DNA of 64,000 bases from a virus. Position numbers and translations under genes: made by a program. Shown one piece after another: positions 1 to 64,000 of the stretch. Location of the stretch: the IMG/VR virus record IMGVR_UViG_3300021599_000885; one strand, written 5' to 3'. How positions within the stretch are numbered: position 1 is the stretch's first letter; every line of letters begins with the position of its first letter. Below the pieces are notes generated by a model. The model worked only from the letters and a program-made list of their open reading frames with translations, was not told where the DNA came from and made no database searches.

Positions 1-532
1 CAATCAAAAGGTACATAAATTGTGGCGTTTCGTAAAGTGCCCCAGTGCTTCTATCCTGCACGAGGTACTTATCAACGACCTGACGTAGACCTGCATAAGT
101 GAACAGATAGTCACGCTGATGATCAATAAACGACTGAAGTTTATCAAAATCTTCTTCAGTGTAAAGATTGAGAATTTCTTCATCATATACACCCTTTTCA
201 ACGCAACGTTCTACATGTTGTTTCAGGTTCGGAATTTCGTGCATACGTCCATACAACTGCTTGCGAGTAGCAAACAGGAGCAGACGAGCAGCAACAAATT
301 GATAGTTGGGATGCTCCAGGTCAATCAGGTCAGAAGCAGAACGGATCAGAATCTCCTGAATTTCTGCAGTGGTAATGCCATCGTAAAATTGAATACCAGA
401 CTGCATTTCAACTTGCGATGCAGATACATTTGCTAGATCTTTACACGCTTCTTCCACCATAACGTGGAGTTTATTTAAGTCAAGAGGTTCAGTCTTACCG
501 TTTCTCTTGACAACTTTAGTTCCATTGCTCAT
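1..532 (-). CDS. nrdA: Ribonucleotide reductase class Ia alpha subunit, 5' part (runs off the window)
   Basis: Manual translation from ATG at 532: MSNGTKVVKRNGKTEPLDLNKLHVMVEEACKDL...SQVEMQSGIQFYDGITTAEIQEILIRSASDLI, an ATP-cone N-terminus. ATGA overlap with the primase stop. Missing from the ORF track because it is truncated. Confidence 0.93.
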   Translation of the reverse strand, partial: MSNGTKVVKRNGKTEPLDLNKLHVMVEEACKDLANVSASQVEMQSGIQFYDGITTAEIQEILIRSASDLIDLEHPNYQFVAARLLLFATRKQLYGRMHEIPNLKQHVERCVEKGVYDEEILNLYTEEDFDKLQSFIDHQRDYLFTYAGLRQVVDKYLVQDRSTGALYETPQFMYLLI

Positions 533-1500
533 ATTTTCTTCCAGTTGTTAAACTTAATTTTTGCTTCTAAACCTGAGTAGGTATTTGATTCTATCACATC
601 CATAACATTAAGTCCAGAGAGGACCATATCATTGATGTCCTTGTCTACGATTCCGCTTGGCCAGATGACGACGCTTTCGCCTCTTGATATGCATTTGCTA
701 ATGCGATTGACGATTTCTCGATTGCGGGGCTCATTATCATAAACAAAAACAATACTACTTCCTTCAAGACAACGAACATCACCATCACTACCACACAGAG
801 CCACACTATTGTTGACGAAAGTGCTGTCGAAGGGTCCTTCAACCACGTAGACTGGTAGTTTCTCATCGATTGTATTAAGTCCATAAATTTTCGGTGCCTC
901 CTCGTCAAGCATCACAGTGATATATTTAACAGAGTTAGGAACTAGACTTCTTCCCTGAAAACCAATAAGATCATTGTCTTTACCATACATTGGTATAATA
1001 ATACGACATTCATCACCACCTATGGTGTCGAATGTTTGTTTTTGGGAATTAGTCCACTCTTTGAATTTGTTAGCGAAGTAAAACTTTTCTGGGTTGAGTT
1101 TTCTTTTCTCCAAGTATTCTCTAGCAGTAGGAACTTCCGATGCCTTAGGAAGATCTAATCTCTTTTTGAAAGTTGGTTTACTAAACTCCAGTTTTGGTGC
1201 TTCTACAACAAATCCCTTACCAGTATGACCATCCCTAAACTTCTCAAGCGTATATTGCTTATGAAGCGTAGGGTCCAGTTCCTTAAGGAAGTTATTAAAA
1301 GACAGACTAGCACCACAATTATGACATTTAAAGTTGGTGTTATTCTTCACAGGATACAAATATCCCCTCGCCTTATTTTTATTACGTGAGGAGTCCCCAC
1401 AGATAGGACATCGGAAGTTGTATAGATCCGACTTTACCCTCTTAAATTTTTGAAGGCGTGACGAAACGAGTCCAATATACTTGGAGTCAACCAAATCCAT
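529..1500 (-). CDS. gp61: DNA primase (T4 gp61-like)
   Basis: Zn ribbon CPICGDS...CHNC; TOPRIM motifs VVEGPFDS and YDNEPRN...KDIND. Confidence 0.95.
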   Translation of the reverse strand: MDLVDSKYIGLVSSRLQKFKRVKSDLYNFRCPICGDSSRNKNKARGYLYPVKNNTNFKCHNCGASLSFNNFLKELDPTLHKQYTLEKFRDGHTGKGFVVEAPKLEFSKPTFKKRLDLPKASEVPTAREYLEKRKLNPEKFYFANKFKEWTNSQKQTFDTIGGDECRIIIPMYGKDNDLIGFQGRSLVPNSVKYITVMLDEEAPKIYGLNTIDEKLPVYVVEGPFDSTFVNNSVALCGSDGDVRCLEGSSIVFVYDNEPRNREIVNRISKCISRGESVVIWPSGIVDKDINDMVLSGLNVMDVIESNTYSGLEAKIKFNNWKKI

Positions 1501-1510
1501 TATGCGAATG

Positions 1511-1924
1511 CTATTTCTGCTGCTCTATTCTAACCCCTGCTTGAGCAGCAGTCAATAGTCTTGGAACAAATGCGTTTACAGTGCTTATGGCGATAACAGA
1601 AACAGCCAAAACACCACCAACCTGCCATCTAAATTTAGATAAACCTTTTATCTCTACTTGTATTCTATCAATTCTTTCGTGAATAATCTTATGATCTCTA
1701 TCACTTGCTTGTTTAACTTCATCAATCATCTTGATGAGTAGATCGTCTGTCTTTATACTTTGCTCTATTCTTTCGTCATGCTTAGCAAGAATTGCTGCGA
1801 TGCGTGAATTCCCTTCGGAAATCTTATCGACTGCCGACTCCAGTTTTGATAACATTTCGCGGGACAAGTCTTCATAGATATCGAGTTTAGATTCAAGAAC
1901 CGCAACTTTAGCTTGACTGAACAT
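1511..1924 (-). CDS. Coiled-coil protein with C-terminal transmembrane helix
   Basis: Heptad-rich body followed by hydrophobic WQVGGVLAVSVIAISTV. Confidence 0.7.
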   Translation of the reverse strand: MFSQAKVAVLESKLDIYEDLSREMLSKLESAVDKISEGNSRIAAILAKHDERIEQSIKTDDLLIKMIDEVKQASDRDHKIIHERIDRIQVEIKGLSKFRWQVGGVLAVSVIAISTVNAFVPRLLTAAQAGVRIEQQK

Positions 1925-2120
1925 TTTTCTTCTTTTTCTTTCTACTTGCTTTTACAAGACCTCTGAAAAAGATATTCCACCCTCTTTCTTTTTTACGTCT
2001 CAAGTCTACAGGAGGATCATCTCCTGCTTCAACAGTACCTGCAATACCACCAGCACCAACTGTCATTTCTTCGTCAAGTTTATACTGACGAACAATATCA
2101 ATAACTCTGTCGATATTCAT
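1908..2120 (-). CDS. Small hypothetical protein
   Basis: 70-aa ORF coupled to both neighbours; KLDE followed by a Gly-rich GAGGIAG segment and a basic tail. Confidence 0.7.
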   Translation of the reverse strand: MNIDRVIDIVRQYKLDEEMTVGAGGIAGTVEAGDDPPVDLRRKKERGWNIFFRGLVKASRKKKKKNVQSS

Positions 2121-2488
2121 AGTGCATTTAATTGTTCTAAACAGTTTACATCAGACTCAATATCATCAACTACGGTCTTTGGATATTCTGGAATTCTTTT
2201 TAAGAATATCAGAAAACTTTTAATAGATGGCCAAAGTTCCTCTTCTAAGTTATAGAATAAAAGAGGAACTGCCGCATCATTAAAGACATTAAACAGTATT
2301 ATAAGGTGGTTTAATATAAGATGAACTTTAAGTTCACCTGTATTCTTATATTTTTTTAATAAACGTTTTACATATCTAATCCGTTTCAGATCAGATTCAA
2401 AGTCATCCTTTGTAACTGCCTGCGGATTATCGTAGAATTTTATAGCAAAGAGCAAATAGTTGCTCTCATTCAATTCATCAAATCTCAT
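2117..2488 (-). CDS. Conserved T4-like phage hypothetical protein
   Basis: MRFDELNESNYLLFAIKFYDNP...LILNHLIILFNVF; recognised as a family found upstream of primase in T4-like cyanophages. Confidence 0.8.
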   Translation of the reverse strand: MRFDELNESNYLLFAIKFYDNPQAVTKDDFESDLKRIRYVKRLLKKYKNTGELKVHLILNHLIILFNVFNDAAVPLLFYNLEEELWPSIKSFLIFLKRIPEYPKTVVDDIESDVNCLEQLNAL

Positions 2489-2494
2489 ACTTTA

Positions 2495-3262
2495 TCAGGT
2501 ATCTGGATATTGTGCGTCATCGGCAGCATCAGTTGTAGTTAGAATTCCACCAGCAACTAATACTTCACTCTTAACTCTTAGATTTCCGTGAGTATCAATA
2601 TAAGTCATGATTCCAACCCAACCACTGTGAGCAACAGCGTATTTAGTAGTTGCGGCAACACCAACTTCAACACGATCTACACCGAATACATCTCTAAAAT
2701 ATCCATCAGTTTTTCTTCTGAAGGAAATTGTATCTCCAGTATTAATACCGACAGAAATAGTAGATGCTAAACTTACTGTGGTTTCTCCAATTGTTGAAAT
2801 AACAATATTATTTCCATTATTTACAATTGCATCACCAACAATAACATCCTTAGTTCCAACAACAACAGGGATAATATTAGTTCCAACTCCAGCATTAGTT
2901 GTAGCAGTTCCAGTTACCCCAAGATTTTGGAACGTAGCAGCAGAATCATTTCTATTATTAAAGCTACTATCACCTAAAGTATAAATTGGTTGTTCGTTAA
3001 CATTATATGCTACTGCAGGAATTGTAGTAATTCCAGAAATAAAGTTAGCAGTGCCTGCAATCGAAATCGTAGTTGAAGTAAATCCAGTGATAACTGCCTG
3101 ACCGTAAGTTCCACCAGTTCCAACAGTTATTACATCACCTGTCTTAATTCCTGCGGTTGTAAAGGTTACAACGCCAGTAGTACCGGTTACGGTATTGGTT
3201 CCAAGGTTGACGGCAATAGTCCCGTCTGAGTAAACCGAATCTTTATTGCCCCAAAGAGCCAT
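2495..3262 (-). CDS. Probable virion structural protein
   Basis: Thr/Gly/Val-rich beta-type composition, MALWG start, HSGWV...GNLRVKSEVLVA end, TATAAATA late promoter upstream. Confidence 0.65.
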   Translation of the reverse strand: MALWGNKDSVYSDGTIAVNLGTNTVTGTTGVVTFTTAGIKTGDVITVGTGGTYGQAVITGFTSTTISIAGTANFISGITTIPAVAYNVNEQPIYTLGDSSFNNRNDSAATFQNLGVTGTATTNAGVGTNIIPVVVGTKDVIVGDAIVNNGNNIVISTIGETTVSLASTISVGINTGDTISFRRKTDGYFRDVFGVDRVEVGVAATTKYAVAHSGWVGIMTYIDTHGNLRVKSEVLVAGGILTTTDAADDAQYPDT

Positions 3263-3292
3263 GTTTCCTTACCTATAAAATTCTTATATTGA

Positions 3293-3300
3293 TATTTATA
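3293..3300 (-). promoter_or_regulatory. T4-type late promoter TATAAATA
   Basis: tatttata on the + strand, about 30 nt upstream of the 3262 start. Confidence 0.75.
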
Positions 3301-3332
3301 AAAAAAGGAGACCTTTACTTCTTGGTCTCCTT
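3298..3332 (-). terminator. Rho-independent terminator
   Basis: AAGGAGACC/GGTCTCCTT stem followed by a T-run on the minus strand. Confidence 0.7.
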
Positions 3333-3479
3333 GCGTAAAACTATTTTTAAAAAGTGAGTAATAAGGTCGAGCAACCCATTCTCCTCAAATCTTTTTGTTT
3401 TTGCTAACCACTCGGAAGCAGTTAGTAGTAGACCTAAAGCAATGGTTACTCCCCAGTTAGTTAGAAAGCAGGTAATCAT
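3315..3479 (-). CDS. Small membrane protein (54 aa)
   Basis: Manual translation MITCFLTNWGVTIALGLLLTASEWLAKTKRFEENGLLDLITHFLKIVLRKETKK; ATGA overlap with the upstream ORF. Confidence 0.7.
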   Translation of the reverse strand: MITCFLTNWGVTIALGLLLTASEWLAKTKRFEENGLLDLITHFLKIVLRKETKK

Positions 3480-3655
3480 CCTTCAGCTTGTGGCTTGAAG
3501 AGAAGTTCCTTAACAGTAAGAAGAACCATGTCATCAATACTGTTGTCGGTGGATTTTACATACTTTTCAAGGAGTTCAATAACAAGATTCTTAACTGCTG
3601 GATGTGAAGCAAGTTGAAGCACGATTGGTTTTACAACCGCTACGACTGCACCCAT
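3476..3655 (-). CDS. Small hypothetical protein (59 aa)
   Basis: Manual translation MGAVVAVVKPIVLQLASHPAVKNLVIELLEKYVKSTDNSIDD...; GGAGG RBS and TAAATA upstream. Confidence 0.75.
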   Translation of the reverse strand: MGAVVAVVKPIVLQLASHPAVKNLVIELLEKYVKSTDNSIDDMVLLTVKELLFKPQAEG

Positions 3656-3693
3656 GGTGTCCTCCGTGTGAGAGTATCCTGGGATATTTAGTA

Positions 3694-5130
3694 TCAGACT
3701 CCTTTAAGATTGGATTTTGCTTTCAATTCTTTCATCATTGCATCATACTTTTTTTGAGCCTCAGGAGAAAGTTCAAGGTTCTCAGTTTTTTTTGGTTCCC
3801 CCCTTTCACCCCTACCATATCTACTATCATAACCCTCAGAGTTCATTTTAGCACTTGAAGAAGTCATAATCTTCATGACTTCTTTTCCATCAGTTGGAGC
3901 ATCGAGCATAATAGGATTCTTAATTCCCATTGCTCTAAACTTATTCTTAAGAAGTTCTCTGTAAGTTCTCTTCTCTTTACAATCACATGGATTTTCTCCA
4001 CAACATTCACACGCTTTACTATTCTCTTCTTTTACATTTTCAGGAAGACCCTTATGCTTGGTTTTAGCATACTTCTTTGCTTCCTTTTTAGTCATACCCT
4101 TTGCTGCAGCCTCAACCTCAGGCGATGCCTCACCTTTCTTCATCTCACCCTTTTTGCGTGCATAAACCATACCCATAAAGCGTTGCTGTGCTTTGCTCTT
4201 TGCCTTTTCAATAAGGAATGGTCCTTCCATCTCATTACCGGCACTAATAACTCCACCATTATTTTGTGGATTGGAACCATCATCTGGGAAGACTGTAATT
4301 CTCTTGGAATTATCAACCTTAACACCTACATCAATAGCGGCAGGAACTCTATTCTTACCATCGGTTGAAGTGGTTCCCTCAAACCAAAGATAATCTTCTT
4401 TGTTCATTGCTCTGCGGATTGCGTCACGACGATTATAGATGTAAGAATCCGTATTATCTTTCTTCCCATCATCATTTACATCACCATCTCTCTTGGAAGG
4501 ATGTACTGGTTTGTCTAAACCACTCTTGTTATTTGGAATATCTTTTTTCTTTTTCTTACGCTCACCTTCATATGGTTCACCATACTCAGTCATCTCAACT
4601 TTAAGACCCCTACCTCTCAAAGCAGTGATCTTTTCACGAGTAGCATATCTAACATAAGATTTACCGCTCTTAGGATCAGTAACTCTTATCTTATACTTTC
4701 TATCAGTTTCTTCAGCAAGTTGATTCTCATACTCAAGATTAATAACTTCCTCTTTCTGCACTCCCTCAACAAATACTCTGTACAGAGCACCAGCAACTGA
4801 GTCTACTGCCCAGTCTACACTATCCACAAAATGTGACTCAGTAACACCAACCTTCTTTCCAAATAGTTTATCCTTAACTGCTTTCCTCTCAGCAGGGTTC
4901 AATGAACTATTAGACATGTACTGAGAGAAGGCTTGTTTAAGATCGATGTCCTCTCTTCTGGCACGATAACGGATGTCATATACTGCCTGACGAATTCTTT
5001 TCTCAGAGTTTTCGGCAGTTGATCCGCCACCTTCTTTCTTCGCAGAAGGAGCAGCTTTCTTAGCACCATTAGCAGGAGCAGCAGGAGCGTGCTTTCTTGC
5101 TGGAAGTTCTTCAGAGATATTGGTTTTCAT
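3694..5130 (-). CDS. Modular Lys-rich hypothetical protein (putative polyprotein / internal head protein)
   Basis: 478 aa of short dissimilar modules, including KAKSKAQQRFMGMV, an EF-hand-like DGDVNDDGKKDNTD and CECCGENPCDC; late promoter at about 5161-5170. Confidence 0.75.
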   Translation of the reverse strand: MKTNISEELPARKHAPAAPANGAKKAAPSAKKEGGGSTAENSEKRIRQAVYDIRYRARREDIDLKQAFSQYMSNSSLNPAERKAVKDKLFGKKVGVTESHFVDSVDWAVDSVAGALYRVFVEGVQKEEVINLEYENQLAEETDRKYKIRVTDPKSGKSYVRYATREKITALRGRGLKVEMTEYGEPYEGERKKKKKDIPNNKSGLDKPVHPSKRDGDVNDDGKKDNTDSYIYNRRDAIRRAMNKEDYLWFEGTTSTDGKNRVPAAIDVGVKVDNSKRITVFPDDGSNPQNNGGVISAGNEMEGPFLIEKAKSKAQQRFMGMVYARKKGEMKKGEASPEVEAAAKGMTKKEAKKYAKTKHKGLPENVKEENSKACECCGENPCDCKEKRTYRELLKNKFRAMGIKNPIMLDAPTDGKEVMKIMTSSSAKMNSEGYDSRYGRGERGEPKKTENLELSPEAQKKYDAMMKELKAKSNLKGV

Positions 5131-5147
5131 TGGAAGATGTTACAGAC

Positions 5148-6392
5148 TTACTTTTTCCTATATTTATTTATGAATTGTAGACCCCAACTAGAACCGGGGA
5201 CCATTGATTCAACATATCTGCGATGGGAATCAGTTCCAACTAGACGTTGATCGGCAGGAACTCCACCTTGTTCAGTTCCATTTACAACCGCCTCATTCAC
5301 ATCTTTGATCCAGGACTTGAACATAATATTGTCTTCGGTAACACAAATAAGATAGTTAGTTCCACGACGAATAATACGTCCAACAAGTCCAGTGTTTAGA
5401 TTTTCTACAAGTTCACCAATCTTGAAAATCGTCTTAGCAACATAGTTCTCACGTAAAGTCTGATAATCAAACTTTGGAGCCATCTCCCAGATTCCCCACT
5501 CTTCATTAATACCCATAGAGCGGCGAACTGTATTGAAAATTTCTTTTGCCTTTTCTGGTTTCATATCTCCAGGCATACCAGAGCGAAATGTCTTAAAGTC
5601 ATTTTCTGCGGCAGCAAGTCTCATTCTTGAGGCAGAAAGACCTTCCACACCTTCGGAGTCTGGATCTCTATCTCCAGCGGAAACAACTTCTAGTTTATCG
5701 AACTGATATAGTTTACCATTATAACTTCCAGAAAGTTTTTCAAATTCTTTAACTCTATCAGCACCACCAACTATTCTTACATTAGCATAACCGTCGTTAT
5801 GTGCTTTCTTAAGAACATCGAAGATGGTTTTAGTTGCCGCATCGTTAGCAATATTCTTTTTATGTTGTGGGAACATATCCATCATCACTTTTACTTTAGT
5901 ATCAGCATCAAGTGGATTCTTCTTTGGATCTTGACTGCGTGATGGAACAATAAGATAGTCCCCACCATCACTCTTAGCAGAACCAGCAGCAGTATCCATT
6001 AACTGCAAGTGACCAAGATGAGGTGGATTGAAACGACCAAAAGCAATGGTCAAAGTTCCTTTTGTTTTTTTAACAGGTTCAAACTTTGGACCATCATCCT
6101 TCTGCTCCCCACCCTTTTCTGCTTTTGGTTGGGGAGCTTCCTTCTGCTGCTGTAGTGCAGGATCTACAAAGTTTGGATTGGAATATTTCTTTTCAGTTTC
6201 AGTCTGTTCTGGATCTTTTCCGCCAACTTTTTGGCGCTTATTATAAAAGACTAGTTTTCCTTTTTCAGTCTTTGCTACAAACTCACCACTGTTGCGATCA
6301 TACCAACCACCGTGACCATCACCCTTAAGACCCATTCTTGCTGCTTGTTGTGCAGCAGATTCGGATAAGAACTGGAAGAAATTTTTCATCAC
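5148..6392 (-). CDS. Cytidylyltransferase-like (HxGH nucleotidyltransferase) protein
   Basis: FGRFNPPHLGH (HxGH), KNPL, VGGADRV and SASRMR motifs. Confidence 0.88.
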   Translation of the reverse strand: MMKNFFQFLSESAAQQAARMGLKGDGHGGWYDRNSGEFVAKTEKGKLVFYNKRQKVGGKDPEQTETEKKYSNPNFVDPALQQQKEAPQPKAEKGGEQKDDGPKFEPVKKTKGTLTIAFGRFNPPHLGHLQLMDTAAGSAKSDGGDYLIVPSRSQDPKKNPLDADTKVKVMMDMFPQHKKNIANDAATKTIFDVLKKAHNDGYANVRIVGGADRVKEFEKLSGSYNGKLYQFDKLEVVSAGDRDPDSEGVEGLSASRMRLAAAENDFKTFRSGMPGDMKPEKAKEIFNTVRRSMGINEEWGIWEMAPKFDYQTLRENYVAKTIFKIGELVENLNTGLVGRIIRRGTNYLICVTEDNIMFKSWIKDVNEAVVNGTEQGGVPADQRLVGTDSHRRYVESMVPGSSWGLQFINKYRKK

Positions 6393-6601
6393 TTTTTATT
6401 TTGCAACTCCTTGGTTACCGCCACTTCGTTAGTAACGATATACCTTAAAATTTGTTTTCGTATCAATATATATTTATTCTTTTGTTTATTATTGGTAGCA
6501 GAGTCAATTTCACGCTGAAGTGTTGTATACACATATCCAGCAAAATTCTTAAAGTCTTTACTTCTAAAGTCGCTAATCAATTGTTTTAGATACTCAGACA
6601 T
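6389..6601 (-). CDS. Hypothetical protein (about 70 aa)
   Basis: Likely start MSEYLKQL at 6601, overlapping the upstream stop; the longer start in the ORF track overlaps the next gene. Confidence 0.6.
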   Translation of the reverse strand: MSEYLKQLISDFRSKDFKNFAGYVYTTLQREIDSATNNKQKNKYILIRKQILRYIVTNEVAVTKELQNKK

Positions 6602-7523
6602 ACTGCTTGATAGACCTACCACCCTTTGCGCTGATGACCATTCTAGCACCTTTAACACCATAGTTGTCTCTATCTCCCTTATAAATCGCCATAAAAACTG
6701 GTTCATAATTTCCAGTGATAGCATCACCATTATTATGAGTTTGTGATGAAGCAATCAACTTATACTTTCCAGTGGTTACCATTTGTATATTTACAGTTCC
6801 CTGAAGGAGAAGGTCAACATTCTGTATACTCGAAGGACCGCCATATCCATTACCATATACAGACATCATTTTCAATCTTGTATCTTTAATCTGTCTAGCA
6901 ACAGTTGTGGCTGGTGGAATACCATTAGGATACATTTCTCGTATTGTCGCAACAAATGCCTGAGTTTCTGGGTGAGAAGCAAGAACTGGTTCACCTCTTA
7001 CAGTAATACCTCCCCACTGCTGAATAGCAGTTGCCGATAATCCATCCTTATGTGATACAAAACCAACCATTCTACCCTGGTCATCTCTAAAATGAAAGTC
7101 TGACTTCGGTGTTCCTGGTGTGCTTTCTACAGCAACAACTCTATAATAGTTTTTGCCTATCTTTAAAGTAACAATATCACTACCATTTTTCTGCTTTATT
7201 TCCTCAAGTTTTCTTCTGATAAGTCTAACCTGCTCATCCTCTGCAGCAGTAGTATTTTGAGTTCTTCCAGAAAAAGTAGAGTCTTTATATAACTGGGTTA
7301 GTCTAATTAAACTGTTCGTTACTGTTGGTAAGACAATACTTTGACCCTGCTGATATTGTGCTAGATCATCTACACTGTTTAAAGTCTTAGCAACTCTTGG
7401 ATCTATCTTTACTTTTAAACCATTTCCCTCAACAAGAGTAAAATCACCTCTACTAGCAATTCTAGTCTTAAAAAGAGAAAAGTTGTTTCTTTTTTTTAGT
7501 TCTGCAGGTGATAATGAAGCCAT
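6594..7523 (-). CDS. Hypothetical protein, possible PD-(D/E)xK-like nuclease fold
   Basis: EDE...TPKSDFHF...VSHKDG...QQWGG pattern resembles a restriction-type catalytic core; TAAATA upstream. Confidence 0.55.
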   Translation of the reverse strand: MASLSPAELKKRNNFSLFKTRIASRGDFTLVEGNGLKVKIDPRVAKTLNSVDDLAQYQQGQSIVLPTVTNSLIRLTQLYKDSTFSGRTQNTTAAEDEQVRLIRRKLEEIKQKNGSDIVTLKIGKNYYRVVAVESTPGTPKSDFHFRDDQGRMVGFVSHKDGLSATAIQQWGGITVRGEPVLASHPETQAFVATIREMYPNGIPPATTVARQIKDTRLKMMSVYGNGYGGPSSIQNVDLLLQGTVNIQMVTTGKYKLIASSQTHNNGDAITGNYEPVFMAIYKGDRDNYGVKGARMVISAKGGRSIKQYV

Positions 7524-7543
7524 TACCTTTTTGAACTATTTAG

Positions 7544-7625
7544 TGCTCGTGAGAGGACTTGAACCTCCACAGATTACTCTACTGGAACCTAAACCCAGCG
7601 CGTCTACCAATTCCGCCACACGAGC
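7544..7625 (-). tRNA. tRNA-Leu(TAG)
   Basis: GCTCGTG acceptor stem, D-arm GGCGGAATTGGTAGACGC, anticodon loop TT-TAG-GT, long variable arm, GTTCAAGTC T-loop; no encoded CCA. Confidence 0.95.
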
Positions 7626-7627
7626 AA

Positions 7628-7701
7628 TGGAGAATAGCGGACTCGAACCGCTGACATCCTGCTTGCAAAGCAGGCGCTCTACCAGACTGAGCTAATTCCC
7701 C
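7628..7701 (-). tRNA. tRNA-Ala(TGC)
   Basis: GGGGAATTAGCTCAGTCTGGTAGAGCG...TT-TGC-AA...GGTTCGAGTCC; G3:U70 alanine identity pair. Confidence 0.96.
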
Positions 7702-7729
7702 AAGGGACCCTTTCGGGTCGTTTGCTGGT

Positions 7730-7900
7730 TTATTCTACCACAGCACCAATAGCATCGTCAAGGTCAGCAATGACCTCACGAATCTCAAAGACACGCTCTG
7801 GGCAAGAAGCATCAGTAGAGTATCCTTTTTGAGAATCAAAGAGAACTTGACGGACTGCTGCTGCAGCACGAACATTCATTTCAACTTTTACATTTTTCAT
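7730..7900 (-). CDS. Small hypothetical protein (56 aa)
   Basis: Manual translation MKNVKVEMNVRAAAAVRQVLFDSQKGYS...PERVFEIREVIADLD; ATGA overlap with the mazG stop. Confidence 0.7.
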   Translation of the reverse strand: MKNVKVEMNVRAAAAVRQVLFDSQKGYSTDASCPERVFEIREVIADLDDAIGAVVE

Positions 7901-8313
7901 CGGTCGTCAGAAGCACGGTTTTCGGAGAAGTAAACATCAAAAGCACCTTCAGGATAACGCTTAAGAAGTTTCTGCACATTACGAGCAACAACATCATCAA
8001 GAGAAACACCTAGAGCCATACATGCCTGAGCAACATACCACATGATATCGCCCAACTCAATAATCAGGTGCTCACGGTTGTCCTCATTATAAGGTTTACC
8101 TTGAAATACCATTTTCTTGACGATTTCCATAAACTCACCGCCTTCGGCATTGATACCAACGGCAGCAGTCAGGAGACGCTCAATGTTTGCACCCTTCTCA
8201 TCAAGTGCAACTAGGCGGTCAGAGAGAGCAAGAAAGTCCTTAGATGCATCAGAAGTTACAGCATCTACAAACTCAGCATACTTATCAAAATCAACGTGTT
8301 TTGCAGTTTCCAT
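7897..8313 (-). CDS. mazG: MazG-like NTP pyrophosphohydrolase
   Basis: AEGGEFMEIVKK...IELGDIMWY...KLLKRYP. Confidence 0.93.
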   Translation of the reverse strand: METAKHVDFDKYAEFVDAVTSDASKDFLALSDRLVALDEKGANIERLLTAAVGINAEGGEFMEIVKKMVFQGKPYNEDNREHLIIELGDIMWYVAQACMALGVSLDDVVARNVQKLLKRYPEGAFDVYFSENRASDDR

Positions 8314-9692
8314 TAAAATTTAAATCCCTCAAACGACTTTTTAGGTTTCTTGTCTTCGTAATCATTATACTCGTCATCCTGCCCAGAGTCAAGTATGTCC
8401 TTTTGGGCGGACTGTTCACAATCATACAGTCTCATCTTCGCTCTGTCAATACCCACAATGAAACGCTTGTAGATAGTTGGATCATTATAGCGATTCTTCA
8501 ACTGCTTCACCATGAGTTGTCCAAGACCTTCCAACTCTTCGGTGGAAATAAGAGCAAACATAAGGTCAGCAGTAGCAGGAAGACCGAATGATTCAGAAGT
8601 ATCAGTGAGTTCAACGTCACTACTACCGTAACCAGAGCGAGTAGTCTGGGTAGCTGATACGATTGGTACATTTGCTTCGACTGCAAGACCTCTAAGTTCT
8701 TCTGCAATTGCCTTAATATATGAATATGAATTTACAGAAAGGTTTGACTTATAGCGGGAGGAAGCACATATATTAAGGTAATCAATGAAAATAATATCAG
8801 GTCTAAATGACTTCTTAAGTGCGAGTTCATTAAGGAGTGCTTTAAAGTGCCCACTATGTGCCGATGCAGTAGGATATTCCTTAATTATAAGAGTCCCCTG
8901 AGTCTTCTTAGAAAGATTGGTAACCTTATTTTCAAATGTAGTTCTGGGAAGATCTGTTAGATCTTGGATATTGACATTGAGAAGGTTTGCATCAATACGT
9001 TCAGCAATTTTCTCTTCTGCCATCTCCATTGTAACGTAAAGCACATTGTGTCCGTTAAGCAGACAGGCGCTAGCCATATGACACATGAATAGAGACTTAC
9101 CAACACCTGTCCCAGCAAGAGCGATGTTAAGAGTCTTGTTAGGAAGACCACCTTTCGTAATCTTGTTAAAGTATTCAAGATCAAACGGTATACGATCCTC
9201 CTTACGGTGATAAGAGTCATATCTTTCCTGAAAGTCTTGTAAGTAATCATGTCCAATGTGATTATCAAATGATACCGCTAAGGCATCAGAAAGAATTGCT
9301 GGGATAGCATCACGATTCTTTTTCTCATTATTACCATCAGCGATGGTAATAGATTCCATAAGTGCTAAGTAAATGGCGCGATCACGGCACCACTTCTCTG
9401 TAGTATCTAACAACCATTGTTGATCCACAGCAGTATCATGAAGAGATCCGCTAATTTCCCTAACTTCCTTAATTTCACTTTCAGTCAGATCAGTTCTACT
9501 CTCAAGTTCAATCTTGAGTGCTTCTGTTGTAATAGCGGAACCATACTTCACAATGAAGTGAACTATCTCCTGAAAGATTACCTTTTCAGTACGCTGATCG
9601 AAGTAGTCTGGTTGAATGAAAGGAATTACTTTCCTAGAGTATTCTTCATTATAAACAAGGTTCCTAAGAATAGTGGTTTCAATCCTTTCCAT
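8313..9692 (-). CDS. gp41: Replicative DnaB-like helicase (gp41)
   Basis: Walker A AGTGVGKS; IDYLNI, SATQTTR, KQLKNRY. Confidence 0.96.
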   Translation of the reverse strand: MERIETTILRNLVYNEEYSRKVIPFIQPDYFDQRTEKVIFQEIVHFIVKYGSAITTEALKIELESRTDLTESEIKEVREISGSLHDTAVDQQWLLDTTEKWCRDRAIYLALMESITIADGNNEKKNRDAIPAILSDALAVSFDNHIGHDYLQDFQERYDSYHRKEDRIPFDLEYFNKITKGGLPNKTLNIALAGTGVGKSLFMCHMASACLLNGHNVLYVTMEMAEEKIAERIDANLLNVNIQDLTDLPRTTFENKVTNLSKKTQGTLIIKEYPTASAHSGHFKALLNELALKKSFRPDIIFIDYLNICASSRYKSNLSVNSYSYIKAIAEELRGLAVEANVPIVSATQTTRSGYGSSDVELTDTSESFGLPATADLMFALISTEELEGLGQLMVKQLKNRYNDPTIYKRFIVGIDRAKMRLYDCEQSAQKDILDSGQDDEYNDYEDKKPKKSFEGFKF

Positions 9693-10240
9693 TATAAGTA
9701 ATGCAAGTATGTACTTAACAAATATTTTGACCCACTAATAGGTGTCTTTCCCTGATGGGGAAACATCCATAGTGGGGGAAATACAACTAGAGAACCTTTG
9801 CAAGGTTTTATCTCGCAATGCTCAAAGACTGTATCCCCACCGATTTCAACGGTATTTAAATACCAGAAAAATGATAAAAATCTTCTGGCGCTAGAGTGAT
9901 TGACGACATCGACGTGTGTATCAAATCTATCATCACCATTAGGATTATACCTCTTTATCCTAAATTCTTCAAACGAATGTTTTTCTGGTAAAGGATAGTT
10001 GGAAAAGTATGTGTAATACTTATTTTTATATTCTAAGGTAGTCCTAATAAGTAGATTATGAACAACCTCACAGATTTCTCTGTTTTGAGTAAGATTTAAT
10101 TGTGTAAAATTTGGATATCCATCATTACTTACCCGTTCATGTTTATCCTGGTTTTCTTCAAAGTATGAGACCAATTGATCGCATACTTCATTGGAAAGGA
10201 CCTTTGGATAAACATGAACAAAGTCTGATAAACTACCCAT
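9692..10240 (-). CDS. 2OG-Fe(II) oxygenase (prolyl-4-hydroxylase-like)
   Basis: HVD (HxD) ... YLN ... GGDTVF ... FPPLWMFPHQG ... KY. Confidence 0.9.
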   Translation of the reverse strand: MGSLSDFVHVYPKVLSNEVCDQLVSYFEENQDKHERVSNDGYPNFTQLNLTQNREICEVVHNLLIRTTLEYKNKYYTYFSNYPLPEKHSFEEFRIKRYNPNGDDRFDTHVDVVNHSSARRFLSFFWYLNTVEIGGDTVFEHCEIKPCKGSLVVFPPLWMFPHQGKTPISGSKYLLSTYLHYL

Positions 10241-11237
10241 AAGAGAATTGTTCCTTCGCTATAGCATCAAGTTGCTGCATTACTTCTGGGGTGAAATACT
10301 GCTCTGGGTCTTTGAGGATTGCTTTAGCGTAGACTTTTTTTCCATCAATTTCATACCGACCTGCGACATTCTTCCAGAGACCGCCCAGTTCACCGAGTTC
10401 AAGAAGACCGTAATAACGATCAAGACCACGCTCATCGTAATAGAGACGCACTTCCACATTTTGGTTCTCCTTGCTTAAACGTGACTTAGCAGTCTTAGCC
10501 TTGATAATGTTTCCAACGATTTCTGTTCCGTCTTTCTCCTTCTTCTTACTGAGATGAATGATAGTAGAAGCGGCATACTTAAGACCGCTACCACCACCCA
10601 TTTCTTTTGTAGGAACGTAAGCGCCAATAACATCGTAGGTGTGGTTGGTTACAATCATTGGAATGTTTGCCTGACCCAACTTGAGTGTGAGCATACGGAA
10701 AGCACCTTTGATAAGTTGGGATTTGGTCATGTCCCGAACTTGTTTATCGTTCAGTGCGTCAGTGATCTCTTTCTCTGTGGAAAGCATACCCAGAGAGTCT
10801 AACACAAACATGCAGGGTTTGCGTTCTTCTAAAGGTTTTTTTAAGTAAATGTCCACTGCCTTGAGTGCCTTGCTACGGAACTCCTCAACAGTCACAACAT
10901 TAACTACAACTAACCGATTGAGGTCAATACCCCTAGATTCGAGAAGGGATTTGTTAACAGCAGCTTCAGTGTCGAAATAGAGGCAATAACCATCAGGGTT
11001 GGTATCAAGAAAATTCTTAACCACAGCGAGAGAGAAGAAAGTCTTTCCAGTAGAAGACTCTCCAGCAATAGCAGTAATCTTATTCCCAGATACACCACCA
11101 AAAATACTACCTGAGACCAGTGCGTTAAAAATGAACGAACCTGTGTCAACGTAAGTTTCTGTTTCGTCGATGTCTGCAGCAAGTTTGGTATAGTCATCCC
11201 CAATCTCTTTTACAATATCTTTTAAAAAATCCATCAC
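10233..11237 (-). CDS. uvsX: RecA-like recombinase UvsX
   Basis: AGESSTGKT Walker A; FDTE; VLDSLGML; MGGGSGLKYAAS. Confidence 0.95.
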   Translation of the reverse strand: MMDFLKDIVKEIGDDYTKLAADIDETETYVDTGSFIFNALVSGSIFGGVSGNKITAIAGESSTGKTFFSLAVVKNFLDTNPDGYCLYFDTEAAVNKSLLESRGIDLNRLVVVNVVTVEEFRSKALKAVDIYLKKPLEERKPCMFVLDSLGMLSTEKEITDALNDKQVRDMTKSQLIKGAFRMLTLKLGQANIPMIVTNHTYDVIGAYVPTKEMGGGSGLKYAASTIIHLSKKKEKDGTEIVGNIIKAKTAKSRLSKENQNVEVRLYYDERGLDRYYGLLELGELGGLWKNVAGRYEIDGKKVYAKAILKDPEQYFTPEVMQQLDAIAKEQFSYG

Positions 11238-11398
11238 GCTACCATCCCGTATTGTTCACGAAGTATTTTTTTATAAGGCAGGTCTTGCTCACGCAATTCC
11301 TTTACCAGTTTGAGTTTTTGATACAATGCAGTATCACCACCAAGAGCCATTGCTTTTACAATAGTAGCAAGCTCATTGTCGTTAATAGGAAGATCCAT
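11234..11398 (-). CDS. Small hypothetical protein (54 aa)
   Basis: Manual translation MDLPINDNELATIVKAMALGGDTALYQKLKLVKELRE...; fills the gp43-uvsX gap with coupled start and stop. Confidence 0.7.
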   Translation of the reverse strand: MDLPINDNELATIVKAMALGGDTALYQKLKLVKELREQDLPYKKILREQYGMVA

Positions 11399-13899
11399 TA
11401 AAAGAAAAATGATTCAAGGTTTACAGTTTTTTCGACAGACCATCCAATCGAATCTAGGATAGACTTGAGTGGCTCTACGAAACTCTTTTCAAATTGTAGG
11501 TCATAGTCGATGTACTTGTCAAGACCAAGTTCCTTAGGAAAGTCTTGAATGAAGGAGATAATGTTCTCCTGGATGATATTTGGTTTTTTCAAATAGAGAA
11601 ACTTAATTTTTTCTCCATTACCAATAAGTGAATATTTATTGGTTAGTTTTTTGTCTTTCACATAATGATTAAACAGCAGTGCTCCACGAATGTGAATCGG
11701 AGTTCCCTTCATATAAATGTCCGATGAAGAATGATATTTTCGAACATCAGATGCTGTCCTTGGAAAAGCGATAGATTCTGGAGGAAGTGTCTTGAATTCA
11801 CGGCGACATTGTTCGATAAATTCAATAACCTCATCTTCAGTTCCGTTCATCATGAGTTTTAGACCATCCTTAATCATCTGACGGCAAGGAGCAGGTGTAG
11901 AAGACTTCACTGCTTCAATGCCCATCATCTTCAGTTTGGGTTCATTGTATTGAACACCCTCACTGTTCCATACGTTGAGAATGTATCGCTTCTTTGCGGT
12001 CCAAATACCACGTTCAGCGATATTCTCACGCTTCATCTGCATTTTTTGTTCATATGCCGAAACGTAATCCGCAAGTTCCTGATAACTGGATTCGATGAAT
12101 GGTTCCAACTTGTCGTGACAGATCTTATCAAGTATGGAAACAATCGCTGCTTTATCGTCAGACTTATTACCAAAAAATTTAGTAACAAGAGGTCCCATAT
12201 TAAGATAGATTGAATCGGTATCCGATGCAATAACATAGTCTACTTCTTCAGTTTGCAAAAGTTTATTTAGATATGTATTTACTTTATTCTCAATCCAACG
12301 AATAGAGACTTGCCCAGAGAGTGTAATCGCTTCTGCGTTTGCGAGTTTGTAATATCTAAAATACTGGTTACCAATAGCGCCATAAGCAGAGTTCAATTGG
12401 ATCTTGCGAGCCATCTGAATGTTGTTGCATCTTGCAATTTCCTTTTCAAGATCCTTTGTCTTTTTCTTTTCATACTCCTGCTTTGCTGCAAGCATTTTCT
12501 TCTTAAAGATAGTTCGATCCTTATAGATCTTTTCCATCAGTTCTGGAAGAAAACCACGAACATCTTTGCGGAACATAGCACCATTAGCACAAACGGCATA
12601 GTCCTTATACAACTCAAAAGTAAGATCTTGATTAAGAATCTTATCTACAGTAGCAGAAGGATGCCTTTCGTCCAGAAGAGTTTCTGGTGATATGTTGTAT
12701 TGCATAATCAGGTGAGGATATAGTGAGTTCAAGTCAAAACTCACAACCCAGTCATACTTTCCAGGAATCGGTTCCTTCACATAGGCACCAGCATACTTAG
12801 AATCCTTATCAGAACGTTCCTTTGGGGGAATAACGATATTCCTTTGCTTCAGATAGTTGTAAATAATGGTATCCCACATACGGACTTGTGAGAATACATC
12901 AGCATAGTTTGCCTTAGCGTCATAAGCCATAGTGACGGCAAGTTCAATAAGTTTCATCTTGTCTTCCATACGGTCAACAAGTTCCACGTCAATGATGTTG
13001 TACTCTACAAACTTTTGCCAACCGTGCGTATAAAAGTCCTTGAAAGTATCAAATTCACTGTGATCCAGTTTTTTCTTACCAAGTTCTACACTTGCAATGT
13101 AATCTAGACGATACGATTCCTGTGCTTTATACGTGAACTTTTTATAAAGCTGAAGATAATCAAGTTGAGTGATACCACCAACATCATAGGAAATGTGTTT
13201 GCGACCAGCAATAAAAGTTTCTCTTTCAGTAACTAGACCCCAAGGTGATAGTCTTTTCATCAACTTTTCACCAAGAATTCTATCAATACGTCTTACTAGG
13301 TAAGGAATATCATACAGTTCACTGTTCCACCCAGTTACAACTTCTGGAGTATTTTGCTCAATCATCCACCAGTTGATAAAATCATCCAGCAACTCATACT
13401 CTGTCCTAAAACCCTTATAGATCACATTATCTTGTTTATTTGAAAATGAACCCTTACCCCAAGTACGAATTTGTTTAGTTGCATAGTCCTGGATAGTAAT
13501 AAGAAGTACTTCCTCAGCAGCAGATTCTACATCAGGAAATCCATTCTCCGATGCAACCTCAATGTCCAATGTTGTGATTTTGATTTTATTTGTATCAAAC
13601 TTAATCTCCTCTTCAGGATACATCTCAGAAATATACTGGTAAATATATCCAGTATTTCCATAGATTTTAAAGTTTTCTACCCCCTCATACTTTTTGATGA
13701 ACTCACGACAGTCACGAACACATCCTGGTTGAACTGCCTCCACATAATCACCAGTCAGAGTTTGATATTTGGTTTTTTTGTTTGCGGGGACAAAAAGGGT
13801 CGGGTTGAACTTCTCACGAGTCATGAAGTGTTTACCATCTTCATAACCACGAACCAAGAAGTGGTCCCCGACCATTTGGACGTTTGTATAAAAGCGCAT
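11398..13899 (-). CDS. gp43: Family B DNA polymerase (gp43)
   Basis: Exonuclease DIE; SFDLNSLYP, KIQLNSAYG, ASDTDS. Confidence 0.97.
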   Translation of the reverse strand: MRFYTNVQMVGDHFLVRGYEDGKHFMTREKFNPTLFVPANKKTKYQTLTGDYVEAVQPGCVRDCREFIKKYEGVENFKIYGNTGYIYQYISEMYPEEEIKFDTNKIKITTLDIEVASENGFPDVESAAEEVLLITIQDYATKQIRTWGKGSFSNKQDNVIYKGFRTEYELLDDFINWWMIEQNTPEVVTGWNSELYDIPYLVRRIDRILGEKLMKRLSPWGLVTERETFIAGRKHISYDVGGITQLDYLQLYKKFTYKAQESYRLDYIASVELGKKKLDHSEFDTFKDFYTHGWQKFVEYNIIDVELVDRMEDKMKLIELAVTMAYDAKANYADVFSQVRMWDTIIYNYLKQRNIVIPPKERSDKDSKYAGAYVKEPIPGKYDWVVSFDLNSLYPHLIMQYNISPETLLDERHPSATVDKILNQDLTFELYKDYAVCANGAMFRKDVRGFLPELMEKIYKDRTIFKKKMLAAKQEYEKKKTKDLEKEIARCNNIQMARKIQLNSAYGAIGNQYFRYYKLANAEAITLSGQVSIRWIENKVNTYLNKLLQTEEVDYVIASDTDSIYLNMGPLVTKFFGNKSDDKAAIVSILDKICHDKLEPFIESSYQELADYVSAYEQKMQMKRENIAERGIWTAKKRYILNVWNSEGVQYNEPKLKMMGIEAVKSSTPAPCRQMIKDGLKLMMNGTEDEVIEFIEQCRREFKTLPPESIAFPRTASDVRKYHSSSDIYMKGTPIHIRGALLFNHYVKDKKLTNKYSLIGNGEKIKFLYLKKPNIIQENIISFIQDFPKELGLDKYIDYDLQFEKSFVEPLKSILDSIGWSVEKTVNLESFFF

Positions 13900-14153
13900 T
13901 ATGCTGTTAGTTCAAGATACTTTTCAATAACTTCTTCTGTTGGGTCTGCGATGGTTAGAATATCTTCCGACCGAATCATTAATTCTCTCTGATTTGTTGC
14001 CTTTGGCCAAGGAATCATATCATCAATTGTCTTGAATAGATATGGGTTAATCAACCTACAGTTTGGATCACCTAACTGAGCATCAACCTCAATAACCTCA
14101 CTGATAATAACATTATCAACGTCCATTAGCAAGCACTTAATCGACTTGTCCAT
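13899..14153 (-). CDS. Hypothetical protein (possible Sm-like small beta fold)
   Basis: Coupled ORF; similar layout to the upstream ORF (LINPY...PW...ILTIADP). Confidence 0.7.
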   Translation of the reverse strand: MDKSIKCLLMDVDNVIISEVIEVDAQLGDPNCRLINPYLFKTIDDMIPWPKATNQRELMIRSEDILTIADPTEEVIEKYLELTA

Positions 14154-14451
14154 TTACTTTCTCCTGATACATTTCAATAATAGAATTTAGTGGTTCAACA
14201 ATAGTTACAATCCAGTCTGGAGTGACGAGAACATCTTCATCTTCGGTCAACAGAATCCATGGAGACAATGTAATCTCTACATTTCTATCATCAATAGCAT
14301 TCTCATCTTCAGTAAGAAGAAGAGTTCTATTCACCTGAACCTTATGTGGTTTATTGAAAACGTAACCACGGACGCTATCTTCAGATACAAGTTCTTTTAT
14401 ATCAGAAACAACTTGTTCACCAGACTTCAATAATACAAGTTTGATTGACAT
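14137..14451 (-). CDS. Hypothetical protein (possible Sm-like small beta fold)
   Basis: IKLVLLKSGEQVV...LSPWILL...IVTIVEP; GAGGAG RBS. Confidence 0.75.
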   Translation of the reverse strand: MSIKLVLLKSGEQVVSDIKELVSEDSVRGYVFNKPHKVQVNRTLLLTEDENAIDDRNVEITLSPWILLTEDEDVLVTPDWIVTIVEPLNSIIEMYQEKVNGQVD

Positions 14452-14473
14452 TAATTACTCAACTCCTCAAGTC

Positions 14474-14502
14474 ATTCTACCAATAAAAAGGGGAGGTGTC
14501 AA
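14474..14502 (-). promoter_or_regulatory. Sigma70-type promoter for the gp43 operon
   Basis: TTGACA (14502-14497), 17 nt spacer, TAGAAT (14479-14474). Confidence 0.8.
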
Positions 14503-14526
14503 CTGGATTGTGCCAGTTACCTCCCC
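14484..14526 (-). terminator. Rho-independent terminator after hsp20
   Basis: GGGGAGGTAACTGG...CCAGTTGACACCTCCCC followed by TTTTT. Confidence 0.75.
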
Positions 14527-14553
14527 GTCTGCGCCGACGATATTCGATACTAT

Positions 14554-14988
14554 TTAGAGATAGTCCTTACGTGCGTGATGTTCTGGAACTACTTTCCCAA
14601 GTACGATCCGTAGAAGTCCGTCTTCGAATACAACTTCCCCGACTTCTGTGTCGTCGGATAGAGTCCACGCTCGTTTAAAACTTCTGCTAGCCACTCCCTT
14701 GTGGATAAACGTCCGTTCCGAGTCGGCATCCACTTTTTGTCCTTCGACAAAAAGCTTTCCATATTCCGTGAAAACATTGACTTCTCCTTTCTTAAAACCT
14801 GCGAGTGCAATTTCTAAATGCGACTCTACGTTATTTACCTGAATAAGGTTATAAGGTGGATAATTTGTTGAAGTTTCGTGAAGATTAAAGATACGATCAA
14901 AGTATTCATCCATACCAATACTGTTTCTTGTGATCCTTTCCATCAGGGCAGGAAGATCCGCAGCAGTATACCTTGTGAGGTTGGTCAT
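14554..14988 (-). CDS. hsp20: Small heat-shock protein (Hsp20/IbpA-like)
   Basis: NYPPYNL, EIALAGF, HKGVASRSFKRAW, FEDGLLRI. Confidence 0.95.
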   Translation of the reverse strand: MTNLTRYTAADLPALMERITRNSIGMDEYFDRIFNLHETSTNYPPYNLIQVNNVESHLEIALAGFKKGEVNVFTEYGKLFVEGQKVDADSERTFIHKGVASRSFKRAWTLSDDTEVGEVVFEDGLLRIVLGKVVPEHHARKDYL

Positions 14989-15065
14989 TATAGTAGCTCC
15001 TTTAAAAGCGAGTTTGTGTTGTGTGGACCCTTACGGCATCCACTACTAATTATACAAGAAAACAT

Positions 15066-15088
15066 AAAAAAGGGAGTGTTGAACTCCC
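15066..15088 (-). terminator. Rho-independent terminator after regA
   Basis: GGGAGT-TCAAC-ACTCCC followed by TTTTTT. Confidence 0.7.
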
Positions 15089-15095
15089 TACAGAA

Positions 15096-15536
15096 TCATT
15101 CGGTTTCTTCTGCTCTCTTCTTCTTAGAACCAATGTTGTACTTGGTTTCCAGAATCCAGTCACCCTTGTCCTTATAAGCAAGAACTTTGATTTGATTCAG
15201 TGGAGCAATGTCTTGAATCTTAGTAACATCCACAATCTCAATCAAACCCCAGTCAGCAAGAAGTTGGGCAATACGATTGCGACGCTGGACATCATTCGCA
15301 GTAAGGTTTGCGTGCTTACCATCAAGGGCAAACAGTTCCTTAAAGTGAACCAGATAGTATCTGCCTTGCTTATGAAGAATATGGCAAGACTGATAGATTT
15401 TCTTTTCTTTTCTTGAAGCGACTCCAATACGAGTCAAAGTTTCACGCACTTTCAAAAAGTCGTCTGGTTCGTTAAGAACCACTTCAACCATTTGTTCAGG
15501 CGACCACTTCACTTCAGGTTCTTGAACGACACTCAT
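15096..15536 (-). CDS. regA: Translational repressor RegA
   Basis: DDFLKVRETLTRIGVAS...QSCHILHKQGRYYLVHFKELF. Confidence 0.96.
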   Translation of the reverse strand: MSVVQEPEVKWSPEQMVEVVLNEPDDFLKVRETLTRIGVASRKEKKIYQSCHILHKQGRYYLVHFKELFALDGKHANLTANDVQRRNRIAQLLADWGLIEIVDVTKIQDIAPLNQIKVLAYKDKGDWILETKYNIGSKKKRAEETE

Positions 15537-15913
15537 TTTGTTCCTCCAGTTTCAAATTTCGATTTAATAAAATTAAGTTGTTCTTCTGTAAGAATCCTCA
15601 AAGCTTGTTTTGCCTTTTCATTACTATAACCATAATAACGTTTGACATAATCAAGATCTTTGATTTTATCTTGTCGGAGCCAGGGAGAAAATCTCTTCTT
15701 TTTCCTCAGACTATTTAGATAAAAATCATATTGCAGTTTTTTGGGGAGGAAATGATACCTGTTGAGTTCATTAGCAAACAACACAGAATCCAAGTGCCCA
15801 GAGAAACAACGGTTGATAATATAAGGAGGATATTCCTTCTCAAGTGAAGGGTCTTCGTCAATCAGATTCTCTTTCGTCTGATTGATCGAGTTTAACCAGT
15901 CCTTCAATTCCAT
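15533..15913 (-). CDS. gp62: Clamp loader small subunit (gp62)
   Basis: Likely start MELKDWLNSIN; YPPYIINR, KRFSPW, YYGYSNEKA; lies directly before regA. Confidence 0.9.
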   Translation of the reverse strand: MELKDWLNSINQTKENLIDEDPSLEKEYPPYIINRCFSGHLDSVLFANELNRYHFLPKKLQYDFYLNSLRKKKRFSPWLRQDKIKDLDYVKRYYGYSNEKAKQALRILTEEQLNFIKSKFETGGTK

Positions 15914-16730
15914 AATTAAAAAGTAGTAGTTCTTTACGTTTCTTTTGCTCTCGCATATATTCACCAACTGACCTCATTGTATAAGTAAGGTCAAACTCGG
16001 CAGCATTCCAATTCTTAAAACGGTCTTTTACAAGTTGGTCAGAGTTGTAACTCACCAACTGATCCATATCGTTAGAGTCGCAGTCAGCAGCAAACTTATC
16101 GTGATCAAATCCTTTGTGCATTGATCCCTTGTTCCCATAGAGATTATCCTTAATATCGTAAGGAGGGTCAAGATACATAAACGCACCTTTGTTTCCATCC
16201 ATCAGATAATCGTAGGAATAGTTAGTTATACGCCAATTTTCGATTATCTTAGAATACCCAGGCAACTTTTCAATCCCGCGCATACTGAAGTTGGATACGC
16301 TTGCCTGTTGTGAAAATGATGAACTCTCTGTGAGCCCACTAAAAGAGCACTTATTAACAACATAAAAAGCCACAGCACGCTCAATGCTAGGCACATCTTG
16401 GTCATTGACTTTCTCCTTGGAGGAAAGGAATAAATCTTTTGCTGACTCTGGTGTATTGTTTGATGTCTTTAACTCTACCAACCTATCTTTCATATCGACC
16501 CCAAACATCTGCAGTTGCTGCCAGAAGTTTACAAGGGGTTCGTATAAATCATTCACCCAAATATTTAACGAGGGATATTTCTTGGTGATATAAATCGCAA
16601 CACTTCCTCCTCCAAGGAATGGTTCACGGAACTCATCATAGTTACGAAGGTCTGGAAAGTAAGATCCCATCTTTTCACAAGCACGGGACTTACCGCCTGG
16701 GTAGCGTAACGGTGTTTTAAGAGACTTCAT
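15858..16730 (-). CDS. dam: DNA adenine methyltransferase (D12 class, Dam-like)
   Basis: LRYPGGKS, EPFLGGGS, NDL, YLDPPY. Confidence 0.92.
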   Translation of the reverse strand: MKSLKTPLRYPGGKSRACEKMGSYFPDLRNYDEFREPFLGGGSVAIYITKKYPSLNIWVNDLYEPLVNFWQQLQMFGVDMKDRLVELKTSNNTPESAKDLFLSSKEKVNDQDVPSIERAVAFYVVNKCSFSGLTESSSFSQQASVSNFSMRGIEKLPGYSKIIENWRITNYSYDYLMDGNKGAFMYLDPPYDIKDNLYGNKGSMHKGFDHDKFAADCDSNDMDQLVSYNSDQLVKDRFKNWNAAEFDLTYTMRSVGEYMREQKKRKELLLFNYGIEGLVKLDQSDERESD

Positions 16731-17245
16731 ACTGTTTCCTCAATCAAATTATAAAGTTTAGTAGCGAAGTCTTCCTTCTCTACCGGAATTACATTCTTAG
16801 CAAGAAATGTAATATCATCAAAATGAACTCTGAAAGAAATATTAGTGTCTTTGATGTTCGTATGCTTCATACAAGAATCCCAATCACAAATACCAATGGT
16901 ATAAGTTTTAGTATCCCACAATAGCATATAATCAAAAGTTTTTTCAGGCAAACCTAAACTTTTACCTTGAAAATTTTTTAAAGTTATTTCTTTCGTCCAC
17001 GGAATAGTTTTACAAAAGAGACCATCCTTTCCCTTTGATTCGTAATAAAGATTATCAACCAGACCATAAAAGTCTCTACCATTTTCTTTATCACCAACAT
17101 ACTGAAGTTGACCGCCACTATACTTAGCAATAGCAATCTCTTGAACTTCTGCTCGTAGAGGTCTAGTTTGATTTCTTTTTAGTCCATCAGTAGATTTAAC
17201 TACACCAAAAATAGAAGAAAAATCAAACAGTTTGGGATTGATCAT
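16727..17245 (-). CDS. Hypothetical protein, candidate PD-(D/E)xK endonuclease
   Basis: E...GRDF-x9-ESK spacing; translationally coupled to dam. Confidence 0.5.
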   Translation of the reverse strand: MINPKLFDFSSIFGVVKSTDGLKRNQTRPLRAEVQEIAIAKYSGGQLQYVGDKENGRDFYGLVDNLYYESKGKDGLFCKTIPWTKEITLKNFQGKSLGLPEKTFDYMLLWDTKTYTIGICDWDSCMKHTNIKDTNISFRVHFDDITFLAKNVIPVEKEDFATKLYNLIEETV

Positions 17246-17441
17246 AATCTTTAGGGTGATACTTCAAGTATTCAAGGAAGGTCATTTTCATTTCCTTGTG
17301 AGTCATACCGCAATGTTTTGCGGCAGCAGGTAGAGTCATTTTAGCACGAAACAATGCTTCATTTGCTTCTTGGACATTTTCTGGTGTAGTCTTCACTTTT
17401 TCTTCTACCAACTTACTCTTATCAATTTTAAGAAGTCCCAT
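17223..17441 (-). CDS. Small protein with HTH-like segment
   Basis: MTLPAAAKHCGMTHKEMK. Confidence 0.65.
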   Translation of the reverse strand: MGLLKIDKSKLVEEKVKTTPENVQEANEALFRAKMTLPAAAKHCGMTHKEMKMTFLEYLKYHPKDYDQSQTV

Positions 17442-17656
17442 TACTCAAACTCCCTAGAAGCATTAAACTTTTTTGCGGGTGGTGTATAAGGAGGAATAAC
17501 CTCACAAGTCACATGAATATCAGCACCGTTGGTTGCCTCAGCCATTTGGCGATATCCAGACCCAACATAAATCTGTCCGCCAACTACGGCAACCGCCATA
17601 GCACCCCAGAAAATGTAATACCACTTGGACTTTACTTGATGTTGTTTGTTTTTCAT
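17441..17656 (-). CDS. Small single-pass membrane protein
   Basis: WYYIFWGAMAVAVVGGQIYVG. Confidence 0.7.
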   Translation of the reverse strand: MKNKQHQVKSKWYYIFWGAMAVAVVGGQIYVGSGYRQMAEATNGADIHVTCEVIPPYTPPAKKFNASREFE

Positions 17657-18174
17657 TTGAACTCACACTCCACTTGTTTTCTTCTATAATGATTTTGTAA
17701 TGGTGTAACCCATCTCAAATTATCAATAGAATTGTTTGAGGGATCATTATCAATATGGTCAATATATGCAGTGTCTCTTACCCACTGCTTGAAACACTCT
17801 GGGGCATCGTCCCATTCATCTATCAAAGAGTCTGGCGGATACCTATCGATTGGTTTCCATGTTTCCATTACTGCCCTGTGAATGTCTATACGAATTTTCG
17901 ATGTAGTAAAGTTATATTTTTCTTGAATTAGTGTGCTGGTTCCTGCTGAATGTTCAAAATCTTCATAAAATCCTTTTGGAACACGACATGCGGTTGTTAA
18001 ACATTTAAGACGTTTTCTTCCACTCGCATAGTATTCAAAGTTTTGCGTATGGGTCATGAATTTATTTGATTTTGAACTGTATATCTCCCCCTCTTTAGAA
18101 ACATAATATCCAGGAATCTCTTTCCCAAATCTAACCAGTGGTTTAAATCTTTCTTCACCAAAAATGTTCAACAT
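17653..18174 (-). CDS. HNH endonuclease (NUMOD4-like N-terminus)
   Basis: YYVSKEGEIYS; IHRAVMETW; IDHIDNDPSNNSIDNLRWVTPLQN. Confidence 0.85.
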   Translation of the reverse strand: MLNIFGEERFKPLVRFGKEIPGYYVSKEGEIYSSKSNKFMTHTQNFEYYASGRKRLKCLTTACRVPKGFYEDFEHSAGTSTLIQEKYNFTTSKIRIDIHRAVMETWKPIDRYPPDSLIDEWDDAPECFKQWVRDTAYIDHIDNDPSNNSIDNLRWVTPLQNHYRRKQVECEFK

Positions 18175-18176
18175 AA

Positions 18177-18380
18177 TCAGTTCCTCTCAATAAAGGAACG
18201 CATTTCTTCCGCAAGTCTATGAATTTCTTCATCACTAGGGTAGATTGGATAATTACCAGGATCTTCTCCTTTATCAAGGAGAATATTGTAGCGATTTTCT
18301 TCCGCATTGTAGCGGTTTACAAGACGACTTTCTGCCTGCTGGAGAAGTTCCCAGCGCAGGTCGTATGGATTGCGAGCCAT
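18177..18380 (-). CDS. Small hypothetical protein (67 aa)
   Basis: MARNPYDLRWELLQQA...YPSDEEIHRLAEEMRSFI; preceded by a CA-rich leader and a late promoter. Confidence 0.75.
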   Translation of the reverse strand: MARNPYDLRWELLQQAESRLVNRYNAEENRYNILLDKGEDPGNYPIYPSDEEIHRLAEEMRSFIERN

Positions 18381-18466
18381 AGTTTTATTAAAATAGTATG
18401 TGTTTGATTTGTGTTTGTGTGTCTGTGTGTAAGATATACCTTACGCGACTAACATCAAATCTGTTT

Positions 18467-18474
18467 TATTTATA
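18467..18474 (-). promoter_or_regulatory. Late promoter TATAAATA at the start of the HNH cassette
   Basis: tatttata on the + strand, 4 nt past the gp44 stop. Confidence 0.75.
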
Positions 18475-18478
18475 TCAC

Positions 18479-19420
18479 TTACTTGAACTCACACTCCACC
18501 ATAATTTCAGTTAGTGCTGCTAGGAGGTTAATTTCCTGATCAGCCACGAACGCACATTGGTATTGATACTTAGCAATAACAAGAACGGCAGCGGGGATAG
18601 TACTGGGAGAAAGGCAACTATAACAGGAGTCATAAACCCTGCGAAGTAGGCTAGAAGCATCGTTGTCCAGGTTGGAGACCACCCATTTGCGGACTTCGGT
18701 GAAATTCTTTTCCTTGAGATGTTTAATGAGGTCATTTACAGAGATGTCAGAGAAAGAAGCAAGAATACCAGAGTCGATTTCTCCTCCTACGGAGTATCTT
18801 TGGCATTCGTTGAGGACTCGTCGCCAGTCGGGGAAATGTTTATTGATAATCTCCGCAAGTACTCTTTGATCGAATCGGACGCCTTCCGCATCCAGGATGT
18901 CTTGTAGACGCTTGAAGAAGAGTCCTGCCAGTGCGGTTTTTTCTTTCCCTTTGATCGAGAAGTCAACAACGGCACATCTGCTATGAAGGGGCTCGATGAT
19001 CTTGTTCTTGTAGTTGCAGGTAAAGATGAAACGGCAATTACCAGCAAATTCCTCAATAAACGCCCGTAGGAGGAGTTGTACATCGTTGCCTGTGTTGTCT
19101 GCCTCATCAATGATAACGACCTTGTGTTTAGCATCTGACGAAAGTGAGACGGTCGAAGCGAAGTTCTTCGCATTGTTTCGGACAGTATCAAGGAATCTAC
19201 CCTCGTCGGATCCATTGATGACATAAACATCTACCCCCAGTTCGTTACAAAGTGCTTTAGCAACAGTGGTCTTGCCGATACCAGGAGGACCTGCAAGAAG
19301 CATATTAGGAATCTCACCCTTATTCAAAAACTCCCTAAACATAGTCTTGGTAGACTCTGGGAGAATACAATCTTCAATAGTCTTCGGGCGATATTTCTCA
19401 ACCCAAATAAAATCACTCAT
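18479..19420 (-). CDS. gp44: Clamp loader large subunit (gp44, RFC-like AAA+)
   Basis: WVEKYRP, GPPGIGKT, IIDEAD, LHSRC; likely start MSDFIW. Confidence 0.95.
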   Translation of the reverse strand: MSDFIWVEKYRPKTIEDCILPESTKTMFREFLNKGEIPNMLLAGPPGIGKTTVAKALCNELGVDVYVINGSDEGRFLDTVRNNAKNFASTVSLSSDAKHKVVIIDEADNTGNDVQLLLRAFIEEFAGNCRFIFTCNYKNKIIEPLHSRCAVVDFSIKGKEKTALAGLFFKRLQDILDAEGVRFDQRVLAEIINKHFPDWRRVLNECQRYSVGGEIDSGILASFSDISVNDLIKHLKEKNFTEVRKWVVSNLDNDASSLLRRVYDSCYSCLSPSTIPAAVLVIAKYQYQCAFVADQEINLLAALTEIMVECEFK

Positions 19421-19422
19421 AA

Positions 19423-19545
19423 TCAAATCCAATCTGGTTTTTTCAATTTAGAGGAGGGAACAATCTCCCACCATTCTTTCCCATCAAAAATATACAACTT
19501 ATGCGTATCTTTGTCAAGGAAAACATCACCTTTCTGATAGTTCAT
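19423..19545 (-). CDS. Small hypothetical protein (40 aa)
   Basis: Manual translation MNYQKGDVFLDKDTHKLYIFDGKEWWEIVPSSKLKKPDWI; ATGA overlap with the upstream stop. Confidence 0.6.
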   Translation of the reverse strand: MNYQKGDVFLDKDTHKLYIFDGKEWWEIVPSSKLKKPDWI

Positions 19546-20051
19546 ACCCATTCAGGTTTACGTTGGGGCATACGCAGATAGTTATCAGCAACCCAAGGTT
19601 TAGATGCAATATACATCTTGTATGCGTCAAAAGTGGAAATACTAGTATCAAACTTATATTCCTCAGGCATTGCTCGTGCGAAGGGGGTCACACTAGTAAT
19701 CTTTCCTTTTGGGAAAAGATAATAAGCATGAGTAAGAGTCCCTTCACAGGAGTGTTGCCTATTATAGCGTAATGTATACTCAGAACACAAGTTCAGTCCC
19801 CATTTAATAAGCCAATACGCATTATCTATTGTTTCTGCTGCCCACTTAGTACATGGATGATTGCGGAATGCTCCTTTTTCAGTTTTATATGCAGTGCCGT
19901 CTTCTTTAGGAAGAATACCATAATCATGATACCAGGGAGAAGCGATGATGCTGAGCATCTGACAGCATTCTAGCGGCATCTTGACGATGTGTTTGTCTGG
20001 AAGACAAATAGCACTTTCGGCAGGGAATGGATTAGTTACAAAGATATTCAT
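19542..20051 (-). CDS. Pyrimidine-dimer DNA glycosylase / DenV-superfamily protein
   Basis: MNIF...DKHIVKMPLECCQML...NHPCTKW...F-AMP...RKPEW. Confidence 0.8.
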   Translation of the reverse strand: MNIFVTNPFPAESAICLPDKHIVKMPLECCQMLSIIASPWYHDYGILPKEDGTAYKTEKGAFRNHPCTKWAAETIDNAYWLIKWGLNLCSEYTLRYNRQHSCEGTLTHAYYLFPKGKITSVTPFARAMPEEYKFDTSISTFDAYKMYIASKPWVADNYLRMPQRKPEWV

Positions 20052-20505
20052 CGGAAAGAAACCGCTTTAAGTATTCTACACCCCAGTCTAATGCCTCATG
20101 TGAGATGTCGGTGATGTTTTGTGCCAGAATGTCTTTTGCCTTAACAATTCTATCTTGTCCAAGAGCACGGACACAAGCGGCAGAAACAACCATAAACTCT
20201 TCAAGATCATCATTGTTTCCTTTTTTGAATCCACTGATATACAGATCTCGAACTTCTCTCATAAGTTGTTCTGTTTGTGATTCAAATTTAATGGTTCCTT
20301 CCTTCAAAGGAATCTCCATATTCTTCATACAAGACATACTAAACTTCATCGCCTTTCTGGTTTCTTCAATAGACAGGGCATAGTCTTTACCATCTCTAAA
20401 GGCATATTGAATAATACCATTAGCACACTCCATTACGCGAAGAATAGCAACCTTATCCTTTTCATTATCGGATAGATTGTTAAAGATGGTGTCCCAGTCT
20501 TTCAT
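20032..20505 (-). CDS. Hypothetical protein
   Basis: 157-aa helical-looking ORF coupled to speD. Confidence 0.7.
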   Translation of the reverse strand: MKDWDTIFNNLSDNEKDKVAILRVMECANGIIQYAFRDGKDYALSIEETRKAMKFSMSCMKNMEIPLKEGTIKFESQTEQLMREVRDLYISGFKKGNNDDLEEFMVVSAACVRALGQDRIVKAKDILAQNITDISHEALDWGVEYLKRFLSDEYLCN

Positions 20506-20840
20506 TCCAATGGTCTCACAAATTCATTAGAAACAATGTCTGTAGCATTCATTGACTCATACATGTATGTTACACCAGCACGGGGAACTGTATGGTCTCC
20601 ACAAGTAAAAACATCACAAACTGCAATACCCATCTCTGGCCAAGTATGGATGCTGATATGTGATTCAGCAAGAAGAGCAATAGCAGTTACACCTTGAGGA
20701 TCAAACTTATGAGATGAAACATCAAGCAATGTGCTTTTACAAAGTTGTGCTGCTTTTACAAGCACATTGCGAATATGTGACTCATCATCAAGTAGATTCT
20801 CAGAACAACCTTTAAGTGTAAAGAGAATGTGTTTCATCAA
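20502..20840 (-). CDS. speD: S-adenosylmethionine decarboxylase proenzyme
   Basis: HKFDPQGVT...LLAESHISIHTWPE...DVFTCG, containing the ESH self-cleavage site. Confidence 0.93.
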   Translation of the reverse strand: MMKHILFTLKGCSENLLDDESHIRNVLVKAAQLCKSTLLDVSSHKFDPQGVTAIALLAESHISIHTWPEMGIAVCDVFTCGDHTVPRAGVTYMYESMNATDIVSNEFVRPLE

Positions 20841-21511
20841 CCAAAAGTAGAGTCGGGTTCCAAAGCAATAAAATACGTCAGGTTGTATTTTGTATTTGTA
20901 AACTGAGATAGCAGTTTAGAAGACACTACAACATCGTAGGCACCAGGAATAATCTTGATGTTTTCTACCTTGAAGTTGAAAGTAAACTCTTGATCAGTCT
21001 CACCAACCACAATGGCGTATTCATTAGAAGTATCGTTCTTCTTATCACGAACAACGAGTTTCACAACACCTGCCTCGCCAATAGCAGAAAGATCAGGCAG
21101 TTGATAAACTGCTGCTGCTTTCACCAGTTTTTCCAAAGAAGCACTGTCCAGTTGGAAGCAAACATCTTGAGAGGGAAGTTGAATATCTTTCTCTGGGGGA
21201 GAAATGATAACGTTAGGATCTGCAAAGAAATACTTCACACGACGCTTACCTTCTTTGATAGAAAGATAAGAATCCTCTTTGAAGTCAAGGTCAGGGTCCT
21301 GGTGAAGACTCAGACCATTCAGAAACTGGTTGAGATCGTAAATAGCAAAGTCACGGGGAAACTCTTCTGTAATGTCTGCCTCTGCAAGAATATTCTTGGC
21401 AACAGAAATAGTACGAAGACGGTTACCCTCCTTCACAAGGATAGAGTTGTTAATACCAGCAAAATTCTTGAGAATAGTGAGGGTGTTATCAGAAAGTTTC
21501 ATGTTGTTCAT
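20837..21511 (-). CDS. gp45: Sliding clamp (gp45)
   Basis: MKLSDNTLTILKNFAGIN...FAIYDLNQFL...YFIALE. Confidence 0.95.
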   Translation of the reverse strand: MNNMKLSDNTLTILKNFAGINNSILVKEGNRLRTISVAKNILAEADITEEFPRDFAIYDLNQFLNGLSLHQDPDLDFKEDSYLSIKEGKRRVKYFFADPNVIISPPEKDIQLPSQDVCFQLDSASLEKLVKAAAVYQLPDLSAIGEAGVVKLVVRDKKNDTSNEYAIVVGETDQEFTFNFKVENIKIIPGAYDVVVSSKLLSQFTNTKYNLTYFIALEPDSTFG

Positions 21512-21513
21512 TA

Positions 21514-21927
21514 TCAGCGGAATTCAGTAAGACCATTATTTTGACGGGAGTAGTGTCCGTCGAAGTGAAGCAGAAGCATAGCATAGTGAATGACTTTGAG
21601 GAGGTCACGCTTATTGCGTCCATCTTTATCACCATAGCGGCTCCCATACTTTAGGATGTTTGCCTGACAGAAACCAGGAGCAAGATCTTTTGCAGCCATC
21701 AGGTCAATAGTTTGAATATCTTGGTATTCTTGGTTGTGACCACAATAGTGGCTTCCATAAGTGCTGGTCACATAGTCCTGAATATCTTTCAGGATTTTAT
21801 CTTCGTTATATTTCCAGAGATGATTAGTATTTTCAGGCATAGTAACAGGGATTTTTTCAAGGTTAAGTGTACCACCACTATTATCAGTCATGGTGAATTG
21901 ATAATCTGAATAAGGATACTCGTCCAT
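21514..21927 (-). CDS. DUF3310-like (T7 gp1.7-like nucleotide kinase domain) protein
   Basis: HY...GFCQANILKYGSRYGDKDG...DLLKVIHYA; start probably MDEYPY, after the hairpin at 21931-21958. Confidence 0.65.
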   Translation of the reverse strand: MDEYPYSDYQFTMTDNSGGTLNLEKIPVTMPENTNHLWKYNEDKILKDIQDYVTSTYGSHYCGHNQEYQDIQTIDLMAAKDLAPGFCQANILKYGSRYGDKDGRNKRDLLKVIHYAMLLLHFDGHYSRQNNGLTEFR

Positions 21928-21965
21928 AATAAAGGGAAGGCGCATTTTTACCTTCCCCAATTATA

Positions 21966-23054
21966 TCAGAAAGGTGCTTCTTGGTCAACGGGCATTTGGA
22001 AATCAGCATCCACCTTATCATACAGTTCAAGGAATGCTTGCTTGGTTTCATCATCAAAGCGGTTCACACACACTTGGATTGCCTTTGCCTTGTCTTGGAA
22101 GATGCTGTAAGCACGGATGATGTGAATCAAACGGCGGGTGCTGATGATTTCCTCAATACCGCCATCATAGAAGGTCTTGCGGATGATGTCTGCCCAGTCC
22201 ACCAGACGCTTACAGAACTGACGGTCTTCCACACCAAGGTCCAGAGCGATGCCTTCCAGGATCTTCTGCTCAATAGCAGGAGCGGGATAGGACTGCTCAA
22301 AGGTCACAGGGAAGCGTTCCAGGAATGCTTCGTTCAGAACATTAGTGCCGATGAAGCGACCATCATCAGAACCCTTACCCTTGGTGTTTGCGGTGGCGAT
22401 CACATTGAAACCAGCGGCAGGTTTGACCCAGCGACCAATCTTCTTAAGGAACACACCCTTACCTTCAAGAATAGATTGGAGACACAGAATCTTGTTGGAA
22501 GCAAGGTCAATCTCATCCAGCAGGAGAATAGCACCACGCTCAAGTGCCTCAATCACAGGACCATTGTGCCAAGCAGTGTTACCATCCACAAGACGGAAAC
22601 CACCAATCAAGTCATCCTCATCGGTCTCAATGGTAATGTTTACACGAATCAACTCACGCTTCAGTTGGGCACAAGCTTGCTCAACAGAGAAAGTTTTACC
22701 GTTACCAGAGAGTCCCGTAATGAAAGTAGGATAGAAAAGACGGGACTCAATAATCTTGCGAATATCACCAAAGTTACCAAACTTGACGAAGGTATCATCT
22801 TTTTCAGGGATAAGGTTTTGCTCAACAGCAGGAATAGCAGCAGGTGCTTTTACAACCTGCTCAAACTGCTCTCGTGCCTCTTGGATGGTCAGATTCCACT
22901 TACCACGACCAGTCTTATATTGATCAAGTTTTTTCGTAACAGTTTGATAGTTAGCACCATTCATAGCACACCATCCACGAACATCAGCAGCAGTAACGGA
23001 CTCACCGTAAACTGCCTGAAGAGAAGTGATGATGTAGTCAGCGGAAATGGTCAT
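21966..23054 (-). CDS. cobS: CobS-like MoxR-family AAA+ ATPase
   Basis: GLSGNGKT, LLLDEID, ATANTKG, NEAFLERF, ISTRRL. Confidence 0.9.
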   Translation of the reverse strand: MTISADYIITSLQAVYGESVTAADVRGWCAMNGANYQTVTKKLDQYKTGRGKWNLTIQEAREQFEQVVKAPAAIPAVEQNLIPEKDDTFVKFGNFGDIRKIIESRLFYPTFITGLSGNGKTFSVEQACAQLKRELIRVNITIETDEDDLIGGFRLVDGNTAWHNGPVIEALERGAILLLDEIDLASNKILCLQSILEGKGVFLKKIGRWVKPAAGFNVIATANTKGKGSDDGRFIGTNVLNEAFLERFPVTFEQSYPAPAIEQKILEGIALDLGVEDRQFCKRLVDWADIIRKTFYDGGIEEIISTRRLIHIIRAYSIFQDKAKAIQVCVNRFDDETKQAFLELYDKVDADFQMPVDQEAPF

Positions 23055-23079
23055 TGAGTGGTTTTGTTTAACTGAAGTT

Positions 23080-23136
23080 ATTATATACGGAAAAGGGGGT
23101 CACAAGGACCCCCAGTGGACAGTTTGGAAATTGGAC
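23080..23136 (-). promoter_or_regulatory. Motif + terminator-like hairpin + TATAAT element, copy 1
   Basis: AAACTGTCCACTGGG motif, GGGGTC/GACCCC hairpin with T-run, TATAAT at 23085-23080. Confidence 0.65.
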
Positions 23137-23138
23137 TA

Positions 23139-23285
23139 TCACTTTCTTCGAAGAGTCTTTTTAGCAGACTTATATGGGACAGGTGGTTTTAATTCTACTG
23201 GTTCTGGAGTAGTTGACTCAATAACTGGTTTGATATCTTCTTTAGAAACATCTGAGTTTGAAAATAAATCGGAAAATCTACTCAT
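23139..23285 (-). CDS. Small hypothetical protein (48 aa)
   Basis: Manual translation MSRFSDLFSNSDVSKEDIKPVIESTTPEPVELKPPVPYKSAKKTLRRK; ATAAATA upstream. Confidence 0.6.
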   Translation of the reverse strand: MSRFSDLFSNSDVSKEDIKPVIESTTPEPVELKPPVPYKSAKKTLRRK

Positions 23286-23315
23286 TAGAGTTATTGGAAT
23301 TCTTTGAAATATTTA

Positions 23316-25457
23316 TCAAGCAACGAGTTCTACAAACTCTCCAAGAATCTTTTTGTTCATCTTCTTGGACTTAAGACTCTTCACAAATGCAGATTTGATT
23401 TGAGTCTTGGTAGCATCTTCGGCAACTTCAAATTCAGCATCTTGTGCGAGAGCATTTGCCGAAAGTCCAAAGTAAGCATTATACCCAGACTTCTTAATAG
23501 TAAATGCTTTTTCTTTCTTCCAAATGCTCATGGTCTTCTCAAAGTCTGGTCCATAATATCCACAATAACGACGGATAAAGGAACCAGCATCACGGGAAGC
23601 AAGCACACGAATACCAATGAAGTTCATGTCCTTAAACTTATCCCGCAGATTTTGAAGAAGAACATCAGTAAACTCATACCACTCACAATCAAGCGAATAA
23701 GTCATACCAGTCTTACGATCACGCAAGAAGGCATTAGGTCCAATATATGCAGTGCCCATAAAAGGATCATCTTCCCAGCGGCGTTGAACTTCACGGTGAT
23801 ATTTGGGCATTGCTGCCTCACCATCGGTTAGAACAACACACTGAATCTTTTGAAGTTTGTTCTCTTGTTGGAACTTAGGAAGAATCTGATGAAGAGCGAT
23901 CAAGGTCTCATTAAGAGGAGTACCAGAGAGACTCAAACCATAAGGAATAGTATAGCGAGCATGAGAGTTCCAACGAAACGCAGTAGCAAGACGAAAGATA
24001 TTCTTCATCTGCTCTTCCAAAGTTTTAGCATTGGTCTTGCTGGTGAGCATATTCATCAGCGAGAACCATTCACCAACTTGAACCAGTCCATCTTTTTTGG
24101 TATAAGCAAGTTCACGGAGGTTTGCCTTGTTGTCCTCATCATACTTCACCAGAGGATAATCACTGGTAAAGGCATAAACATCAAAGGGGATAGCAACTTT
24201 CTTACAGAACCACACAAGGTTGAAGAGTTGCTTGACGGTATCCAGCATCACATCACTCATTGAACCAGACCAGTCAAGGATGAACACCAGACCATGATTC
24301 TTACCATCAGCAAGAGTGGTGACTTTCTTAAAGAGATCTTCGTTATATTTGTAGGTATGAAGTTTAGTGCAGTCCAGAACTCCAGTGCGGGCAGTAGAAG
24401 CACGAGCATATGAATCTGCTGCCTTGCGGCACTCAAACTCTTTGACCAGATAGTTTACTTCTTTCTGGGCAGAACGCTTGAACTCCACGAACTTTTTATC
24501 AACTTCACCAAAGATTTCGTCAGATGTGAACTCCTTATCTTCCAACCAGGAGTTCCAATATTCCCTACACTTATCATGAATTTCAGCATTAGGGACAATA
24601 ACTTTATCCAAATCAAGTTTGGGCAACTCAAGGTAAACATTCTCCTGCCCGTTTTGTTCAACCAAATCTTTGAGTGCTTCTTCAAGTGAATCCATAGTTT
24701 TCACTTCTGGTTCATCAATCTCACCACCAGTAGAGGTAGGTCTCTGCTGCTCCTGTTCGGCAGTTCCACCATAAGAGTCAGTATCACCAGGTTGCTCCTG
24801 GTCACTTTCATTCTCACCCTCAGGTTGATCGGAGAAGTCAGATGCAGGTTGGTTACCACCAGTTTGCTGAGACTCCAAAGAGTCCATCTGAGTTTTGGTT
24901 TCTTCCTGCTGCTTTGCCTTGCAAAACCTATAAAGTTTCCAAGCAGCAGCAAGAACATCAACAAAAGTTTCAGTCTCTCCAATCAGAGAAACAAGTTCTT
25001 TCTCATCATCCTCAAAAGGAATATCCACAAAGTTGCCGATTTTATAATATAGATTTACCTTATCAGCAAGATTATAAGTAGTAAGATCGTCATCAGCAAT
25101 CTGAAAGAAGTCTTGCTCCGCAAGTTCTTCATAACCTTTATAGAAGGTCTTAGAAAGACCAGCATAACGACGCTTCATCAGTTTCTCAATGCGAGCATCC
25201 TCAACCACGTTCACAAACTGGGGAGGAATCTTGTGAGTCTCCAACCAGTTTTCATCTGGAGTGTAGAGAGCATGACCAACCTCGTGACCCACCAGAAGGT
25301 CATAGACGGTGCTGCTTGCCTTTTCCCACATAGGCAGAGTCAGAACACGAGTATGGACGTTAAAACAAGCAGTCTCCACTTTCTTGTGCTCAACCACAAG
25401 ATCTTCGGTAGCAAGCAGCTTAGCGAGTTGAGACTTGATTTCGTGGCTGACGGGCAT
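23316..25457 (-). CDS. CobT-like protein: HExxH metallopeptidase-like N-terminus plus VWA domain
   Basis: GHEVGH, NVVEDARIE, MIDAS-like DWSGSM, GTPLNE, LTDGE; likely start MPVSHEIK. Confidence 0.85.
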   Translation of the reverse strand: MPVSHEIKSQLAKLLATEDLVVEHKKVETACFNVHTRVLTLPMWEKASSTVYDLLVGHEVGHALYTPDENWLETHKIPPQFVNVVEDARIEKLMKRRYAGLSKTFYKGYEELAEQDFFQIADDDLTTYNLADKVNLYYKIGNFVDIPFEDDEKELVSLIGETETFVDVLAAAWKLYRFCKAKQQEETKTQMDSLESQQTGGNQPASDFSDQPEGENESDQEQPGDTDSYGGTAEQEQQRPTSTGGEIDEPEVKTMDSLEEALKDLVEQNGQENVYLELPKLDLDKVIVPNAEIHDKCREYWNSWLEDKEFTSDEIFGEVDKKFVEFKRSAQKEVNYLVKEFECRKAADSYARASTARTGVLDCTKLHTYKYNEDLFKKVTTLADGKNHGLVFILDWSGSMSDVMLDTVKQLFNLVWFCKKVAIPFDVYAFTSDYPLVKYDEDNKANLRELAYTKKDGLVQVGEWFSLMNMLTSKTNAKTLEEQMKNIFRLATAFRWNSHARYTIPYGLSLSGTPLNETLIALHQILPKFQQENKLQKIQCVVLTDGEAAMPKYHREVQRRWEDDPFMGTAYIGPNAFLRDRKTGMTYSLDCEWYEFTDVLLQNLRDKFKDMNFIGIRVLASRDAGSFIRRYCGYYGPDFEKTMSIWKKEKAFTIKKSGYNAYFGLSANALAQDAEFEVAEDATKTQIKSAFVKSLKSKKMNKKILGEFVELVA

Positions 25458-25478
25458 CGGTCTGTTGCGTATGGACCT

Positions 25479-25534
25479 ATTATACAAAAAAAGGAGGTCC
25501 GAAGACCTCCCAGTGGACAGTTTGAAAAGTGTCC
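25479..25534 (-). promoter_or_regulatory. Motif + terminator-like hairpin + TATAAT element, copy 2
   Basis: GGACACTTTTCAAACTGTCC inverted repeat, GGAGGTC-TTCG-GACCTCC-T7, TATAAT at 25484-25479. Confidence 0.7.
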
Positions 25535-26125
25535 TCAACGACCGAAATCTGGTCCTCCTGGATTAACACCAAATGGTAATTCTTTATCAAACTCTCTGCT
25601 TCTTTTTTTTGCTGATGGAGGTGCTGGTTTTGCTGGTGCTGGTTTCTTTATCATTGATGAACTGGGGGCATTGTCTCTTGCACGATCCCTAGCGTAATCA
25701 AATGTACCCTTCACATTTTGTACTTTTTGTTTGAGAGTATCTACTCCCTTCTCAACAGTTCCAACTACTGTTCCAGCAGCTCTGGCCACATTATCTGCGG
25801 TTTGCCCAATCCAACCCTCAACAATACTCTGTCTCCACTCTTCACTCATATTTGCCATAATAGCAAGAGCTGACTTGTTGGTATCAGCATAACCTTCAGC
25901 AACCAGATATTCTAAGAGGTAGTCAAAAAGATCAACCTCTTCTTTCATCTCATTTTCTTTCTCTTCTTTCTCTTTCTTTTCTTTCTTTTTCCCCTTCATT
26001 TTAGGAGTTTCTTCCTTATCACCACACTCCTCATCATCTTCCATCTCATCTTCCATTTCTTTGCCGTATCCTTCATAGATACTAGCATATGCTTCTTTAA
26101 TAAGGCGAAGTTCTTTTGAATCCAT
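25535..26125 (-). CDS. Hypothetical protein with leader domain (putative internal head protein)
   Basis: LIKEAYASIYE N-terminus; DLFDYLLEYLVAEGYADTNKSALAIMANMSEEWRQSIVE domain; ATAAATA upstream. Confidence 0.75.
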   Translation of the reverse strand: MDSKELRLIKEAYASIYEGYGKEMEDEMEDDEECGDKEETPKMKGKKKEKKEKEEKENEMKEEVDLFDYLLEYLVAEGYADTNKSALAIMANMSEEWRQSIVEGWIGQTADNVARAAGTVVGTVEKGVDTLKQKVQNVKGTFDYARDRARDNAPSSSMIKKPAPAKPAPPSAKKRSREFDKELPFGVNPGGPDFGR

Positions 26126-26152
26126 TTTCTTATAGTTTTTAGTTATTTATGT

Positions 26153-26941
26153 TTAAGCAATTTTTTTGGTATCAACTCTAGGAATACCATATGTTTTAGC
26201 GTGTATTTCCTTACCAAGATTTTCAGCTTCTGCTGTTCTACCCTGCTTAATTAACTCACGATATTTTTGAACTTCAGGATCCGCTGGTTTTGCCGCTGGT
26301 CTCGCTACAGGTGGAACAACTCTTTTCCTTTCGACTGGTTTTGCTGCTACAGGTTCCACTGTTCTTGATTTTTCTAGTGGTGTTTCAGGCATTGGATCAA
26401 TAGGATCAAATGTTGCCTTTGCCTTTGGTTTGGGCATTGGATCTATTGGATCAAATTTTACTCTTGTTTTTAAATAATTTTGGAATGGAGTTTCTTTAGA
26501 TTGACGTGCTTTTAGTTCACCACTCACTCTTTCCCACTCTTTAGGATTTGCTGCCTTTGTTAATACATCTGCAGTTTTTGTAACAATTCCAGTTAAAAGT
26601 GCTCCACCAAGAACAGACTTAGGAGATACCTTTAAAGATGGTTTTGGACTGACCGTTGGTGAAACCTTTGGAGGAGTTCCAATTTGGAATGCTGCTGGTT
26701 TTGGAGCAGGTTGAGTAGATGCTCCTCTAAAAATATTAGTTAAATTTGTAGGTCCTGATGGTGGTTTGATAGGCATTTTATCAATACCAGTCATCATTCT
26801 ATACATTTTAGAAGCTATTTGCATTCCCTTCATCCAATTCTCATTGATGGTTGACATCATGAAAAGAGATTCTTCATTTGTATTTCCTTCTTCTACAAGT
26901 CTATTAAACACAAAATCATATATGTCTTCTTTAATTTCCAT
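26153..26941 (-). CDS. Hypothetical Pro/Lys-rich protein with a related leader domain
   Basis: DIYDFVFNRLVEEGNTNEESLFMMSTINE; internal FDPIDPMP duplication; ATAAATA upstream. Confidence 0.7.
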   Translation of the reverse strand: MEIKEDIYDFVFNRLVEEGNTNEESLFMMSTINENWMKGMQIASKMYRMMTGIDKMPIKPPSGPTNLTNIFRGASTQPAPKPAAFQIGTPPKVSPTVSPKPSLKVSPKSVLGGALLTGIVTKTADVLTKAANPKEWERVSGELKARQSKETPFQNYLKTRVKFDPIDPMPKPKAKATFDPIDPMPETPLEKSRTVEPVAAKPVERKRVVPPVARPAAKPADPEVQKYRELIKQGRTAEAENLGKEIHAKTYGIPRVDTKKIA

Positions 26942-26956
26942 CTTTCAAACTACTTT

Positions 26957-27100
26957 TTAGATATTTATTAAAAAAGAAGCGTCCCGTGAGAGACGCTTCT
27001 TGAGTGCTTGGCGACGTGCCTTTGCTTGTCGGAGTGCTTGCGGTTTCAGTTTTCGCTTCTGCTCCTTTTTAGAGTGATGCTTCCAGTTTGGGACTTGCAT
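26957..27100 (-). CDS. Small basic protein (47 aa)
   Basis: Manual translation MQVPNWKHHSKKEQKRKLKPQALRQAKARRQALKKRL...; TAATG coupling to gp46. Confidence 0.65.
   Translation of the reverse strand: MQVPNWKHHSKKEQKRKLKPQALRQAKARRQALKKRLSRDASFLINI
26970..27000 (-). terminator. Rho-independent terminator
   Basis: AGAAGCGTC/GACGCTTCT stem followed by a T-run. Confidence 0.7.
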
Positions 27101-28827
27101 TAGTCTTGTGTTGTTGAAGACATTTTACGGGAAAAACCTTTGACTTTCTCAAACCTTATGACACTTTCAAATTTGTCATGTAGGTCTGACTTATGGGAGA
27201 TAACAAAAATATTAGCATCCTTAATCACATAGCGGATAATTTTAAGAAACTCATCAGTTCCAAAACCATCAAGAGAGGAATCAAATACCTCATCCATAAT
27301 CAGCAGGTTTGTATTAGCGGAGTTTTTGACTCTCGCCACTTCTCTCCAAGTGAAAAGTAGGGATAGGTCGATTCTCATTTTCTCACCCTCGCTAAAAGAA
27401 GAATATGAAAAGTCTTCGTGAATGGGTGACTTTACTGTTTCGTTAAACTCTTCGTCAAGATGGAAGTTTATATAAAAATCCATCATCTGAAGGTAACGAT
27501 TTACCTGCTGATTTATGAACGGAAGATACTTCTTAATGATCTTCGTTTTTACACCATCATCCTTAAGTAAGGAATAGGCAAAATCGTGATAGACGATTTC
27601 TTGTTTTCTATCTGAGAGGTCTTCGATTGTCTTTTGGAGATTTGTTCTAAATTCTTCTAGCTTCTCATGTTCAGAATTTCGGTTTGCAAGGTTCTCGGTA
27701 ATTGTTTGAATTTCATGCTCAAGATCTCTGATTTGTCTTTGGTTGAGACTAATCCGAGTATTGTTTTGAGAAATGCCATGCGTTAAATTTGTAATCTCCT
27801 GGGAAAGTGCGGTGAATTGACGCTCTCTCTCTTGTTCGAACTTTATTGTTTGTTCAAGTTCTTCATAACCATCCTTAAGTTCCTTTGCCTTATTTTGAGC
27901 GTCTGTAATTCTATTTAACCGAAACTCTTCCTCAATACTTTGAGTACAGGTAGGGCAGACCGTATTTTCAGTAAAAAACTTATGCTCTTTGGTAATGGCA
28001 GATACCTTTTGAGAAATCTTTCCTTTGAGATTATTGAGCTTTACTAACTTATCTCCCGCTCCAATGACTTCCTCCTGTTCTTTTGCGAATGAATGAATCT
28101 TCTCTTCTATTACTCCATTCTCATCCATATAAATGCCAACTTCTTTATCAAGATTGGTAATCTTTTCTCTATTGGCGTTAATATTGGCATTTCCGCGATT
28201 TTCTAACTCTTCAATAAAGTCTCTTTGCATCTTCATCTTATCTTTTAGAGTTTCTTTCTTCAACTCCAAAGATTTAACTTGCGTTTTCTTCTCTTTAATA
28301 GAATCTTTAAGGATATTATTCATCGCAGAGAAAATACGAATATCCAGAAGATCCTCAATAACCTCACGGCGATTAGAAGAAGTCAACTGCATAAAAGGTA
28401 CAAAAGTACTACTACCCAAAATCACAATCTGAGTAAATGACTTATAGTTTAGTTTGAGAATACTCTCTTCAAGGATACGCTGCATTGCGCGGTCATCTGC
28501 TTCACGATGAAGTGGAGTTCCATTAACCACAATATCAAACACAGAAGGTTTGATACCACGACGTACAAGATACTGACGACTATTAATACTAAACTCAATC
28601 TCAACCACACACTCGCGTTCATTGGTAGTATTCACCAACTGTGGTTTATTGATTTTACGATATGGTTTATTAAACAGTGCAAAAGTAAGTGCGTCCAAAA
28701 TTGTGGACTTACCTGCACCATTTGTTCCAACAACAAGGTTAGTCCTATGTTGATTTAGTTCTACTTCCGTAAACTGATTACCTGTAGAAAGGAAATTACG
28801 CCAACGGATCTTTTGAAAGGTTATCAT
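27100..28827 (-). CDS. gp46: Recombination endonuclease subunit gp46 (SbcC/Rad50-like)
   Basis: GTNGAGKS, CPTC Zn hook, FSEGEK, MDEVFD, ISH. Confidence 0.96.
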   Translation of the reverse strand: MITFQKIRWRNFLSTGNQFTEVELNQHRTNLVVGTNGAGKSTILDALTFALFNKPYRKINKPQLVNTTNERECVVEIEFSINSRQYLVRRGIKPSVFDIVVNGTPLHREADDRAMQRILEESILKLNYKSFTQIVILGSSTFVPFMQLTSSNRREVIEDLLDIRIFSAMNNILKDSIKEKKTQVKSLELKKETLKDKMKMQRDFIEELENRGNANINANREKITNLDKEVGIYMDENGVIEEKIHSFAKEQEEVIGAGDKLVKLNNLKGKISQKVSAITKEHKFFTENTVCPTCTQSIEEEFRLNRITDAQNKAKELKDGYEELEQTIKFEQERERQFTALSQEITNLTHGISQNNTRISLNQRQIRDLEHEIQTITENLANRNSEHEKLEEFRTNLQKTIEDLSDRKQEIVYHDFAYSLLKDDGVKTKIIKKYLPFINQQVNRYLQMMDFYINFHLDEEFNETVKSPIHEDFSYSSFSEGEKMRIDLSLLFTWREVARVKNSANTNLLIMDEVFDSSLDGFGTDEFLKIIRYVIKDANIFVISHKSDLHDKFESVIRFEKVKGFSRKMSSTTQD

Positions 28828-29086
28828 TCAATTTCGGGGGAATAACGATGTCGTTTGGTGTTATCACAGCATATCGATAATTATACATCCTGCACGTCCT
28901 AATAGCAAGTGCTCCATCAACTTCTACTACATCCATCTCAATATCTTCTTCATCTTCCTCAAGCATCATCGCATAGCGATTAGCATCATCTTCCTCTTCG
29001 AACAGAAACAAAACTTTATTTCCTTTTTTATCTTGAACGGCATATGCACCGTCGTCTTTTCTGTCTCTAAGAGTGAGAAGAAACAT
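28796..29086 (-). CDS. DUF3110-like protein
   Basis: VLFLFEEEDDANRYAMMLE...VIPP resembles the cyanobacterial DUF3110 family (from recall). Confidence 0.6.
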   Translation of the reverse strand: MFLLTLRDRKDDGAYAVQDKKGNKVLFLFEEEDDANRYAMMLEEDEEDIEMDVVEVDGALAIRTCRMYNYRYAVITPNDIVIPPKLNDNLSKDPLA

Positions 29087-30126
29087 TACTCAACCTCGCA
29101 CGCTTGTGAATATATCTTCTGCAGAATACCTTTGACGATAGACTTATCACATTCCATTTCTGCTTCATCAATATATCTATTCAAGATAGAAATTGTGTTT
29201 TCACTTTCTTCTACTTCAAAGTCTTCACTTTCATGTATCTCAAAGTTTTCAACAATCTTGAGTTCTTGAATACCAGCGGAATAGAGTTTATCAATAAACT
29301 TTTCAAAGTCTTTTGGTTTACTCTTCTTCTTGACGATTACCTTAACGATCTTACCTTGATACTCACGGGCATCAAAGAGTTTATAGTTGGTATCATCGAA
29401 ATAGATGTTATGAAAGATGCGATAGGGATTATTGACTGGGGTATGCTCTAAGGTCTCAGTATCAAAGATATGGAACCCACGAGTATCATTCACATCATTC
29501 CAATACATCTCATAAGGATTACCTAAGTAGAAGATTTTCCCGTTGTCCGATCGAGTGTGATAATGTCCCGAGAAGACAGTGGTGAACTTCTCAAATAGTT
29601 CGCACTCCATACCATCTTCCATGACGTGCCCACGATGAGCTCTGAATCCGTTGAGCTCAAGGTGCCCCATCGCACAGTTGCTACGTGAAGCTTTAACAGA
29701 TTTGATAGTGTTTTCAAGATTTTCATTATTGATCCAAGGAATAAAAAGTACGTTTAAGTTATCTAGTTTTACCTCTGTTACTTCTGGATAGACAATAACA
29801 TTATTATATTGACTGAGAAGAAGACCAACCGAGTTAACTGAATTGGTATTTTTATAGTAGGCAGTATGGTTACCAACGATAGTGTGGACAGTTATTCCCA
29901 TCTTCTGAAGACGGTCATAATAGTTTTCCTTTGCCCACTCCAATGCCCACAAGTCAATAGACCTTCGGTTATCAAAGGTATCTCCCATATCTACAACAAC
30001 TTTAATGTTGTGCTCCTCAAGATATGGGAAGAAGATATCGTCGTAAAATCTTTTAAAATGGTCGTGAAGGAATTTTGAAGATTTACGAGCACCGAAATGC
30101 TGGTCGCTTATAATTGCTATCTTCAT
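29086..30126 (-). CDS. gp47: Recombination endonuclease subunit gp47 (SbcD/Mre11-like)
   Basis: DQHFG, GDTFD, GNH, SGHYH metallophosphoesterase motifs. Confidence 0.96.
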   Translation of the reverse strand: MKIAIISDQHFGARKSSKFLHDHFKRFYDDIFFPYLEEHNIKVVVDMGDTFDNRRSIDLWALEWAKENYYDRLQKMGITVHTIVGNHTAYYKNTNSVNSVGLLLSQYNNVIVYPEVTEVKLDNLNVLFIPWINNENLENTIKSVKASRSNCAMGHLELNGFRAHRGHVMEDGMECELFEKFTTVFSGHYHTRSDNGKIFYLGNPYEMYWNDVNDTRGFHIFDTETLEHTPVNNPYRIFHNIYFDDTNYKLFDAREYQGKIVKVIVKKKSKPKDFEKFIDKLYSAGIQELKIVENFEIHESEDFEVEESENTISILNRYIDEAEMECDKSIVKGILQKIYSQACEVE

Positions 30127-30638
30127 CGGTTCTTGTAAGTGATAGCGTCTTTGATACTATTATAGTCGGAACTATGCCCAGAAAGCAAGCTATCGTCAAC
30201 CATCATAACCTCATCAAAACCAGTGCGTTCAATAATCTTGGTCTTGATTTCCAGTTGCTTCTTCTCCTTCTGAATGCGTCTCAGGAATGCATAGTGAATG
30301 ATTTGAGTGAAGTAAGCAAATGGGTTCTTAGACTTATCTGGGTCAAAGTTGTGAATATATTGAACACAATTCTCAATTCCGTCAGAAATCATATCGTCCC
30401 TGAACATATAGTTCACAAAGTTTGGCTTATAAGACAAATGAGTTGCAATCTTCAAGAAGCATTCACCAAGATAGTTTGGAATAGGTGGTTTGCCTTCCCA
30501 TCTTTTTGCTCTATCTTCCCTGGTGGGTTCTCTACCGTTGATCTCAGTAAAACTCTTTTCTACCTTCGAACGATAAACAATCAGTGCCTCAAGCAACTCC
30601 TTGTTGTTAACGTAGTGTTCTGATTTCTTTTTAGACAT
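30123..30638 (-). CDS. gp55: Late sigma factor gp55
   Basis: HYVNNKELL...NFVNYMFRDDMISDGIENC...NPFAYFTQI. Confidence 0.95.
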   Translation of the reverse strand: MSKKKSEHYVNNKELLEALIVYRSKVEKSFTEINGREPTREDRAKRWEGKPPIPNYLGECFLKIATHLSYKPNFVNYMFRDDMISDGIENCVQYIHNFDPDKSKNPFAYFTQIIHYAFLRRIQKEKKQLEIKTKIIERTGFDEVMMVDDSLLSGHSSDYNSIKDAITYKNR

Positions 30639-30673
30639 AACATTGGTTTTGTAGATAACTTTTTGTTATGTTA

Positions 30674-30701
30674 ATTATACCACACTTTAAGGACTTGACA
30701 A
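30674..30701 (-). promoter_or_regulatory. Extended -10 promoter for gp55
   Basis: TGG-TATAAT (-10 at 30679-30674) with TTGTCA 16 nt upstream. Confidence 0.65.
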
Positions 30702-30723
30702 AGTATCAAAATGTGTGTAGACT
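30695..30723 (+). promoter_or_regulatory. Plus-strand sigma70-like promoter (antisense to local genes)
   Basis: TTGACA, 17 nt spacer, TAGACT. Confidence 0.55.
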
Positions 30724-30750
30724 ACCTTTGTCCCGGTTGAAGAGAGAGCT

Positions 30751-31179
30751 TTAGCTATCTTTAAGATCTTTATTACTATTATAGATTCTTTCCAAAGTTT
30801 TTCTAGCATCTTCTACTGAAGATACATATCCCATATTCTTTGTTACTTCAGCTTTACCTGCAGAAGAGTTTTGTGGTAGAGATTCATAGTCATCATCATC
30901 TTCTTCAAGATATCTATTGTAAAAATCGATAATATTCTCATCATTAACCTCAGTCATAGTAATAATCTTATCAAGTTTTAAAACAAAGAAATCATCACCT
31001 GGTATTTGCATCCATGGTTTTATTTTTAAACCATAAGCACTACCAGAAGATATTACTTTCATTATTACTGGATTTTGAAGAATAAGTACAGGATCTCCAT
31101 CATTCTCATCAATACAGACAAGAGCAAAGATTTCTTCACCAGTAATTAATTTAATAGAACTATAGAATTCTTCTCCCAT
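30751..31179 (-). CDS. Conserved hypothetical protein downstream of uvsW
   Basis: IKLITGEEIFA...PW...GYVSSVEDARKTLERIY. Confidence 0.8.
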   Translation of the reverse strand: MGEEFYSSIKLITGEEIFALVCIDENDGDPVLILQNPVIMKVISSGSAYGLKIKPWMQIPGDDFFVLKLDKIITMTEVNDENIIDFYNRYLEEDDDDYESLPQNSSAGKAEVTKNMGYVSSVEDARKTLERIYNSNKDLKDS

Positions 31180-32642
31180 TAGTTTTTAAGCGGAATGTTT
31201 ACAATATCATAGTTAAAGTTTTCTTCGTTATAAACTTTAATTCTTTCGATTAAATGATTAAGGGTATAATTTCTCCTAGACTTGTAGGAAATGTCGTCAG
31301 CAATATCATATAAAGTTGCCTTTGTTTTATTATTGCCTTTTCTGAGGACTCTTCCAATACTTTGGAGATTTCTGATTCTGGATTTTGAAGGAGAAGCAAA
31401 AATAACATTGTGGAGATTTTTAATGTTAATACCAGTAGAGAATGTTCCGTATGAAGCAACAATGATTGCGTTGTTTTCTCTTTCTGTAATCTCTCTAACC
31501 TTCTCTCTATCTTCAGTAGCTACTCCACCATGCACAAAGAAGACATGACGATTATCTGCCTTTGAGTTATTTATCATTTCATATAATGGTTGACCATGAC
31601 CTTCTACTCTTGAAAAAAGAATTAGAGTATTGCCTTTAAGATCAAGAGCAAGGTTACGAATAAACTTATTACGTCTTTCGTGATTAATAATATATTGAAC
31701 TTCTTCCTCAAAGTTTTCAAACTTATGTGGTGAGTGTTTCAATAGAAGCACGTTGATGTCCAACTTAGCAACATGTCCCTTTTGCATCAGTTCTTCTGTT
31801 CTGATGATTTTATATGAAGGACCGAATAGACCCTCCAATACCCACTTATGAGTTTGAGTTCCATCAAGAGTCCCTGTAAAACCAAATCTGTATTTTGCAT
31901 CTGAAAGTTTAGACATTATAGATATTAGAGACTTAGATTTGAACTGGTGTGCCTCATCTCCAACAACCACATTAAATCTTGAAAAGTATTGACGGGGAAG
32001 TTTGTAGATAGACTGCCAGGTGGTGATTATCACCTGAGAATCTGTCTCTCTTTCTTTCCCCGCATAGATCTTGTGGCAAAATGAACCGACATCCCATCCA
32101 TAGTCTTCAAAATCTTTATACATCTGTTCTACTAGGGAAGTCGTCGGAACGACTATCAGAGTATTTTGTCCTTTCTCAACGTAATATCTCACAATCGAGT
32201 ATATCATCAGGGACTTTCCAGAAGCAGTTGGAGATATCAGCAGCTTTCTATTATGTCTTAAAGCGTCGTATACTCCCTCTACTTGATATTCACGGGGAGC
32301 GTACTTGCAGATAGAATTCATGTAATCTTTTACACCTTCCTTTGAGATGAAGTCATTTACTTCAAAAGGTGTACCATAAAACTTATTATTTACAAATTCA
32401 AAACTGTAATCATGAGTCTCACAAAATCTTGTGATTTTATCCAACAGACCTACATAAATTTCTCCAGTCTGCGTATTAAATAGACGAATTTTTCCATCCC
32501 AGTATTTGTTACGATACTGAGGCATAAACTTTGCGCCTGGTACATCAAAGGTAAACTGGTCTGCTAATTCATAGTAGACGTGTGGATCTGCTTTTACCTG
32601 AAGATATACTTCGTTCTTTTTTAAAATAACCAAATGAGACAT
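31179..32642 (-). CDS. uvsW: SF2 helicase UvsW
   Basis: SPTASGKS, DEAH, FTGT, QSIGRVLR. Confidence 0.96.
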   Translation of the reverse strand: MSHLVILKKNEVYLQVKADPHVYYELADQFTFDVPGAKFMPQYRNKYWDGKIRLFNTQTGEIYVGLLDKITRFCETHDYSFEFVNNKFYGTPFEVNDFISKEGVKDYMNSICKYAPREYQVEGVYDALRHNRKLLISPTASGKSLMIYSIVRYYVEKGQNTLIVVPTTSLVEQMYKDFEDYGWDVGSFCHKIYAGKERETDSQVIITTWQSIYKLPRQYFSRFNVVVGDEAHQFKSKSLISIMSKLSDAKYRFGFTGTLDGTQTHKWVLEGLFGPSYKIIRTEELMQKGHVAKLDINVLLLKHSPHKFENFEEEVQYIINHERRNKFIRNLALDLKGNTLILFSRVEGHGQPLYEMINNSKADNRHVFFVHGGVATEDREKVREITERENNAIIVASYGTFSTGINIKNLHNVIFASPSKSRIRNLQSIGRVLRKGNNKTKATLYDIADDISYKSRRNYTLNHLIERIKVYNEENFNYDIVNIPLKN

Positions 32643-32676
32643 AACCCATAAGTTTCACCTATGGGTATTTATTGTC

Positions 32677-33108
32677 TCAGTTAAAACCTGCTTGGAAGCG
32701 ATGCCACTCTATGGCGTTTTTGATTTGAAAAGTTCTATTAGAAATCGTCTTGATAATGTCCTCAAGAAACTTCAACATTACATCATAGTATCGAATCTTG
32801 ATATCAATCTTAGTTAACTTCTCATCTGCCTCTAGATGCCTCTGTAAGGCGTCTTTGTCTCTAACTTTATATGGGAAAGGTTCTTCCTCATAAACCTCCA
32901 CTGGTGCCTTTCCAGTGTAATAATTATAGCGTTCTAATTTTACTTTACTGTAAGTCTCTTTTGCTTTTTCACGTAGCAAAGTAATGGTATTATAAACCGT
33001 GTAATACTTTGCATGTAGTTGTGGAATTTTTATTGATTCATCGTGTAGATTATCAGGATCGATTTGGGAATCTCTTTCCCACATCTCCTGAATTTGTTCA
33101 AGGTTCAT
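32677..33108 (-). CDS. uvsY: Recombination mediator UvsY
   Basis: IPQLHAKY...YYTGKA...NRTFQIKNAIEW; position between gp3 and uvsW. Confidence 0.9.
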   Translation of the reverse strand: MNLEQIQEMWERDSQIDPDNLHDESIKIPQLHAKYYTVYNTITLLREKAKETYSKVKLERYNYYTGKAPVEVYEEEPFPYKVRDKDALQRHLEADEKLTKIDIKIRYYDVMLKFLEDIIKTISNRTFQIKNAIEWHRFQAGFN

Positions 33109-33659
33109 AAGCGAGTTCTGCCGTCAGAATCAACGATAATGTATACAGTATACTTGAATGTTGCCTCTGCTGTAAAGTATTGGATATCTGTAGCGGAGGT
33201 ATCAAATTCTAAAGAAGTTAAGGAAACAGGAAACAAGTCTCTAAACTTGACTATGCTGTTTACTCTGTAGTTGCTGTTTAGAATAGATAGACTTCCATCA
33301 CTAAACTGTTCCTGCAATTGATCTTTTTGACCATCAATATCAGTGGTAAGATCGATAAAGTCTTGTGGAGTTTCTGGGAAACCAAGTCCAGTTAACCAGT
33401 TATGAACCGCCATATAATTGGTCATATCTTCATCAACCAAGAACTTGAGGGTTAGATCTCCATAAGTTAATTTTTCACCAGGAATATCAATATCTTTAAG
33501 ATATGATGATTGTGATGCTAACTGTAGATTTATCTCTGGTAGTCTAGCACTGGTGCAGAAAAAATCAACCTTTGGATGCTTAGATAAACTAAACTGAAAC
33601 CCAGTAGGAGAAAGAAAATTTCTGTTTTGTATTTGGTTTCTAAAAGGTGAAACGGACAT
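33105..33659 (-). CDS. gp3: Tail completion / tube terminator (gp3-like)
   Basis: NFLSPTGF...PGEKLTYGDL...FLVDEDMTNY...FPVSL. Confidence 0.85.
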   Translation of the reverse strand: MSVSPFRNQIQNRNFLSPTGFQFSLSKHPKVDFFCTSARLPEINLQLASQSSYLKDIDIPGEKLTYGDLTLKFLVDEDMTNYMAVHNWLTGLGFPETPQDFIDLTTDIDGQKDQLQEQFSDGSLSILNSNYRVNSIVKFRDLFPVSLTSLEFDTSATDIQYFTAEATFKYTVYIIVDSDGRTRL

Positions 33660-33683
33660 TATCAGTTTTATTTGTATTTAGAT

Positions 33684-33708
33684 AAAAAAAGGGGGTCCGA
33701 AGACCCCC
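33684..33708 (-). terminator. Terminator after the major capsid gene
   Basis: GGGGGTC-TTCG-GACCCCC followed by T7. Confidence 0.9.
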
Positions 33709-33730
33709 CTGATAGATATGTGAATCGAGA

Positions 33731-35107
33731 TCACATGAGATTCTGAACCTTGACTCTTCTGTAGTAACGGTTGACGTTCTGGGTAAGAGCGCCAGCGCCA
33801 ACGGTGGTTCCTTCCGCGAATGGGTTTGCGACCATGCCGTAGCGGGTCTTAAAGCCAATCTTGGGCTGGAAGGTGTCCTGACCAACGGCACGAACCATTT
33901 GGAGAGGAACGTATGGGCAGTAGAAGAGACCAGCGTCATAAGGTGAAGAACCCTTATAACCAGCAACGTAGTACTGATCAGCACCAAGGTTTGCCGAATA
34001 TGGGTCAATGTAGACGCGGAACTTACCAGCAAGAATACCTGCGAAGGTGTTGCCGGTGTCGTCAACGTTGAGGTTAGCGTTGAGTGCAGGGGTGTAATCA
34101 AGTACACCAGCCATGGTGAGGGCGGAAGCAACGTCTGCGGAGCAGAGGATCATGTTGCCCTTTCCTCTACGAGTTCTCTGGGCGATAGCGTTAGCGTCAC
34201 GCTCGATCTGGAAGATCAGACCCTTGAACTTCTCAACTGACCAACGACCGTTGGAGTCAACGTCGAGGTCGAAAGCGCCTTGGGTAGCTACGTTAGTAGC
34301 AGCACCTTGCTCAGCAACTCTGTAGATGGTTCTGATGACTTCGCGGTTGATCTCAGCAAGAATCTCAGTTGAGAGAATGTTTGCGAGTTCAGCCTCAGCA
34401 TTCAGACCATGAATTGCCTTGAGGTCCTGAGCGAGTTCTAACGAGTACTCAGCTTTCAGAGCTCTTGACTTGGCGGTAACGGTGACCTTCTCGATCGAGA
34501 ATGCCATTTCGTTGAACGCACCGATGCCGTCACCTAGGTTCTCAGCATCGTCGGTACGCAGACCCTGACCTACGCTGTAGGTGTCGCCAACAATACCTGA
34601 AGTTGGGTTAAGAGCAGCAGGGTTTGAACCAGCCTGACCGGTTGTACCCATACCAACAGCACCAGCGGTGAAACCAGCGGTACGGTTGAAGTTGCTGTCC
34701 TGACCAGAGAATGCGGAATCTGCCTCATTGAACAGAGCTTCAGCACCACCTTGGGTCTTATACTTGGAGCGCATTGCGAAGATGAGTCCAGTAGGACCAC
34801 TCATTGGTTGAACGCCAGCGAGGTCATAAGCGACCAGGTTAGGCATTGAACGACGGATCAGGGAGATCAGAACTGGATCGAAACCAGCAACGGTCTGACC
34901 ACCTGCTGAGGTGTAACCACCGTTACCAACAGCGTTGGTTGGTGATTCGTGAAGGAATTCGCGCTCTTCACGAAGAGCGATTTCTTGGTTCTCCAGGAGT
35001 TGAGCAGTAACGGCTCTACGATGGGAATCCTTGATAGGATCCATACCATCATAGTCCAGAAGGGGTGCCCACTTCTCCTGCAGATGCTCGTTTAGGGGCA
35101 TTTGCAT
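33731..35107 (-). CDS. gp23: Major capsid protein gp23
   Basis: GVQPMSGPTGLIFAMR, KSRALKAEYSLELAQDLKAIHGL, FQPKIGFKTRYG. Confidence 0.98.
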   Translation of the reverse strand: MQMPLNEHLQEKWAPLLDYDGMDPIKDSHRRAVTAQLLENQEIALREEREFLHESPTNAVGNGGYTSAGGQTVAGFDPVLISLIRRSMPNLVAYDLAGVQPMSGPTGLIFAMRSKYKTQGGAEALFNEADSAFSGQDSNFNRTAGFTAGAVGMGTTGQAGSNPAALNPTSGIVGDTYSVGQGLRTDDAENLGDGIGAFNEMAFSIEKVTVTAKSRALKAEYSLELAQDLKAIHGLNAEAELANILSTEILAEINREVIRTIYRVAEQGAATNVATQGAFDLDVDSNGRWSVEKFKGLIFQIERDANAIAQRTRRGKGNMILCSADVASALTMAGVLDYTPALNANLNVDDTGNTFAGILAGKFRVYIDPYSANLGADQYYVAGYKGSSPYDAGLFYCPYVPLQMVRAVGQDTFQPKIGFKTRYGMVANPFAEGTTVGAGALTQNVNRYYRRVKVQNLM

Positions 35108-35158
35108 TTGATCTTTACCTCTTTTAAAAAGTTAGTTTGAACTGTTATTATTTAGAAA

Positions 35159-36226
35159 TCACTTTTTAGCGACTCTTCTCAGAGTATCCATGTAGGATTC
35201 CATTAATGGTGATGCTGATACTTGACCAACAACACTGGTGCCTTCAGAGATAGTCTCTGAGTGGTCTCTTTGAGCGCCAGCGTGCTCTGGGAAGTAAGAC
35301 TTCTTCAGAGTTACTAGCTTCTCACGATAGTCTGACTCACTTTCAAACTCAACATTTTCGGCAAGAGTAGCGAGCTTGTCTTTCTGAGAAAGGGCAAGTC
35401 CTTCAGCGACTTCTGCAAAGATTACATCAGCAACTGACTCGGCTAATCTCCTATTAAGAGCAACATTTCTTTCGATTTGCTCGTTGAGTTTAGACTCCAT
35501 TTCATCTAGTTTATCTACCATGCTCTCGATTACATCATATCTATCTTCAGGGATGGTTACATAATGTTCTTCAAAAAGACCCTTCATTCCAGCGAGGAAT
35601 GATTCGGTCATTTCAGTCTTAAGACCGTGCTCAACAGCGAGAGCGTTCTCTTGGATCCACTCATCGGCAACATACTCAAGGTATGCGTCGAGTCTTTCGG
35701 TCAGACCTTCTTTAATAGTTTCAATCTCTTCTACAAGAACAGTCTCGTATGCAGATTGAAGATTTTCCTTGATTTCGTTAACCTTTGATGTGATAGCAGC
35801 TTCGAAAATAGTGCGTGCCTTCTCTTGGAATTCCTCAGAAAGCTCTTCGCCTTCGAAGAGAGCTTGAACATCTTCTTCGATGTTGAACTCAGGTGCTTCC
35901 TCTTCGGTGACGACTTCCTCTGCAGAGATTTCTTCTTCAGAGATTTCCTCTTCAGTTACCTCTTCTTCTTCAGCAACAACTTCTTGCTCTTCATCAGCCT
36001 CAACTTCCTCGGCTCTAGCGGCTCTGGCGTTGACTACATTTTTGACTTGAGCAAGGGTCTTGCCTGGGGTCTCCAGTTTATTGGAGTCGTCGTCGGGTCT
36101 TGAGTTCTCGGGGGTAGGACCACCAAGATCCTCATAAGGAACACCGCTAGCTTGCATTGGTTCAGCAGGTGCAGCGTTTTGTGTTACTACGTTTTCCATT
36201 TCCTGTAAGTTGCTATCAGCGGACAT
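35159..36226 (-). CDS. gp22: Prohead core scaffold gp22
   Basis: Very acidic; LSEEFQEKARTIFEAA, YLEYVADEW; position between gp21 and gp23. Confidence 0.93.
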   Translation of the reverse strand: MSADSNLQEMENVVTQNAAPAEPMQASGVPYEDLGGPTPENSRPDDDSNKLETPGKTLAQVKNVVNARAARAEEVEADEEQEVVAEEEEVTEEEISEEEISAEEVVTEEEAPEFNIEEDVQALFEGEELSEEFQEKARTIFEAAITSKVNEIKENLQSAYETVLVEEIETIKEGLTERLDAYLEYVADEWIQENALAVEHGLKTEMTESFLAGMKGLFEEHYVTIPEDRYDVIESMVDKLDEMESKLNEQIERNVALNRRLAESVADVIFAEVAEGLALSQKDKLATLAENVEFESESDYREKLVTLKKSYFPEHAGAQRDHSETISEGTSVVGQVSASPLMESYMDTLRRVAKK

Positions 36227-36269
36227 TTTCTTTTGATTAACTTTGGTATAATCTATATTTATTTATAAA

Positions 36270-36920
36270 TCAGAGATTTGATAAGAATTCGTTGAAAAGA
36301 TTTAACTTATACTCTTCAAGCATTCTTTGATCGACAAGAGTATTAATACGTCTTTTTGTATTCTCTGCGAGTTGTTCACGAAGGATACCACCTTCCCAAA
36401 CCCACTCTTTACCTTCCATAATTCCATTGACGAAAGCATCAGGAGCGGAAGGATCGGCAACGATATCAGCAGCAGTTGCTAACTGGAAATCTTCACCAAC
36501 AATCTTGTGACCTTCGTTGGTCATTCTAAGTGAACCAACACCACGAGAAGAAACGCCAAGCATAACGCCAGACTCAAGAAGTGACTTAGCGATTTTGCCC
36601 ATTGGGGTTTCAAGAATCTGTGCCTTACCTACAAAGTTATTACCTTCTTGGTTGAGGCAAGTGATCTTGTGTGAAACACGATCAAGATTAACGGTAGGAC
36701 CATCTGGGTGACCAAGTTCGCCAAGAGCACGACCCTTACAGACGAAATTTTCGTTATAACGGGTTACTTCTTTAGAAAGAGTATCGATGGGGTACATTCT
36801 CCCATTGCGATTCTTGATCTCACCTTGAAGAAATACACCTTCGATGTATAACCTCTTGTTAGGACCTTTACCTTCGGTGATAACTTTTACGTTAGTTACT
36901 TCTTCTGTGATTAGTTTCAT
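36270..36920 (-). CDS. gp21: Prohead protease gp21
   Basis: NRNGRMY, GELGHP, GVSSRGVGS, DIVADPSAPDA. Confidence 0.96.
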   Translation of the reverse strand: MKLITEEVTNVKVITEGKGPNKRLYIEGVFLQGEIKNRNGRMYPIDTLSKEVTRYNENFVCKGRALGELGHPDGPTVNLDRVSHKITCLNQEGNNFVGKAQILETPMGKIAKSLLESGVMLGVSSRGVGSLRMTNEGHKIVGEDFQLATAADIVADPSAPDAFVNGIMEGKEWVWEGGILREQLAENTKRRINTLVDQRMLEEYKLNLFNEFLSNL

Positions 36921-36924
36921 TTGT

Positions 36925-37194
36925 TTACCCAGTAAAACCTACTTTTGCACCTTTTACAGTATCAGCACTAGCAAATACGCAATATGATGGTTGCTTCTCA
37001 AGATACTCTACAGAGTTTGGAGGCATGGTCATTGAACCAATACCATTTCCACTTTGCGTCTCAACAACAGTAACTAATGCTGCACTTGCGGAGTTATTAA
37101 CAAGACGGACAACAGTAGCATTACTAAAACTAGTTGCAGTTCCTGTTGTAATTGGCAGATTAATTTCATCCGCCAAAAGCAAAGTTCTTGCCAT
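36925..37194 (-). CDS. Hypothetical protein
   Basis: 89-aa ORF in the head operon. Confidence 0.7.
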   Translation of the reverse strand: MARTLLLADEINLPITTGTATSFSNATVVRLVNNSASAALVTVVETQSGNGIGSMTMPPNSVEYLEKQPSYCVFASADTVKGAKVGFTG

Positions 37195-37376
37195 TATTCT
37201 TGATCCTCTTGTGATTCTTGTTCAGTTTCATATTCATCGCCAAACAAAGATGCCGCTACAATAGGTCTAGCAACATCAATTTTTTCAGCGGCTTTTGCGA
37301 ATAATGCACTTTTAATAGCATCAGAAACATCCGATGCTTTTGCATCTGTCGCAATCAAATCGATAATATTATCCAT
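37194..37376 (-). CDS. Small acidic prohead-core-like protein (gp67 position)
   Basis: Directly after the portal gene; acidic tail. Confidence 0.6.
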   Translation of the reverse strand: MDNIIDLIATDAKASDVSDAIKSALFAKAAEKIDVARPIVAASLFGDEYETEQESQEDQE

Positions 37377-37404
37377 GAAATGTTATAGTGTATATATTGT
37401 ATAT

Positions 37405-39081
37405 TTATATCTCTGCTTTTTTAGCGTCCTTTTGCATTTGAGCATCTACATCTGATGCATCCTGTTCCATATCTGGTTCAGTTGGAACCTGACCCAAATC
37501 TCCACCTTGAGGTAGAGGCTCTCCTGTAATTGGATCAATCATTGAAGGATCTGGAATGATACCTTTTTGAATCTCATCTTCAATCTGCGTATCAATTTCA
37601 ATGATTTCAGCATCAGTTTGTCTGAGAATTTTCTTTCTTACATATTCAGTAGAGTAATACTTGCCAATGTAAGGTTCGATAGTTGCAAGGTTTCCGAGTC
37701 TACTTTGAAGTAGTTCTGCTTCTTTTAGTTCGGCAAATTGATTATCATACAGGAAATCATACTGAATATGATCAGACATAATCTCCCAGTCTTCGGGAGT
37801 AACAATATTTTTGAGAATCAATTGCGTTCTCAGCATATCGTTGAACATCTGAGAGAATCTCTTTCTCAGACGACCAACAAACTTAGCAAACTTAAGTTCG
37901 TCTCTCAGAATTTCAGAAGAACGACCAAGATTGAATCCACCATCAGCAGCGATTCTTGACTCAGGAACACCAAGTGCTCTATATAGTTTCTTTTGGAAAT
38001 ACTCAATATCGGCAAGTTCTCCTAAGTTTTGTCCACCAGGAAGTGTGGTAATTTCTGTACCACGACCACCCTCTCTTCTTGGAAGCCAGAAGTCTTCCAT
38101 CATGGACATAAACTTACGGTCATCACGGATTTCTCCAGTTGAAGCGTCGTAGGCAAGTTTATTTCTGTAGCGAGACATAACCTCTTTCAGGTATTGCTCT
38201 GCCTTTACCTTAGGTAGGTTACCAACGTCAATATAGAAAATACGACGCTCTGGTGCTCTAGACAATCTATAGATAACCAAAGAATCTTCAATCATACGAA
38301 GTTGATTGAGTGCTTTGATTGCCTTATGCATATAAGACAATACTGTTCCTTTGTTCCTATCTACAAGACCAGAACTACAATATACAATGGAGTCCTTAGC
38401 AATTTTTACACCTTTTACTTTACCACCGGCACCACTGAAAGTTCCGCTTGGATAATTTGGTTTTGGTGTATAAACAAAATACTCTTCAATTTGTGGTTCT
38501 ATTATCTGATCGGAATTATTTTTTCCTCCCATTGCAGCATTAGCAATAGCAAGACCGCGCTTGTCCTCTTTCTTTTCCTGACGGACAAACTTCATTTTCA
38601 TTGGGTCAATGTATCTCAAGTCCTGAATACCTGCCTGAGGATTCTTGAGGTCAATGACTTTCAAATAGTAAAGTCTTCCGTCAACATACCAATTTCTAAA
38701 AATTTCATGGCACTTCTTATCGAAGTCCATTATTTCTTTGAGATATCTAAACTCGTCTCTAATTACCTGTTTCAGTCTATCACTAGCATTCAAGTTTGAG
38801 AGCTCAATCTCAACTGGAGAATCATAAAGATCGCTAACGATGGCTTCATTCACAACATCTTCAATGGCTCCATCACACTCTGGGTGAAGAGCCATTTCAC
38901 GATATCTTTTAATTAAATCATGCTCAGTTCTATAGACACCTTCAATATCAAGATAATGCCCATAAAAACCACTACTAATATAGTTATCAACCCCGTCCTC
39001 ATTAGTTTGAGGAACGGGGGAAATAACTGAAGGTGGTTTACTTTGGTCGCCGTCAATAGAAAAACCAAAAAGTCGTGCCAT
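37405..39081 (-). CDS. gp20: Portal protein gp20
   Basis: WYVDGR, RAPERRIFYIDVGNLPK, EDFWLPRREGGRGTEITTLPGG. Confidence 0.97.
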   Translation of the reverse strand: MARLFGFSIDGDQSKPPSVISPVPQTNEDGVDNYISSGFYGHYLDIEGVYRTEHDLIKRYREMALHPECDGAIEDVVNEAIVSDLYDSPVEIELSNLNASDRLKQVIRDEFRYLKEIMDFDKKCHEIFRNWYVDGRLYYLKVIDLKNPQAGIQDLRYIDPMKMKFVRQEKKEDKRGLAIANAAMGGKNNSDQIIEPQIEEYFVYTPKPNYPSGTFSGAGGKVKGVKIAKDSIVYCSSGLVDRNKGTVLSYMHKAIKALNQLRMIEDSLVIYRLSRAPERRIFYIDVGNLPKVKAEQYLKEVMSRYRNKLAYDASTGEIRDDRKFMSMMEDFWLPRREGGRGTEITTLPGGQNLGELADIEYFQKKLYRALGVPESRIAADGGFNLGRSSEILRDELKFAKFVGRLRKRFSQMFNDMLRTQLILKNIVTPEDWEIMSDHIQYDFLYDNQFAELKEAELLQSRLGNLATIEPYIGKYYSTEYVRKKILRQTDAEIIEIDTQIEDEIQKGIIPDPSMIDPITGEPLPQGGDLGQVPTEPDMEQDASDVDAQMQKDAKKAEI

Positions 39082-39110
39082 CGTATAACTGTTTGCTTAT
39101 TATTGACTAT

Positions 39111-39710
39111 TTAGTTGATGTCTTCACCACCAGCATTTGCAGCATTACCTCTTACTGCTTCCCACCAGAGAACTTGGAGTTCAACAGTAAACTCTTGAAT
39201 AACACCAGTACTATCATATGATAGATCAATAGGTGCAACTTGAGTTGGGAAAACATCATAGAAATGATACTTTCTCAGGGTGCCGCCGTTACGATCAAGT
39301 TGGTAGATGTAAGCATCTGCCTGATAATCTGCTGGATTGGTTAGACCAGTGTTATCAGATACTCTATTTACAGTATTCATCCACTTTTCGAAAGCGGAAC
39401 GAATAGCAAAGTCAGTATCGTTGATAACAGTGATTGTCCAAGTATCGAATGTACGATCTCCTGCTACTTTGAGGATTCTTCCTCTGAAAGGAACCTCAAT
39501 AGGAGCAACATTGGATGCTGGAAGGTTTGCTGCCTTAACAAGGAAACGTGCCTTGTTAAGGATATCATTCAAACCATCAACTTGAACTGTGCTTGGGAAT
39601 GAAAGCTCAACCTCAAAGAGGTTAGAGCGAGCACCGCCACCAGTCAGCTTACTCTTGAAGTCAGTAATCTTTCTTAGTGGGGGTGGATTAAGTTGATTTC
39701 TAGTTGCCAT
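39111..39710 (-). CDS. gp19: Tail tube protein gp19
   Basis: GGGARSNLFEV, FRGRILKVAGDRTFDTWTITV. Confidence 0.95.
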   Translation of the reverse strand: MATRNQLNPPPLRKITDFKSKLTGGGARSNLFEVELSFPSTVQVDGLNDILNKARFLVKAANLPASNVAPIEVPFRGRILKVAGDRTFDTWTITVINDTDFAIRSAFEKWMNTVNRVSDNTGLTNPADYQADAYIYQLDRNGGTLRKYHFYDVFPTQVAPIDLSYDSTGVIQEFTVELQVLWWEAVRGNAANAGGEDIN

Positions 39711-39747
39711 TTTTGTTTGCCTCTAAGGTTGATTAATCAAATAATTA

Positions 39748-41934
39748 TCAGACGTTACCGATGACTTCCGAGAAGGAAACCCCAGTTCTGGTGGCGACAA
39801 AGGTTAGACCGATGAAGTTGATCGATCTGTTTGGTTTGATGTAGATATCAGCAACAAACTCGTTGTTGTCGATAACAGCAGCAGTATTATTTGTTTCATC
39901 ACAAATAACGACATAATCAAAGATTCCTCTCTTAGCCTGGACATCGCGGAGGAATGGTTCAACAATATTTACAAAGTTGGTTCTTGTGATCTCATCGTTG
40001 AACTCGAACAGTTGATCCCTAGCGGCAGCAGCAATTGCTTGCTCCAGATAGATGAAGAGGCGGCGAACGTTGATTCTATCGAACGCTGAAGACTTGGCGA
40101 AACCAGTCTTATCACCAAATAGAACGATACCATCACCAGGCGAGAAGATAACAGGGTTGATTCTGTTAGAATACAACTTATCTCTTTGGACCTTGCTTGG
40201 GTTGTAGGTCAACTTAACAGCGTTGAGGATAGCACCTCTAGCAGTACCAGCAGGTGAGAACCATGGGAAGTTGTTGAGGTCGTTTCTAGCACACAGACCA
40301 GCAATATCACCATTTAGTGGGATATAACGGAAGGCATCAGAGAATCTATCATAAGTGTACTTATAACCACTATCAAATACAGCGTAGGATGATGAAGTGA
40401 TAGGAGCGTAGAAACTCAGAACATTATCGGTAATATCAGAGTCCGAGTTAACCGTTACTGAACCAACAGCACTATCGTTAAGGAACGCTAGTCTGTATGG
40501 TGAGATGAATGCGATAGCATCTTGTCTTGCTTCAGCAACTGCAATGAGTTTATTAGCAAGAGCTTGTGCAGTCTCCTTAGCATAATTTGCTGAACCCATC
40601 AACAGGAAGTCAATATCATAGTTATCGGTATTCTCAAAGATACCATAACCAGAAGATAATTTGGAGAGAGTTGAAGTTAGAGCACCAGACGAGGTGAGGT
40701 CTGTTCCATCATCATAGTTCTTACCACCACCTAGGGTGTAAGTGTTGCTTCCAGAAGCTGCAAAGTTAACTCCATCAGCATCTTGATCCCAACCGATGTC
40801 GCTAGCAAGAGTAAAGTTGCTGCTAAACGCTGTTGTTGTAATACCAGCAGGAGCAGAACCACCAAAGACGTTTGTTGAAACGTTATAAAGATACTTTCTC
40901 CAGTAAGAAGAAGAACCTACAGAGTACTCGGCATCCTTTGCCTTGGAAAGTGCAACGTGCTTCTCAAGAATAGTACCAGCGTTTCCACTTACGGTTCCTT
41001 TGTCGTCAATAACAACAACATGGATTTCGTCGAATCTTGAGTTTCTAGCAGCAGCATAAGATGAAGTTGCAGGTCTATCAACGAGTGTATTCCAAGCAAT
41101 GGTTGCTCCACTAGAAAGAGAAATGGTTTGTTGGTCAAACCAATCTTGTCTTGAGGTGTATGCCGTTTGACCTACTGCCGTTGTCTGACCAGTGGTGTGG
41201 ATAGCAACAGAACCAGATGATGAGAAAGCATAAACACCAGCAGGTTGATAGTCAACCGAAGTCTCAGTTCCAGCAGCAGAAACGTGTGATAGAACTTTAA
41301 CTTGAAGTGAGTATGGTGAGTCTGAAGTTCCAGAACCACTAATACCTGTGACGATTCCCTTTAGATAACCATCAAGGGTGCTGGTTGAACCAGAACCTGG
41401 TAGGGTGGATGAAATTGCCTGTGTGATACCATATCCAACAGAAATAGTTGGAACTGTAGCACTTGTTTGAACGCCAGCAATAATTTGATCTGCTTTAGCG
41501 TCAATAGTGGCGACTCTAACGCCATTTGCCCAAGAACCAGGGTTTCTAGCAGTAAAGGTTACTCCACTGATAGTGTTCTCCTGATAACCTAACTGACCAT
41601 AATGTTCAGTACTCTTAATCTTGATACTAGATGCTGTTCCAACAAAAGCATTTGTAAGAGCATTATCGTCTGCTCTAACAACTTGAAGATTACCACCATA
41701 CGCTAAGTATGAAGAGGCAACCATCCAATGCTCATAGTGCTTGTCGGTATTGTATGGCTCACCGAAATTCTTCAGTAGATCGGCTTCATCGCCAACAAGA
41801 ACAGGTACATCGACTGGTCCCTTAGCAAAGGGAGCAACCAGAGCACCTACTGCACCATTAGTAGCATCAACTCTACCAACAGTGAGGTCAACCTCTCTTA
41901 CTACAATTCCAGGAGATGCTAAATTTAGCGGCAT
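39748..41934 (-). CDS. gp18: Tail sheath protein gp18
   Basis: SPGIVVREVD, WFSPAG, FDRINVRRLF, KPNRSINFI. Confidence 0.96.
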   Translation of the reverse strand: MPLNLASPGIVVREVDLTVGRVDATNGAVGALVAPFAKGPVDVPVLVGDEADLLKNFGEPYNTDKHYEHWMVASSYLAYGGNLQVVRADDNALTNAFVGTASSIKIKSTEHYGQLGYQENTISGVTFTARNPGSWANGVRVATIDAKADQIIAGVQTSATVPTISVGYGITQAISSTLPGSGSTSTLDGYLKGIVTGISGSGTSDSPYSLQVKVLSHVSAAGTETSVDYQPAGVYAFSSSGSVAIHTTGQTTAVGQTAYTSRQDWFDQQTISLSSGATIAWNTLVDRPATSSYAAARNSRFDEIHVVVIDDKGTVSGNAGTILEKHVALSKAKDAEYSVGSSSYWRKYLYNVSTNVFGGSAPAGITTTAFSSNFTLASDIGWDQDADGVNFAASGSNTYTLGGGKNYDDGTDLTSSGALTSTLSKLSSGYGIFENTDNYDIDFLLMGSANYAKETAQALANKLIAVAEARQDAIAFISPYRLAFLNDSAVGSVTVNSDSDITDNVLSFYAPITSSSYAVFDSGYKYTYDRFSDAFRYIPLNGDIAGLCARNDLNNFPWFSPAGTARGAILNAVKLTYNPSKVQRDKLYSNRINPVIFSPGDGIVLFGDKTGFAKSSAFDRINVRRLFIYLEQAIAAAARDQLFEFNDEITRTNFVNIVEPFLRDVQAKRGIFDYVVICDETNNTAAVIDNNEFVADIYIKPNRSINFIGLTFVATRTGVSFSEVIGNV

Positions 41935-42016
41935 CTTCTATTCTCCTTAGTCCAGAATTATTCTAGAAATATTTATTAAAAAGTGTCCTTTGAATGGGGA
42001 AACAGTGCGTGAACCG

Positions 42017-42247
42017 CTACCAGTCAGGATATTCCCACAGTTCTGTTGGTGTTGGTCTTTTCTTATTTGATAAAACTCTCTTCTTAGTACATTCCTTACA
42101 TTCATAAGAATAGGCAGAAGGTAAAGCACCCCTGCCTTTTCTAGTTAGATAAAAGTCATCTATCAAATTTTTTATTTCTCCACAAATCCTACACTCCCTA
42201 TCAAAAAGAAGTATGTGTTCTAGATTTATTTGATCTTCTAAGTCCAT
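42017..42247 (-). CDS. Small Zn-finger protein
   Basis: CRIC...FY...CKEC; likely start MDLEDQ, coupled to the gp17 stop. Confidence 0.7.
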   Translation of the reverse strand: MDLEDQINLEHILLFDRECRICGEIKNLIDDFYLTRKGRGALPSAYSYECKECTKKRVLSNKKRPTPTELWEYPDW

Positions 42248-43893
42248 TAATAATATTCCCACATATAAGATCTATCACCATACTCATCGGTATGCCATCT
42301 ATCTCCATCACTATCAACAAAAGTGCTTTCATCCAAACCATCCAATATAAATCCAAATGGAGCCATATCTTGTTCTATTTGATTTTTTTGCTCTTCATAA
42401 ATTCTTTTACGAATATCATTATCGGTCATCTCTTTGAAGTATTCTTGTGCTACCAACCAAGAAAATATAACCAAGCACATCGCTAGGTCATCATTACATC
42501 CTTCCTCTGCCTCAAAGGAATTATGTCTTTGAGCAAATGTTGTAAGTTCCGATATAATATCGTAATCTACAGTCAATAACTTATCATCCTCCATAAGAGT
42601 TTTTAGGTTAGAGCAACCCAACTTCTTCACTGCTGCAGTCATTCTTACACCCATCTGCGATTTCTTACCAGAGAAACCATGCCCGATAACTTGTCCGGCA
42701 CGACCTCTCATTGCAGCCATAAGCATATTTTCATATTCTAAATCATAGTGTAAAATATTAGCAACTTGTTCCCCAATATCATTAACCTCGATAAGTAACC
42801 AAGCATTATTATATCCCTTAGCAACATCGATAATAACACTTGGAAATAACATTGGTTTTATTTCATTATTTCTATACTTCGCCACTACCTTATATGGAAA
42901 CTGTGTGATATCAAAAATAATAAATGCAGAGTAATCATTTCCAAGACCACGAGCAACGTCTACGGTGATTAAATAATTGTGCTCTTCCCGTGGTTTTTCA
43001 TAAACGTCTAATCCGGCATTCCTTTTTATTGGATTTTCATAAACAAGATTTCTAAGTTTTGATGGGTTGATGAGAGTGTTGACTGATCCTAAGAATTCAC
43101 ACTCAAACTCAACCTTGAATTGTTGTTCTGAGGTGTTAGCAATAGTTTGCTCTTTCCATGCATCATCTCTACCGGGAACTTCTGACCAGTGAACATCAGT
43201 GGGAACATATTCATTTTTATTTCTTTCCGCATCATGCCACATGCGGTAGAAATGGTTCATACCCCTAGGGGTAGAAACAATAATTACCTTTGTGCTCTGT
43301 CCAGAAGAAATAGTAGGATAAACAGAGGCAAAGAAGTCATCAGCAATGTGATTTGGGATGAACGCGAACTCGTCGAGAAAGATGACATTATAGGATCCGC
43401 CTCGGACAGCAGATGACGAAGTAGAGTTAGACGAAATTTTGGAGCCATTTTCTAATTCTAAAGATCCTTTATTCCATGATATAATACCCTGCTGCATCCA
43501 CTTCGGCAAGTTTTCATAAGCAAGTTGTAATCTTCCTAGAAGATCTCTAGCAGTAGATGCTTTGTTGGCTAGAATAGCTATATTAACATTGTCGTTGAAA
43601 ACAGCATAATGTAACAAATATGAAACACAAGTCGTAGATTTACCCGTCTGACGGGGCATTTTACAGATATTAAATCTATTTTTGTGGAAATTACTAATCA
43701 GTTTCTCTTGGAATGGGTACATCTCAAAAGGCACCAGACCATGATCAAGCGACACGATCTTGATATAATTTCTAGCAAAATAAACTGGATCTTCTTTACA
43801 CTTTAAGAACTCAATAATTCTATCTTCAGTCCATTCAATGGGAGTATTAGCTTTTTTGAGCAGAGGATTGCCCAAATAAACATCACTAGACAT
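42247..43893 (-). CDS. gp17: Terminase large subunit gp17
   Basis: YLGNPLLKK, PRQTGKST, FLDEFAF, VSTP, DVARG, NDDL; start ATG at 43893 or 43899. Confidence 0.97.
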   Translation of the reverse strand: MSSDVYLGNPLLKKANTPIEWTEDRIIEFLKCKEDPVYFARNYIKIVSLDHGLVPFEMYPFQEKLISNFHKNRFNICKMPRQTGKSTTCVSYLLHYAVFNDNVNIAILANKASTARDLLGRLQLAYENLPKWMQQGIISWNKGSLELENGSKISSNSTSSSAVRGGSYNVIFLDEFAFIPNHIADDFFASVYPTISSGQSTKVIIVSTPRGMNHFYRMWHDAERNKNEYVPTDVHWSEVPGRDDAWKEQTIANTSEQQFKVEFECEFLGSVNTLINPSKLRNLVYENPIKRNAGLDVYEKPREEHNYLITVDVARGLGNDYSAFIIFDITQFPYKVVAKYRNNEIKPMLFPSVIIDVAKGYNNAWLLIEVNDIGEQVANILHYDLEYENMLMAAMRGRAGQVIGHGFSGKKSQMGVRMTAAVKKLGCSNLKTLMEDDKLLTVDYDIISELTTFAQRHNSFEAEEGCNDDLAMCLVIFSWLVAQEYFKEMTDNDIRKRIYEEQKNQIEQDMAPFGFILDGLDESTFVDSDGDRWHTDEYGDRSYMWEYY

Positions 43894-44371
43894 ATTCATA
43901 CCCCCTTTCTGGACCCCAATGTTTCATTCTGTAAGATAATCCCTGTATCGTTATACCTACATCATCTGCTGCCTCTTGTTGAGAAATATATATTTTTCCA
44001 TTTATAGAAACTTTTTTGCTATTGGGGTGCTTCTCTCCACCCTCATACTTATGGCCAAAAGAGCGACCTTTCAGTGCCTCGCTTTTCTTTCTACAAGTTT
44101 CTTTACTATGCTTCCTACCAATATTTTTTTGAGTTGCCTTATTTAAATTTTCCATAAACCAAGCATCATTGTGCCACCCACACTTATGTATCTCTCTACT
44201 ACAAACATATAAATGCTCTGGTATATCTTTTCCACCTTCACATCTTGGTGGGAAATGATGAACATCCATACCTCTCATCTGTTCCCAAGTTAATCCCCAA
44301 TTTTTTCGAGCAATATTTCTTACTGTTTTAGGACTTAACCTTTCCCTTGGAACTTTAATAATAGCAGACAC
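43886..44371 (-). CDS. HNH homing endonuclease with NUMOD3-like and HTH-like DNA-binding modules
   Basis: DVHHFPPRCEGGKDIPEHLYVCSREIH; GRKHSKETCRKKSEALKG; INGKIYISQQEAADDVGI. Confidence 0.85.
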   Translation of the reverse strand: MSAIIKVPRERLSPKTVRNIARKNWGLTWEQMRGMDVHHFPPRCEGGKDIPEHLYVCSREIHKCGWHNDAWFMENLNKATQKNIGRKHSKETCRKKSEALKGRSFGHKYEGGEKHPNSKKVSINGKIYISQQEAADDVGITIQGLSYRMKHWGPERGYEYV

Positions 44372-44392
44372 ATTTCAATCCCAATCTAAAAA

Positions 44393-44400
44393 TATTTATA
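44393..44400 (-). promoter_or_regulatory. Late promoter TATAAATA at the start of the HNH cassette
   Basis: tatttata on the + strand, overlapping the stop of the gp17 stub. Confidence 0.75.
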
Positions 44401-44419
44401 CAAGATAGACTTCACTCAT
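44396..44419 (-). pseudogene. Orphaned 5' stub of gp17 (MSEVYLV*)
   Basis: AAGGAG RBS then ATG AGT GAA GTC TAT CTT G, matching the current gp17 start MSSDVYLG. Confidence 0.65.
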
Positions 44420-44433
44420 AACGAAACTCCTTT

Positions 44434-46017
44434 TTAATCTTCTACATAAATGAACGAAGCACTAGCAGCAGTAATATTAGATGTTGATGAAATTACTGCG
44501 GTTATAAAACTATTTGGTGGAACATGAAGTCCAATTTCAGATAAATCAACATCAATGGTTGAGTTATCTGATACATGAAAAGCAGCAATAGGAGGTATTG
44601 ATTGTGCTGCTAATGTAAATAATCCAGTGCTATCTTGAGTTGCATAAAGTGATGCATTAAAATCACTTTGAGTAGTCCATCTCAAATAATTTGTAAGAAC
44701 TGGGTTCCAATATATGCGAATAACTGCTGGGTCTCCTGTTGTATTTACTGATGCAGTAAGTCTTCTAGGAAGTAAATCTCTTGTATTAATCTTACCTTGA
44801 TAAACAAGTTTATTTTTAAGAGAAATGAGATGATATAAAGAACCAGGAGTGTTCATACTATCATTTCTGGTTGTAGTCACTGAATATGGAAGTTTTGTTC
44901 TTTCAACAATACCTTCAATCGCACCAAGGAAAGAAGAACCTCTACAAGTAACAACACCTACACCACCACCTAGATTTGCAGCAACATATCCAATCTTCAT
45001 TGATGGATTGTCTAGGTGTGGTAGTTGGTTTCTATTTGAATAATGTTCGTGATGGAAGAAAATCATATCCCCATTTAGAGGATTTTCAATCGCATATCTA
45101 ATCTCACCAGAACCTAACCAACGGAAGTTGATTTGATATACATTTAACTTAGATGGGTCTAGAGTAATACCAGAATATCCAGTTCCATCAAGTTTATCTA
45201 AATTAAAATCTTCTTGGAAAGTCCAGTTTTCTGTTTGTACTACCCCTGCCTGTCTTAATAATGCATTAAAAGATATTGTTGCGGTGCTTGTAATATCAAA
45301 AGTTCCAGTTTGAGGTCCAAGAGATGTTGCTAAAAATCTTAATCTTGATTGGTCATATTCAACCAAATACAAAGCATTAAAGAGTGCTTGTGCTCTTAAT
45401 CCTTGTGCGAGTTGAGAAAGATTTCCTGCAAGTGTTCCTGAATTTACTGTTACCGCAGTAAAAGAAGTTCCATTCAGAGTGACTGTTACATTTCCATTAT
45501 CAAGTGTGGTGAAGTCATAACCCTGAATTCTTGCTTTACCACCATTTGCACGAAGAACACCAAACTTCCCATTGGTGTGTGCATATCCAATTTGAATTGC
45601 TTGTTCTTGATTGAATAGTCCTGCTCTTTGTGTAAATCCTACTGGGTTATTTGAGAACGAACCAGTAAATCTGCAAACAACACCTTGTCCTGGACGGTAT
45701 CTAATAAAGTTCGTACTTCTGATTACACCATAAGAATTTGCAGAAGAACCAGCACCAACTATAAATGTAGAGTTTGCATGAGTAGCAATTCCTGTTGCAC
45801 TGAATGTATATGTCTCAAACTCTCTTGGGTCTAATCCATAGACAGCATCTGCCTGAATTTTTGGTGTAATTGGGACTGCAATATTCTCACCAAAAGCAGA
45901 TTTAGAACAAGCACCTTCATTTAGAATATTTCCATACTCATCAGCACGGAGATAAACTTCGTGAAGTGTTCTTTCTTGATTTAAGTAGTCTTGTGTAGAC
46001 TTATTCCACTGAGCCAT
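44434..46017 (-). CDS. Probable virion structural protein
   Basis: 527 aa, beta-rich, in the late head/packaging cluster; RYRPGQG and FRWLGSG motifs. Confidence 0.6.
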   Translation of the reverse strand: MAQWNKSTQDYLNQERTLHEVYLRADEYGNILNEGACSKSAFGENIAVPITPKIQADAVYGLDPREFETYTFSATGIATHANSTFIVGAGSSANSYGVIRSTNFIRYRPGQGVVCRFTGSFSNNPVGFTQRAGLFNQEQAIQIGYAHTNGKFGVLRANGGKARIQGYDFTTLDNGNVTVTLNGTSFTAVTVNSGTLAGNLSQLAQGLRAQALFNALYLVEYDQSRLRFLATSLGPQTGTFDITSTATISFNALLRQAGVVQTENWTFQEDFNLDKLDGTGYSGITLDPSKLNVYQINFRWLGSGEIRYAIENPLNGDMIFFHHEHYSNRNQLPHLDNPSMKIGYVAANLGGGVGVVTCRGSSFLGAIEGIVERTKLPYSVTTTRNDSMNTPGSLYHLISLKNKLVYQGKINTRDLLPRRLTASVNTTGDPAVIRIYWNPVLTNYLRWTTQSDFNASLYATQDSTGLFTLAAQSIPPIAAFHVSDNSTIDVDLSEIGLHVPPNSFITAVISSTSNITAASASFIYVED

Positions 46018-46331
46018 TATTCACTCCACGATAATCTTTCTGGTTGATACCTCTGAGAACTCTTAATTTTTAAAGAACTTTGAGATTGTGATGGATAGAT
46101 ATTGTGAACAATCGCACCAGGATATTCTCCTTGAAGTTGTTCAGCGAGAGCGTTCTTATCCATCATAGAACCTTCAACCTCAAGACGATACATCTTTCCT
46201 TCCCAAACTACATCAGCAAAGAAAGACTCACTTGCGGTCTCTGGTTCTTGTGAACCACCTACATTTAAAGTTCCATTAAAATCACCATTGATGGTGATGC
46301 TTTCTTGTAAAAACTGTTGAAAACTTTTCAT
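46017..46331 (-). CDS. Hypothetical protein with capsid-targeting-like N-terminus
   Basis: MKSFQQFLQE start. Confidence 0.7.
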   Translation of the reverse strand: MKSFQQFLQESITINGDFNGTLNVGGSQEPETASESFFADVVWEGKMYRLEVEGSMMDKNALAEQLQGEYPGAIVHNIYPSQSQSSLKIKSSQRYQPERLSWSE

Positions 46332-48034
46332 TAGCATTTCCAGCGACGACGGGCTTTACAAATTGCTTTATCTGGGTCTTTTGAGCAATCAATGTTATGC
46401 ATGTCTTGCTGACCCTTAGAGCGAGCGCAGAAGGACTTTCTACGCTTTGATCTTCCTGGTCCAGGATCTTTCTCAGTTACGGCAGTCTTTAGTTTAGAAC
46501 CAGGATTCTCACGACGATAAGCATTAACTGCTTTCTGACTCATACCATCAGTTTTGTCTGACTTATTTACTTTCTGCCAATCTTCTTCCAGTTCTTCTCT
46601 CCAGTTAGAGTATCCTTCTTTTACACAGTTGGGAACCATTTTCCCACCCTTCTTTTTCATACCAACTTGCTTGTAACCATCCCAGCAAGGATCTTCTTTT
46701 GCTTCGGCAAAAGCATCTGTAGAAACACCATCAGCATAAGATGATTGACTTGGAGTTGCTCTCTTAAATCTAGGTTTTCTGCTTAGATTAGAGGGGAGTT
46801 GATTGTCTCCTACTTTTTTACCTAATGGATATTTTGGATCATATGCACTTTGCTCACTAACAAGAGGTTCTGGTTTAATCAGATCAATTGTTTCAATTTC
46901 AAGTGCCTTGAAGTCATCTCTCCAGTTGGAAAACTCATATCCCTCTTTTTTAGTTCCCCAGTTATCAGCACCAACTTTACGGCACTTAACTAATGCACCA
47001 GATGCATATGCACTTGGCCAAACGTCATATCTTGCCTTTACTTTCTTATAGCAAGCATCTTTTTTCTCATCAATCAATTGACCCTTAACTTCTGTCTCTT
47101 GTCTGAGTAACTTTAATGCTTCACGAGTAGCATCGTTGTGTCGTTGCATACCATATGAAGCATGACCAATACCAGTTCCAGGCTGAATTTTTTCACCTTT
47201 CTTAGCAGCTTCTACACCAGATTTCGAAGCCTGTTGTGCTCTACGAATTGCAGCAAGTCCAAGAGCACCAGCACCAAGAGCAAGACCACCAGCAACTAAA
47301 GGAGCAAGTTCATCAAGTTGCTCACCTTTTGGTTCAAAGTGTTGTGCTAGTTTTAGTTTACTATCACTAGGAAGTTCTAAAACATCTTCAGGTCTACCAC
47401 CAACTCCACCAGCAAGTTTTTTATTATCTCTAAACATTCTCCTAAGTGCATCAGCTCCACTTTCTCCGGGAAGAAGTTTAACTTGTTCTCTCACTATCTT
47501 TGCTTTACCCTTTCTATTTGGGTTTGGATCTTCTTTACGCTTCTTCTTTGCTCTCTTCTCTCTTTCATCCTTACTCATTGCTGCACGATCATCAGCATCG
47601 CGGCAGAATGGTTTGGTTTTTTGTCCTGGTTGTTTGGCACAAGGTTTTCCATCATACTTACCACCTGCCTGAACCCATCCACCACCAGAAAACCAGTCAC
47701 GGAGTGAGTAGTCTTTATCTTTAGCGGACTTGCCATCACGCTTACCTTCTTCCATATAAGAAGCAGCAGCATCTGTGTTGTGCTCCGTATCAGTCAACTT
47801 TGCTTGAACCCAAGCAGGAAGGTTATCTGCGTCAGTTTTCTTTGCAAGAACTCTTGCTACTTTTTGTAGATTATCAATAGACTTTTTGACCTGAGTCTTA
47901 GCCATTGAGACTTCATGGTCTTTTTCTTTTGCTTCATTCATTTTCTTTTTACGTCCCTGACAATGAGCACGCTGAGAAAACCCTTTTGGGTTGTCGCAAT
48001 CAATCGATTTTTTATATTTCTCAGACCAACCCAT
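46331..48034 (-). CDS. Modular basic, Cys-rich protein (putative polyprotein)
   Basis: 567 aa of short modules with paired Cys separated by hydrophobic-x-E; late promoter at about 48057-48065. Confidence 0.8.
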   Translation of the reverse strand: MGWSEKYKKSIDCDNPKGFSQRAHCQGRKKKMNEAKEKDHEVSMAKTQVKKSIDNLQKVARVLAKKTDADNLPAWVQAKLTDTEHNTDAAASYMEEGKRDGKSAKDKDYSLRDWFSGGGWVQAGGKYDGKPCAKQPGQKTKPFCRDADDRAAMSKDEREKRAKKKRKEDPNPNRKGKAKIVREQVKLLPGESGADALRRMFRDNKKLAGGVGGRPEDVLELPSDSKLKLAQHFEPKGEQLDELAPLVAGGLALGAGALGLAAIRRAQQASKSGVEAAKKGEKIQPGTGIGHASYGMQRHNDATREALKLLRQETEVKGQLIDEKKDACYKKVKARYDVWPSAYASGALVKCRKVGADNWGTKKEGYEFSNWRDDFKALEIETIDLIKPEPLVSEQSAYDPKYPLGKKVGDNQLPSNLSRKPRFKRATPSQSSYADGVSTDAFAEAKEDPCWDGYKQVGMKKKGGKMVPNCVKEGYSNWREELEEDWQKVNKSDKTDGMSQKAVNAYRRENPGSKLKTAVTEKDPGPGRSKRRKSFCARSKGQQDMHNIDCSKDPDKAICKARRRWKC

Positions 48035-48048
48035 TTTCAGGTTATAAA

Positions 48049-48471
48049 CTATTCCTTATTATTTAGAAAACCTTGCTTGAGTAGTTTTTGAAGTTCTGAT
48101 GTTGATCCAACAAAAACTGCATTGTTAGTTACTGTATTTGGACCCTTATTGTTACCAACATCTTCTTCAACATCTTTAAGTTTTTTCTGAAGATCTATTA
48201 GTTTATCAGTTGTATCCGCAACACTTTTAATTAACTGACCCGCAACTTCATATGCTCTTGGACTCCCCCCTTCACCGGCAAGTTCCATGATTCCATTGAT
48301 TGCTTCTTGTCCCTTTTCTATAAGTGAATATAGATTTGCTCTCGTATATTCATAATCTTTTTTAATATCAGTTTTCTGTTCGGGTTTTTGAATACTTTTG
48401 GGAGTATCATCAACCTCAACAATACTACTCTCAACATTTAGAGCATCGTCAATAGAATCAAATTCAGACAT
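48049..48471 (-). CDS. gp16: Terminase small subunit gp16
   Basis: DYEYTRANL...PRAYEVAGQLIK...NNAVFVGSTSEL. Confidence 0.92.
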   Translation of the reverse strand: MSEFDSIDDALNVESSIVEVDDTPKSIQKPEQKTDIKKDYEYTRANLYSLIEKGQEAINGIMELAGEGGSPRAYEVAGQLIKSVADTTDKLIDLQKKLKDVEEDVGNNKGPNTVTNNAVFVGSTSELQKLLKQGFLNNKE

Positions 48472-48477
48472 AAGTTA

Positions 48478-49278
48478 TTAAATATCAGTTTGTTGTGTTG
48501 GACTGTAAGACTTAGAATCTCCAAAATATTCCCAAGTTTCTGTGAATCCAAAGTCGTCGCCAGGATCTGCGTTTATTGGATCTGGAACTGCTGTATATCT
48601 AACTTCTCTCTTCGCAGTTTGTGTATTTGTATCTGAGTACATATCAACAATAACCTTACGAATGAGACCTTCTGGATTATCAGCAACAGGACCGAATAGA
48701 TAAGTTTTAGCGGTAAACTGTAAAGTATATATTAATGCTCTTCTTGTGGAGAAGTCTCCTTCATAGTCATCTTGCATTCCAACGCTGTTTAGAACTACTG
48801 GAATATCTCTTTTTTCTCCAATTGAGTCTACTAAGTCTATGGTTAAATTAAACGATGGTTGGAAGTAAGGTAAAATTTGCTCAACAATTTGTAAAGCATC
48901 ATCATTCAACTTACAAAAAATACTCAGTTCAAATCCAATGTTATATGGAACAGGCATAAAAACCTTTTTCATTCGATCATTATCATCGACCGCTCTAAAA
49001 GTCTGAGTTATACCAGTTTTTCTTGAGGCATCATATTCAATAGAAGTCATTTCAAACGACATTCTTGGTAAAGTAATTTGAACTGGTTTGTCCAGGTTTG
49101 CTTGCTGCTCAAGTCTTGCTAGAAACTTTTGAGAAGGACCATAAGCTAGAGGAACACTTACAACACTATTGATATTTCCACTGCCATCTTTGTGTTTAAT
49201 ATCAATTTGGTTAAATAGAGTTCCAAATGCTATAATAGTTTTACGAATTATTTCGTGATAGTAATAAGTTCCTAACAT
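48478..49278 (-). CDS. gp15: Tail sheath stabiliser gp15
   Basis: YYHEIIRK...FGTLFN...VPLAYGP...LPRMSFE...QILPYFQP. Confidence 0.93.
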   Translation of the reverse strand: MLGTYYYHEIIRKTIIAFGTLFNQIDIKHKDGSGNINSVVSVPLAYGPSQKFLARLEQQANLDKPVQITLPRMSFEMTSIEYDASRKTGITQTFRAVDDNDRMKKVFMPVPYNIGFELSIFCKLNDDALQIVEQILPYFQPSFNLTIDLVDSIGEKRDIPVVLNSVGMQDDYEGDFSTRRALIYTLQFTAKTYLFGPVADNPEGLIRKVIVDMYSDTNTQTAKREVRYTAVPDPINADPGDDFGFTETWEYFGDSKSYSPTQQTDI

Positions 49279-50657
49279 TAGTAAGTACCGAATGGATTAG
49301 ACTGTGAAAAGTCCAAAATGAGATCTGCTGCTGCTTCAATTTCTTCATTTTGTCTATATTTATCTGTCTCTGTATTCGCCACAGAAACTCTAGTTTCATA
49401 AACAGCACCAGATTTTGATCCAGTAATTGTTTCACCCGGATAGAACGAACCAGTTACAATACCAACTCTTAGAATATTGGTATCTGTATCCCAGTTTTTA
49501 ACTCTTGCTGTAGATCCAGATCTCGATCCAGTTACAAGTTCGTTGAACCAGAATGTTCCAATACCAGTCGTCGCGGCAGCTGCAACTGTTACTGTTGGTG
49601 CAGAGAAGAATCCTGCTCCAGCATCTGTAATATAAATTGCACTGACAGTTCCAGCAGCACTTACAATAGAAGTTGCAGCTGCTGGTAGATTTGGCGACAG
49701 TGATGGTAGTGAGAAAGAAACCGATGGCGCAGTAGAGTAACCAGCTCCACCATCGTTAACAACAACATTAACAACACCTTTTCTATCGGTAATGATTCCA
49801 CAAGTAGCAGCTGCACCAGTTCCACCACCACCAGTAATAGTGATAGTTGGTGCTACAGTGTACCCAGTACCAGCATGAGTAATAAGAATTTCTTTAATAG
49901 AAGTTATACTATTTCTAGTTGTTGTAATAGCAACTGCTTGAGCGTTGGTTCCTCCGGAAGGTGCCGTTGTAATTGCAACTGTTGGTGTTCCTGTAAATCC
50001 AGATCCATCGTTGTTGAGGAAAATTTGTCTTATATAACCAGTCCCAATACTGGCAGTTGCTGTTGCTCTTGTTCCACTGGAATACATTGATAGATCAATA
50101 ATGTTTCCAATATCCTCAAGAACTTCATCTATTTCGTCGATAGAAGTATCTAGAACTTCATCCTCATATTCGAAGAGTTCACATTGAAGTTCATAAACAT
50201 AATTTTTTCCCAGTTGATAGAAAGGTTTTTCATGCTCAACAAACTTTACTTCAAACAATCTCTTTCCAAGTGGGAAGTATACTAAATCACCTTCTCTTGG
50301 TCTATCAAAAACAGTAATTTCTGTATCATCTTCACCGTCCAAAAATGGCGAGATGAAATCCTCAAATCTTTCTTTTGAGATTACTAATGATACTTCATCC
50401 CTAACACTAACACCAAACTTGGTCATAATATCTCCAGCACCACTATAACCATCATAGTTATTGAGATATGCTTCTAATAAAAAATTATCGTCAAAAACGG
50501 ATGATTGTATCTCTTCAATGATAGTTTGTTTTCTTACAAACTTTCTTGGAATATAAGTTACTTCGATACCATATATTTTGAGTTGTTCATTGATCAACTC
50601 TTGTATTAATCTTTGTTCTCCAGAAGAACCTTGTAAGAAAAAGGGATTAAGTGCCAT
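49278..50657 (-). CDS. gp14: Neck protein gp14 with Gly/Thr-rich insertion
   Basis: RPREGDLVYFP, FEVKFVEHEKPFYQLG, DFSQSNPFG. Confidence 0.9.
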   Translation of the reverse strand: MALNPFFLQGSSGEQRLIQELINEQLKIYGIEVTYIPRKFVRKQTIIEEIQSSVFDDNFLLEAYLNNYDGYSGAGDIMTKFGVSVRDEVSLVISKERFEDFISPFLDGEDDTEITVFDRPREGDLVYFPLGKRLFEVKFVEHEKPFYQLGKNYVYELQCELFEYEDEVLDTSIDEIDEVLEDIGNIIDLSMYSSGTRATATASIGTGYIRQIFLNNDGSGFTGTPTVAITTAPSGGTNAQAVAITTTRNSITSIKEILITHAGTGYTVAPTITITGGGGTGAAATCGIITDRKGVVNVVVNDGGAGYSTAPSVSFSLPSLSPNLPAAATSIVSAAGTVSAIYITDAGAGFFSAPTVTVAAAATTGIGTFWFNELVTGSRSGSTARVKNWDTDTNILRVGIVTGSFYPGETITGSKSGAVYETRVSVANTETDKYRQNEEIEAAADLILDFSQSNPFGTY

Positions 50658-51514
50658 TATCCAATAAAATCGAGAGGTGGTAGTTCATAATCCATAGACA
50701 TACGAGATTGAATCTCTGCAAGTTCTCTTTCAGCATCATCATATAATTGTCTACCATTAAGTTCAATTCCACCAGGAAGTTTTACACCATTGAACTTGAT
50801 TAAGTTTTGACCCCACTGGCGTTTAATAAGAGCAGTTAGGTATCTCTTTAAGAAACTATCATTATAAACACCAGTATATGAATCTGGATCTAATATTCTA
50901 TGGCAGTCAATAATAATATAGTCATTTTCACTCATACTCTTCCAATCAATATCCAGATACAATCTATCTTGTCTCTTATTGTATCTAATTTGTTTATCTG
51001 GAGTTAAAAGGAAGTCAATATCCTCCAAATAAGTTTTCGTCATTGCATATTGCAATAGTTCAACCGAATTGAAGTAGTAGAGATCATTCAAAAACAGTTG
51101 ATATTTGATACTAAACATTCCACCAGAAATAGAACTAGTATCAAACTTAAAGATTTTTTCAATTCCAATAACAGAATCTGGAACCTGAATGAAATTGGAA
51201 GTTTCGTAGTAATTTGAAGTGGTTGTCCCATAACCACTGATAGTCGTTGAAGTAGCACTTGTAGTTACGATACCTGCGGTATTTGTGCTTCCAGATTCGT
51301 TTGATGCCCTTCCTCTATCTAAGTCTGCTTGAGTGAATCTATACTTCAGATACATTCTCTCAACACCATCAAAATGACGCTCTTGAAAATACTGAAGAGC
51401 ATCATCTACCAGGTCGTCAATTTGATCATCATCAACGTTGATCTCCAAAACTGGAGCGCCCAAACGTCTCAAACAATAATCGATAAGTCCTTGGCGTGTT
51501 GATGGTTTTGCCAT
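50657..51514 (-). CDS. gp13: Neck protein gp13
   Basis: YCLRRLGAPVLEINV, QWGQNLIKF, LPGGIELNG. Confidence 0.93.
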   Translation of the reverse strand: MAKPSTRQGLIDYCLRRLGAPVLEINVDDDQIDDLVDDALQYFQERHFDGVERMYLKYRFTQADLDRGRASNESGSTNTAGIVTTSATSTTISGYGTTTSNYYETSNFIQVPDSVIGIEKIFKFDTSSISGGMFSIKYQLFLNDLYYFNSVELLQYAMTKTYLEDIDFLLTPDKQIRYNKRQDRLYLDIDWKSMSENDYIIIDCHRILDPDSYTGVYNDSFLKRYLTALIKRQWGQNLIKFNGVKLPGGIELNGRQLYDDAERELAEIQSRMSMDYELPPLDFIG

Positions 51515-51735
51515 TAGAATTCCTCAGCAGATAAATTATCCGTCTTTTGTGTGGATTTTTTCTTCGTTTGCAATTTACTCAATTCTTCCTCTTGCTCATT
51601 CACTTTCTTTTTGAGAGCATCAATGGTTTGATTAGCAACCATAATCTTTGCTTCTAAAGCAACAGTTTGTGAAAATAAATCTGATGCTTTTTGCTGATAT
51701 ACTAAAATCATGCTTCTGTAATCAGTTTCATTCAT
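51514..51735 (-). CDS. Small coiled-coil protein
   Basis: Heptad pattern; TATAAATA upstream. Confidence 0.7.
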   Translation of the reverse strand: MNETDYRSMILVYQQKASDLFSQTVALEAKIMVANQTIDALKKKVNEQEEELSKLQTKKKSTQKTDNLSAEEF

Positions 51736-51744
51736 AATTGATAC

Positions 51745-51769
51745 AAAAAAAGGTGGGACTTGCCCACCT
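51745..51769 (-). terminator. Rho-independent terminator
   Basis: AGGTGGG/CCCACCT stem followed by a T-run. Confidence 0.75.
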
Positions 51770-51792
51770 ATATTTATAATCGCTAGTTAATT

Positions 51793-54249
51793 TTAGAATG
51801 ATCCACCATCTATGGTGATATTTTCCAGACTTCTTGTAGATCCACTACAGGAGATAACCTGCGACTGACCAGCACAATCATTAACCCACAGAGAGCCAAT
51901 TTCAAAATCTGCATATGTGATACTACCCATAACACTGGTAGTTTCAGTAACTTGTGAAGCAACTACGATTCTTCCAGCACTGTCGTCCCAGAACATAGCA
52001 GCGGTCTTAGCGGAACCGCTGTAGTAATGTAGAACAATACCAACGTCAATGTTTGCGTCGGAAGAAGGAGCAACAAGTGAACCACCGCTGTTGACTAGAC
52101 CAACCTCAATCAGAGAATCTTCAACTTTCAGAGTCTCTGTATTGATGATGGACTGAGTTCCAAGAACGGTGAAGTTTCCGTTAACAGTCAGATCATCAGC
52201 AACCGTAACTGTTCCACCAGTTGAATCGAGTGTTAGACCACCAGATGAGGTAGAAACTGTGTTACCATCAATGGTTACGTTATCAACAGCAGCGGCACCC
52301 GTTACGGTAAGTGTAGTACCATTGAAGGTTAAGTTTCCACTATCCTCAATAGCGCCTGAAGTACCAGCAAGAACAACACGACCTGAAGTTAGATCTGATA
52401 CTGTTGCAGACGAAAGAACTGTTTCAGCACCAGAAACATTTAGACCGCCATTAAAGTCAACAGCACCAGTTACTGTAAGACCAGCACCAACAACAGCATC
52501 TTTTGTAACAGCGATGGAATCTGTGACTGATAAATCGCCAGTTACTGTGAGAGTTGAACCATCAAAGGTTAGGTTTCCACTATCCTGGAGAGCACCTGAA
52601 GTACCAGCAAGGACAACACGACCAGAAGTGAGGTCTGATACTGTTGCTGAGGATAATACAGTTTCTCCACCTGAAATATTAGCACCACCATTACCATCAA
52701 TAGCGCCAGTTACTGTAAGACCAGCACCGATAACAACATCAGTTGCGGAAAGATTTGCGATAGTTGAAACGCCTGTGGAATTTATATTTCCACTTACGTT
52801 ACCTGTTAAGTCTCCCTGTACTCCACCGCTTGCATAGAAATTAGTAGCAGATACCGAGTTATTACTTGCAGTTACACCACTACCAACAGCAAGGACAACT
52901 CCATTTGCCATTGATGTGGTTCCAATAGCAAGAGCATAGTTAAATGCAAATGCATCAGTTTCAAATCCAAGAGTCCCACTCTTGAACCACATTAACTGTT
53001 TATAAGTATCTGGAAGTGTGTTAATACCAGATGCAGCAAATGATACTAATGGAGATCCCTCAGTAGATGCAATTGCCACTCCAGCATGATTAGCGGTATC
53101 CTCATTAGGAGTAATGGAAGTTGTATATCCAAGAATAATATCTTTGTTTTCAATAAAAACATCTTGCCCTCTAAGAGCAACAAAGGTTCCTCCAATTGTT
53201 ACATTTCCACTAACATTAATATCGCCACCAACGTTTAGATTCCTCTGTATTCCTACACCACCATCAATAATTACAGCACCATTATCATAAGATGTCGATT
53301 CGGTAGTTCCCGTGAATGAAACAATTCCAGAAAGTACTGAGTTTCCATGTGATGCAAAACTTTCATCAACTTCAAATATTCCATTTACGAAAAGATCATC
53401 TAAAATATGTAAATTATAAATTGTAGAGAATCCAGCAACATTAATTCCATTATTACCAACTACTATTCCATTAAAAGTGGAAAAACCAGTTACATTTAAG
53501 TTTTCGCTAAGATTTAAACTTCTTGCGTAAATATCTGCCCATCTATTAGATAATGATCCCAGATCATAATATACATCTGTGGTTGGGATAAGATCGGATG
53601 CAAATTCTCCGCCAACAATAACATCATCAGATCCAGAATCACCAAGATTAATTGTTCCGCCACGGAATGTTACTACACCGACAAACTCCGAATATCCACC
53701 AACATGTAGGTTTTGCTTAACCGTTAGGTTTTTAGCAATACCCATACCTCCGTCAAGTTGAACGGAACCAGTATTTTCGTCACCTAAAGTATTATCCGTA
53801 GTGTTGGTTACAGTTGTAATACCAGAGATATCAGTGGATGCTTCAATATTCAGATGACCCTGAATCGTGGTAATACCAGTCAGAGCTGAGTTAGCAGAAC
53901 CAGCACCCCAAGTTAGATTTCCATTTCCATCATTAGTGAGAACGGAACTTACAGCACCTTGAGTTCCTGGGAAAGTATATGTTACAATACCAGCAAGAGA
54001 TGCTGGTGCCGCAAGACTAATATAGTCCGAACCATTTGAACTACCTTCAACAAGGTTAACTGCAGAACCAGTACTTTCAGTTTCTACTCTCCAAAATCTG
54101 GATGAACCTACAAATTTATTAGTTGCTGTTTCTGAAGTTAAACCAACATATAGATCGTATCTATCTGTTGTAAACCCGGGTTCACCTGCCCTCAATCCTG
54201 GGAGATTATTAAATAGACCCCTCTTAAACTGTAATACAGGAGCAGCCAT
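51793..54249 (-). CDS. Tail-fibre-like structural protein
   Basis: LQFKRG...LRAGEPGFTTD...LYVG N-terminal fibre motif; Gly/Thr/Ser-rich repeats; ends IDGGSF. Confidence 0.75.
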   Translation of the reverse strand: MAAPVLQFKRGLFNNLPGLRAGEPGFTTDRYDLYVGLTSETATNKFVGSSRFWRVETESTGSAVNLVEGSSNGSDYISLAAPASLAGIVTYTFPGTQGAVSSVLTNDGNGNLTWGAGSANSALTGITTIQGHLNIEASTDISGITTVTNTTDNTLGDENTGSVQLDGGMGIAKNLTVKQNLHVGGYSEFVGVVTFRGGTINLGDSGSDDVIVGGEFASDLIPTTDVYYDLGSLSNRWADIYARSLNLSENLNVTGFSTFNGIVVGNNGINVAGFSTIYNLHILDDLFVNGIFEVDESFASHGNSVLSGIVSFTGTTESTSYDNGAVIIDGGVGIQRNLNVGGDINVSGNVTIGGTFVALRGQDVFIENKDIILGYTTSITPNEDTANHAGVAIASTEGSPLVSFAASGINTLPDTYKQLMWFKSGTLGFETDAFAFNYALAIGTTSMANGVVLAVGSGVTASNNSVSATNFYASGGVQGDLTGNVSGNINSTGVSTIANLSATDVVIGAGLTVTGAIDGNGGANISGGETVLSSATVSDLTSGRVVLAGTSGALQDSGNLTFDGSTLTVTGDLSVTDSIAVTKDAVVGAGLTVTGAVDFNGGLNVSGAETVLSSATVSDLTSGRVVLAGTSGAIEDSGNLTFNGTTLTVTGAAAVDNVTIDGNTVSTSSGGLTLDSTGGTVTVADDLTVNGNFTVLGTQSIINTETLKVEDSLIEVGLVNSGGSLVAPSSDANIDVGIVLHYYSGSAKTAAMFWDDSAGRIVVASQVTETTSVMGSITYADFEIGSLWVNDCAGQSQVISCSGSTRSLENITIDGGSF
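52300..52735 (-). repeat. Internal tandem duplication (240-nt / 80-aa period) in the fibre gene
   Basis: Two copies of GAGLTVTGA..NGG.N.SG.ETVLSSATVSDLTSGRVVLAGTSGA..DSGNLTF.G.TLTVTG. Confidence 0.85.
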
Positions 54250-54292
54250 TTTTTAACTTTACCTTTTTTATCTATTTATTCCAAAAAATTAT

Positions 54293-54529
54293 TCAAAAAT
54301 TTCCATAATCAATTACATCATTAGGTACTGCATCAGCAAGATCCATTACATATGCTGGAGTAACATGTATATACTTATTAGTTGTTGAATCATACATCAA
54401 AATAGAATAATTTGCTTTAGCAGTTATATCAACGTCAGTTAAATCTGCAACAGATGATGTTGCAGATTTGTTGGAAGCAATAACTCTGATTCCTTGTTTT
54501 TGACCGACCCTAACATTGATGTTTGCCAT
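54293..54529 (-). CDS. Small fibre-associated protein
   Basis: LTDVD...ILMYDSTTNKY; ends IDYGNF. Confidence 0.65.
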   Translation of the reverse strand: MANINVRVGQKQGIRVIASNKSATSSVADLTDVDITAKANYSILMYDSTTNKYIHVTPAYVMDLADAVPNDVIDYGNF

Positions 54530-54867
54530 TAGCGAGTAACTCCTTTACTTACCAATACCATTCCCTCAACGACTCTTGTTATATATGAAAAAGAATCTGT
54601 AACAACTACATCATAAACATACCTGCCTTCTTTTAGGTTTGCTGTTTGTGTTGTAGATAAACCAATTCTAATTTGTCCACCAGCACTACTATAAACACTA
54701 GTAGTAAATGTAGTTACACCAGTAGCACCGGGATGTTTTCTCATTTCAGCTTTAACAGTATATCCACTTAAATTGAGTGCAGAATTAGTTCCAGCATCTT
54801 CTAACGTGAAAACTTGACTGAAATCAGTTCCACCATTGATAACAATATTACTAACGTAAACAGACAT
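54529..54867 (-). CDS. Baseplate/fibre adaptor-like protein
   Basis: GTDFSQVF...NLSGYT...EMRK...GRYVYDV...RVVEG. Confidence 0.7.
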   Translation of the reverse strand: MSVYVSNIVINGGTDFSQVFTLEDAGTNSALNLSGYTVKAEMRKHPGATGVTTFTTSVYSSAGGQIRIGLSTTQTANLKEGRYVYDVVVTDSFSYITRVVEGMVLVSKGVTR

Positions 54868-54892
54868 CTTATCAAATGGTCTTTACAAGTAT

Positions 54893-55072
54893 TTATGCTA
54901 AACCAGAGATAGCAAAGTTCTTGATAACTTCTTGTTGTTTGAGATAAAGTTTAAAATAAGATTTAGCGAAACTTTTTAACTCATCAACATCCAATTCGTC
55001 AATAAGTCTAGAGAACTTTTCATACTCGAACATTTTATTGATCGACTCTAGTTCAATTTTGTCTGGATCCAT
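54893..55072 (-). CDS. 59-aa helical protein, possible NblA-like
   Basis: Likely start MDPDKIELES; size and hydrophobic register resemble NblA. Confidence 0.45.
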   Translation of the reverse strand: MDPDKIELESINKMFEYEKFSRLIDELDVDELKSFAKSYFKLYLKQQEVIKNFAISGLA

Positions 55073-55256
55073 TGATAATCTCCATAAGTAGGGATTTGAT
55101 TTCACTAATATCTGTTTTTATTTGATCAATTTCTTCTCTTTGTTTTCTTCTTTCCGATCTCAATTTAACATACTGCAAATATTCAGTTGTATCAGTATTA
55201 ACAATAGCACCCGAATCTTCACGAAACAGGTGCTTATGACCTTCAACTCTTTTCAT
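55053..55256 (-). CDS. Small hypothetical protein
   Basis: VEGHKHLFREDSGAIVNTD followed by a coiled coil. Confidence 0.75.
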   Translation of the reverse strand: MKRVEGHKHLFREDSGAIVNTDTTEYLQYVKLRSERRKQREEIDQIKTDISEIKSLLMEIINGSRQN

Positions 55257-55257
55257 C

Positions 55258-58200
55258 TTATGCTAGGGCAATAGTTCTAAGATCCTTGAATCTCGGTGCT
55301 TTTGCTTCATTTGTTCCGTTCATAACAATCTTAATTCTAAATGCATTGAATTGCTCAAGTTCATCAGCACTAAACTGATACTCAAGAAACTCTCCATCAT
55401 TACTTGCGCGTACAAATGCGTCCGCTCTACCACTATTTAATGTAGAATCTATGACAGCATCACCATATCCATCGCCATCAGTATCTTTAAGGTTATCGTA
55501 ACCTGGGAACAATTCATATGCTTGTTCAACTCCATTAGAGTCTGCTCTAAAGAGTTGGTAAAGAACTCTAAAGTCAGCTGAAGAATGGCGATAAGCAGAA
55601 ACAAGAACTTTGAGTGATGTTGCTGGTTGCTTAAGTCTAACTATGCTTGTGGCGTAAATAGCACTATGTGGATCTTCTTGAACTAAATTAACTCTACCAT
55701 CAAAAGCATAGTCGCTGATTGGATTATTCAGTCTATTTCTACCAAATACAATAGATGCTGTAGAAACATTAACAGCAGGAGACAGGTTTGGATCTGCCGT
55801 ATTCATTGTTAGACCAAGTGTAAATGACTTGTTCTTTGGTAATGATGAGAGTCTTGTAGTCTCATTAATTTGGGATGCTACAAGTCTTGTAGTCGTTAAT
55901 TCATTTACATTGTTTAGTTCAATAGTCTCATAACCCTGATCAATGAATGATGCTTCAGAACCTCCAGCACTTGTACCAGAAACTGTTCTAATTTGGGCAG
56001 ACAATGAAGTAGTCTCTCCAGGTGTCAGAACACTGAATTGTGGATCAATTCTATTAAATTGAACATTCTTAGTTGCTGAGGCACCCTTACCACCGATAAT
56101 ATTTTCATCGGTGAAACTCAACTGACTGTCTCCAGAAGTTCTTGATCCGCGATCAATTTGTAAGTGATAAGTATCAAAGTCTCTTTCAGACTTGAGAGCG
56201 GTATCGGTTGGTAGATTATGTTGGGTATTGATTCTAGTTAGAGAAATACCATTCAACTCATAAGCATAGACCTTATCACCAATGGAGTGCTTTCTCGTGA
56301 GTGAACCGTCAACACCTCTAGTTCCAATACCAAGTGTACCAGCACCTCCACTACCTGCGGTAATAGCATTATAGAAGATGATCTCATTATTTACTTTCAA
56401 GTAACCTTGAGAAGTTGAGATACCTTCGAATGTTGCAAATAGTGAGGTATTAGCAACTGAAATAGTAGTATCACTAATTGCAAGTTCAGCGTTAAGAGTT
56501 GTTGGAATAGTGTCTGGTGCTAGATCAGCAAGAACAACTATGTTGTTATCGGCGTGCATTCCATGATTTGGTTGAGTAACTTCAATAACTCTTCCATCAT
56601 AAAGATTACTGATAACAGCAGAGTCACGAATATCTGTGTTAGCATAAGCAACGGCAGTACTTGGATTACTATAGACAACCAAGTCTTGTCCAGCAGTAAA
56701 CTCTTCACCCTGAACATTTGTTAGATATAGTGTATCTTTTCCACTCAGGGTAGCTACAGAAATCTGGGCATTTTTGCCTTTCACAACACTTGAAGTAGTA
56801 ATGCCTAGGATATCTCCAACAACATATCCATTTCCAGCAAGAGTGATTGTTGGCGTTCCAGATACAGATCCAGCAGAGAAAGTAATAGATGCAGTAGCAC
56901 CACTACCATTTCCAGTTATGGAGTAAAGTGGTACATTTGTAAATGTACCATTGCTGTATCCAGCACCAACTCTATTTACAGAAACTGTATTGAGGTTTCC
57001 ACCAACTTGCTCAATATACCCACTGATAGCAGAGGCAGTTGTACTATCACTTACCTTCTTACCGATAGTAAGAATACTATTCATAGAAGTGGTAGTTGTA
57101 ATACCAACCTTCAGTTTTCTTGGTAAAGTCTTAATAGAATTCTCATTAAGTTGTCCAACGTTTGTGTCTCTGGTTCCCAGTGATGGATTATAGAAATAAG
57201 CTACGCCAGGAGTTGTGGTGAAGTTTGCTTTATAAAGTTTGAACTTAAGATCTTCAAACTGGTTAGCAGTCCAGATAGTACCGTTTTGAGACTTGAAGAG
57301 GCTTCCTCCAACATATTGCTTGGTAGCAATGACGCTCTCGGCATCTGGTAGAGTTGAAGTATTAACAGTCTTCTCACCCATTCTAGCAATCCATACTTCA
57401 TACAAATCTGAGTATGGTGAAAGAAGAACAAGAGCATACTCTGTGTCTGCTTCAAGATAAACTGGAGATGGGAACTTAATGTTAGTTGCTACTGAAGCAT
57501 CTCTTGATGTCTGAATCTGAGATGGATCAATAGTAACTCTTGAGTATTCTGTTACAAGATTTTTAGTAGGAATACCAAGTTCAACAGTTCTTAGTTCAAC
57601 AAACAGTTTTTCACTATCATCTTTATTGGCGAAGAATACATCCACACCAGTCATAAATGCACCAGTTTCATCAACGGTGAATGACTGCGCTAGTGGATCA
57701 TATCTTTCAACTTCTGTAATTCTTTCAAAGATATCGATTCTTCCTGTAGTTGTATAATTTGTTTCAGCACTACTAATAAGTGTGCTTCCTGGTAGTTGTG
57801 CTTCATTAGTAGCACTTGAAGTTAGTCTAAAGGTCTTAGTTCCAGTTGTGAATCTTAGTGGAGGTGGTGGTGATGCTAGTGGATTTCTAAAGAACATAGA
57901 ACCATAGATATCACCAAATGTATCTGCTACTAGTCTGATATTAGCAACAGATGCTTGAGCACCGCTAGTTTCTCCGAGAAGAACCATCCCAGTGGTGATA
58001 TAACCATTATACTTACCAAGAACCTCTTCTTGTAACGCTTCAACATCGATGTTTAGAACTGTTGATGATGCTGAGTATGATACTGGGAGTGTAATTGATT
58101 TGTTATATGGATTCAGACTAAAGGTTGATGATGGATTTCCACCAGGACCGGTCTTATGATTTGGTTGAACAACACGGCAAGTAAATAGATTTGTTCCTCC

Positions 58201-61200
58201 ATCATAACCTCTTACGGTTTCACCAACTTGGAATACACCAGAGGTCATACTAATTTCGATAAGTTTTGGAACAATATCGAGACCACTAGTGCTATCAAAG
58301 AAGTGATAATGTCTTGCTAATGGTCTTAATCCAATAGCTCTGAATAGAACATTCCTGGAGCGAATATGTGGATCTGGTGTAGAAGAAGCAAGAACAGTTC
58401 TTGAACCAACAACTCTTGTAGCACCTCCAGAACCACCAACTGTTCTAGTTCCACCATCCCTAACAATTGTTCTAGTCCAACTATCTGTTTTTGGACTTAG
58501 TTCGATGGAACCATTAAATTCAATAACGTTAAATGGGTTTACGTTCTCAACTCTAGTTGCTAAAGGTTGCTCAATCCAAGACTTTTCGGTATATTTAAGA
58601 GTAATCAGATCACCCGTCTTTTGAACATTTGAATCAAGAAGACTTAGATTTTCGCTGAAGTTAGCCGTCTCTAAGTTAATGGATGGATCAAGAGATGGTT
58701 GTGGTGATAGTGAGTGGAAGTCAATAGGAGTGATCAACTCATTATCGGATGTATCAATATCGGCAGTTGTTTGTGCTTTATCTAATCTCTGATTATCTTT
58801 GAAGTCATCTACAAAGAATCCAGACTTGAATCTGTCTAAACCATCAACGTCTCTGATTTGTAAGGTCTTGGTGCTGAGTTCTAGTAGTGAAAGTGAAGTT
58901 ACAGTTTCGAGATTCTCCACTCTATCTTCAATCTTTCCAATGTCTCTCATTGTATATCTTCTATTATCAACAACAGTAACTACTGCATCACTGGTGTTGT
59001 AGAGATATGCTGGTAGAGAAATTGTTCCGATCTCCATAGCATCATCACTGTTTGATGGTGCCTTTGGATTTTCTGCCGATGCACCTTTAATTACAGTGAA
59101 AGCACCTTCTTTGTTTAGAACTACCTTATCAATTCTTGGTAGATAGAAGTCGTATCCAACGAGTGAACTTTCATTTGGAGCAACAACTAACGTTGGATTG
59201 ATTCCAGCAGTTGCGAATGTTCTGCTAGCAAAATCAAATGGAGATGCAGTAGATGAAGTAAACTGAGCAACTCTTGGTCTAAAGTCAAGAGTATCTGTTG
59301 CTCTTCTTCCATCACTCATCAACGGAATGTCTGTCTTATATCTTTCAGCAGTATATGAGTTTACTGTGTAAAGATTTCCAGCATCGTTGGTTGGAATGGA
59401 GTAATGATTGAAGATAATCAACAATCTGTGTGAAGGGATATAGTTGTCCCTACCTCTTACAATCCTAGCATAGTCGTAGAACTGATCCCTTACACCCTTA
59501 TCAAGGGTATACTTGCTAGTAATATCTTGGTAGTTACCTTCATTTACTGCCTGAACGGTTGATATAATGTTTGATTCACCAAAAGTAGCAACTTCGCCAA
59601 CTACAAACTTATTCGAATTCAGATAGACAATCTCAACCTTAGTTGCAGAAGATCTTGTTACAACTTGAGCAATGGCTCCGCTAGTTGATCCAACAACTCT
59701 TTCCCCAAGAATAGAGTTTGCATCCAAAGATAATCCTGAAGGGAATTCAATGGAATCTAGAGTTGGAGCAGACGTATCATATGATTCATATATTGCTAAA
59801 ACTTCTACAACATCTGGGAAGTTTAGAGATATTTCCTTATCTTGAACTCTTGTTCCATAATAAGCACTTTCTGTAAGACCACTAATAGCAGTGGATACAC
59901 CAGAAACACTATTAATAACACTGACCTTTTCGCTTCTAGTGAAGTTTTTTGTCTTGCTTGTGATAGAGTTCTTCTTAACAGTTGTATTAACTGTGACGTT
60001 TCCAGACTGAGAAGGAGTTAATCCTGTAAATGTAATAGTCTGACCATTTGAACCAAGAGTAACTTGGTCGGATGATAGGTCTTCAATAGTTCCATTAGAA
60101 TAGAATACTCCGTATCTTTCCGCATCAAATGTCTCAAAGAAAGCACTGCTAATACCAGTAGATGAAACGTTTATAGTTAAAGATCCAGTAGAACTGGTGG
60201 TTTGTTGTTTGAGTTGACTCGAAACTAAAAGGTTAGATCCGGCAAGACTTACTGAAGCAATGTTCTCTTGTTCGAGTGGAGCAAAAAGACCACCATTATC
60301 TTCTACTAGTGGAGCTCCAAGAGAAAATGTAACATCAGTATTGCTACCTGGTAGAGAACCATTACATACACCACTAACGCTTTCTACGGCAGCAACGGTC
60401 ATACTATTATCATTATTTACACTGACGACTCTATTGAAAGTTTCATCAGCAACACCAGGTATCTGATACCTGATGATAGTATCACTCTTAATTCCAACAA
60501 AGTTCTTTCCTGGACAAGTTACGTTACCACCACTAGTAATTCTGATGGTGTCGGCAATACCAAAGTTCTTAGCAAGTTTTCTTTGAAGAACTGAGTCGGC
60601 AATAAAGTCCAGACTCATATCAGAATCAATAGAATCTGAGTTTTGGTAGATTGATTTAACATCTTCAATACCAAAAGTCTGAATAGTCTTAATCGATCTT
60701 GAAACTTCTTTAGTTTCATTAATCAGAATTTGTTCACCTTCAATAAAGGTTCCAGATGTTTGGATGAGATTAAGAGTGGCGCTACCACCAGGTGCCGTCT
60801 CAACATAACCAGAAGCGCCACTACTTACACCTCTAATATAGGAACTAGCAGGGACCTCTGCAGTGGTTACAGACTGGTTTAGAGTGATCTTTGTGTATGT
60901 TTGAATATCAAACAGATACAGATCCCAGTCAGAAGTATCATCTGAATATGCTGCGTCCGTTAAACTAAACGAATATACTCTTGCCTTACCAATTTCAGTT
61001 CCAGTTGCTGCTGTGCTAGAAGAACCTCTTCTTTGGTTTTGTAACCTAACAATGTTATCATTGTTATTAATACCGAGAATAGGTGTTCCCTGAACATTAT
61101 TAACTCTTATTAGTGTTCCAAATTCAAATGGAACAAGTGCCGATGAAATACTCTTCTTATCTCTTGGCTTTTCTACATCAATATTAGTTGTTGAAATAGT

Positions 61201-62301
61201 CTCAATATCATATCCCTTAACGTAGGCTCTTCCTGGAGATACCTTTACGGTCATCAAATCTTCTGACGGAGTATTTCCCTGATCGGTACTTTGACCTTCA
61301 GTATAGACGCCACCATTAGATAATCCATTATTTAATGATTCATTTACTTCTACACTAAATTCGTCTACAGCATAATCACCAGACTCTTCAAAAGTTCTCT
61401 TAGCAAAGTAATCTCTAATCAGATTATAACTTGACTTGTTTTGTAATTTTTTGATCTGACCATTTTCAATTCTGATCAACTCTACAAAAGTTTTATCGTC
61501 AAAGTCTGTTAGGAGCTTCTTGGATAATGTTAGAGAAATTTTCAGTCTATCGGCACCTGGTGCTGCATAGTTTGAATATCCTTTAGCATTATCATAAAGA
61601 GAAGAATCATCTTTAGCTGTTACAATCTCTTCTAAGATAGTTAGACCAACTCTATAAGATGAATCTGCTCTATATGCATCAAGAACAATTTTATCCTGTG
61701 ATACATCTACAAAAGTTCCTCTAATAAAATAAACACCGTTAGCAATACCAACAGCAGTTCCAACTGATGTAGCATCTTCATCAATCAGAGACGCAACAGT
61801 TTCGCCTGCATTTACTGTGGTGTTACCGTAAGTAAATCCTGTTTCTGTAATCAGGACTTCACCATCAGTGAAAGGAACTACTTCACCAGCATTATCTGCA
61901 TTGAGATATCTTACAAATAATGTGAGATTAGTGATTCCTTCTGATTCGGAAATATCGAGCCACTTATCAACTGTAGCAACAACACCAGAGGTTTGTCCTC
62001 TAAGTTTCTTTCCTACTAAGTTAGTAGCATAGATGTTAACATCAATACCCAAATGATCGGCATTGAGTTTTACCGAGTTGTAATTAGCATCAAAGGTTAC
62101 CCCACCAGGGATAACCATTGAACCTTCCTTGAAGACGTGACTTCCAAACGACTCTATCTGATTTTGTAAGATAGACTGGAGAGTTGTTAGCTCTCTCGCC
62201 TGGATTGGATATCCTGGTTTGAATAAAACCCTATAGAAGTTATCTTCCTTATCAAAATCATCGTAATAAGGGTTTATATTGAGATTCGTTTTCTGTGGCA
62301 T
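55258..62301 (-). CDS. Large virion structural protein (VrlC/DUF4815-like)
   Basis: NLNINPYYDDF...VLFKPGYPIQARELTTLQS, APGADRLKI, YTMRDIGKIEDRVENLE, DPLAQSF. Confidence 0.85.
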   Translation of the reverse strand: MPQKTNLNINPYYDDFDKEDNFYRVLFKPGYPIQARELTTLQSILQNQIESFGSHVFKEGSMVIPGGVTFDANYNSVKLNADHLGIDVNIYATNLVGKKLRGQTSGVVATVDKWLDISESEGITNLTLFVRYLNADNAGEVVPFTDGEVLITETGFTYGNTTVNAGETVASLIDEDATSVGTAVGIANGVYFIRGTFVDVSQDKIVLDAYRADSSYRVGLTILEEIVTAKDDSSLYDNAKGYSNYAAPGADRLKISLTLSKKLLTDFDDKTFVELIRIENGQIKKLQNKSSYNLIRDYFAKRTFEESGDYAVDEFSVEVNESLNNGLSNGGVYTEGQSTDQGNTPSEDLMTVKVSPGRAYVKGYDIETISTTNIDVEKPRDKKSISSALVPFEFGTLIRVNNVQGTPILGINNNDNIVRLQNQRRGSSSTAATGTEIGKARVYSFSLTDAAYSDDTSDWDLYLFDIQTYTKITLNQSVTTAEVPASSYIRGVSSGASGYVETAPGGSATLNLIQTSGTFIEGEQILINETKEVSRSIKTIQTFGIEDVKSIYQNSDSIDSDMSLDFIADSVLQRKLAKNFGIADTIRITSGGNVTCPGKNFVGIKSDTIIRYQIPGVADETFNRVVSVNNDNSMTVAAVESVSGVCNGSLPGSNTDVTFSLGAPLVEDNGGLFAPLEQENIASVSLAGSNLLVSSQLKQQTTSSTGSLTINVSSTGISSAFFETFDAERYGVFYSNGTIEDLSSDQVTLGSNGQTITFTGLTPSQSGNVTVNTTVKKNSITSKTKNFTRSEKVSVINSVSGVSTAISGLTESAYYGTRVQDKEISLNFPDVVEVLAIYESYDTSAPTLDSIEFPSGLSLDANSILGERVVGSTSGAIAQVVTRSSATKVEIVYLNSNKFVVGEVATFGESNIISTVQAVNEGNYQDITSKYTLDKGVRDQFYDYARIVRGRDNYIPSHRLLIIFNHYSIPTNDAGNLYTVNSYTAERYKTDIPLMSDGRRATDTLDFRPRVAQFTSSTASPFDFASRTFATAGINPTLVVAPNESSLVGYDFYLPRIDKVVLNKEGAFTVIKGASAENPKAPSNSDDAMEIGTISLPAYLYNTSDAVVTVVDNRRYTMRDIGKIEDRVENLETVTSLSLLELSTKTLQIRDVDGLDRFKSGFFVDDFKDNQRLDKAQTTADIDTSDNELITPIDFHSLSPQPSLDPSINLETANFSENLSLLDSNVQKTGDLITLKYTEKSWIEQPLATRVENVNPFNVIEFNGSIELSPKTDSWTRTIVRDGGTRTVGGSGGATRVVGSRTVLASSTPDPHIRSRNVLFRAIGLRPLARHYHFFDSTSGLDIVPKLIEISMTSGVFQVGETVRGYDGGTNLFTCRVVQPNHKTGPGGNPSSTFSLNPYNKSITLPVSYSASSTVLNIDVEALQEEVLGKYNGYITTGMVLLGETSGAQASVANIRLVADTFGDIYGSMFFRNPLASPPPPLRFTTGTKTFRLTSSATNEAQLPGSTLISSAETNYTTTGRIDIFERITEVERYDPLAQSFTVDETGAFMTGVDVFFANKDDSEKLFVELRTVELGIPTKNLVTEYSRVTIDPSQIQTSRDASVATNIKFPSPVYLEADTEYALVLLSPYSDLYEVWIARMGEKTVNTSTLPDAESVIATKQYVGGSLFKSQNGTIWTANQFEDLKFKLYKANFTTTPGVAYFYNPSLGTRDTNVGQLNENSIKTLPRKLKVGITTTTSMNSILTIGKKVSDSTTASAISGYIEQVGGNLNTVSVNRVGAGYSNGTFTNVPLYSITGNGSGATASITFSAGSVSGTPTITLAGNGYVVGDILGITTSSVVKGKNAQISVATLSGKDTLYLTNVQGEEFTAGQDLVVYSNPSTAVAYANTDIRDSAVISNLYDGRVIEVTQPNHGMHADNNIVVLADLAPDTIPTTLNAELAISDTTISVANTSLFATFEGISTSQGYLKVNNEIIFYNAITAGSGGAGTLGIGTRGVDGSLTRKHSIGDKVYAYELNGISLTRINTQHNLPTDTALKSERDFDTYHLQIDRGSRTSGDSQLSFTDENIIGGKGASATKNVQFNRIDPQFSVLTPGETTSLSAQIRTVSGTSAGGSEASFIDQGYETIELNNVNELTTTRLVASQINETTRLSSLPKNKSFTLGLTMNTADPNLSPAVNVSTASIVFGRNRLNNPISDYAFDGRVNLVQEDPHSAIYATSIVRLKQPATSLKVLVSAYRHSSADFRVLYQLFRADSNGVEQAYELFPGYDNLKDTDGDGYGDAVIDSTLNSGRADAFVRASNDGEFLEYQFSADELEQFNAFRIKIVMNGTNEAKAPRFKDLRTIALA

Positions 62302-62304
62302 TTT

Positions 62305-63852
62305 TTAGAATTCCAGGATAATTTTAACGTCTTCTTTTTGTCTAGAATTTCTGGAGATAGCGGGACGATTATCAAGATATACAATATCTCCCGACCCTTT
62401 ATTTATCTCAGGACTGGCAACTCCGTTCGTAAACTGAGTCCCAAGAGAGATAAGTTTTGTTCCAGATGGGTTTGTGCTAATACCAGTAAAACCAGTATCA
62501 ATTGAACCAGAAAAACCAGAAGTTGATGTTACAGCGTTTGCATTTGAAGCAAAATCATATAGTTTAGCATTTGTAGAAACACCGACATAATCTGTAGTAT
62601 CAAAGTATGTCTGATTCAAGAAAGAATTTCTATCTTGGAAATACTTAAGAACCTTTGTCTCCAAATCATACGATGCAACATACCCTTTAGCAGTACCACC
62701 AGTTACCGATTGACTAATCTTGTCTCCAACTGATACAGATCCAGTAGTGGATGTAAACTTAAGTGCTCCTAAGGATGAGAATTGATTTTCAGTGAATAAG
62801 TTAGTAGATCCAATGGAGGTTGGATTCTTTACAATTCCAATCTGAGCAAATGTTACGTCAGTTGGGAAATCTTTTGTTGAATCATCAAATCTAGCATAAA
62901 CAAGAACTTTATCAGCACCAAGTTCTCTGTAGATATCATATCCATGACCCTTTGAAGGTGGAATGATTGGAATCAGTTTAGCCTTGGTTGAAGAGTTTGA
63001 GTTAATAGATCCAAGATCAACCATACCATAGGTGTAATCTTTACCGCCAGAAGAAACAACAGTATTTGTTACTTTTCCGTTAGCATCAACATCTACAATA
63101 ACTTTCGCTCCACTACCATCACCCAAAATATTCAATTCGTGGGATCCTTGTGAATATCCAAGACCCTGAGTGTCGATATAAACTTTCTTTATCTGATTTT
63201 CATTTGTATCAGAATCTCCATTATTTCTTACTGCTGCAATTTGAGCGTTAGTTGAAGATGCCCAATCACTAGGTAAAGAAATATATTCTGTAGAGTCAAA
63301 TTTAATAATATCACTAGGGGAAACACTATACAGATATTTCCAAAGATATCCATCACCACTTACACCAGCTTTGGATGGTTCTAAATCTGTAAAGGTTGGT
63401 TCATCTAAAGAAGCATTCCCTGCAGTATTAATTCCTGAAGATCCATTATCAATACAAATATAAACCTTATACTCACTATTCATTACATAATAATTTGTAT
63501 CATAAAGTCTTGAAGACTTTGTAGTTGGTGAAAGGTTGGTCAAGCTATAATCATGACGATACATTTCATATTTTGTCCCCCTCGTCCAGTCAACTCTTCT
63601 AACAAGTCTTCTCACGTTGGAAGAAGTTACCTTCTTACCAAAAGACATGTTATCACCAACAAAATTCTGATAATCAAAATTATCAGTTGGATTGGGAGTG
63701 TTAGTATCCCAATCCGTTGTTCTACCGTATCCAACTACTGCTGGATTAGAAAGACCTACAAAAACATAATATGAGTTAGAAGAACTGGTGACGGAATCTA
63801 CAAAATTTCCCGCATTTAATATTCTAAACTGATCTGTTACAATTGCCGCCAT
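62305..63852 (-). CDS. gp8: Baseplate wedge subunit gp8
   Basis: MAAIVTDQFRILNA, YYVMNSEYKVYICIDN, DGYLWKYLY, QKEDVKIILEF. Confidence 0.9.
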   Translation of the reverse strand: MAAIVTDQFRILNAGNFVDSVTSSSNSYYVFVGLSNPAVVGYGRTTDWDTNTPNPTDNFDYQNFVGDNMSFGKKVTSSNVRRLVRRVDWTRGTKYEMYRHDYSLTNLSPTTKSSRLYDTNYYVMNSEYKVYICIDNGSSGINTAGNASLDEPTFTDLEPSKAGVSGDGYLWKYLYSVSPSDIIKFDSTEYISLPSDWASSTNAQIAAVRNNGDSDTNENQIKKVYIDTQGLGYSQGSHELNILGDGSGAKVIVDVDANGKVTNTVVSSGGKDYTYGMVDLGSINSNSSTKAKLIPIIPPSKGHGYDIYRELGADKVLVYARFDDSTKDFPTDVTFAQIGIVKNPTSIGSTNLFTENQFSSLGALKFTSTTGSVSVGDKISQSVTGGTAKGYVASYDLETKVLKYFQDRNSFLNQTYFDTTDYVGVSTNAKLYDFASNANAVTSTSGFSGSIDTGFTGISTNPSGTKLISLGTQFTNGVASPEINKGSGDIVYLDNRPAISRNSRQKEDVKIILEF

Positions 63853-63879
63853 CGTAATAGCTTTTTTCTATATTTATAA

Positions 63880-64000
63880 CTATCCTAGATCCTTCCTCAG
63901 TGCTCCACCATCTCTTAAACCATATCCACGTCTTTGAATTGATGGGAATGTTGATAATCCAGAGTCAACTGTTAGACCTGTTACACCAATAGAAACTGGT
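63880..64000 (-). CDS. 3' end of the upstream baseplate gene (probably gp7)
   Basis: Open frame ...PVSIGVTGLTVDSGLSTFPSIQRRGYGLRDGGALRKDLG*; lies directly before gp8. Confidence 0.65.
   Translation of the reverse strand, partial: PVSIGVTGLTVDSGLSTFPSIQRRGYGLRDGGALRKDLG

What the first reader, a model, noticed from the sequence alone, without database searches (positions are those of the whole stretch)
3694..5130. Second putative polyprotein sharing a linker motif with the first
Seen in sequence: the 478-aa late ORF is also a mosaic of modules bounded by NISE, GVTE, QLAE, LWFE, FLIE and NVKE. Modules include a helical RIRQAVYDIRYRAR unit, a beta unit KYKIRVTDPKSGKSYVRYA, an EF-hand/dockerin-like loop DGDVNDDGKKDNTD, a basic KAKSKAQQRFMGMV...KHKGLP unit and CECCGENPCDC. 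The linker NEMEGPFLIE resembles FEPKGEQLDE and TEVKGQLIDE in the 46331-48034 protein (E-x-[EK]-G-x-x-hydrophobic-x-E), although the two genes are about 42 kb apart and otherwise unrelated. Inference: a recurring extended protease-recognition linker used to chain cargo modules.
Basis: partly seen in the sequence, partly recalled or inferred. Interest (0 to 1): 0.72.

Follow-up and report, generated by a model that had tools for sequence, protein, structure and literature searches.

The report
Cyanophage mosaic head-cargo protein, protease-type joints
A late gene of a T4-like ocean cyanophage encodes a chain of small shuffled protein modules whose joints carry the cutting signal of the phage's head-maturation protease, so it is probably packed into the capsid and cut into pieces, though no cut has been measured.

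Summary

The polyprotein reading is only partly supported:
- Hydrophobic-x-Glu is not enriched in the ORF (9 seen, 8.7 expected).
- Only two of the six proposed borders are invariant in 120 homologues: I5-x-E7 and L306-x-E308.

The joint before the DUF3008 module is real:
- Where anything lies upstream of DUF3008, 129 of 131 distinct contexts have [L/I/V]-x-E right before K-A-x-S-K.
- Bacterial and free-standing copies start directly at MPAKSK.
- A matching site follows the domain in 95 of 129 embedded contexts and 0 of 26 terminal ones.
- A second module (GWSxKYK) behaves the same way.

Supporting context:
- The gene has a T4-type late-promoter core in 80 of 80 related loci.
- It follows a virion-detected nucleotidyltransferase that carries a T4-like capsid-targeting leader.
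- In phage S-SCSM1 a free DUF3008 gene in the same slot is annotated as a virion protein.

Best reading (0.55): capsid cargo cut by gp21.

This scan reached the same reading before, on the other gene of this genome and on at least eight other cyanophage genomes.

The parts
3694..5130 (-). 478-aa late ORF: mosaic, basic (pI 9.43) candidate head-cargo precursor
5161..5171 (-). T4-type late-promoter core ATAAATAAATA, 41 and 37 nt before the start codon
   Evidence: the same doubled core stands before gp22. ATAAATA lies 21-60 nt upstream in 80 of 80 related loci.
5110..5130 (-). 7-residue leader M-K-T-N-I-S-E ending in I-x-E (candidate gp21 site). It lacks the aromatic residues of the T4 capsid-targeting sequence.
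   Evidence: I5 and E7 in 119 of 119 ungapped rows. M-x-x-x-I-x-E-x-L-P in 80 of 80 loci, with position 6 variable.
4765..5007 (-). conserved domain A (aa 42-122)
   Evidence: near-invariant block; phrog_3326, function unknown.
4561..4698 (-). conserved domain B (aa 145-190)
4387..4488 (-). single dockerin/EF-hand-like Ca-loop plus helix (aa 215-248)
   Evidence: weak dockerin hits, E 0.046-0.2. Dockerin_1 in 3 of 81 homologues; L015 shows the loop duplicated in tandem; shared with S-SCSM1 gp92, E 3e-6.
4207..4233 (-). joint E-M-E-G-P-F-L-I-E (aa 300-308); candidate gp21 cut after E308
   Evidence: G-x-F-L-x-E as at the T4 gp23 maturation site GSFLTE65|A.
4036..4206 (-). DUF3008 module (aa 309-365), net charge +11
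   Evidence: PF11450, E 1.8e-7, 31.7 bits against a cutoff of 24..
4027..4035 (-). V-K-E (aa 366-368), a candidate second site at the C-side of DUF3008
   Evidence: position 366 M44/V42, position 368 E90/K19; 95 of 129 embedded against 0 of 26 terminal.
3904..4011 (-). Cys cluster (aa 374-384) and conserved basic helix YRxLLKNKxRAMG (aa 385-409)
5148..6392 (-). Upstream HxGH nucleotidyltransferase. The probable start is the ATG at 6389, giving the leader MKNFFQFLSE (6360-6389).
   Evidence: Virion detection of the family.
36270..36920 (-). gp21 prohead protease, the proposed cutting enzyme
   Evidence: 42% identity to T4 gp21..
46331..48034 (-). The 567-aa 'first' mosaic protein. Joints at aa 234-242 (47309-47335) and 315-323 (47066-47092).
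46017..46337 (-). Small ORF with a T4-like leader MKSFQQFLQE. The probable start is the ATG at 46331.

Best explanation
The ORF is a late-expressed precursor of capsid-internal (head-cargo) proteins of a T4-like cyanomyovirus. It is assembled from a shared pool of small, mostly basic modules.

Inferred mechanism:
- The protein enters the prohead together with the neighbouring leader-bearing nucleotidyltransferase.
- The prohead protease gp21 (36270-36920) trims it after I5-S-E7 and cuts it after L306-I-E308, and perhaps after V366-K-E368.
- This would release a fragment of about 33.7 kDa (aa 8-308) and a basic DUF3008-containing fragment (aa 309-478, 19.1 kDa; or aa 309-368, 6.7 kDa, pI 10.1).
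- The new N-terminus of that fragment (KAKSKAQQ...) would match the natural start of free DUF3008 proteins ((M)PAKSKAQQ...).
- By analogy with T4 internal proteins, the pieces would travel with the DNA into the host.

Shown: the mosaic architecture, the grammar and conservation of the joints, the late-promoter motif and the synteny.

Inferred: packaging, cleavage and what the pieces do.
For: - Phage and protease. The window is a T4-like cyanomyovirus with gp21, gp22 and gp23. Its own presumed gp21 targets keep L/I-x-E: gp23 F-L-x-E54 in 55 of 55, gp22 G-E-x-L-S-E131 in 69 of 69, and the gp21 C-terminal I-L-R-E182 in 62 of 63.
- Late promoter. The core lies at -41/-37, as before gp22, and is kept in 80 of 80 loci.
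- N-side of DUF3008. 129 of 131 distinct upstream contexts have [LIV]-x-E|K. The base rate at a fixed position is 1.9%.
- Free DUF3008. Bacterial chromosomal copies are free proteins whose sequence runs from MPAKSK (e.g. L183 66 aa, L187 65 aa); in some loci my start-codon rule gave longer frames. 33 of 120 short metagenomic proteins begin MP[AS]x-SK.
- C-side of DUF3008. [LIVM]-x-E occurs within 9 aa in 95 of 129 embedded contexts and 0 of 26 terminal ones (Fisher 3e-13; base rate 13%).
- Replicate module. The N-terminal form is MGWSEKYK. All 32 of 32 internal contexts read V-x-E|G/K-WS. Two mid-module controls gave 0 of 15 and 0 of 19.
- Homology blocks. Non-collinear BLAST block starts are 4-fold enriched at -12 to +3 of the joint (20.6% against 4.8%).
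- Protein-level selection. Joint codons vary synonymously (P1 GAG 17, GAA 16; mean nucleotide identity 0.66).
- Virion link. The upstream enzyme carries MK-x-F-x-x-F-[LI]-x-E in 64 of 80 loci; T4 IPII and IPIII start MKTYQEFIAE. Its family was found in virions of S-SM1 (PMC3037559, passages) and S-SCSM1 (PMC9602691, passages).
- S-SCSM1 slot. The GenBank record labels as 'virion protein' the enzyme, a 520-aa mosaic protein sharing the Ca-loop module, and a 69-aa free DUF3008.
Against: - No proteomic or N-terminal data exist for this ORF or its orthologues. Table S8 of PMC3037559 and the S-SCSM1 peptide tables are supplements I could not open.
- The 7-residue leader lacks the aromatic residues at positions 4 and 7 that the T4 work found important for targeting.
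- Hydrophobic-x-Glu is not enriched in the ORF as a whole.
- Four of the six proposed borders are weakly conserved or not conserved.
- The counted contexts are distinct strings but not phylogenetically independent, and many come from one family.
- Linkers are Glu-rich, which raises the chance rate.
- The 'virion protein' labels of SSCSM1_92 and _93 are record annotation. The paper's text names only ORF91, ORF213 and ORF214.
- A free DUF3008 without a leader in virions shows that the module may need neither a leader nor cutting to get in.
- The Atlas's own model is of low confidence (pLDDT 0.50), so the accessibility of the joints is unknown.
Confidence: 0.55

Rival explanations
1. The protein is an uncut multidomain virion or internal protein. 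The acidic Glu-ending stretches are flexible linkers or domain caps, and at most the N-terminal leader is removed.
For: - There is no overall enrichment of hydrophobic-x-Glu.
- Several proposed borders are not conserved.
- Tandem Ca-loop modules join without a site.
- The conserved E-x-E-G part goes beyond the minimal T4 gp21 motif.
- No cut has been measured.
Against: - A cap or linker does not explain why P3 is restricted to L/I/V and P1 to Glu with a free P2 in 129 of 131 contexts.
- It does not explain why the site vanishes when the domain is terminal (0 of 26).
- It does not explain why bacterial DUF3008 lacks the site.
- It does not explain why predicted mature ends equal the natural ends of free modules in two different modules.
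Confidence: 0.25
2. The protein is a late non-virion protein. The joint is a short linear motif bound by some other partner (for example a scaffold or chaperone docking peptide), or is cut by a different protease.
For: - The gene lies among replication genes, between gp61 and gp41.
- The leader is not a full T4-type targeting sequence.
- The extended consensus [S/A]-[H/Y]-[F/Y]-E-P-E-G-E-x-V-x-E looks like a self-contained peptide motif.
Against: - T4 ipII and ipIII also lie outside the structural cluster.
- The positional neighbours in S-SCSM1 are labelled virion proteins.
- The core motif is enriched in gp21 and gp22.
- The motif ends in the gp21 rule.
Confidence: 0.12
3. The joint is a DNA-level recombination box that lets modules be swapped, as conserved boxes do in T-even tail-fibre genes (recalled, not checked here). 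It has no role in the protein.
For: Homology blocks start at the joint, and many module combinations exist.
Against: - 33 distinct joint DNAs share only 66% mean identity over 27 nt.
- Conserved residues use synonymous codons freely (P1 GAG 17, GAA 16).
- The three joints in this window differ in sequence.
Confidence: 0.03

Closest known systems
T4 internal proteins IPI, IPII and IPIII (and Alt): capsid-targeting sequence plus gp21 processing
   Same: - Late, basic proteins encoded outside the structural cluster.
- A phage with a gp21 homologue.
- Glu-ending L/I-x-E sites.
- The neighbouring enzyme and a 106-aa ORF carry a leader with the T4 pattern at positions 4, 7, 8 and 10.
   Different: - T4 internal proteins are single proteins that lose one 10-residue leader.
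- Here several unrelated modules are chained, with sites between them.
- This ORF's own leader has 7 residues and no aromatic residues.
- No packaging or cutting has been shown.
T4 prohead core proteins gp22, gp67 and gp68, cut by gp21 into several peptides
   Same: One chain with several L/I-x-E sites. T4 gp67 contains FLIE and T4 gp23 is cut at GSFLTE65|A, like GPFLIE here.
   Different: Those are scaffold proteins whose fragments mostly leave the head (passages). The modules here are conserved folded-looking units that also exist as free genes.
Processed head and ejection proteins of giant phages phiKZ, 201phi2-1 and SPN3US (S/A-x-E sites)
   Same: Many head proteins are cut after Glu at a three-residue motif by a gp21-related protease, with redundant sites in propeptides (passages).
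   Different: The P3 preference differs (S/A/G). These are propeptide removals rather than chains of shuffled mini-modules.
Polyvalent proteins of phages and conjugative elements (Iyer et al. 2017, PMC5512222)
   Same: Multidomain, combinatorially shuffled proteins thought to be packaged and delivered with the DNA, some of them processed (passages).
   Different: - Those carry enzymatic effector domains and their own peptidase domains.
- The paper's main text holds neither 'DUF3008' nor 'cyanophage' (0 occurrences each).
- Here the modules are 30-80-residue non-enzymatic units, and the presumed protease acts in trans.

Membership tests
T4-type capsid-targeted, gp21-processed internal proteins | The phage encodes a gp21-type prohead protease. 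| tested here: met
   Window 36270-36920 is 42% identical to T4 gp21.
T4-type capsid-targeted, gp21-processed internal proteins | An N-terminal ~10-residue targeting sequence (aromatic residues at 4 and 7, L/I at 8, E at 10). | tested here: not met
   The leader is MKTNISE: 7 residues, no aromatic residues, I-x-E only. The neighbour 5148-6392 does meet this feature.
T4-type capsid-targeted, gp21-processed internal proteins | Cleavage after L/I-x-E by gp21. | not testable with these tools
   The sequence conforms at E7 and E308, both invariant. There are no protein data.
T4-type capsid-targeted, gp21-processed internal proteins | Presence in the purified virion. | not testable with these tools
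   Only indirect evidence: the S-SCSM1 genes in the same slot are labelled virion proteins. Supplements were closed.
T4-type capsid-targeted, gp21-processed internal proteins | Late expression. | tested here: inconclusive
   A late-promoter core is present in 80 of 80 loci. No transcript data were examined.
Pfam DUF3008 (PF11450) | Score above the gathering cutoff. | tested here: met
   31.7 bits against a cutoff of 24, aa 310-365. 55 of 81 homologues match.
Dockerin type I (PF00404) | Two tandem Ca-binding loop-helix segments that score as Dockerin_1. | tested here: not met
   The window protein has one loop-helix and no Pfam hit at E<=0.1. The PDB profile hits are E 0.046-0.2. 3 of 81 homologues match; L015 shows the loop duplicated in tandem.
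Viral polyprotein (one ORF, several mature products) | Demonstrated release of separate mature products. | not testable with these tools
   Inferred only from site grammar and from free-standing forms of the modules.

The most novel reading that the evidence does not exclude
T4-like cyanophages, among the most abundant viruses in the ocean, load their capsids with combinatorial 'cassette' polyproteins. Small basic modules are drawn from a common pool that includes DUF3008, a domain also present in bacteria as a free-standing protein. They are strung together through an extended head-protease site and cut inside the prohead, giving each module exactly the N-terminus of its free-standing form. 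This would be an evolvable, mix-and-match cargo for injection, of a kind not described in the literature I searched.
Probability: 0.45. Interest if true: 0.8.

Novelty: new variant of a known kind. Interest (0 to 1): 0.6.

Why it matters
Packaged internal proteins are a phage's first weapons inside the host cell. In T4 they counter restriction.

If cyanomyoviruses chain shuffled mini-proteins behind head-protease sites, several things follow:
- Thousands of 'hypothetical' genes in ocean viromes gain a common explanation. More than 3,600 relatives of this ORF and more than 7,900 relatives of the 567-aa gene were found at E<=0.001.
- The repeated and so far puzzling detection of an NMNAT-like enzyme in cyanophage virions gets a mechanism, namely a T4-type targeting leader.
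- DUF3008 gets a first physical context.

I found no paper making these links:
- 'DUF3008': 0 papers.
- 'capsid targeting sequence' together with 'cyanophage': only the T4 review.
- A search on internal head protein, prohead core and cyanophage listed nothing relevant among the 12 titles shown.

Tried and rejected
- Enrichment of hydrophobic-x-Glu in the ORF: none.
- DNA recombination box: disfavoured by synonymous variation.
- The site as an integral part of DUF3008: disfavoured by bacterial and terminal forms.
- Fold evidence: the profile search of PDB sequences gave only weak dockerin hits. The Atlas gave no named relatives and a low-confidence model.
- tblastn of the 69-aa DUF3008 stretch against isolate phages gave only 4 records. 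That is too few to say whether the joint is confined to T4-like phages.
- Sigma-70 promoter and terminator scan of 3300-6700: at chance level.
- Tandem repeats: two trivial rows.
- In one search my pattern missed the target ORF in 12 of 80 loci. Searches recovered all 80.
- The 80 loci of the 106-aa family were found partly through a pattern made from its own leader, and they are 76-86% identical. The 79 of 80 leader count is therefore biased.
- My ORF set is a crude longest-ORF call, not a gene prediction.
- I did not use the search of protein representatives, the look-up of sequencing runs or read laying.

Full report
**Setting**

The window belongs to a T4-like cyanomyovirus. Megablast of its first 20 kb matches Synechococcus and Prochlorococcus myoviruses. 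The 98-kb contig carries gp61, gp41, gp43, gp23, gp22, gp21, gp20, gp18 and gp17 homologues.

The 478-aa ORF (3694-5130, minus strand) lies between the primase and helicase genes, 17 nt downstream of an HxGH nucleotidyltransferase gene (5148-6392). The same gene pair is present in S-SRM01 and in P-SSM2 (PSSM2_194/195). Opposite-strand ORFs are short and unsupported.

**The observation**

Pfam finds DUF3008 at aa 310-365. PHROGs finds a large unknown family (phrog_3326) over the N-terminal part, and small families over DUF3008.

Hydrophobic-x-Glu is not over-represented in the ORF (9 observed, 8.7 expected). The six 'borders' therefore cannot be accepted on count alone.

In 120 homologues of 53-100% identity:
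- I5-x-E7 and [L/I/V]306-x-E308 are invariant.
- E98 is invariant, but its P3 is hydrophobic in only 93 of 120.
- QLAE and NVKE are partly kept.
- LWFE is not kept.

**The joint is real and recurrent**

In the 567-aa family the stretch before the KKDACY module is conserved. Across both families a fuller consensus emerges: [S/A]-[H/Y]-[F/Y]-E-P-E-G-E-x-[V/I/L]-x-E. It is followed by many different modules:
- DUF3008
- KKDACY
- a DPCW module
- a Gly/Ala-rich hydrophobic segment
- RTRYAKETG
- GQGEFRSLGR
- and others

Starts of non-collinear BLAST blocks fall within -12 to +3 of the joint four times more often than random positions do. Joint codons vary synonymously, so selection acts on the peptide and not on the DNA.

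**Sites are present only where a module is embedded**

This is the strongest result.

*DUF3008, N-side.*
- 33 of 120 short metagenomic proteins begin MP[AS]x-SKAQQ.
- In Brucella, Agrobacterium, Aminobacter and other bacterial chromosomes DUF3008 is a free protein whose sequence runs from MPAKSK. L183 is 66 aa and L187 is 65 aa. In some loci my start-codon rule gave longer frames.
- Wherever any sequence precedes the domain, 129 of 131 distinct contexts read [L71/I53/V5]-x-E immediately before K-A-x-S-K, with a free P2.
- The two exceptions contain an internal MPAV or KPSK start.

*DUF3008, C-side.* [LIVM]-x-E follows within 9 residues in 95 of 129 contexts when more protein follows. It follows in 0 of 26 when the domain ends the protein, where the tail reads EHVKK.

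*A second module repeats the pattern.* It starts MGWSEKYK at the N-terminus of the 567-aa protein. In 32 of 32 internal contexts it is preceded by V-x-E|G or V-x-E|K. Two mid-module control patterns gave 0 of 15 and 0 of 19.

A cut after the Glu would give each embedded module the same N-terminus as its free form. These contexts are distinct strings but are not independent lineages.

**Fit to the protease**

The T4 rule is L/I-x-E (review PMC9026906, passages). The 65-residue gp23 propeptide (PMC5694885, passages) ends in GSFLTE|A in the T4 sequence. This has the same G-x-F-L-x-E form as GPFLIE here.

In cyanophage relatives the equivalent sites are conserved:
- gp23: F-L-x-E
- gp22: G-E-x-L-S-E
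- gp21 C-terminus: [E/D]-G-G-I-L-R-E

The core [EK]-G-x-x-hydrophobic-x-E is enriched in gp21 plus gp22 (3 observed, 0.26 expected) and not in the other 122 ORFs.

**Is it in the virion?**

The evidence is indirect.
- A T4-type late-promoter core precedes the ORF, as it does gp22 and other late genes. It is kept in 80 of 80 related loci.
- The upstream enzyme starts MKNFFQFLSE. The pattern MK-x-F-x-x-F-[LI]-x-E holds in 64 of 80 loci; 14 loci have a short, different upstream ORF and 2 are near misses.
- T4 IPII and IPIII start MKTYQEFIAE. The conserved positions 4, 7, 8 and 10 are the ones the T4 mutational work singled out.
- This enzyme family was detected in virions of S-SM1 and S-SCSM1. 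The S-SCSM1 authors noted its repeated detection in cyanophage virions without an explanation.
- In S-SCSM1 three genes in the same slot are labelled virion proteins in the record:
  - the enzyme (MKSFLQFLKE)
  - a 520-aa mosaic protein that shares only the Ca-loop module with this ORF
  - a 69-aa free DUF3008 (MPAVSK...)
- In S-8S29 the homologue of the 567-aa gene contains DUF3008 flanked by DIYE|KAK and RVEE|G.
- A 99-aa metagenomic protein joins a T4-like leader (MRYAEFITE), DUF3008 and the WSxKYK module.

So the two window genes, although not similar to each other, draw on one module pool.

**Limits**

- There are no protein-level data for this ORF.
- Its own leader is not a full targeting sequence.
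- Supplements were closed.

**Relation to earlier work in this scan**

This scan had already read the 567-aa gene of this genome the same way, and at least eight other cyanophage genomes too. Those are unchecked AI notes and I do not count them as evidence. My 'embedded versus terminal' tests, the bacterial comparison and the S-SCSM1 slot are my own checks.

**Verdict**

- This is a new variant of the T4 internal-protein theme.
- It is plausible but unproven as a cleaved polyprotein.

Noticed in passing
window 5148-6392 (-), leader 6360-6389: The HxGH nucleotidyltransferase starts MKNFFQFLSE, like the T4 capsid-targeting sequence. The leader is conserved in 64 of 80 related loci and in S-SRM01, P-SSM2 and S-SCSM1. 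This would explain why NMNAT-like enzymes keep turning up in cyanophage virion proteomes.
   Followed up: yes
window 46017-46337 (-): This small ORF (phrog_1742) probably starts at the ATG at 46331, overlapping the stop of the 567-aa gene. That start gives the leader MKSFQQFLQE. 79 of 80 related loci keep F4, F7, L/I8 and E10, but the scan was biased by a pattern made from the leader itself.
   Followed up: partly
window 25535-26125 (-) and 26153-26941 (-): Two further late-promoter-preceded ORFs of low complexity, one acidic/basic and one Pro/Lys-rich, with early hydrophobic-x-Glu sites (LIKE at 8-11; IKE at 3-5). They may be more head-cargo candidates.
   Followed up: no
window 36270-36920 (-): gp21 itself keeps an invariant MKLITEE start and a C-terminal [E/D]-G-G-I-L-R-E site in 62 of 63 relatives. 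The latter aligns with EITE in T4 gp21. Both fit self-processing at both ends.
   Followed up: partly
window 7543-7702 (-): Two adjacent tRNA genes, tRNA-Leu (tag) and tRNA-Ala (tgc), lie between the 309-aa ORF and the small genes before mazG.
   Followed up: no
L044 (aa ~409-440 of its ORF) and window 46331-48034 aa 243-265: A Gly/Ala-rich hydrophobic segment (APLVAGG...LGAGA), preceded by the joint, occurs in both gene families. It looks like a membrane-inserting or glycine-zipper module inside presumed capsid cargo.
   Followed up: no
L040, L041, L049-L051, L053, L056, L059, L060, L062-L064, L074, L084: In 14 of 80 loci the upstream gene is only 188-194 aa and starts MKTFSALKNN, without the Glu-ending leader. 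The enzyme part appears to be lost or split off there.
   Followed up: no

Follow-up and report, generated by a model that had tools for sequence, protein, structure and literature searches.

The large terminase subunit gene (gp17) of an uncultured T4-like marine cyanophage is, with a probability that we put at about 0.8, occupied at codon 7 by a free-standing homing endonuclease cassette that is associated with neither an intron nor an intein. We describe the anatomy of the cassette and its insertion site, the presence/absence polymorphism at that site, the selection acting on the enzyme, the recombination breakpoints at the cassette edge and a series of decaying copies; from these we predict cleavage by the enzyme, its target, the immunity of the occupied allele and the origin of the arrangement. 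The window is a stretch of 64,000 nt from the 98-kb IMG/VR record IMGVR_UViG_3300021599_000885, within which no paralogs of the enzyme were found.

Anatomy of the occupied gp17 locus

All features of the locus lie on the minus strand. The upstream neighbor, outside the element, encodes a 527-aa virion structural protein (44434..46017; PHROG 1645, E = 6e-37); it is the final gene of the hypervariable gp16-gp17 interval and ends with a TAA codon at 44436..44434. It is followed by the native gp17 ribosome binding site (RBS), AAGGAG (44427..44432); the context of this site, TAAAAAGGAGTTTCGTTATGAGTGA, is the same in S-T4, ahead of the annotated start of the terminase gene. In the window, this RBS now serves only an orphan stub of 7 codons (ATG AGT GAA GTC TAT CTT GTA TAA, 44396..44419), with a spacer of 7 nt. 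The stub consists of native gp17 codons 1-6 plus one base (G), and its GTA TAA is completed by the first bases of the insert.

The inserted cassette spans 529 nt (43872..44400) and contains a late promoter, a 5′ UTR, the endonuclease gene, a new RBS and a substitute for gp17 codons 1-7 plus one base. Its left junction is set by S-T4 and by the matched occupied/empty pair L016/L226, and its right end is taken as the restart base homologous to the last G of the stub. The T4-type late promoter, TATAAATA (44393..44400), forms the first bases of the insert, and the TAA within it (44398..44396) is the stop codon of the stub. The endonuclease gene (43886..44371, 161 aa) runs from a GTG start at 44371 to a TAG stop at 43886. 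The stub and the endonuclease open reading frame (ORF) share one frame, with a TAA and a TGA between them.

The replacement gp17 RBS, AAGGGGG (43901..43907), is located inside the last codons of the endonuclease gene; it is conserved in every cassette copy and retained in decay scars. gp17 itself (42247..43893, 548 aa; Pfam Terminase_6N, E = 1e-21, and Terminase_6C, E = 2e-10) restarts as ATG TCT AGT GAT GTT TAT TTG GGC AAT from the ATG at 43893, and its first 8 nt overlap the end of the endonuclease ORF. ORF calling extends gp17 to an ATG at 43899; because relatives carry TAC, ATC or TCC variants at that position, whereas the ATG at 43893 is conserved across cassette copies, we take 43893 as the conserved start. 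The sequence features on which the original prediction was built (stub, RBS, promoter TAA, HNH gene and restart) are all present on this strand, and the working gp17 begins, as it claimed, inside the 3′ end of the HNH gene.

Predicted late transcription through the cassette

The TATAAATA motif is mildly enriched in the window (7 found, 4.1 expected). Each of the 7 lies between genes on the coding strand, even though ORFs cover approximately 96% of that strand. The sequence ATAAATA is present 20 times on this strand and never on the other, and TATAAATA is conserved in the cassette in other contigs. This strand and intergenic placement fit the late promoter that had been proposed for the insert. 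No terminator-like site was found on the minus strand between 44393 and 42247, and the first one downstream of the late promoter, a terminator-like hairpin at 42112..42137, lies beyond the gp17 stop. A T4-style hairpin that would hide the endonuclease or gp17 RBS in read-through transcripts was considered and rejected: the predicted folds of 44440-44340, 44392-44340 and 43960-43860 are no more stable than those of shuffled sequences (z = +1.4, −0.5 and +0.9, respectively).

Empty alleles define the insertion site

In S-T4, the same upstream gene and RBS are followed by an uninterrupted gp17 start in which ATGAGTGA...TATCTTGGCAAT is contiguous. The exact codons of the stub are joined directly to GGNAAYCC in at least 120 metagenomic viral contigs, where these empty alleles follow 84 different upstream 30-mers. 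Alignment with HNH-free relatives gives the result anticipated by the original prediction, namely that RBS-ATGAGTGAAGTNTATCTTGGNAAYCC is contiguous (at least 120 contigs and S-T4), and none of the HNH-free relatives examined has a separate stub. By its sequence, the stub is the displaced start of gp17, and the matches in S-T4 and in the contigs exclude a chance look-alike. For a second type of stub, MSDNIYL, 29 corresponding empty alleles were identified.

The enzyme is present in 33 contigs at 61-97% identity, always just 5′ of gp17. In 29 other contigs, with unrelated genes upstream, a full-length copy of the cassette is found at this position; 26 of these copies follow an ATGAGT-type stub that ends at the same base before TATAAATA, and those in L019, L021 and L023 are stubless. 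Similarity to the window does not exceed chance (30-51% identity) in the region before the stub ATG, and is 85-100% across the stub and promoter in stub-bearing loci. In L024-L028, the stub and promoter are 98% identical, with the enzyme gene merely 79% identical. Related genomes therefore differ in the presence or absence of the cassette at one precise site. For the window's own locus, a close empty relative was not found, the best being S-T4 (76-78%). A tblastn search of 50,697 phage records, a set from which entries close to the window's own genome may be missing, yielded no cyanophage isolate with the enzyme; six Cronobacter and Enterobacter phages matched over the linker and DNA-binding part.

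The stub could also be read as exon 1 of a gene interrupted by a group I or other self-splicing intron with its own endonuclease, the next exon beginning with GGC AAT. A terminal T on the first exon and a terminal G on the insert would satisfy group I rules, the RBS of the stub is strong and the joined frame would be open; moreover, the terL gene of phage ICP1 is spliced, with a small first exon and a neighboring endonuclease (PMC10055350). Against this, the endonuclease ORF takes up 486 of the 529 nt and approximately 30 nt are non-coding, leaving no space for a ribozyme core. An Rfam scan of 43500-44700 with E-values up to 10 returned only snoRNA-type noise, neither junction has significant RNA structure, and the restart is equipped with a conserved RBS and ATG of its own. 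The restart also persists in the three stubless copies and in deletion derivatives that keep 24-45 nt of the insert. We consider an intron highly improbable, and the missing intron model, the small non-coding share and these derivatives uphold the earlier proposal of an intron-less mobile endonuclease that invaded without splicing.

Two further arrangements were rejected. Ribosomal bypass from stub to restart, in the style of T4 gene 60, is ruled out by the distance of 525 nt and the dedicated RBS. A gene in pieces does not fit either: the restart repeats the seven codons of the stub, and gp17 starting at 43893 can be aligned to the full S-T4 terminase, beginning with codon 2 of the latter.

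The endonuclease and its selection

The 161-aa protein consists of a probable N-terminal HNH nuclease region (residues ~11-70), a helical NUMOD-like linker and a C-terminal I-TevI-type helix-turn-helix DNA-binding domain (~111-161), and it matches the homing endonuclease family PHROG 314. The C-terminal assignment is supported by Pfam (PF20987, I-TevI_DNA-bd, residues 111-150; 28.8 bits against a cut-off of 27, E = 1.2e-6) and by a structural match to 1i3j (Z = 6.9, rmsd 2.4 over 47 residues, 30% identity).

Assignment of the nuclease domain as a probable HNH rests on relatives and on conserved catalytic histidines, not on the protein's own Pfam score: a Pfam search with the window's protein, with E-values up to 10, gave no HNH match. 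Among the 66 relatives found with this protein, 33 match PF01844 and 11 match HNH_5, and H38, H39 and H62 are invariant in 66 sequences. A profile of the enzyme family matches the HNH domains of Cas8-HNH with E = 0.02. The predicted model has strands at 35-39 and 54-58 and a helix at 59-66 (pLDDT >90), and its structural matches to HNH domains are weak (Z = 3.5-4.2); a PDB sequence search with the single protein as query gave no match and the best Foldseek E-value was 0.18. The middle position of the motif is Asn in the family consensus and His in the window's lineage. The HNH label of the original prediction draws its support from the relatives and the conserved histidines; the protein's own sequence falls below the Pfam HNH threshold.

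The enzyme gene is intact in all 24 of 24 copies, with a median dN/dS of 0.07 at a dS of 0.9, and purifying selection is strong on the nuclease and the DNA-binding domain alike.

The replacement start is a natural gp17 allele

The restart had been described as a recoded N-terminus brought by the endonuclease. It does encode the same peptide with other codons, but it represents a natural allelic type rather than a bespoke recoding: an ATGTCT-type gp17 start without endonuclease or scar is found in approximately 30 contigs, and we reject the idea that it is specific to the cassette. The restart is more aptly seen as a donor allele, linked to the cassette and presumably resistant, that would have been brought by co-conversion.

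The enzyme lies upstream of none of the 102 functional ATGAGT-type starts (each in a contig with at least 600 nt of upstream sequence) and of 32 of the 62 ATGTCT-type starts (p = 4e-17, for samples selected by pattern and with relatedness among contigs ignored), and all stubs are ATGAGT-type. From this strong allele association we infer that the enzyme cleaves the empty allele and that the restart is immune. Because the restarts of L012-L017 retain TATCTTGGCAATCC, this core alone cannot define sensitivity.

The same distribution bears on whether the HNH protein might be a packaging accessory of the terminase, similar to gp74 of HK97 and adjacent for functional reasons. Its gene overlaps gp17 and would be co-transcribed with it, HNH genes beside terminase genes are widespread, and the HK97 HNH protein stimulates terminase cutting (discussed in PMC10055350). 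The enzyme is nevertheless missing from S-T4 and from over 100 relatives whose terminases are otherwise similar, all 102 ATGAGT-type contigs lack it, and it bears a sequence-specific I-TevI-type DNA-binding domain. Truncated or deleted copies occur where the gp17 start is intact, natural scars that approximate an enzyme deletion. T4-like phages package by the headful mechanism and have no cos-cutting helper. An accessory role is very unlikely on these grounds, and we retain the reading of a homing endonuclease.

Breakpoints at the insertion site and decay of the cassette

In the occupied/empty pair L016/L226, the two sequences are 98% identical through the stub and then approximately 72% identical across gp17. 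For L014/L247, L024/L213 and L002/L132, most differences between the partners fall within the first 35-50 nt of gp17, after which identity is again ~86-100%. Across matched pairs, the gp17-side tracts range from ~35 nt to more than 1 kb and the left edge is sharp at the stub, which places recombination breakpoints at the insertion site. Comparison of the window with other occupied contigs did not reveal a single clean co-conversion tract; gp17 is patchily mosaic over its whole length, and general recombination also contributes to its pattern.

The metagenomic contigs contain a decay series of truncated enzyme copies, scars consisting of the stub plus 24 nt, and scar-only alleles. The deletion derivatives still carry the restart, and the truncated and deleted enzyme states are in contigs whose gp17 start stays intact.

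End-to-end mosaicism would also be expected if the locus were the relic of one ancient illegitimate insertion that has lost homing, its distribution reflecting vertical descent and general recombination, with the enzyme retained for another cause such as competition during co-infection or the gp17 RBS and start embedded in it. The gp16-gp17 interval has been recognized as a hypervariable hot spot regardless of the enzyme (PMC3037559), in keeping with the 84 upstream variants among empty alleles, and an enzyme gene whose 3′ end contains the gp17 RBS and start would tend to be retained, as for T4 segG/gene 32 (PMC2988022). The replacement of the motif Asn by His also points this way. Yet the stubs are near-pristine copies of two natural gp17 alleles while the enzyme gene has reached a dS of ~0.9, and a dead 19-nt remnant left by one old event would be expected to have decayed. 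The relic scenario also leaves unexplained the breakpoints at the left edge of the cassette in pairs with 98% identical upstream flanks, the strong purifying selection on both enzyme domains and the retention of RBS and start in scars after enzyme loss. We regard a relic as improbable, though less so than an intron or a packaging accessory, and favor a cassette that has moved by homing.

Proposed mechanism and implications

In the occupied phage, late transcripts would start at the cassette promoter and read through the endonuclease gene and gp17, and full-length terminase would be made from the restart, with the native RBS and codons 1-6 left upstream as a dead stub. During co-infection, the enzyme may cut or nick the common 'ATGAGT...TATCTTGG...CCTAATCTA' 5′ end of gp17 in enzyme-less phages; repair would then introduce the cassette and, with it, a donor gp17 tract of variable length, and the linked 'ATGTCT...' restart allele would escape cutting. 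The enzyme may at first have been intergenic, before an ATGTCT-type gp17, an arrangement that would still be visible in the stubless copies and in a 57-58%-identical paralog. The stub would have arisen when the cassette entered an ATGAGT-type phage with a non-homologous upstream gene.

The left homology available for homing would often be just the ~20-nt stub, a point that counts against homing. The stub may itself be a portable left homology arm and/or an operator, a suggestion that we make tentatively. As the stub keeps ~20 nt of the conserved gp17 start beside the promoter, such an arm would let the cassette home into any cyanomyovirus, whatever fills the hypervariable gp16-gp17 interval, and recurrent breakage here would contribute to the sharp right-hand limit of the hot spot.

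Another HNH cassette of the same phage, unrelated to this one, occupies the final codons of gp44 and is accompanied by a perfect 17-nt duplication. Taken with the gp17 locus, this case suggests a possible, equally tentative rule: to insert within the terminal codons of an essential gene, an endonuclease cassette brings along a duplicate of the end that it displaces.

Metagenomes hold all stages of the element's life cycle at this one site: two types of naive allele, occupied loci, truncated copies, scars and endonuclease-free, presumably resistant alleles. A concrete pair of predicted sensitive and resistant sequences is now defined. The element borders the hypervariable gp16-gp17 island of marine cyanomyoviruses and may help explain why exchange is concentrated there. 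Gene callers will mis-annotate both the terminase start and the stub in such genomes.

Comparison with known systems

To our knowledge, free-standing homing endonucleases are thought to be limited to intergenic space or to split their host gene into two working pieces. The gp17 cassette points to a third solution, entry into an essential ORF with the damage repaired by the cassette's own promoter, RBS, start and copy of the displaced codons, and it would be an unusual variant of intronless homing.

The protein resembles I-HmuI and the T4 Mob-type enzymes in having a probable N-terminal HNH domain followed by NUMOD-type modules (whole-model Z = 4.8 to 1u3e), and 17 of the 66 relatives carry the I-HmuI NUMOD-like domain. 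HNH homing endonucleases of this type are often nickases. Unlike I-HmuI, which is intron-encoded, it has low sequence similarity and the motif Asn replaced by His.

With I-TevI of the T4 td intron, it shares the family of the C-terminal DNA-binding domain, the modular order of nuclease, linker and binding domain, and an own late promoter immediately upstream, beside a sequence that resembles half of the homing site. In I-TevI this half site acts as an operator, and by this parallel we speculate that the stub could do the same. It differs from I-TevI in its probable HNH rather than GIY-YIG nuclease, in having no intron and in that no RBS-sequestering hairpin was found.

T4-like cyanophages also contain F-CphI-like free-standing endonucleases, some at the 3′ end of gp17 (PMC3037559; PMC6083498). 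Their nuclease family (Endo VII motif) is unrelated, they lie at the opposite end of gp17 and they lack the stub and replacement arrangement.

The closest functional parallels are the free-standing endonucleases of T4 that perform intronless homing, SegF at gene 56, SegG at gene 32 and MobE at nrdB (PMC2988022). As in these systems, a polymorphic free-standing nuclease gene lies by an essential gene, is cis-linked to a target variant, has co-converted flanking markers and contains expression signals of its neighbor. SegF, SegG and MobE are intergenic, whereas the gp17 cassette lies inside the coding sequence at codon 7, leaves a dead stub and supplies the RBS, the ATG and the first codons of its neighbor; its own cleavage activity is predicted.

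Insertions into coding regions are known from mobE in Aeh1 nrdA, mobA in T4 gene 39/60 and a seg gene in gene 43 of phage 25 (PMC2988022), which are likewise intron- and intein-less and leave the host gene functional. In those cases the host gene yields two polypeptides that reassemble. In the gp17 locus, by contrast, one full-length terminase is encoded, the displaced codons are duplicated and the upstream piece is non-functional.

Organization of the gp17 cassette

All genes at the locus of gp17 (terminase large subunit) in the window are encoded on the minus strand. The stop codon of a 527-aa virion structural gene (PHROG 1645, 44436..44434) is followed by AAGGAG (44432..44427), a 7-nt spacer and the stub, an orphan gp17 start forming a 7-codon ORF (44419..44396, ATG AGT GAA GTC TAT CTT GTA TAA). 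As originally noted, the stub terminates at the TAA internal to a TATAAATA late promoter (44400..44393). The GTG of the 161-aa endonuclease ORF (GTG 44371 to TAG 43886) lies 21 bases past this promoter, and the stub and endonuclease ORF share one frame, with TAA and TGA between them. The replacement start of gp17 (ATG 43893, gene end 42247; Pfam Terminase_6N and Terminase_6C), denoted the restart, falls within the last codons of the endonuclease ORF, as does AAGGGGG (43907..43901). An alternative ATG at 43899 is not kept in relatives, and we therefore take 43893 as the gp17 start. Measured against empty alleles, which lack the cassette, the insert spans 44400..43872 (529 nt).

Across the whole window, TATAAATA occurs on the coding strand (n = 7, all intergenic) and never on the other, as do ATAAATA (20 vs 0) and CTAAATA (10 vs 0). 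No terminator-like hairpin was found on the minus strand from the late promoter to the gp17 stop, and no RBS-masking RNA structure was found in the cassette. A terminator-like hairpin of 9 pairs, 5 of them G-C, is located ~110 nt after the gp17 stop (42137..42112, minus strand).

Native origin of the stub

Synechococcus phage S-T4 and metagenomic empty alleles bear out the proposal that the stub represents the native start of gp17. S-T4 matches both cassette flanks with ~530 nt missing between them, and its record annotates the terminase directly after the structural gene. It reads TAA AAAGGAGTTTCGTT ATG AGT GAT CAG ATA TAT CTT GGC AAT CCT, which agrees base for base with the window as far as ATGAGTGA; the match resumes at TATCTTG, contiguous with GCAAT. 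A pattern scan recovered the predicted contiguous empty allele, ATGAGTGAAGTNTATCTTGGNAAYCC, in at least 120 IMG/VR contigs. Among the matches listed with enough flank, it begins MSEVYLGNPNLKKANT in 110 contigs and is preceded by 84 different upstream 30-mers, as expected from the gp16-gp17 interval, which is known to be hypervariable (PMC3037559).

A 567-aa DUF6321 protein with a conserved C-terminal ...RRW(N/K)C motif is encoded at window 46331-48034 and at many other loci (e.g. L019, L027, L158). Since in many contigs its gene directly precedes gp17 or the cassette, the 106-aa and 527-aa genes that separate it from gp17 in the window and S-T4 belong to the lineage-specific content of this hypervariable interval.

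All or part of the 161-aa protein is encoded in 33 other viral contigs (61-97% identity), always immediately 5′ of gp17. An ATGAGT-type stub ending at the same position before TATAAATA is present in 26 of the 29 full-length copies, slippage between GTAT repeats having shortened one of them (L009); L019, L021 and L023 lack a stub, and four loci contain only C-terminal fragments of the gene. Ahead of the stub ATG, identity to the window is no better than chance (30-51%); over the stub and promoter it is 85-100% in stub-bearing loci and 70-75% in stubless ones. In L024-L028 the stub and promoter are 98% identical to the window and the endonuclease gene only ~79%. Stub variants track natural gp17 alleles: for the MSDNIYL type, 29 empty alleles show the matching contiguous sequence. 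Absence of the gene from most relatives contradicts a role for the HNH protein as a packaging helper.

The endonuclease is under purifying selection

Pfam detects the I-TevI DNA-binding domain alone in the 161-aa protein (residues 111-150, E 1e-6), and PHROGs assigns it as a homing endonuclease. Most of the 184 relatives found by exhaustive search match residues 11-100. In a 66-sequence alignment (consensus HVHH..GG..N-L..C-S..H), H38, H39, G47, L54 and H62 are invariant, 33 members match Pfam HNH and 17 an I-HmuI NUMOD-like domain; the window lineage carries His at the Asn position of the HNH motif. The AlphaFold model (mean pLDDT 80.7) forms a beta-hairpin and helix at residues 35-66 and has a confident C-terminal domain, whose fold matches the DNA-binding domain of I-TevI (Z 6.9, rmsd 2.4 over 47 residues). 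For the N-terminal part, scores against HNH domains are Z 3.5-4.2; the model as a whole scores Z 4.8 against I-HmuI.

The reading frame is intact in all 24 copies examined, with a median dN/dS of 0.07 at dS 0.9, a divergence at which decay of a neutral 19-nt stub would be expected. The near-perfect match of stubs to natural alleles implies that the cassette has recently and repeatedly entered naive genomes, or else that the stub is under constraint. The pristine stubs, the purifying selection on the enzyme and the recombination breakpoints contradict the view of a dead relic inherited by vertical descent alone, although that view keeps some weight.

The restart is a natural gp17 allele

The original prediction also held that the cassette carries a recoded gp17 N-terminus. 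The restart does use codons differing from those of the stub, but it was not recoded for the purpose: it is a natural allele, found in ~30 contigs with no trace of the endonuclease gene. Every cassette copy restarts with ATG TCY. The endonuclease stop is drawn from the following codon as TAG in the majority, the window among them, or TGA in L024-L028; in L010, L012-L014, L017 and L022 it is TAA, one codon further on. After removal of duplicates, the enzyme lies upstream of 0 of 102 functional ATGAGT-type starts vs 32 of 62 ATGTCT-type starts (p = 4e-17, ignoring relatedness among contigs).

A pattern scan for the restart identified 71 contigs (the gene is complete in 21, fragmentary in 6 and undetected in 44), and 13 of the 44 bear recognisable 3′ endonuclease scars. 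This decay series includes contigs in which the stub continues in frame into the final 24-45 nt of the endonuclease gene: L190 and L203 retain the stub and last 24 nt, ~90 nt upstream of the gp17 start, and L214 the stub and ~45 nt. Also among the series are the L158/L162/L179/L187 group, L174/L212 and L161/L204; the L158 and L174 groups have degenerate 3′ tails only. These tails still hold the gp17 RBS. An endonuclease paralog (57-58% identical) lies directly before ATGTCT-type gp17 without a stub in L186, L216, L218 and L223, a layout that may be the ancestral intergenic arrangement.

Within the limits of sequence analysis, an intron can be ruled out: the scars and stubless copies speak against it, the insert has no room for a ribozyme core, and a scan of the insert region gave no Rfam intron match.

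Recombination breakpoints at the cassette insertion site

The occupied locus L016 and the empty locus L226 are 98% identical over a stretch of >300 nt that ends with the stub, and ~72% identical across gp17. In four further occupied/empty pairs (L014/L247, L024/L213, L002/L132 and L012/L075), upstream identity is 83-97%, falls to 68-74% over the first 50 nt of gp17, and is ~86-100% thereafter. Differences between paired alleles are concentrated within ~35 nt after GGNAAYCC (e.g. CCT AAT CTA vs CCT CTG CTC). The stub differs in sequence from its closest empty allele in L012/L075 and L008/L244, so that at times it moves with the cassette.

L213 and L024 have a common backbone (upstream 89-97%; gp17 86-100% from ~50 to ~750 nt past the start). 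L024 carries the stub and cassette; in L213 an ATGTCT start directly follows the upstream gene, and endonuclease, stub and scar are all absent. The alignment points either to precise loss or to an exchange limited to the first ~50 nt of gp17.

A second cassette at the end of gp44

The clamp-loader gene gp44 (19432..18479, minus strand) has the 3′ end GTGGAGTGTGAGTTCAAG TAA GTGA TATAAATA. This late promoter is followed by a 67-aa ORF and then by a classic HNH gene (173 aa, 18174..17653, minus strand) unrelated to the gp17 cassette enzyme. The gp44 cassette (17653-18499, minus strand) sits in the last codons of gp44, with one copy of a perfect 17-nt direct repeat at either end (18499-18483 and 17673-17657). 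The HNH gene terminates in the 17 nt found in gp44, and ATGA connects it with the next gene; the repeat contains GGAG, likely the RBS of that gene, together with the ATGA overlap. In S-T4 (L255:1495-1520), GTGGAGTGTAACTTCAAATGA runs straight into the next gene without interruption. Two endonuclease cassettes unrelated to each other thus sit in terminal codons of essential genes of a single phage, gp17 and gp44, each by duplicating the end that it displaced.

Comparison with known systems

No earlier description of the gp17 arrangement was found in the literature searched. By analogy, it would resemble intronless homing in T4 (PMC2988022) in its linked, putatively resistant allele with co-conversion; signals of the neighbouring gene are embedded in the endonuclease gene in both. 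Unlike T4 intronless homing, the gp17 cassette lies inside an ORF, and unlike mobE/nrdA, mobA/39-60 and seg/43, it splits nothing.

Follow-up and report, generated by a model that had tools for sequence, protein, structure and literature searches.

A T4-like cyanomyovirus encodes, between its gp16 and gp17 terminase genes, a 567-residue protein that raises the question of whether it acts as one chain or is the precursor of many small packaged proteins. T4-like cyanophages rank with the ocean's most abundant viruses, and their gp16-gp17 region is known as hyperplastic. The first-pass annotation of the 64,000-nt window analysed here (IMGVR_UViG_3300021599_000885) had read the protein as a chain of basic, Cys-paired peptides that are cut apart in the prohead by the phage's own gp21 protease, and this reading held in every part that is open to computational testing. 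Judging from sequence, we consider it probable (roughly 0.65) that the protein is an internal-head polyprotein processed by gp21. That mini-proteins are joined by motifs resembling cutting sites, and that relatives reshuffle the pieces, points to a packaged peptide cargo, not described before, in these abundant ocean viruses; no earlier account was found in the literature on DUF6321 or on capsid-targeting sequences and internal proteins of cyanophages.

Genomic context in the late operon

The ORF (P0001; Table 1) is real and lies on the minus strand, which the first-pass annotation had not given; a plus-strand reading of the interval is ruled out by a translation full of stops. The late structural block runs gp13-gp14-gp15-gp16, the 567-aa gene, a 104-aa protein with a capsid-targeting sequence (CTS), a 'virion structural protein' and gp17, and the same gp13 to gp17 order is present in S-T4, S-SRM01, S-SCSM1 and one metagenomic contig. 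All seven copies of the late-promoter motif TATAAATA in the window are on the coding strand. In the leader of the 104-aa protein, a candidate internal head protein, M1, K2, F4, Q6, F7 and E10 are invariant in four phages. No second copy of the polyprotein gene was found in the 98-kb record.

Table 1. Features of the candidate polyprotein and related genes in the window.
Feature	Residues	Coordinates	Strand	Remarks
Whole ORF, 567 aa + stop		46331..48034	-	candidate internal-head polyprotein; T4-GC119 / phrog_727 / DUF6321-containing family
M1	1-34	47933..48034	-	basic; Cys13/Cys25; ends KMNE34; here starts at initiator Met
M1b	35-96	47747..47932	-	helical hairpin without Cys; ends YMEE96; pLDDT 85-94
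M2	97-183	47486..47746	-	net charge +13; Cys132/Cys144 invariant; ends IVRE183
Variable stretch	184-242	47309..47485	-	poorly conserved; VLE220 inside; ends QLDE242
Hydrophobic module	243-323	47066..47308	-	uncharged 21-residue Gly/Ala/Leu stretch, then basic residues; ends LIDE323
M3	324-364	46943..47065	-	net charge +7; Cys328/Cys351; weak DUF5872 similarity; ends TKKE364
Acidic spacer, [YF]-S-N-W-R cassette	365-394	46853..46942	-	net charge -5; pLDDT <50; ends LVSE394
Variable linker	395-444	46703..46852	-	disordered; ends AFAE444
M4	445-473	46616..46702	-	predicted beta-hairpin closed by Cys450/Cys470; ends CVKE473
Second acidic Y-S-N-W-R spacer	474-484	46583..46615	-	ends ELEE484
M5	485-567	46334..46582	-	DUF6321; net charge +13; four Cys
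Downstream 104-aa ORF		46017..46331	-	start overlaps polyprotein stop; leader MKSFQQFLQE (T4-type capsid-targeting)
Late-promoter motif TATAAATA		51771..51778	-	heads gp13-gp14-gp15-gp16-polyprotein transcription unit
gp21 prohead protease, Peptidase_S77		36270..36920	-	PF03420, E=1.1e-37; phrog_207
gp23		33731-35107	-	site EREFLHE54|SPT

Module anatomy

The roughly ten modules delimited in the first-pass annotation are all present with their end motifs, KMNE34 through ELEE484. The protein as a whole (63 kDa) is basic (pI 9.57), its modules carrying net charges of +3 to +13 and its spacers being acidic. Cysteines lie at positions 13/25, 132/144, 328/351, 450/470 and 536/550/559/567, so that every basic module holds an even number; across 100 homologues no change is seen at C132 or C144, and C328, C351, C450, C470, C536 and C567 are almost as constant. 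The earlier description of five basic modules with even Cys numbers is thus borne out. The duplicated spacers were likewise located, GYEFSNWRDDF at residue 365 and GYSNWREEL at 474. The hydrophobic stretch LAPLVAGGLALGAGALGLAAIRR begins at residue 243, directly after L-D-E. The label 'bacteriocin-like' given to it is unsupported: such a Gly/Ala-rich, membrane-type stretch recurs in 32 of 271 relatives (about 12%), and 16 of the 25 unique stretches directly follow [LIVMF]-x-E.

Looked at module by module, the AlphaFold2 model of the full chain has modules at pLDDT 75-94, linkers below 50 and a pTM of 0.29, i.e. confident small folds are predicted on disordered linkers. The full model has no match in the PDB at E ≤ 0.001 by Foldseek, the best ones being non-significant 23-residue alpha-defensin-like hairpins (E about 5-10). 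For the M5 model (pLDDT 84), the best Z that VIA-align reached over 48,161 chains was an uninformative 4.6, only other DUF6321 proteins matched in BFVD, and the M5 profile matched no sequence of a solved structure at E ≤ 1. In Pfam, DUF6321 (PF19846) matches residues 493-565 with 44.4 bits, above its cut-off of 28.5, and M5 taken alone (50.6 bits, E=3.2e-13), and DUF5872 (PF19197) weakly matches residues 329-369 (17 bits, E=0.009, under the gathering score of 27.5); beyond these two, per-module searches at E ≤ 5 returned nothing.

Modules are shuffled among relatives

The family comprises at least 8000 representatives of clusters at 50% identity (8074 at E ≤ 1e-3), whose annotations so far go no further than 'hypothetical' or 'structural protein'. 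Relatives carry the same modules in other order, duplicated, lost or truncated. M2 occurs alone in viral proteins of about 85 aa, M4 twice in some relatives and M5 almost always at the C-terminus, while DUF192 or DUF5661 is added in others. Breakpoints in the homology concentrate at residues 31-40, 96-105, 176-188, 311-325, 361-375, 391-400, 441-450 and 471-486. Both arrangements that had been raised at the outset, stand-alone modules and shuffled ones, are therefore found, and because the modules are shuffled, duplicated, lost and present as stand-alone genes, they are, by these sequence relationships, independent evolutionary units. Two neighbouring proteins do not belong to the family: SSM1_114 (T4-GC403) of S-SM1, considered as its N-terminal part, was rejected for want of similarity, and a 527-aa neighbour is unrelated.

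A hydrophobic-x-Glu motif precedes module cores

In the 567-aa protein alone the excess of potential sites is modest, with 11 [LIVMF]-x-E sites against 6.2 expected in shuffles (P=0.03), or three by the strict L/I-x-E form. Eight of the 11 fall in the homology-breakpoint zones, which make up 18% of the sequence, and given the Glu positions the hypergeometric P for this placement in the single protein is only 0.05. The signal is one of position, not of overall density. Across the family it is strong: [LIVMF]-x-E precedes the module core, with the P1 Glu at most 7 residues upstream, in 328 of 433 distinct upstream contexts (76%), compared with a mean of 117 (27%; sd 8.3, maximum 144) upon local shuffling, z being about 25. 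The proposal that module boundaries in homologues carry x-x-E-type sites beyond what Glu content predicts is thereby upheld. Control windows farther upstream contain the motif in 23% and 6%, and no comparable junction peak appears for motifs whose P1 is D or K, nor for the reversed motif, which rises only upstream of the junction. P3 is occupied by V, L, I, M and F at 32, 32, 22, 9 and 5%, respectively.

The junctions differ in quality. M1 (24 of 25 contexts, directly before xWS), M2 (90%), M4 (91%) and M5 (92%) form the class with 90-96%, followed by M3 (70%), M1b (49%) and M3b (18%). TKKE364, with Lys at P3 as in its family junction (the M3b class), is doubtful as a cleavage-type site on this sequence. 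Such unevenness would suit limited processing by gp21, in which a few cuts remove, e.g., the Y-S-N-W-R spacers or a leader and leave two or three multi-module basic proteins, and the internal proteins of T4 are indeed cut only once (PMC8442874). We consider this outcome quite unlikely, however, as the motif is present at most junction types and tandem sites are frequent, a second site lying 8-14 residues upstream in 23% of contexts, which resembles the redundant propeptide sites of phiKZ (PMC9026906).

In different proteins of the family, the same module start may come after an initiator Met, an internal junction or a T4-type capsid-targeting leader. M1, for instance, begins as M-GWS in 38 proteins and elsewhere follows the motif directly, as in V-S-E|GWS. 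These data bear on the possibility that the protein is never cleaved and acts as a tethered string of folded beads, hydrophobic-x-Glu being a linker or N-cap feature with no proteolytic role. The AlphaFold2 picture of folded beads on disordered linkers fits this equally well, the CTS is absent from most family members, and the motif might in principle serve each module as its own structural cap. Yet a single 3-residue motif stands ahead of mutually unrelated modules, is dispensable where a module opens a protein, because the initiator Met replaces Glu there, is interchangeable with CTS leaders ending in the same motif, and fits the cleavage preference of a protease whose gene lies 10 kb away (PMC9026906). 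An uncleaved protein hence appears unlikely to us, even though the S-SM1 virion mass spectrometry, which reports only the presence of the protein, would accommodate it.

The gp21 protease and capsid-targeting leaders

As the first-pass annotation had stated, the window encodes gp21 (Peptidase_S77, E=1e-37), and its gp23 has the FLHE site. T4 gp22 and gp21 are known gp21 substrates, and their homologues in the window have the top [LIVMF]-x-E excess of the window, with z of 3.9 and 3.0, respectively. The cleavage motif of T4 gp21 is L/I-X-E and that of giant phages S/A-X-E (PMC9026906). The family junction motif fits the T4 rule, here broadened to V, M and F, residues that at P3 fall outside the rule itself and so count against gp21 cleavage. 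We propose, on the strength of this motif match, that gp21 would be the processing enzyme of the polyprotein.

The CTS of T4 is MKTYQEFIAE (PMC8442874); with Asp at its position 10, processing is prevented whereas targeting persists (PMC9026906). Using as criterion about ten N-terminal residues with aromatics at positions 4 and 7 and an L/I-x-E end, CTS-like leaders were found directly before modules in P-SSM7 (MKTYSQFIEE) and P-TIM40 (MKNFAQYIEE), and also directly ahead of modules in the relatives P0268, P0350 and P0363. Only a few percent of relatives have a CTS, a point against the polyprotein reading, and the 567-aa protein, which starts MGWSEKYKK, has none at its N-terminus. An aromatic-x-x-aromatic CTS-like cassette is enriched at junctions but occurs at only 28 of 328, and hence it was rejected as a general targeting element.

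Homologues in virions

The S-SM1 homologue, SSM1_115 (BLASTP 2e-40), corresponds to T4-GC119, which was detected by mass spectrometry in purified S-SM1 virions with 13 peptide counts, whereas the homologue was not detected in virions of Syn9 (PMC3037559 Table S8). A further homologue, S-SCSM1 gp029, carries the annotation 'virion protein'. The virion data in the supplements of PMC3037559 and PMC9602691 consist of counts or annotation only. Trypsin would yield 116 peptides from the 567-aa protein, of which only 27 have a length of 7-30 aa.

The zero peptides from Syn9, together with the very basic character of the protein (pI 9.6), would agree with a late DNA- or nucleoid-binding or other cytoplasmic protein that co-purifies with virions and owes any cut to a host or other Glu-specific protease. 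Moreover, a Pelagibacter podophage of 35 kb has DUF6321 alone, amid small non-structural genes, so the link of this module to capsids does not hold everywhere. Set against this are the conserved gene position within the structural and packaging operon, the virion detection reported for two phages (for S-SCSM1 by annotation) and the CTS-type leaders on family members, and we regard such a non-cargo role as very unlikely.

Proposed mechanism of packaging and release

From the above we infer the following targeting, cleavage, location and function of the polyprotein. The gene would be transcribed late, together with neck and terminase genes. The precursor would then enter the prohead, probably through affinity for the acidic gp22 core provided by the basic modules or by [YF]-S-N-W-R or CTS-like cassettes. 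In the prohead, gp21 would cut after the Glu of [LIVMF]-x-E at the module junctions, releasing about ten pieces: five small basic mini-proteins (3-10 kDa, pI 9-10, perhaps disulfide-stapled), one peptide with a free hydrophobic N-terminus and short acidic spacers that would be lost from the head in the manner of T4 propeptides. The basic pieces may remain with the packaged DNA and neutralise its charge, and a part of them at least may enter the host along with it.

Comparison with known systems

The proposed polyprotein resembles the internal head proteins of T4 in several respects: both phages encode a Peptidase_S77 protease, the proteins are highly basic, diverse and fast-evolving with only a processing or targeting motif conserved, the leader of some family members is identical to the T4 CTS at 7 of 10 positions, and a homologue is present in virions. 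The T4 proteins, however, come from single-module genes and receive one cut, behind an N-terminal CTS, whereas here one chain joins as many as about ten unrelated mini-modules, the cleavage-type motif lies at internal junctions and the 567-aa copy is without an N-terminal CTS; no sequence similarity to IPI, IPII or IPIII was found. Multiple cuts at Glu by a prohead protease are familiar from T4 gp22, gp67 and gp68 and from head proteins of phiKZ, 201phi2-1 and SPN3US, where some fragments stay in the head and sites are redundant, but those are scaffold or inner-body proteins and not shuffled strings of independently folding, Cys-paired mini-proteins.

A shared logic would also link the protein to the polyvalent proteins that phages and conjugative elements encode (Iyer, Burroughs, Anand, de Souza and Aravind 2017, PMC5512222), i.e. 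unrelated domains in one chain, packaging and delivery with DNA, arms-race shuffling and proteolytic release, and multiple unrelated domains in variable architectures are indeed present among the relatives described here. Polyvalent proteins are nonetheless large, with enzymatic effector domains and usually an embedded peptidase of their own (MPTase), whereas the modules here comprise 30-90 aa without recognisable enzymatic domain and the presumed protease acts in trans; Pfam detected neither polyvalent-protein domains (PMC5512222) nor any peptidase in the 567-aa protein, only DUF6321. DUF6321 and DUF5872 are both domain-of-unknown-function (DUF) families of Pfam, and polyproteins are mentioned in neither entry.

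If the gp21-cut polyprotein reading is true, the T4 paradigm of gp21-processed, capsid-targeted internal proteins would widen from single genes to an expandable polyprotein, part of the hyperplastic gp16-gp17 region would be explained, and mature ends would be set for several orphan families of mini-proteins, among them DUF6321 and the DUF5872-like module. The reading predicts that mass spectrometry should detect N-termini directly after the junction Glu residues, and it would provide a large natural set of small phage proteins delivered into cyanobacteria, as candidates for anti-defence or takeover functions.

A possible extension

More tentatively, and with odds well below even, the pieces may form a combinatorial library of mini-proteins that is released by the prohead protease and injected with the DNA for takeover or anti-defence. 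The library would include basic hairpins and helical modules, perhaps disulfide-stapled, and a Gly/Ala-rich peptide that inserts into membranes once the cut has freed its hydrophobic N-terminus. The polyprotein would in that case have arisen when separate internal-protein genes, each with a CTS, fused in frame, and CTS relics (SF-x-QF-x-x-E and the [YF]-S-N-W-R cassettes) would serve as internal targeting and cleavage elements.

Proposed processing mechanism

We propose, at a probability of roughly 65%, that the 567-aa candidate polyprotein P0001 operates as a packaged precursor. It would be made late and taken into the prohead, where the prohead protease gp21 would cut it at the module junctions, with the basic modules then staying with the DNA. 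Literature searches found no prior description of its family, T4-GC119, beyond 'structural protein'. Conceptually, the family is nearest to the internal proteins of T4, to the core proteins that T4 and giant phages cut several times, and to the polyvalent proteins described by Iyer et al. (PMC5512222); these last share their logic with the P0001 family, but have enzymatic domains and an embedded peptidase, both of which the family lacks.

Junction motif

Junction contexts were anchored on conserved module cores and kept only if differing at 10 or more of 18 upstream residues, leaving 433. In 328 of these (76%) the proposed gp21 site [LIVMF]-x-E (phi-x-E) has its Glu at most 7 residues before the module core, compared with motif rates of 23% at positions -14 to -8 and 6% at -21 to -15, and with a mean of 117 in local nine-residue shuffles (sd 8.3, maximum 144, 1000 trials). 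Some modules show a narrow peak, a single position reaching 96% in M1, 71% in M2 and 70% in M5. Controls that placed Asp or Lys at P1, the Glu position, gave no comparable junction peak, nor did the reversed motif, for which only weaker peaks arose a few residues upstream of the junction. T4 gp21 cuts after Glu in L/I-X-E (PMC9026906), whereas the hydrophobic P3 residue at the junctions here extends beyond that rule (Val 32%, Leu 32%, Ile 22%, Met 9%, Phe 5%). Since plainly unrelated sequences (GGGVSE, KMNEEKVE, CQLDE, EEQVTE, QQGVAE) precede the same xWSxKYK, the motif belongs to the junction and not to a conserved neighbour. In 38 proteins, including P0001, the chain starts M-GWSEKYK, with the initiator Met where Glu would be, and others start M-AKEKDHE or M-RDGKSAKD; phi-x-E is dispensable for the module itself.

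Family-wide, sites are in excess at module boundaries, so that the lack of excess named in the first-pass annotation as a refuting outcome did not arise; the statistics from P0001 alone are modest: 11 sites where shuffles give 6.2 (P=0.03), 8 of them inside homology-breakpoint zones, where the conditional P is 0.05 because nearly half of its Glu also lie in these zones. An atypical K-K-E marks the junction that precedes the first spacer. That P0001 undergoes only limited processing appears improbable.

Modular architecture

An exhaustive HMMER search returned 8074 cluster representatives at E<=1e-3, and word-indexed searches at least 8000 candidates, with matches covering pieces of the query. 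Seven conserved modules were mapped with phmmer in 268 relatives. The canonical order is common among them, alongside many other arrangements (M2-M4-M3-M5, M3-M2, M1b shifted behind M3, duplicated M4, missing modules), and M5 (DUF6321) is nearly always last. Single-module proteins occur as well, with M2 alone making up clustered viral proteins some 85 aa long and DUF6321 found in proteins of 89-300 aa, so that both shuffled and stand-alone modules, as the first reading had suggested looking for, exist. Homology breakpoints, computed in P0001 coordinates while ignoring Glu, cluster at residues 31-40, 96-105, 176-188, 311-325, 361-375, 391-400, 441-450 and 471-486, and the module boundaries of the first-pass annotation coincide with them. 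In the relatives P0168, P0180, P0256 (L007:4404-7061) and P0241, DUF192 (PF02643) or DUF5661 (PF18905) lies between mini-modules; the string can hence host larger domains.

All motifs quoted in the first-pass annotation were recovered in P0001, as was the pairing of Cys in basic modules, with 12 Cys in pairs within five basic segments, most invariant or nearly so across 100 homologues. Cutting after each proposed Glu would, by computation, yield basic pieces (3.3-9.8 kDa, pI 9.1-10.1), a pair of acidic spacers with pI near 4.3 and a few variable pieces. AlphaFold2, run with 100 homologues (pTM 0.29), models the modules confidently (pLDDT 75-94), with pLDDT <50 at residues 225-322, 363-446 and 475-491, and so depicts P0001 as beads on a string, the proposed sites lying in or at the edge of predicted disordered linkers. 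M4 is modelled as a beta-hairpin whose ends lie close to Cys450 and Cys470, and M5, modelled alone, as four helices (pLDDT 84); sequence and structure searches found no solved structure convincingly like any module. The main rival, in which P0001 would act as an uncleaved tethered protein, has to be weighed between this modelled string and the phi-x-E motif at the junctions, and we consider it unlikely.

Virion presence

The homologue from S-SM1 matches P0001 across M2, M3, M4 and M5 (E=2e-40). It belongs to T4-GC119, for which Table S8 of PMC3037559 gives 13 peptide counts from purified S-SM1 virions, no detection in Syn9 and absence from S-PM2. The annotation 'virion protein' is given to S-SCSM1 gp029, in a record by authors who analysed CsCl-purified virions by mass spectrometry. 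In the 35-kb Pelagibacter podophage Skadi-8, on the other hand, DUF6321 is a lone 94-aa gene (L004:3938-4222) among small non-structural genes, and the module may also have a role beyond capsids. This is a point for an action of P0001 outside the capsid, which, beside the virion detections, we regard as highly improbable.

Capsid-targeting leaders

The basic internal proteins of T4, about 1000 in each head, are directed there by a 10-residue N-terminal capsid-targeting leader (CTS), MKTYQEFIAE; its residues 4 and 7 act in targeting, 8 and 10 in processing (PMC8442874, PMC9026906). Comparable leaders are found in P-SSM7 PSSM7_194, placed in T4-GC119 by its authors (MKTYSQFIEE, then a GKKK module start), P-TIM40 gp114, a stand-alone DUF6321 protein (MKNFAQYIEE, then DWQKK), metagenomic P0268 (MKEFNQFVKE, then M2) and the relative P0350 (MKTFKAFIEE, then an M4-like hairpin and M5); P0363 and P0241 likewise carry CTS-type leaders directly before a module start. 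The same module boundary can thus be formed by an initiator Met, by a CTS leader or by an internal junction, the latter two each ending in phi-x-E; the three are interchangeable, the pattern expected from fusing separate internal-protein genes into a polyprotein. CTS-like cassettes also occur at internal junctions (SF-x-QF-x-x-E in Syn9 and S-SM1; [YF]-S-[ND]-W-R), where they are enriched, yet present in only 28 of the 328. P0001 itself has no N-terminal CTS, which makes targeting a weak point of the gp21-polyprotein reading.

Judging from its sequence, the 104-aa ORF downstream is likely a single-module internal head protein: it starts MKSFQQFLQE, a close match to the T4 leader, with M1, K2, F4, Q6, F7 and E10 invariant in four cyanophages. 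A 413-aa cytidylyltransferase-like protein (PF01467) has a CTS-like start, MKNFFQFLSE, and its family, T4-GC190, is reported from virions of S-SM1 (PMC3037559), which suggests that this enzyme is packaged into the head via the same route. Within the window, phi-x-E is densest in gp22, the scaffold, and gp21 (8.7 and 6.0 sites per 100 aa), which also exceed shuffles by the widest margin (z 3.9 and 3.0). Their T4 homologues are known gp21 substrates, and the excess would fit self-processing and degradation of the scaffold, as happens in T4.

Hydrophobic segment

The LAPLVAGG... stretch of P0001 lies in a poorly conserved region, yet is a recurrent module, with 32 of 271 relatives having a run of 17 or more uncharged, Gly/Ala/Leu-rich residues. 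In 16 of 25 unique cases the run comes directly after L-D-E or L-N-E, mostly behind a Y-S-N-W-R cassette, and leads into Lys or Arg; cleavage before it would leave a free hydrophobic N-terminus. The label 'bacteriocin-like', given to it initially, is backed by no test.

Locus and gene order

P0001 and its neighbours, all on the same strand, are part of the late structural block of a T4-like cyanomyovirus. All 7 copies of the late-promoter motif in the window are on the coding strand. The gene order recurs in S-T4, S-SRM01, S-SCSM1 and one metagenomic contig, and the interval between gp16 and gp17 is already known to be hyperplastic in cyanomyoviruses (PMC3037559).

Features of the window discussed here
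Feature	Coordinates	Strand	Remarks
Late-promoter motif TATAAATA	51771-51778		heads unit containing P0001
gp14 (neck protein)	49278-50657	-	459 aa
P0001 ORF	46331-48034	-	567 aa; after gp13, gp14, gp15, gp16 (small terminase) in block order
104-106-aa ORF (phrog_1742)	46017-46331	-	start overlaps P0001 stop
'Virion structural protein' (phrog_1645)		-	527 aa; after 104-106-aa ORF
TATAAATA copy	44393-44400		just upstream of 161-aa ORF
HNH/I-TevI-like endonuclease (phrog_314, homing endonuclease)	43886-44371	-	161 aa; I-TevI-type DNA-binding domain; between 527-aa structural gene and gp17, overlapping gp17 start
gp17 (large terminase), gp18, gp19, then gp20, gp21, gp22, gp23		-	after endonuclease ORF
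gp21	36270-36920	-	Peptidase_S77, E=1e-37
gp22 (scaffold)	35159-36226	-	
Cytidylyltransferase-like protein	5148-6389	-	413 aa

In gp14 the match to the T4 neck-protein family is confined to the first ~180 residues, and residues ~190-430 match segments, repeat-like in character, within large PHROGs of virion structural, baseplate and fibre proteins; gp14 therefore looks to have an added C-terminal domain.
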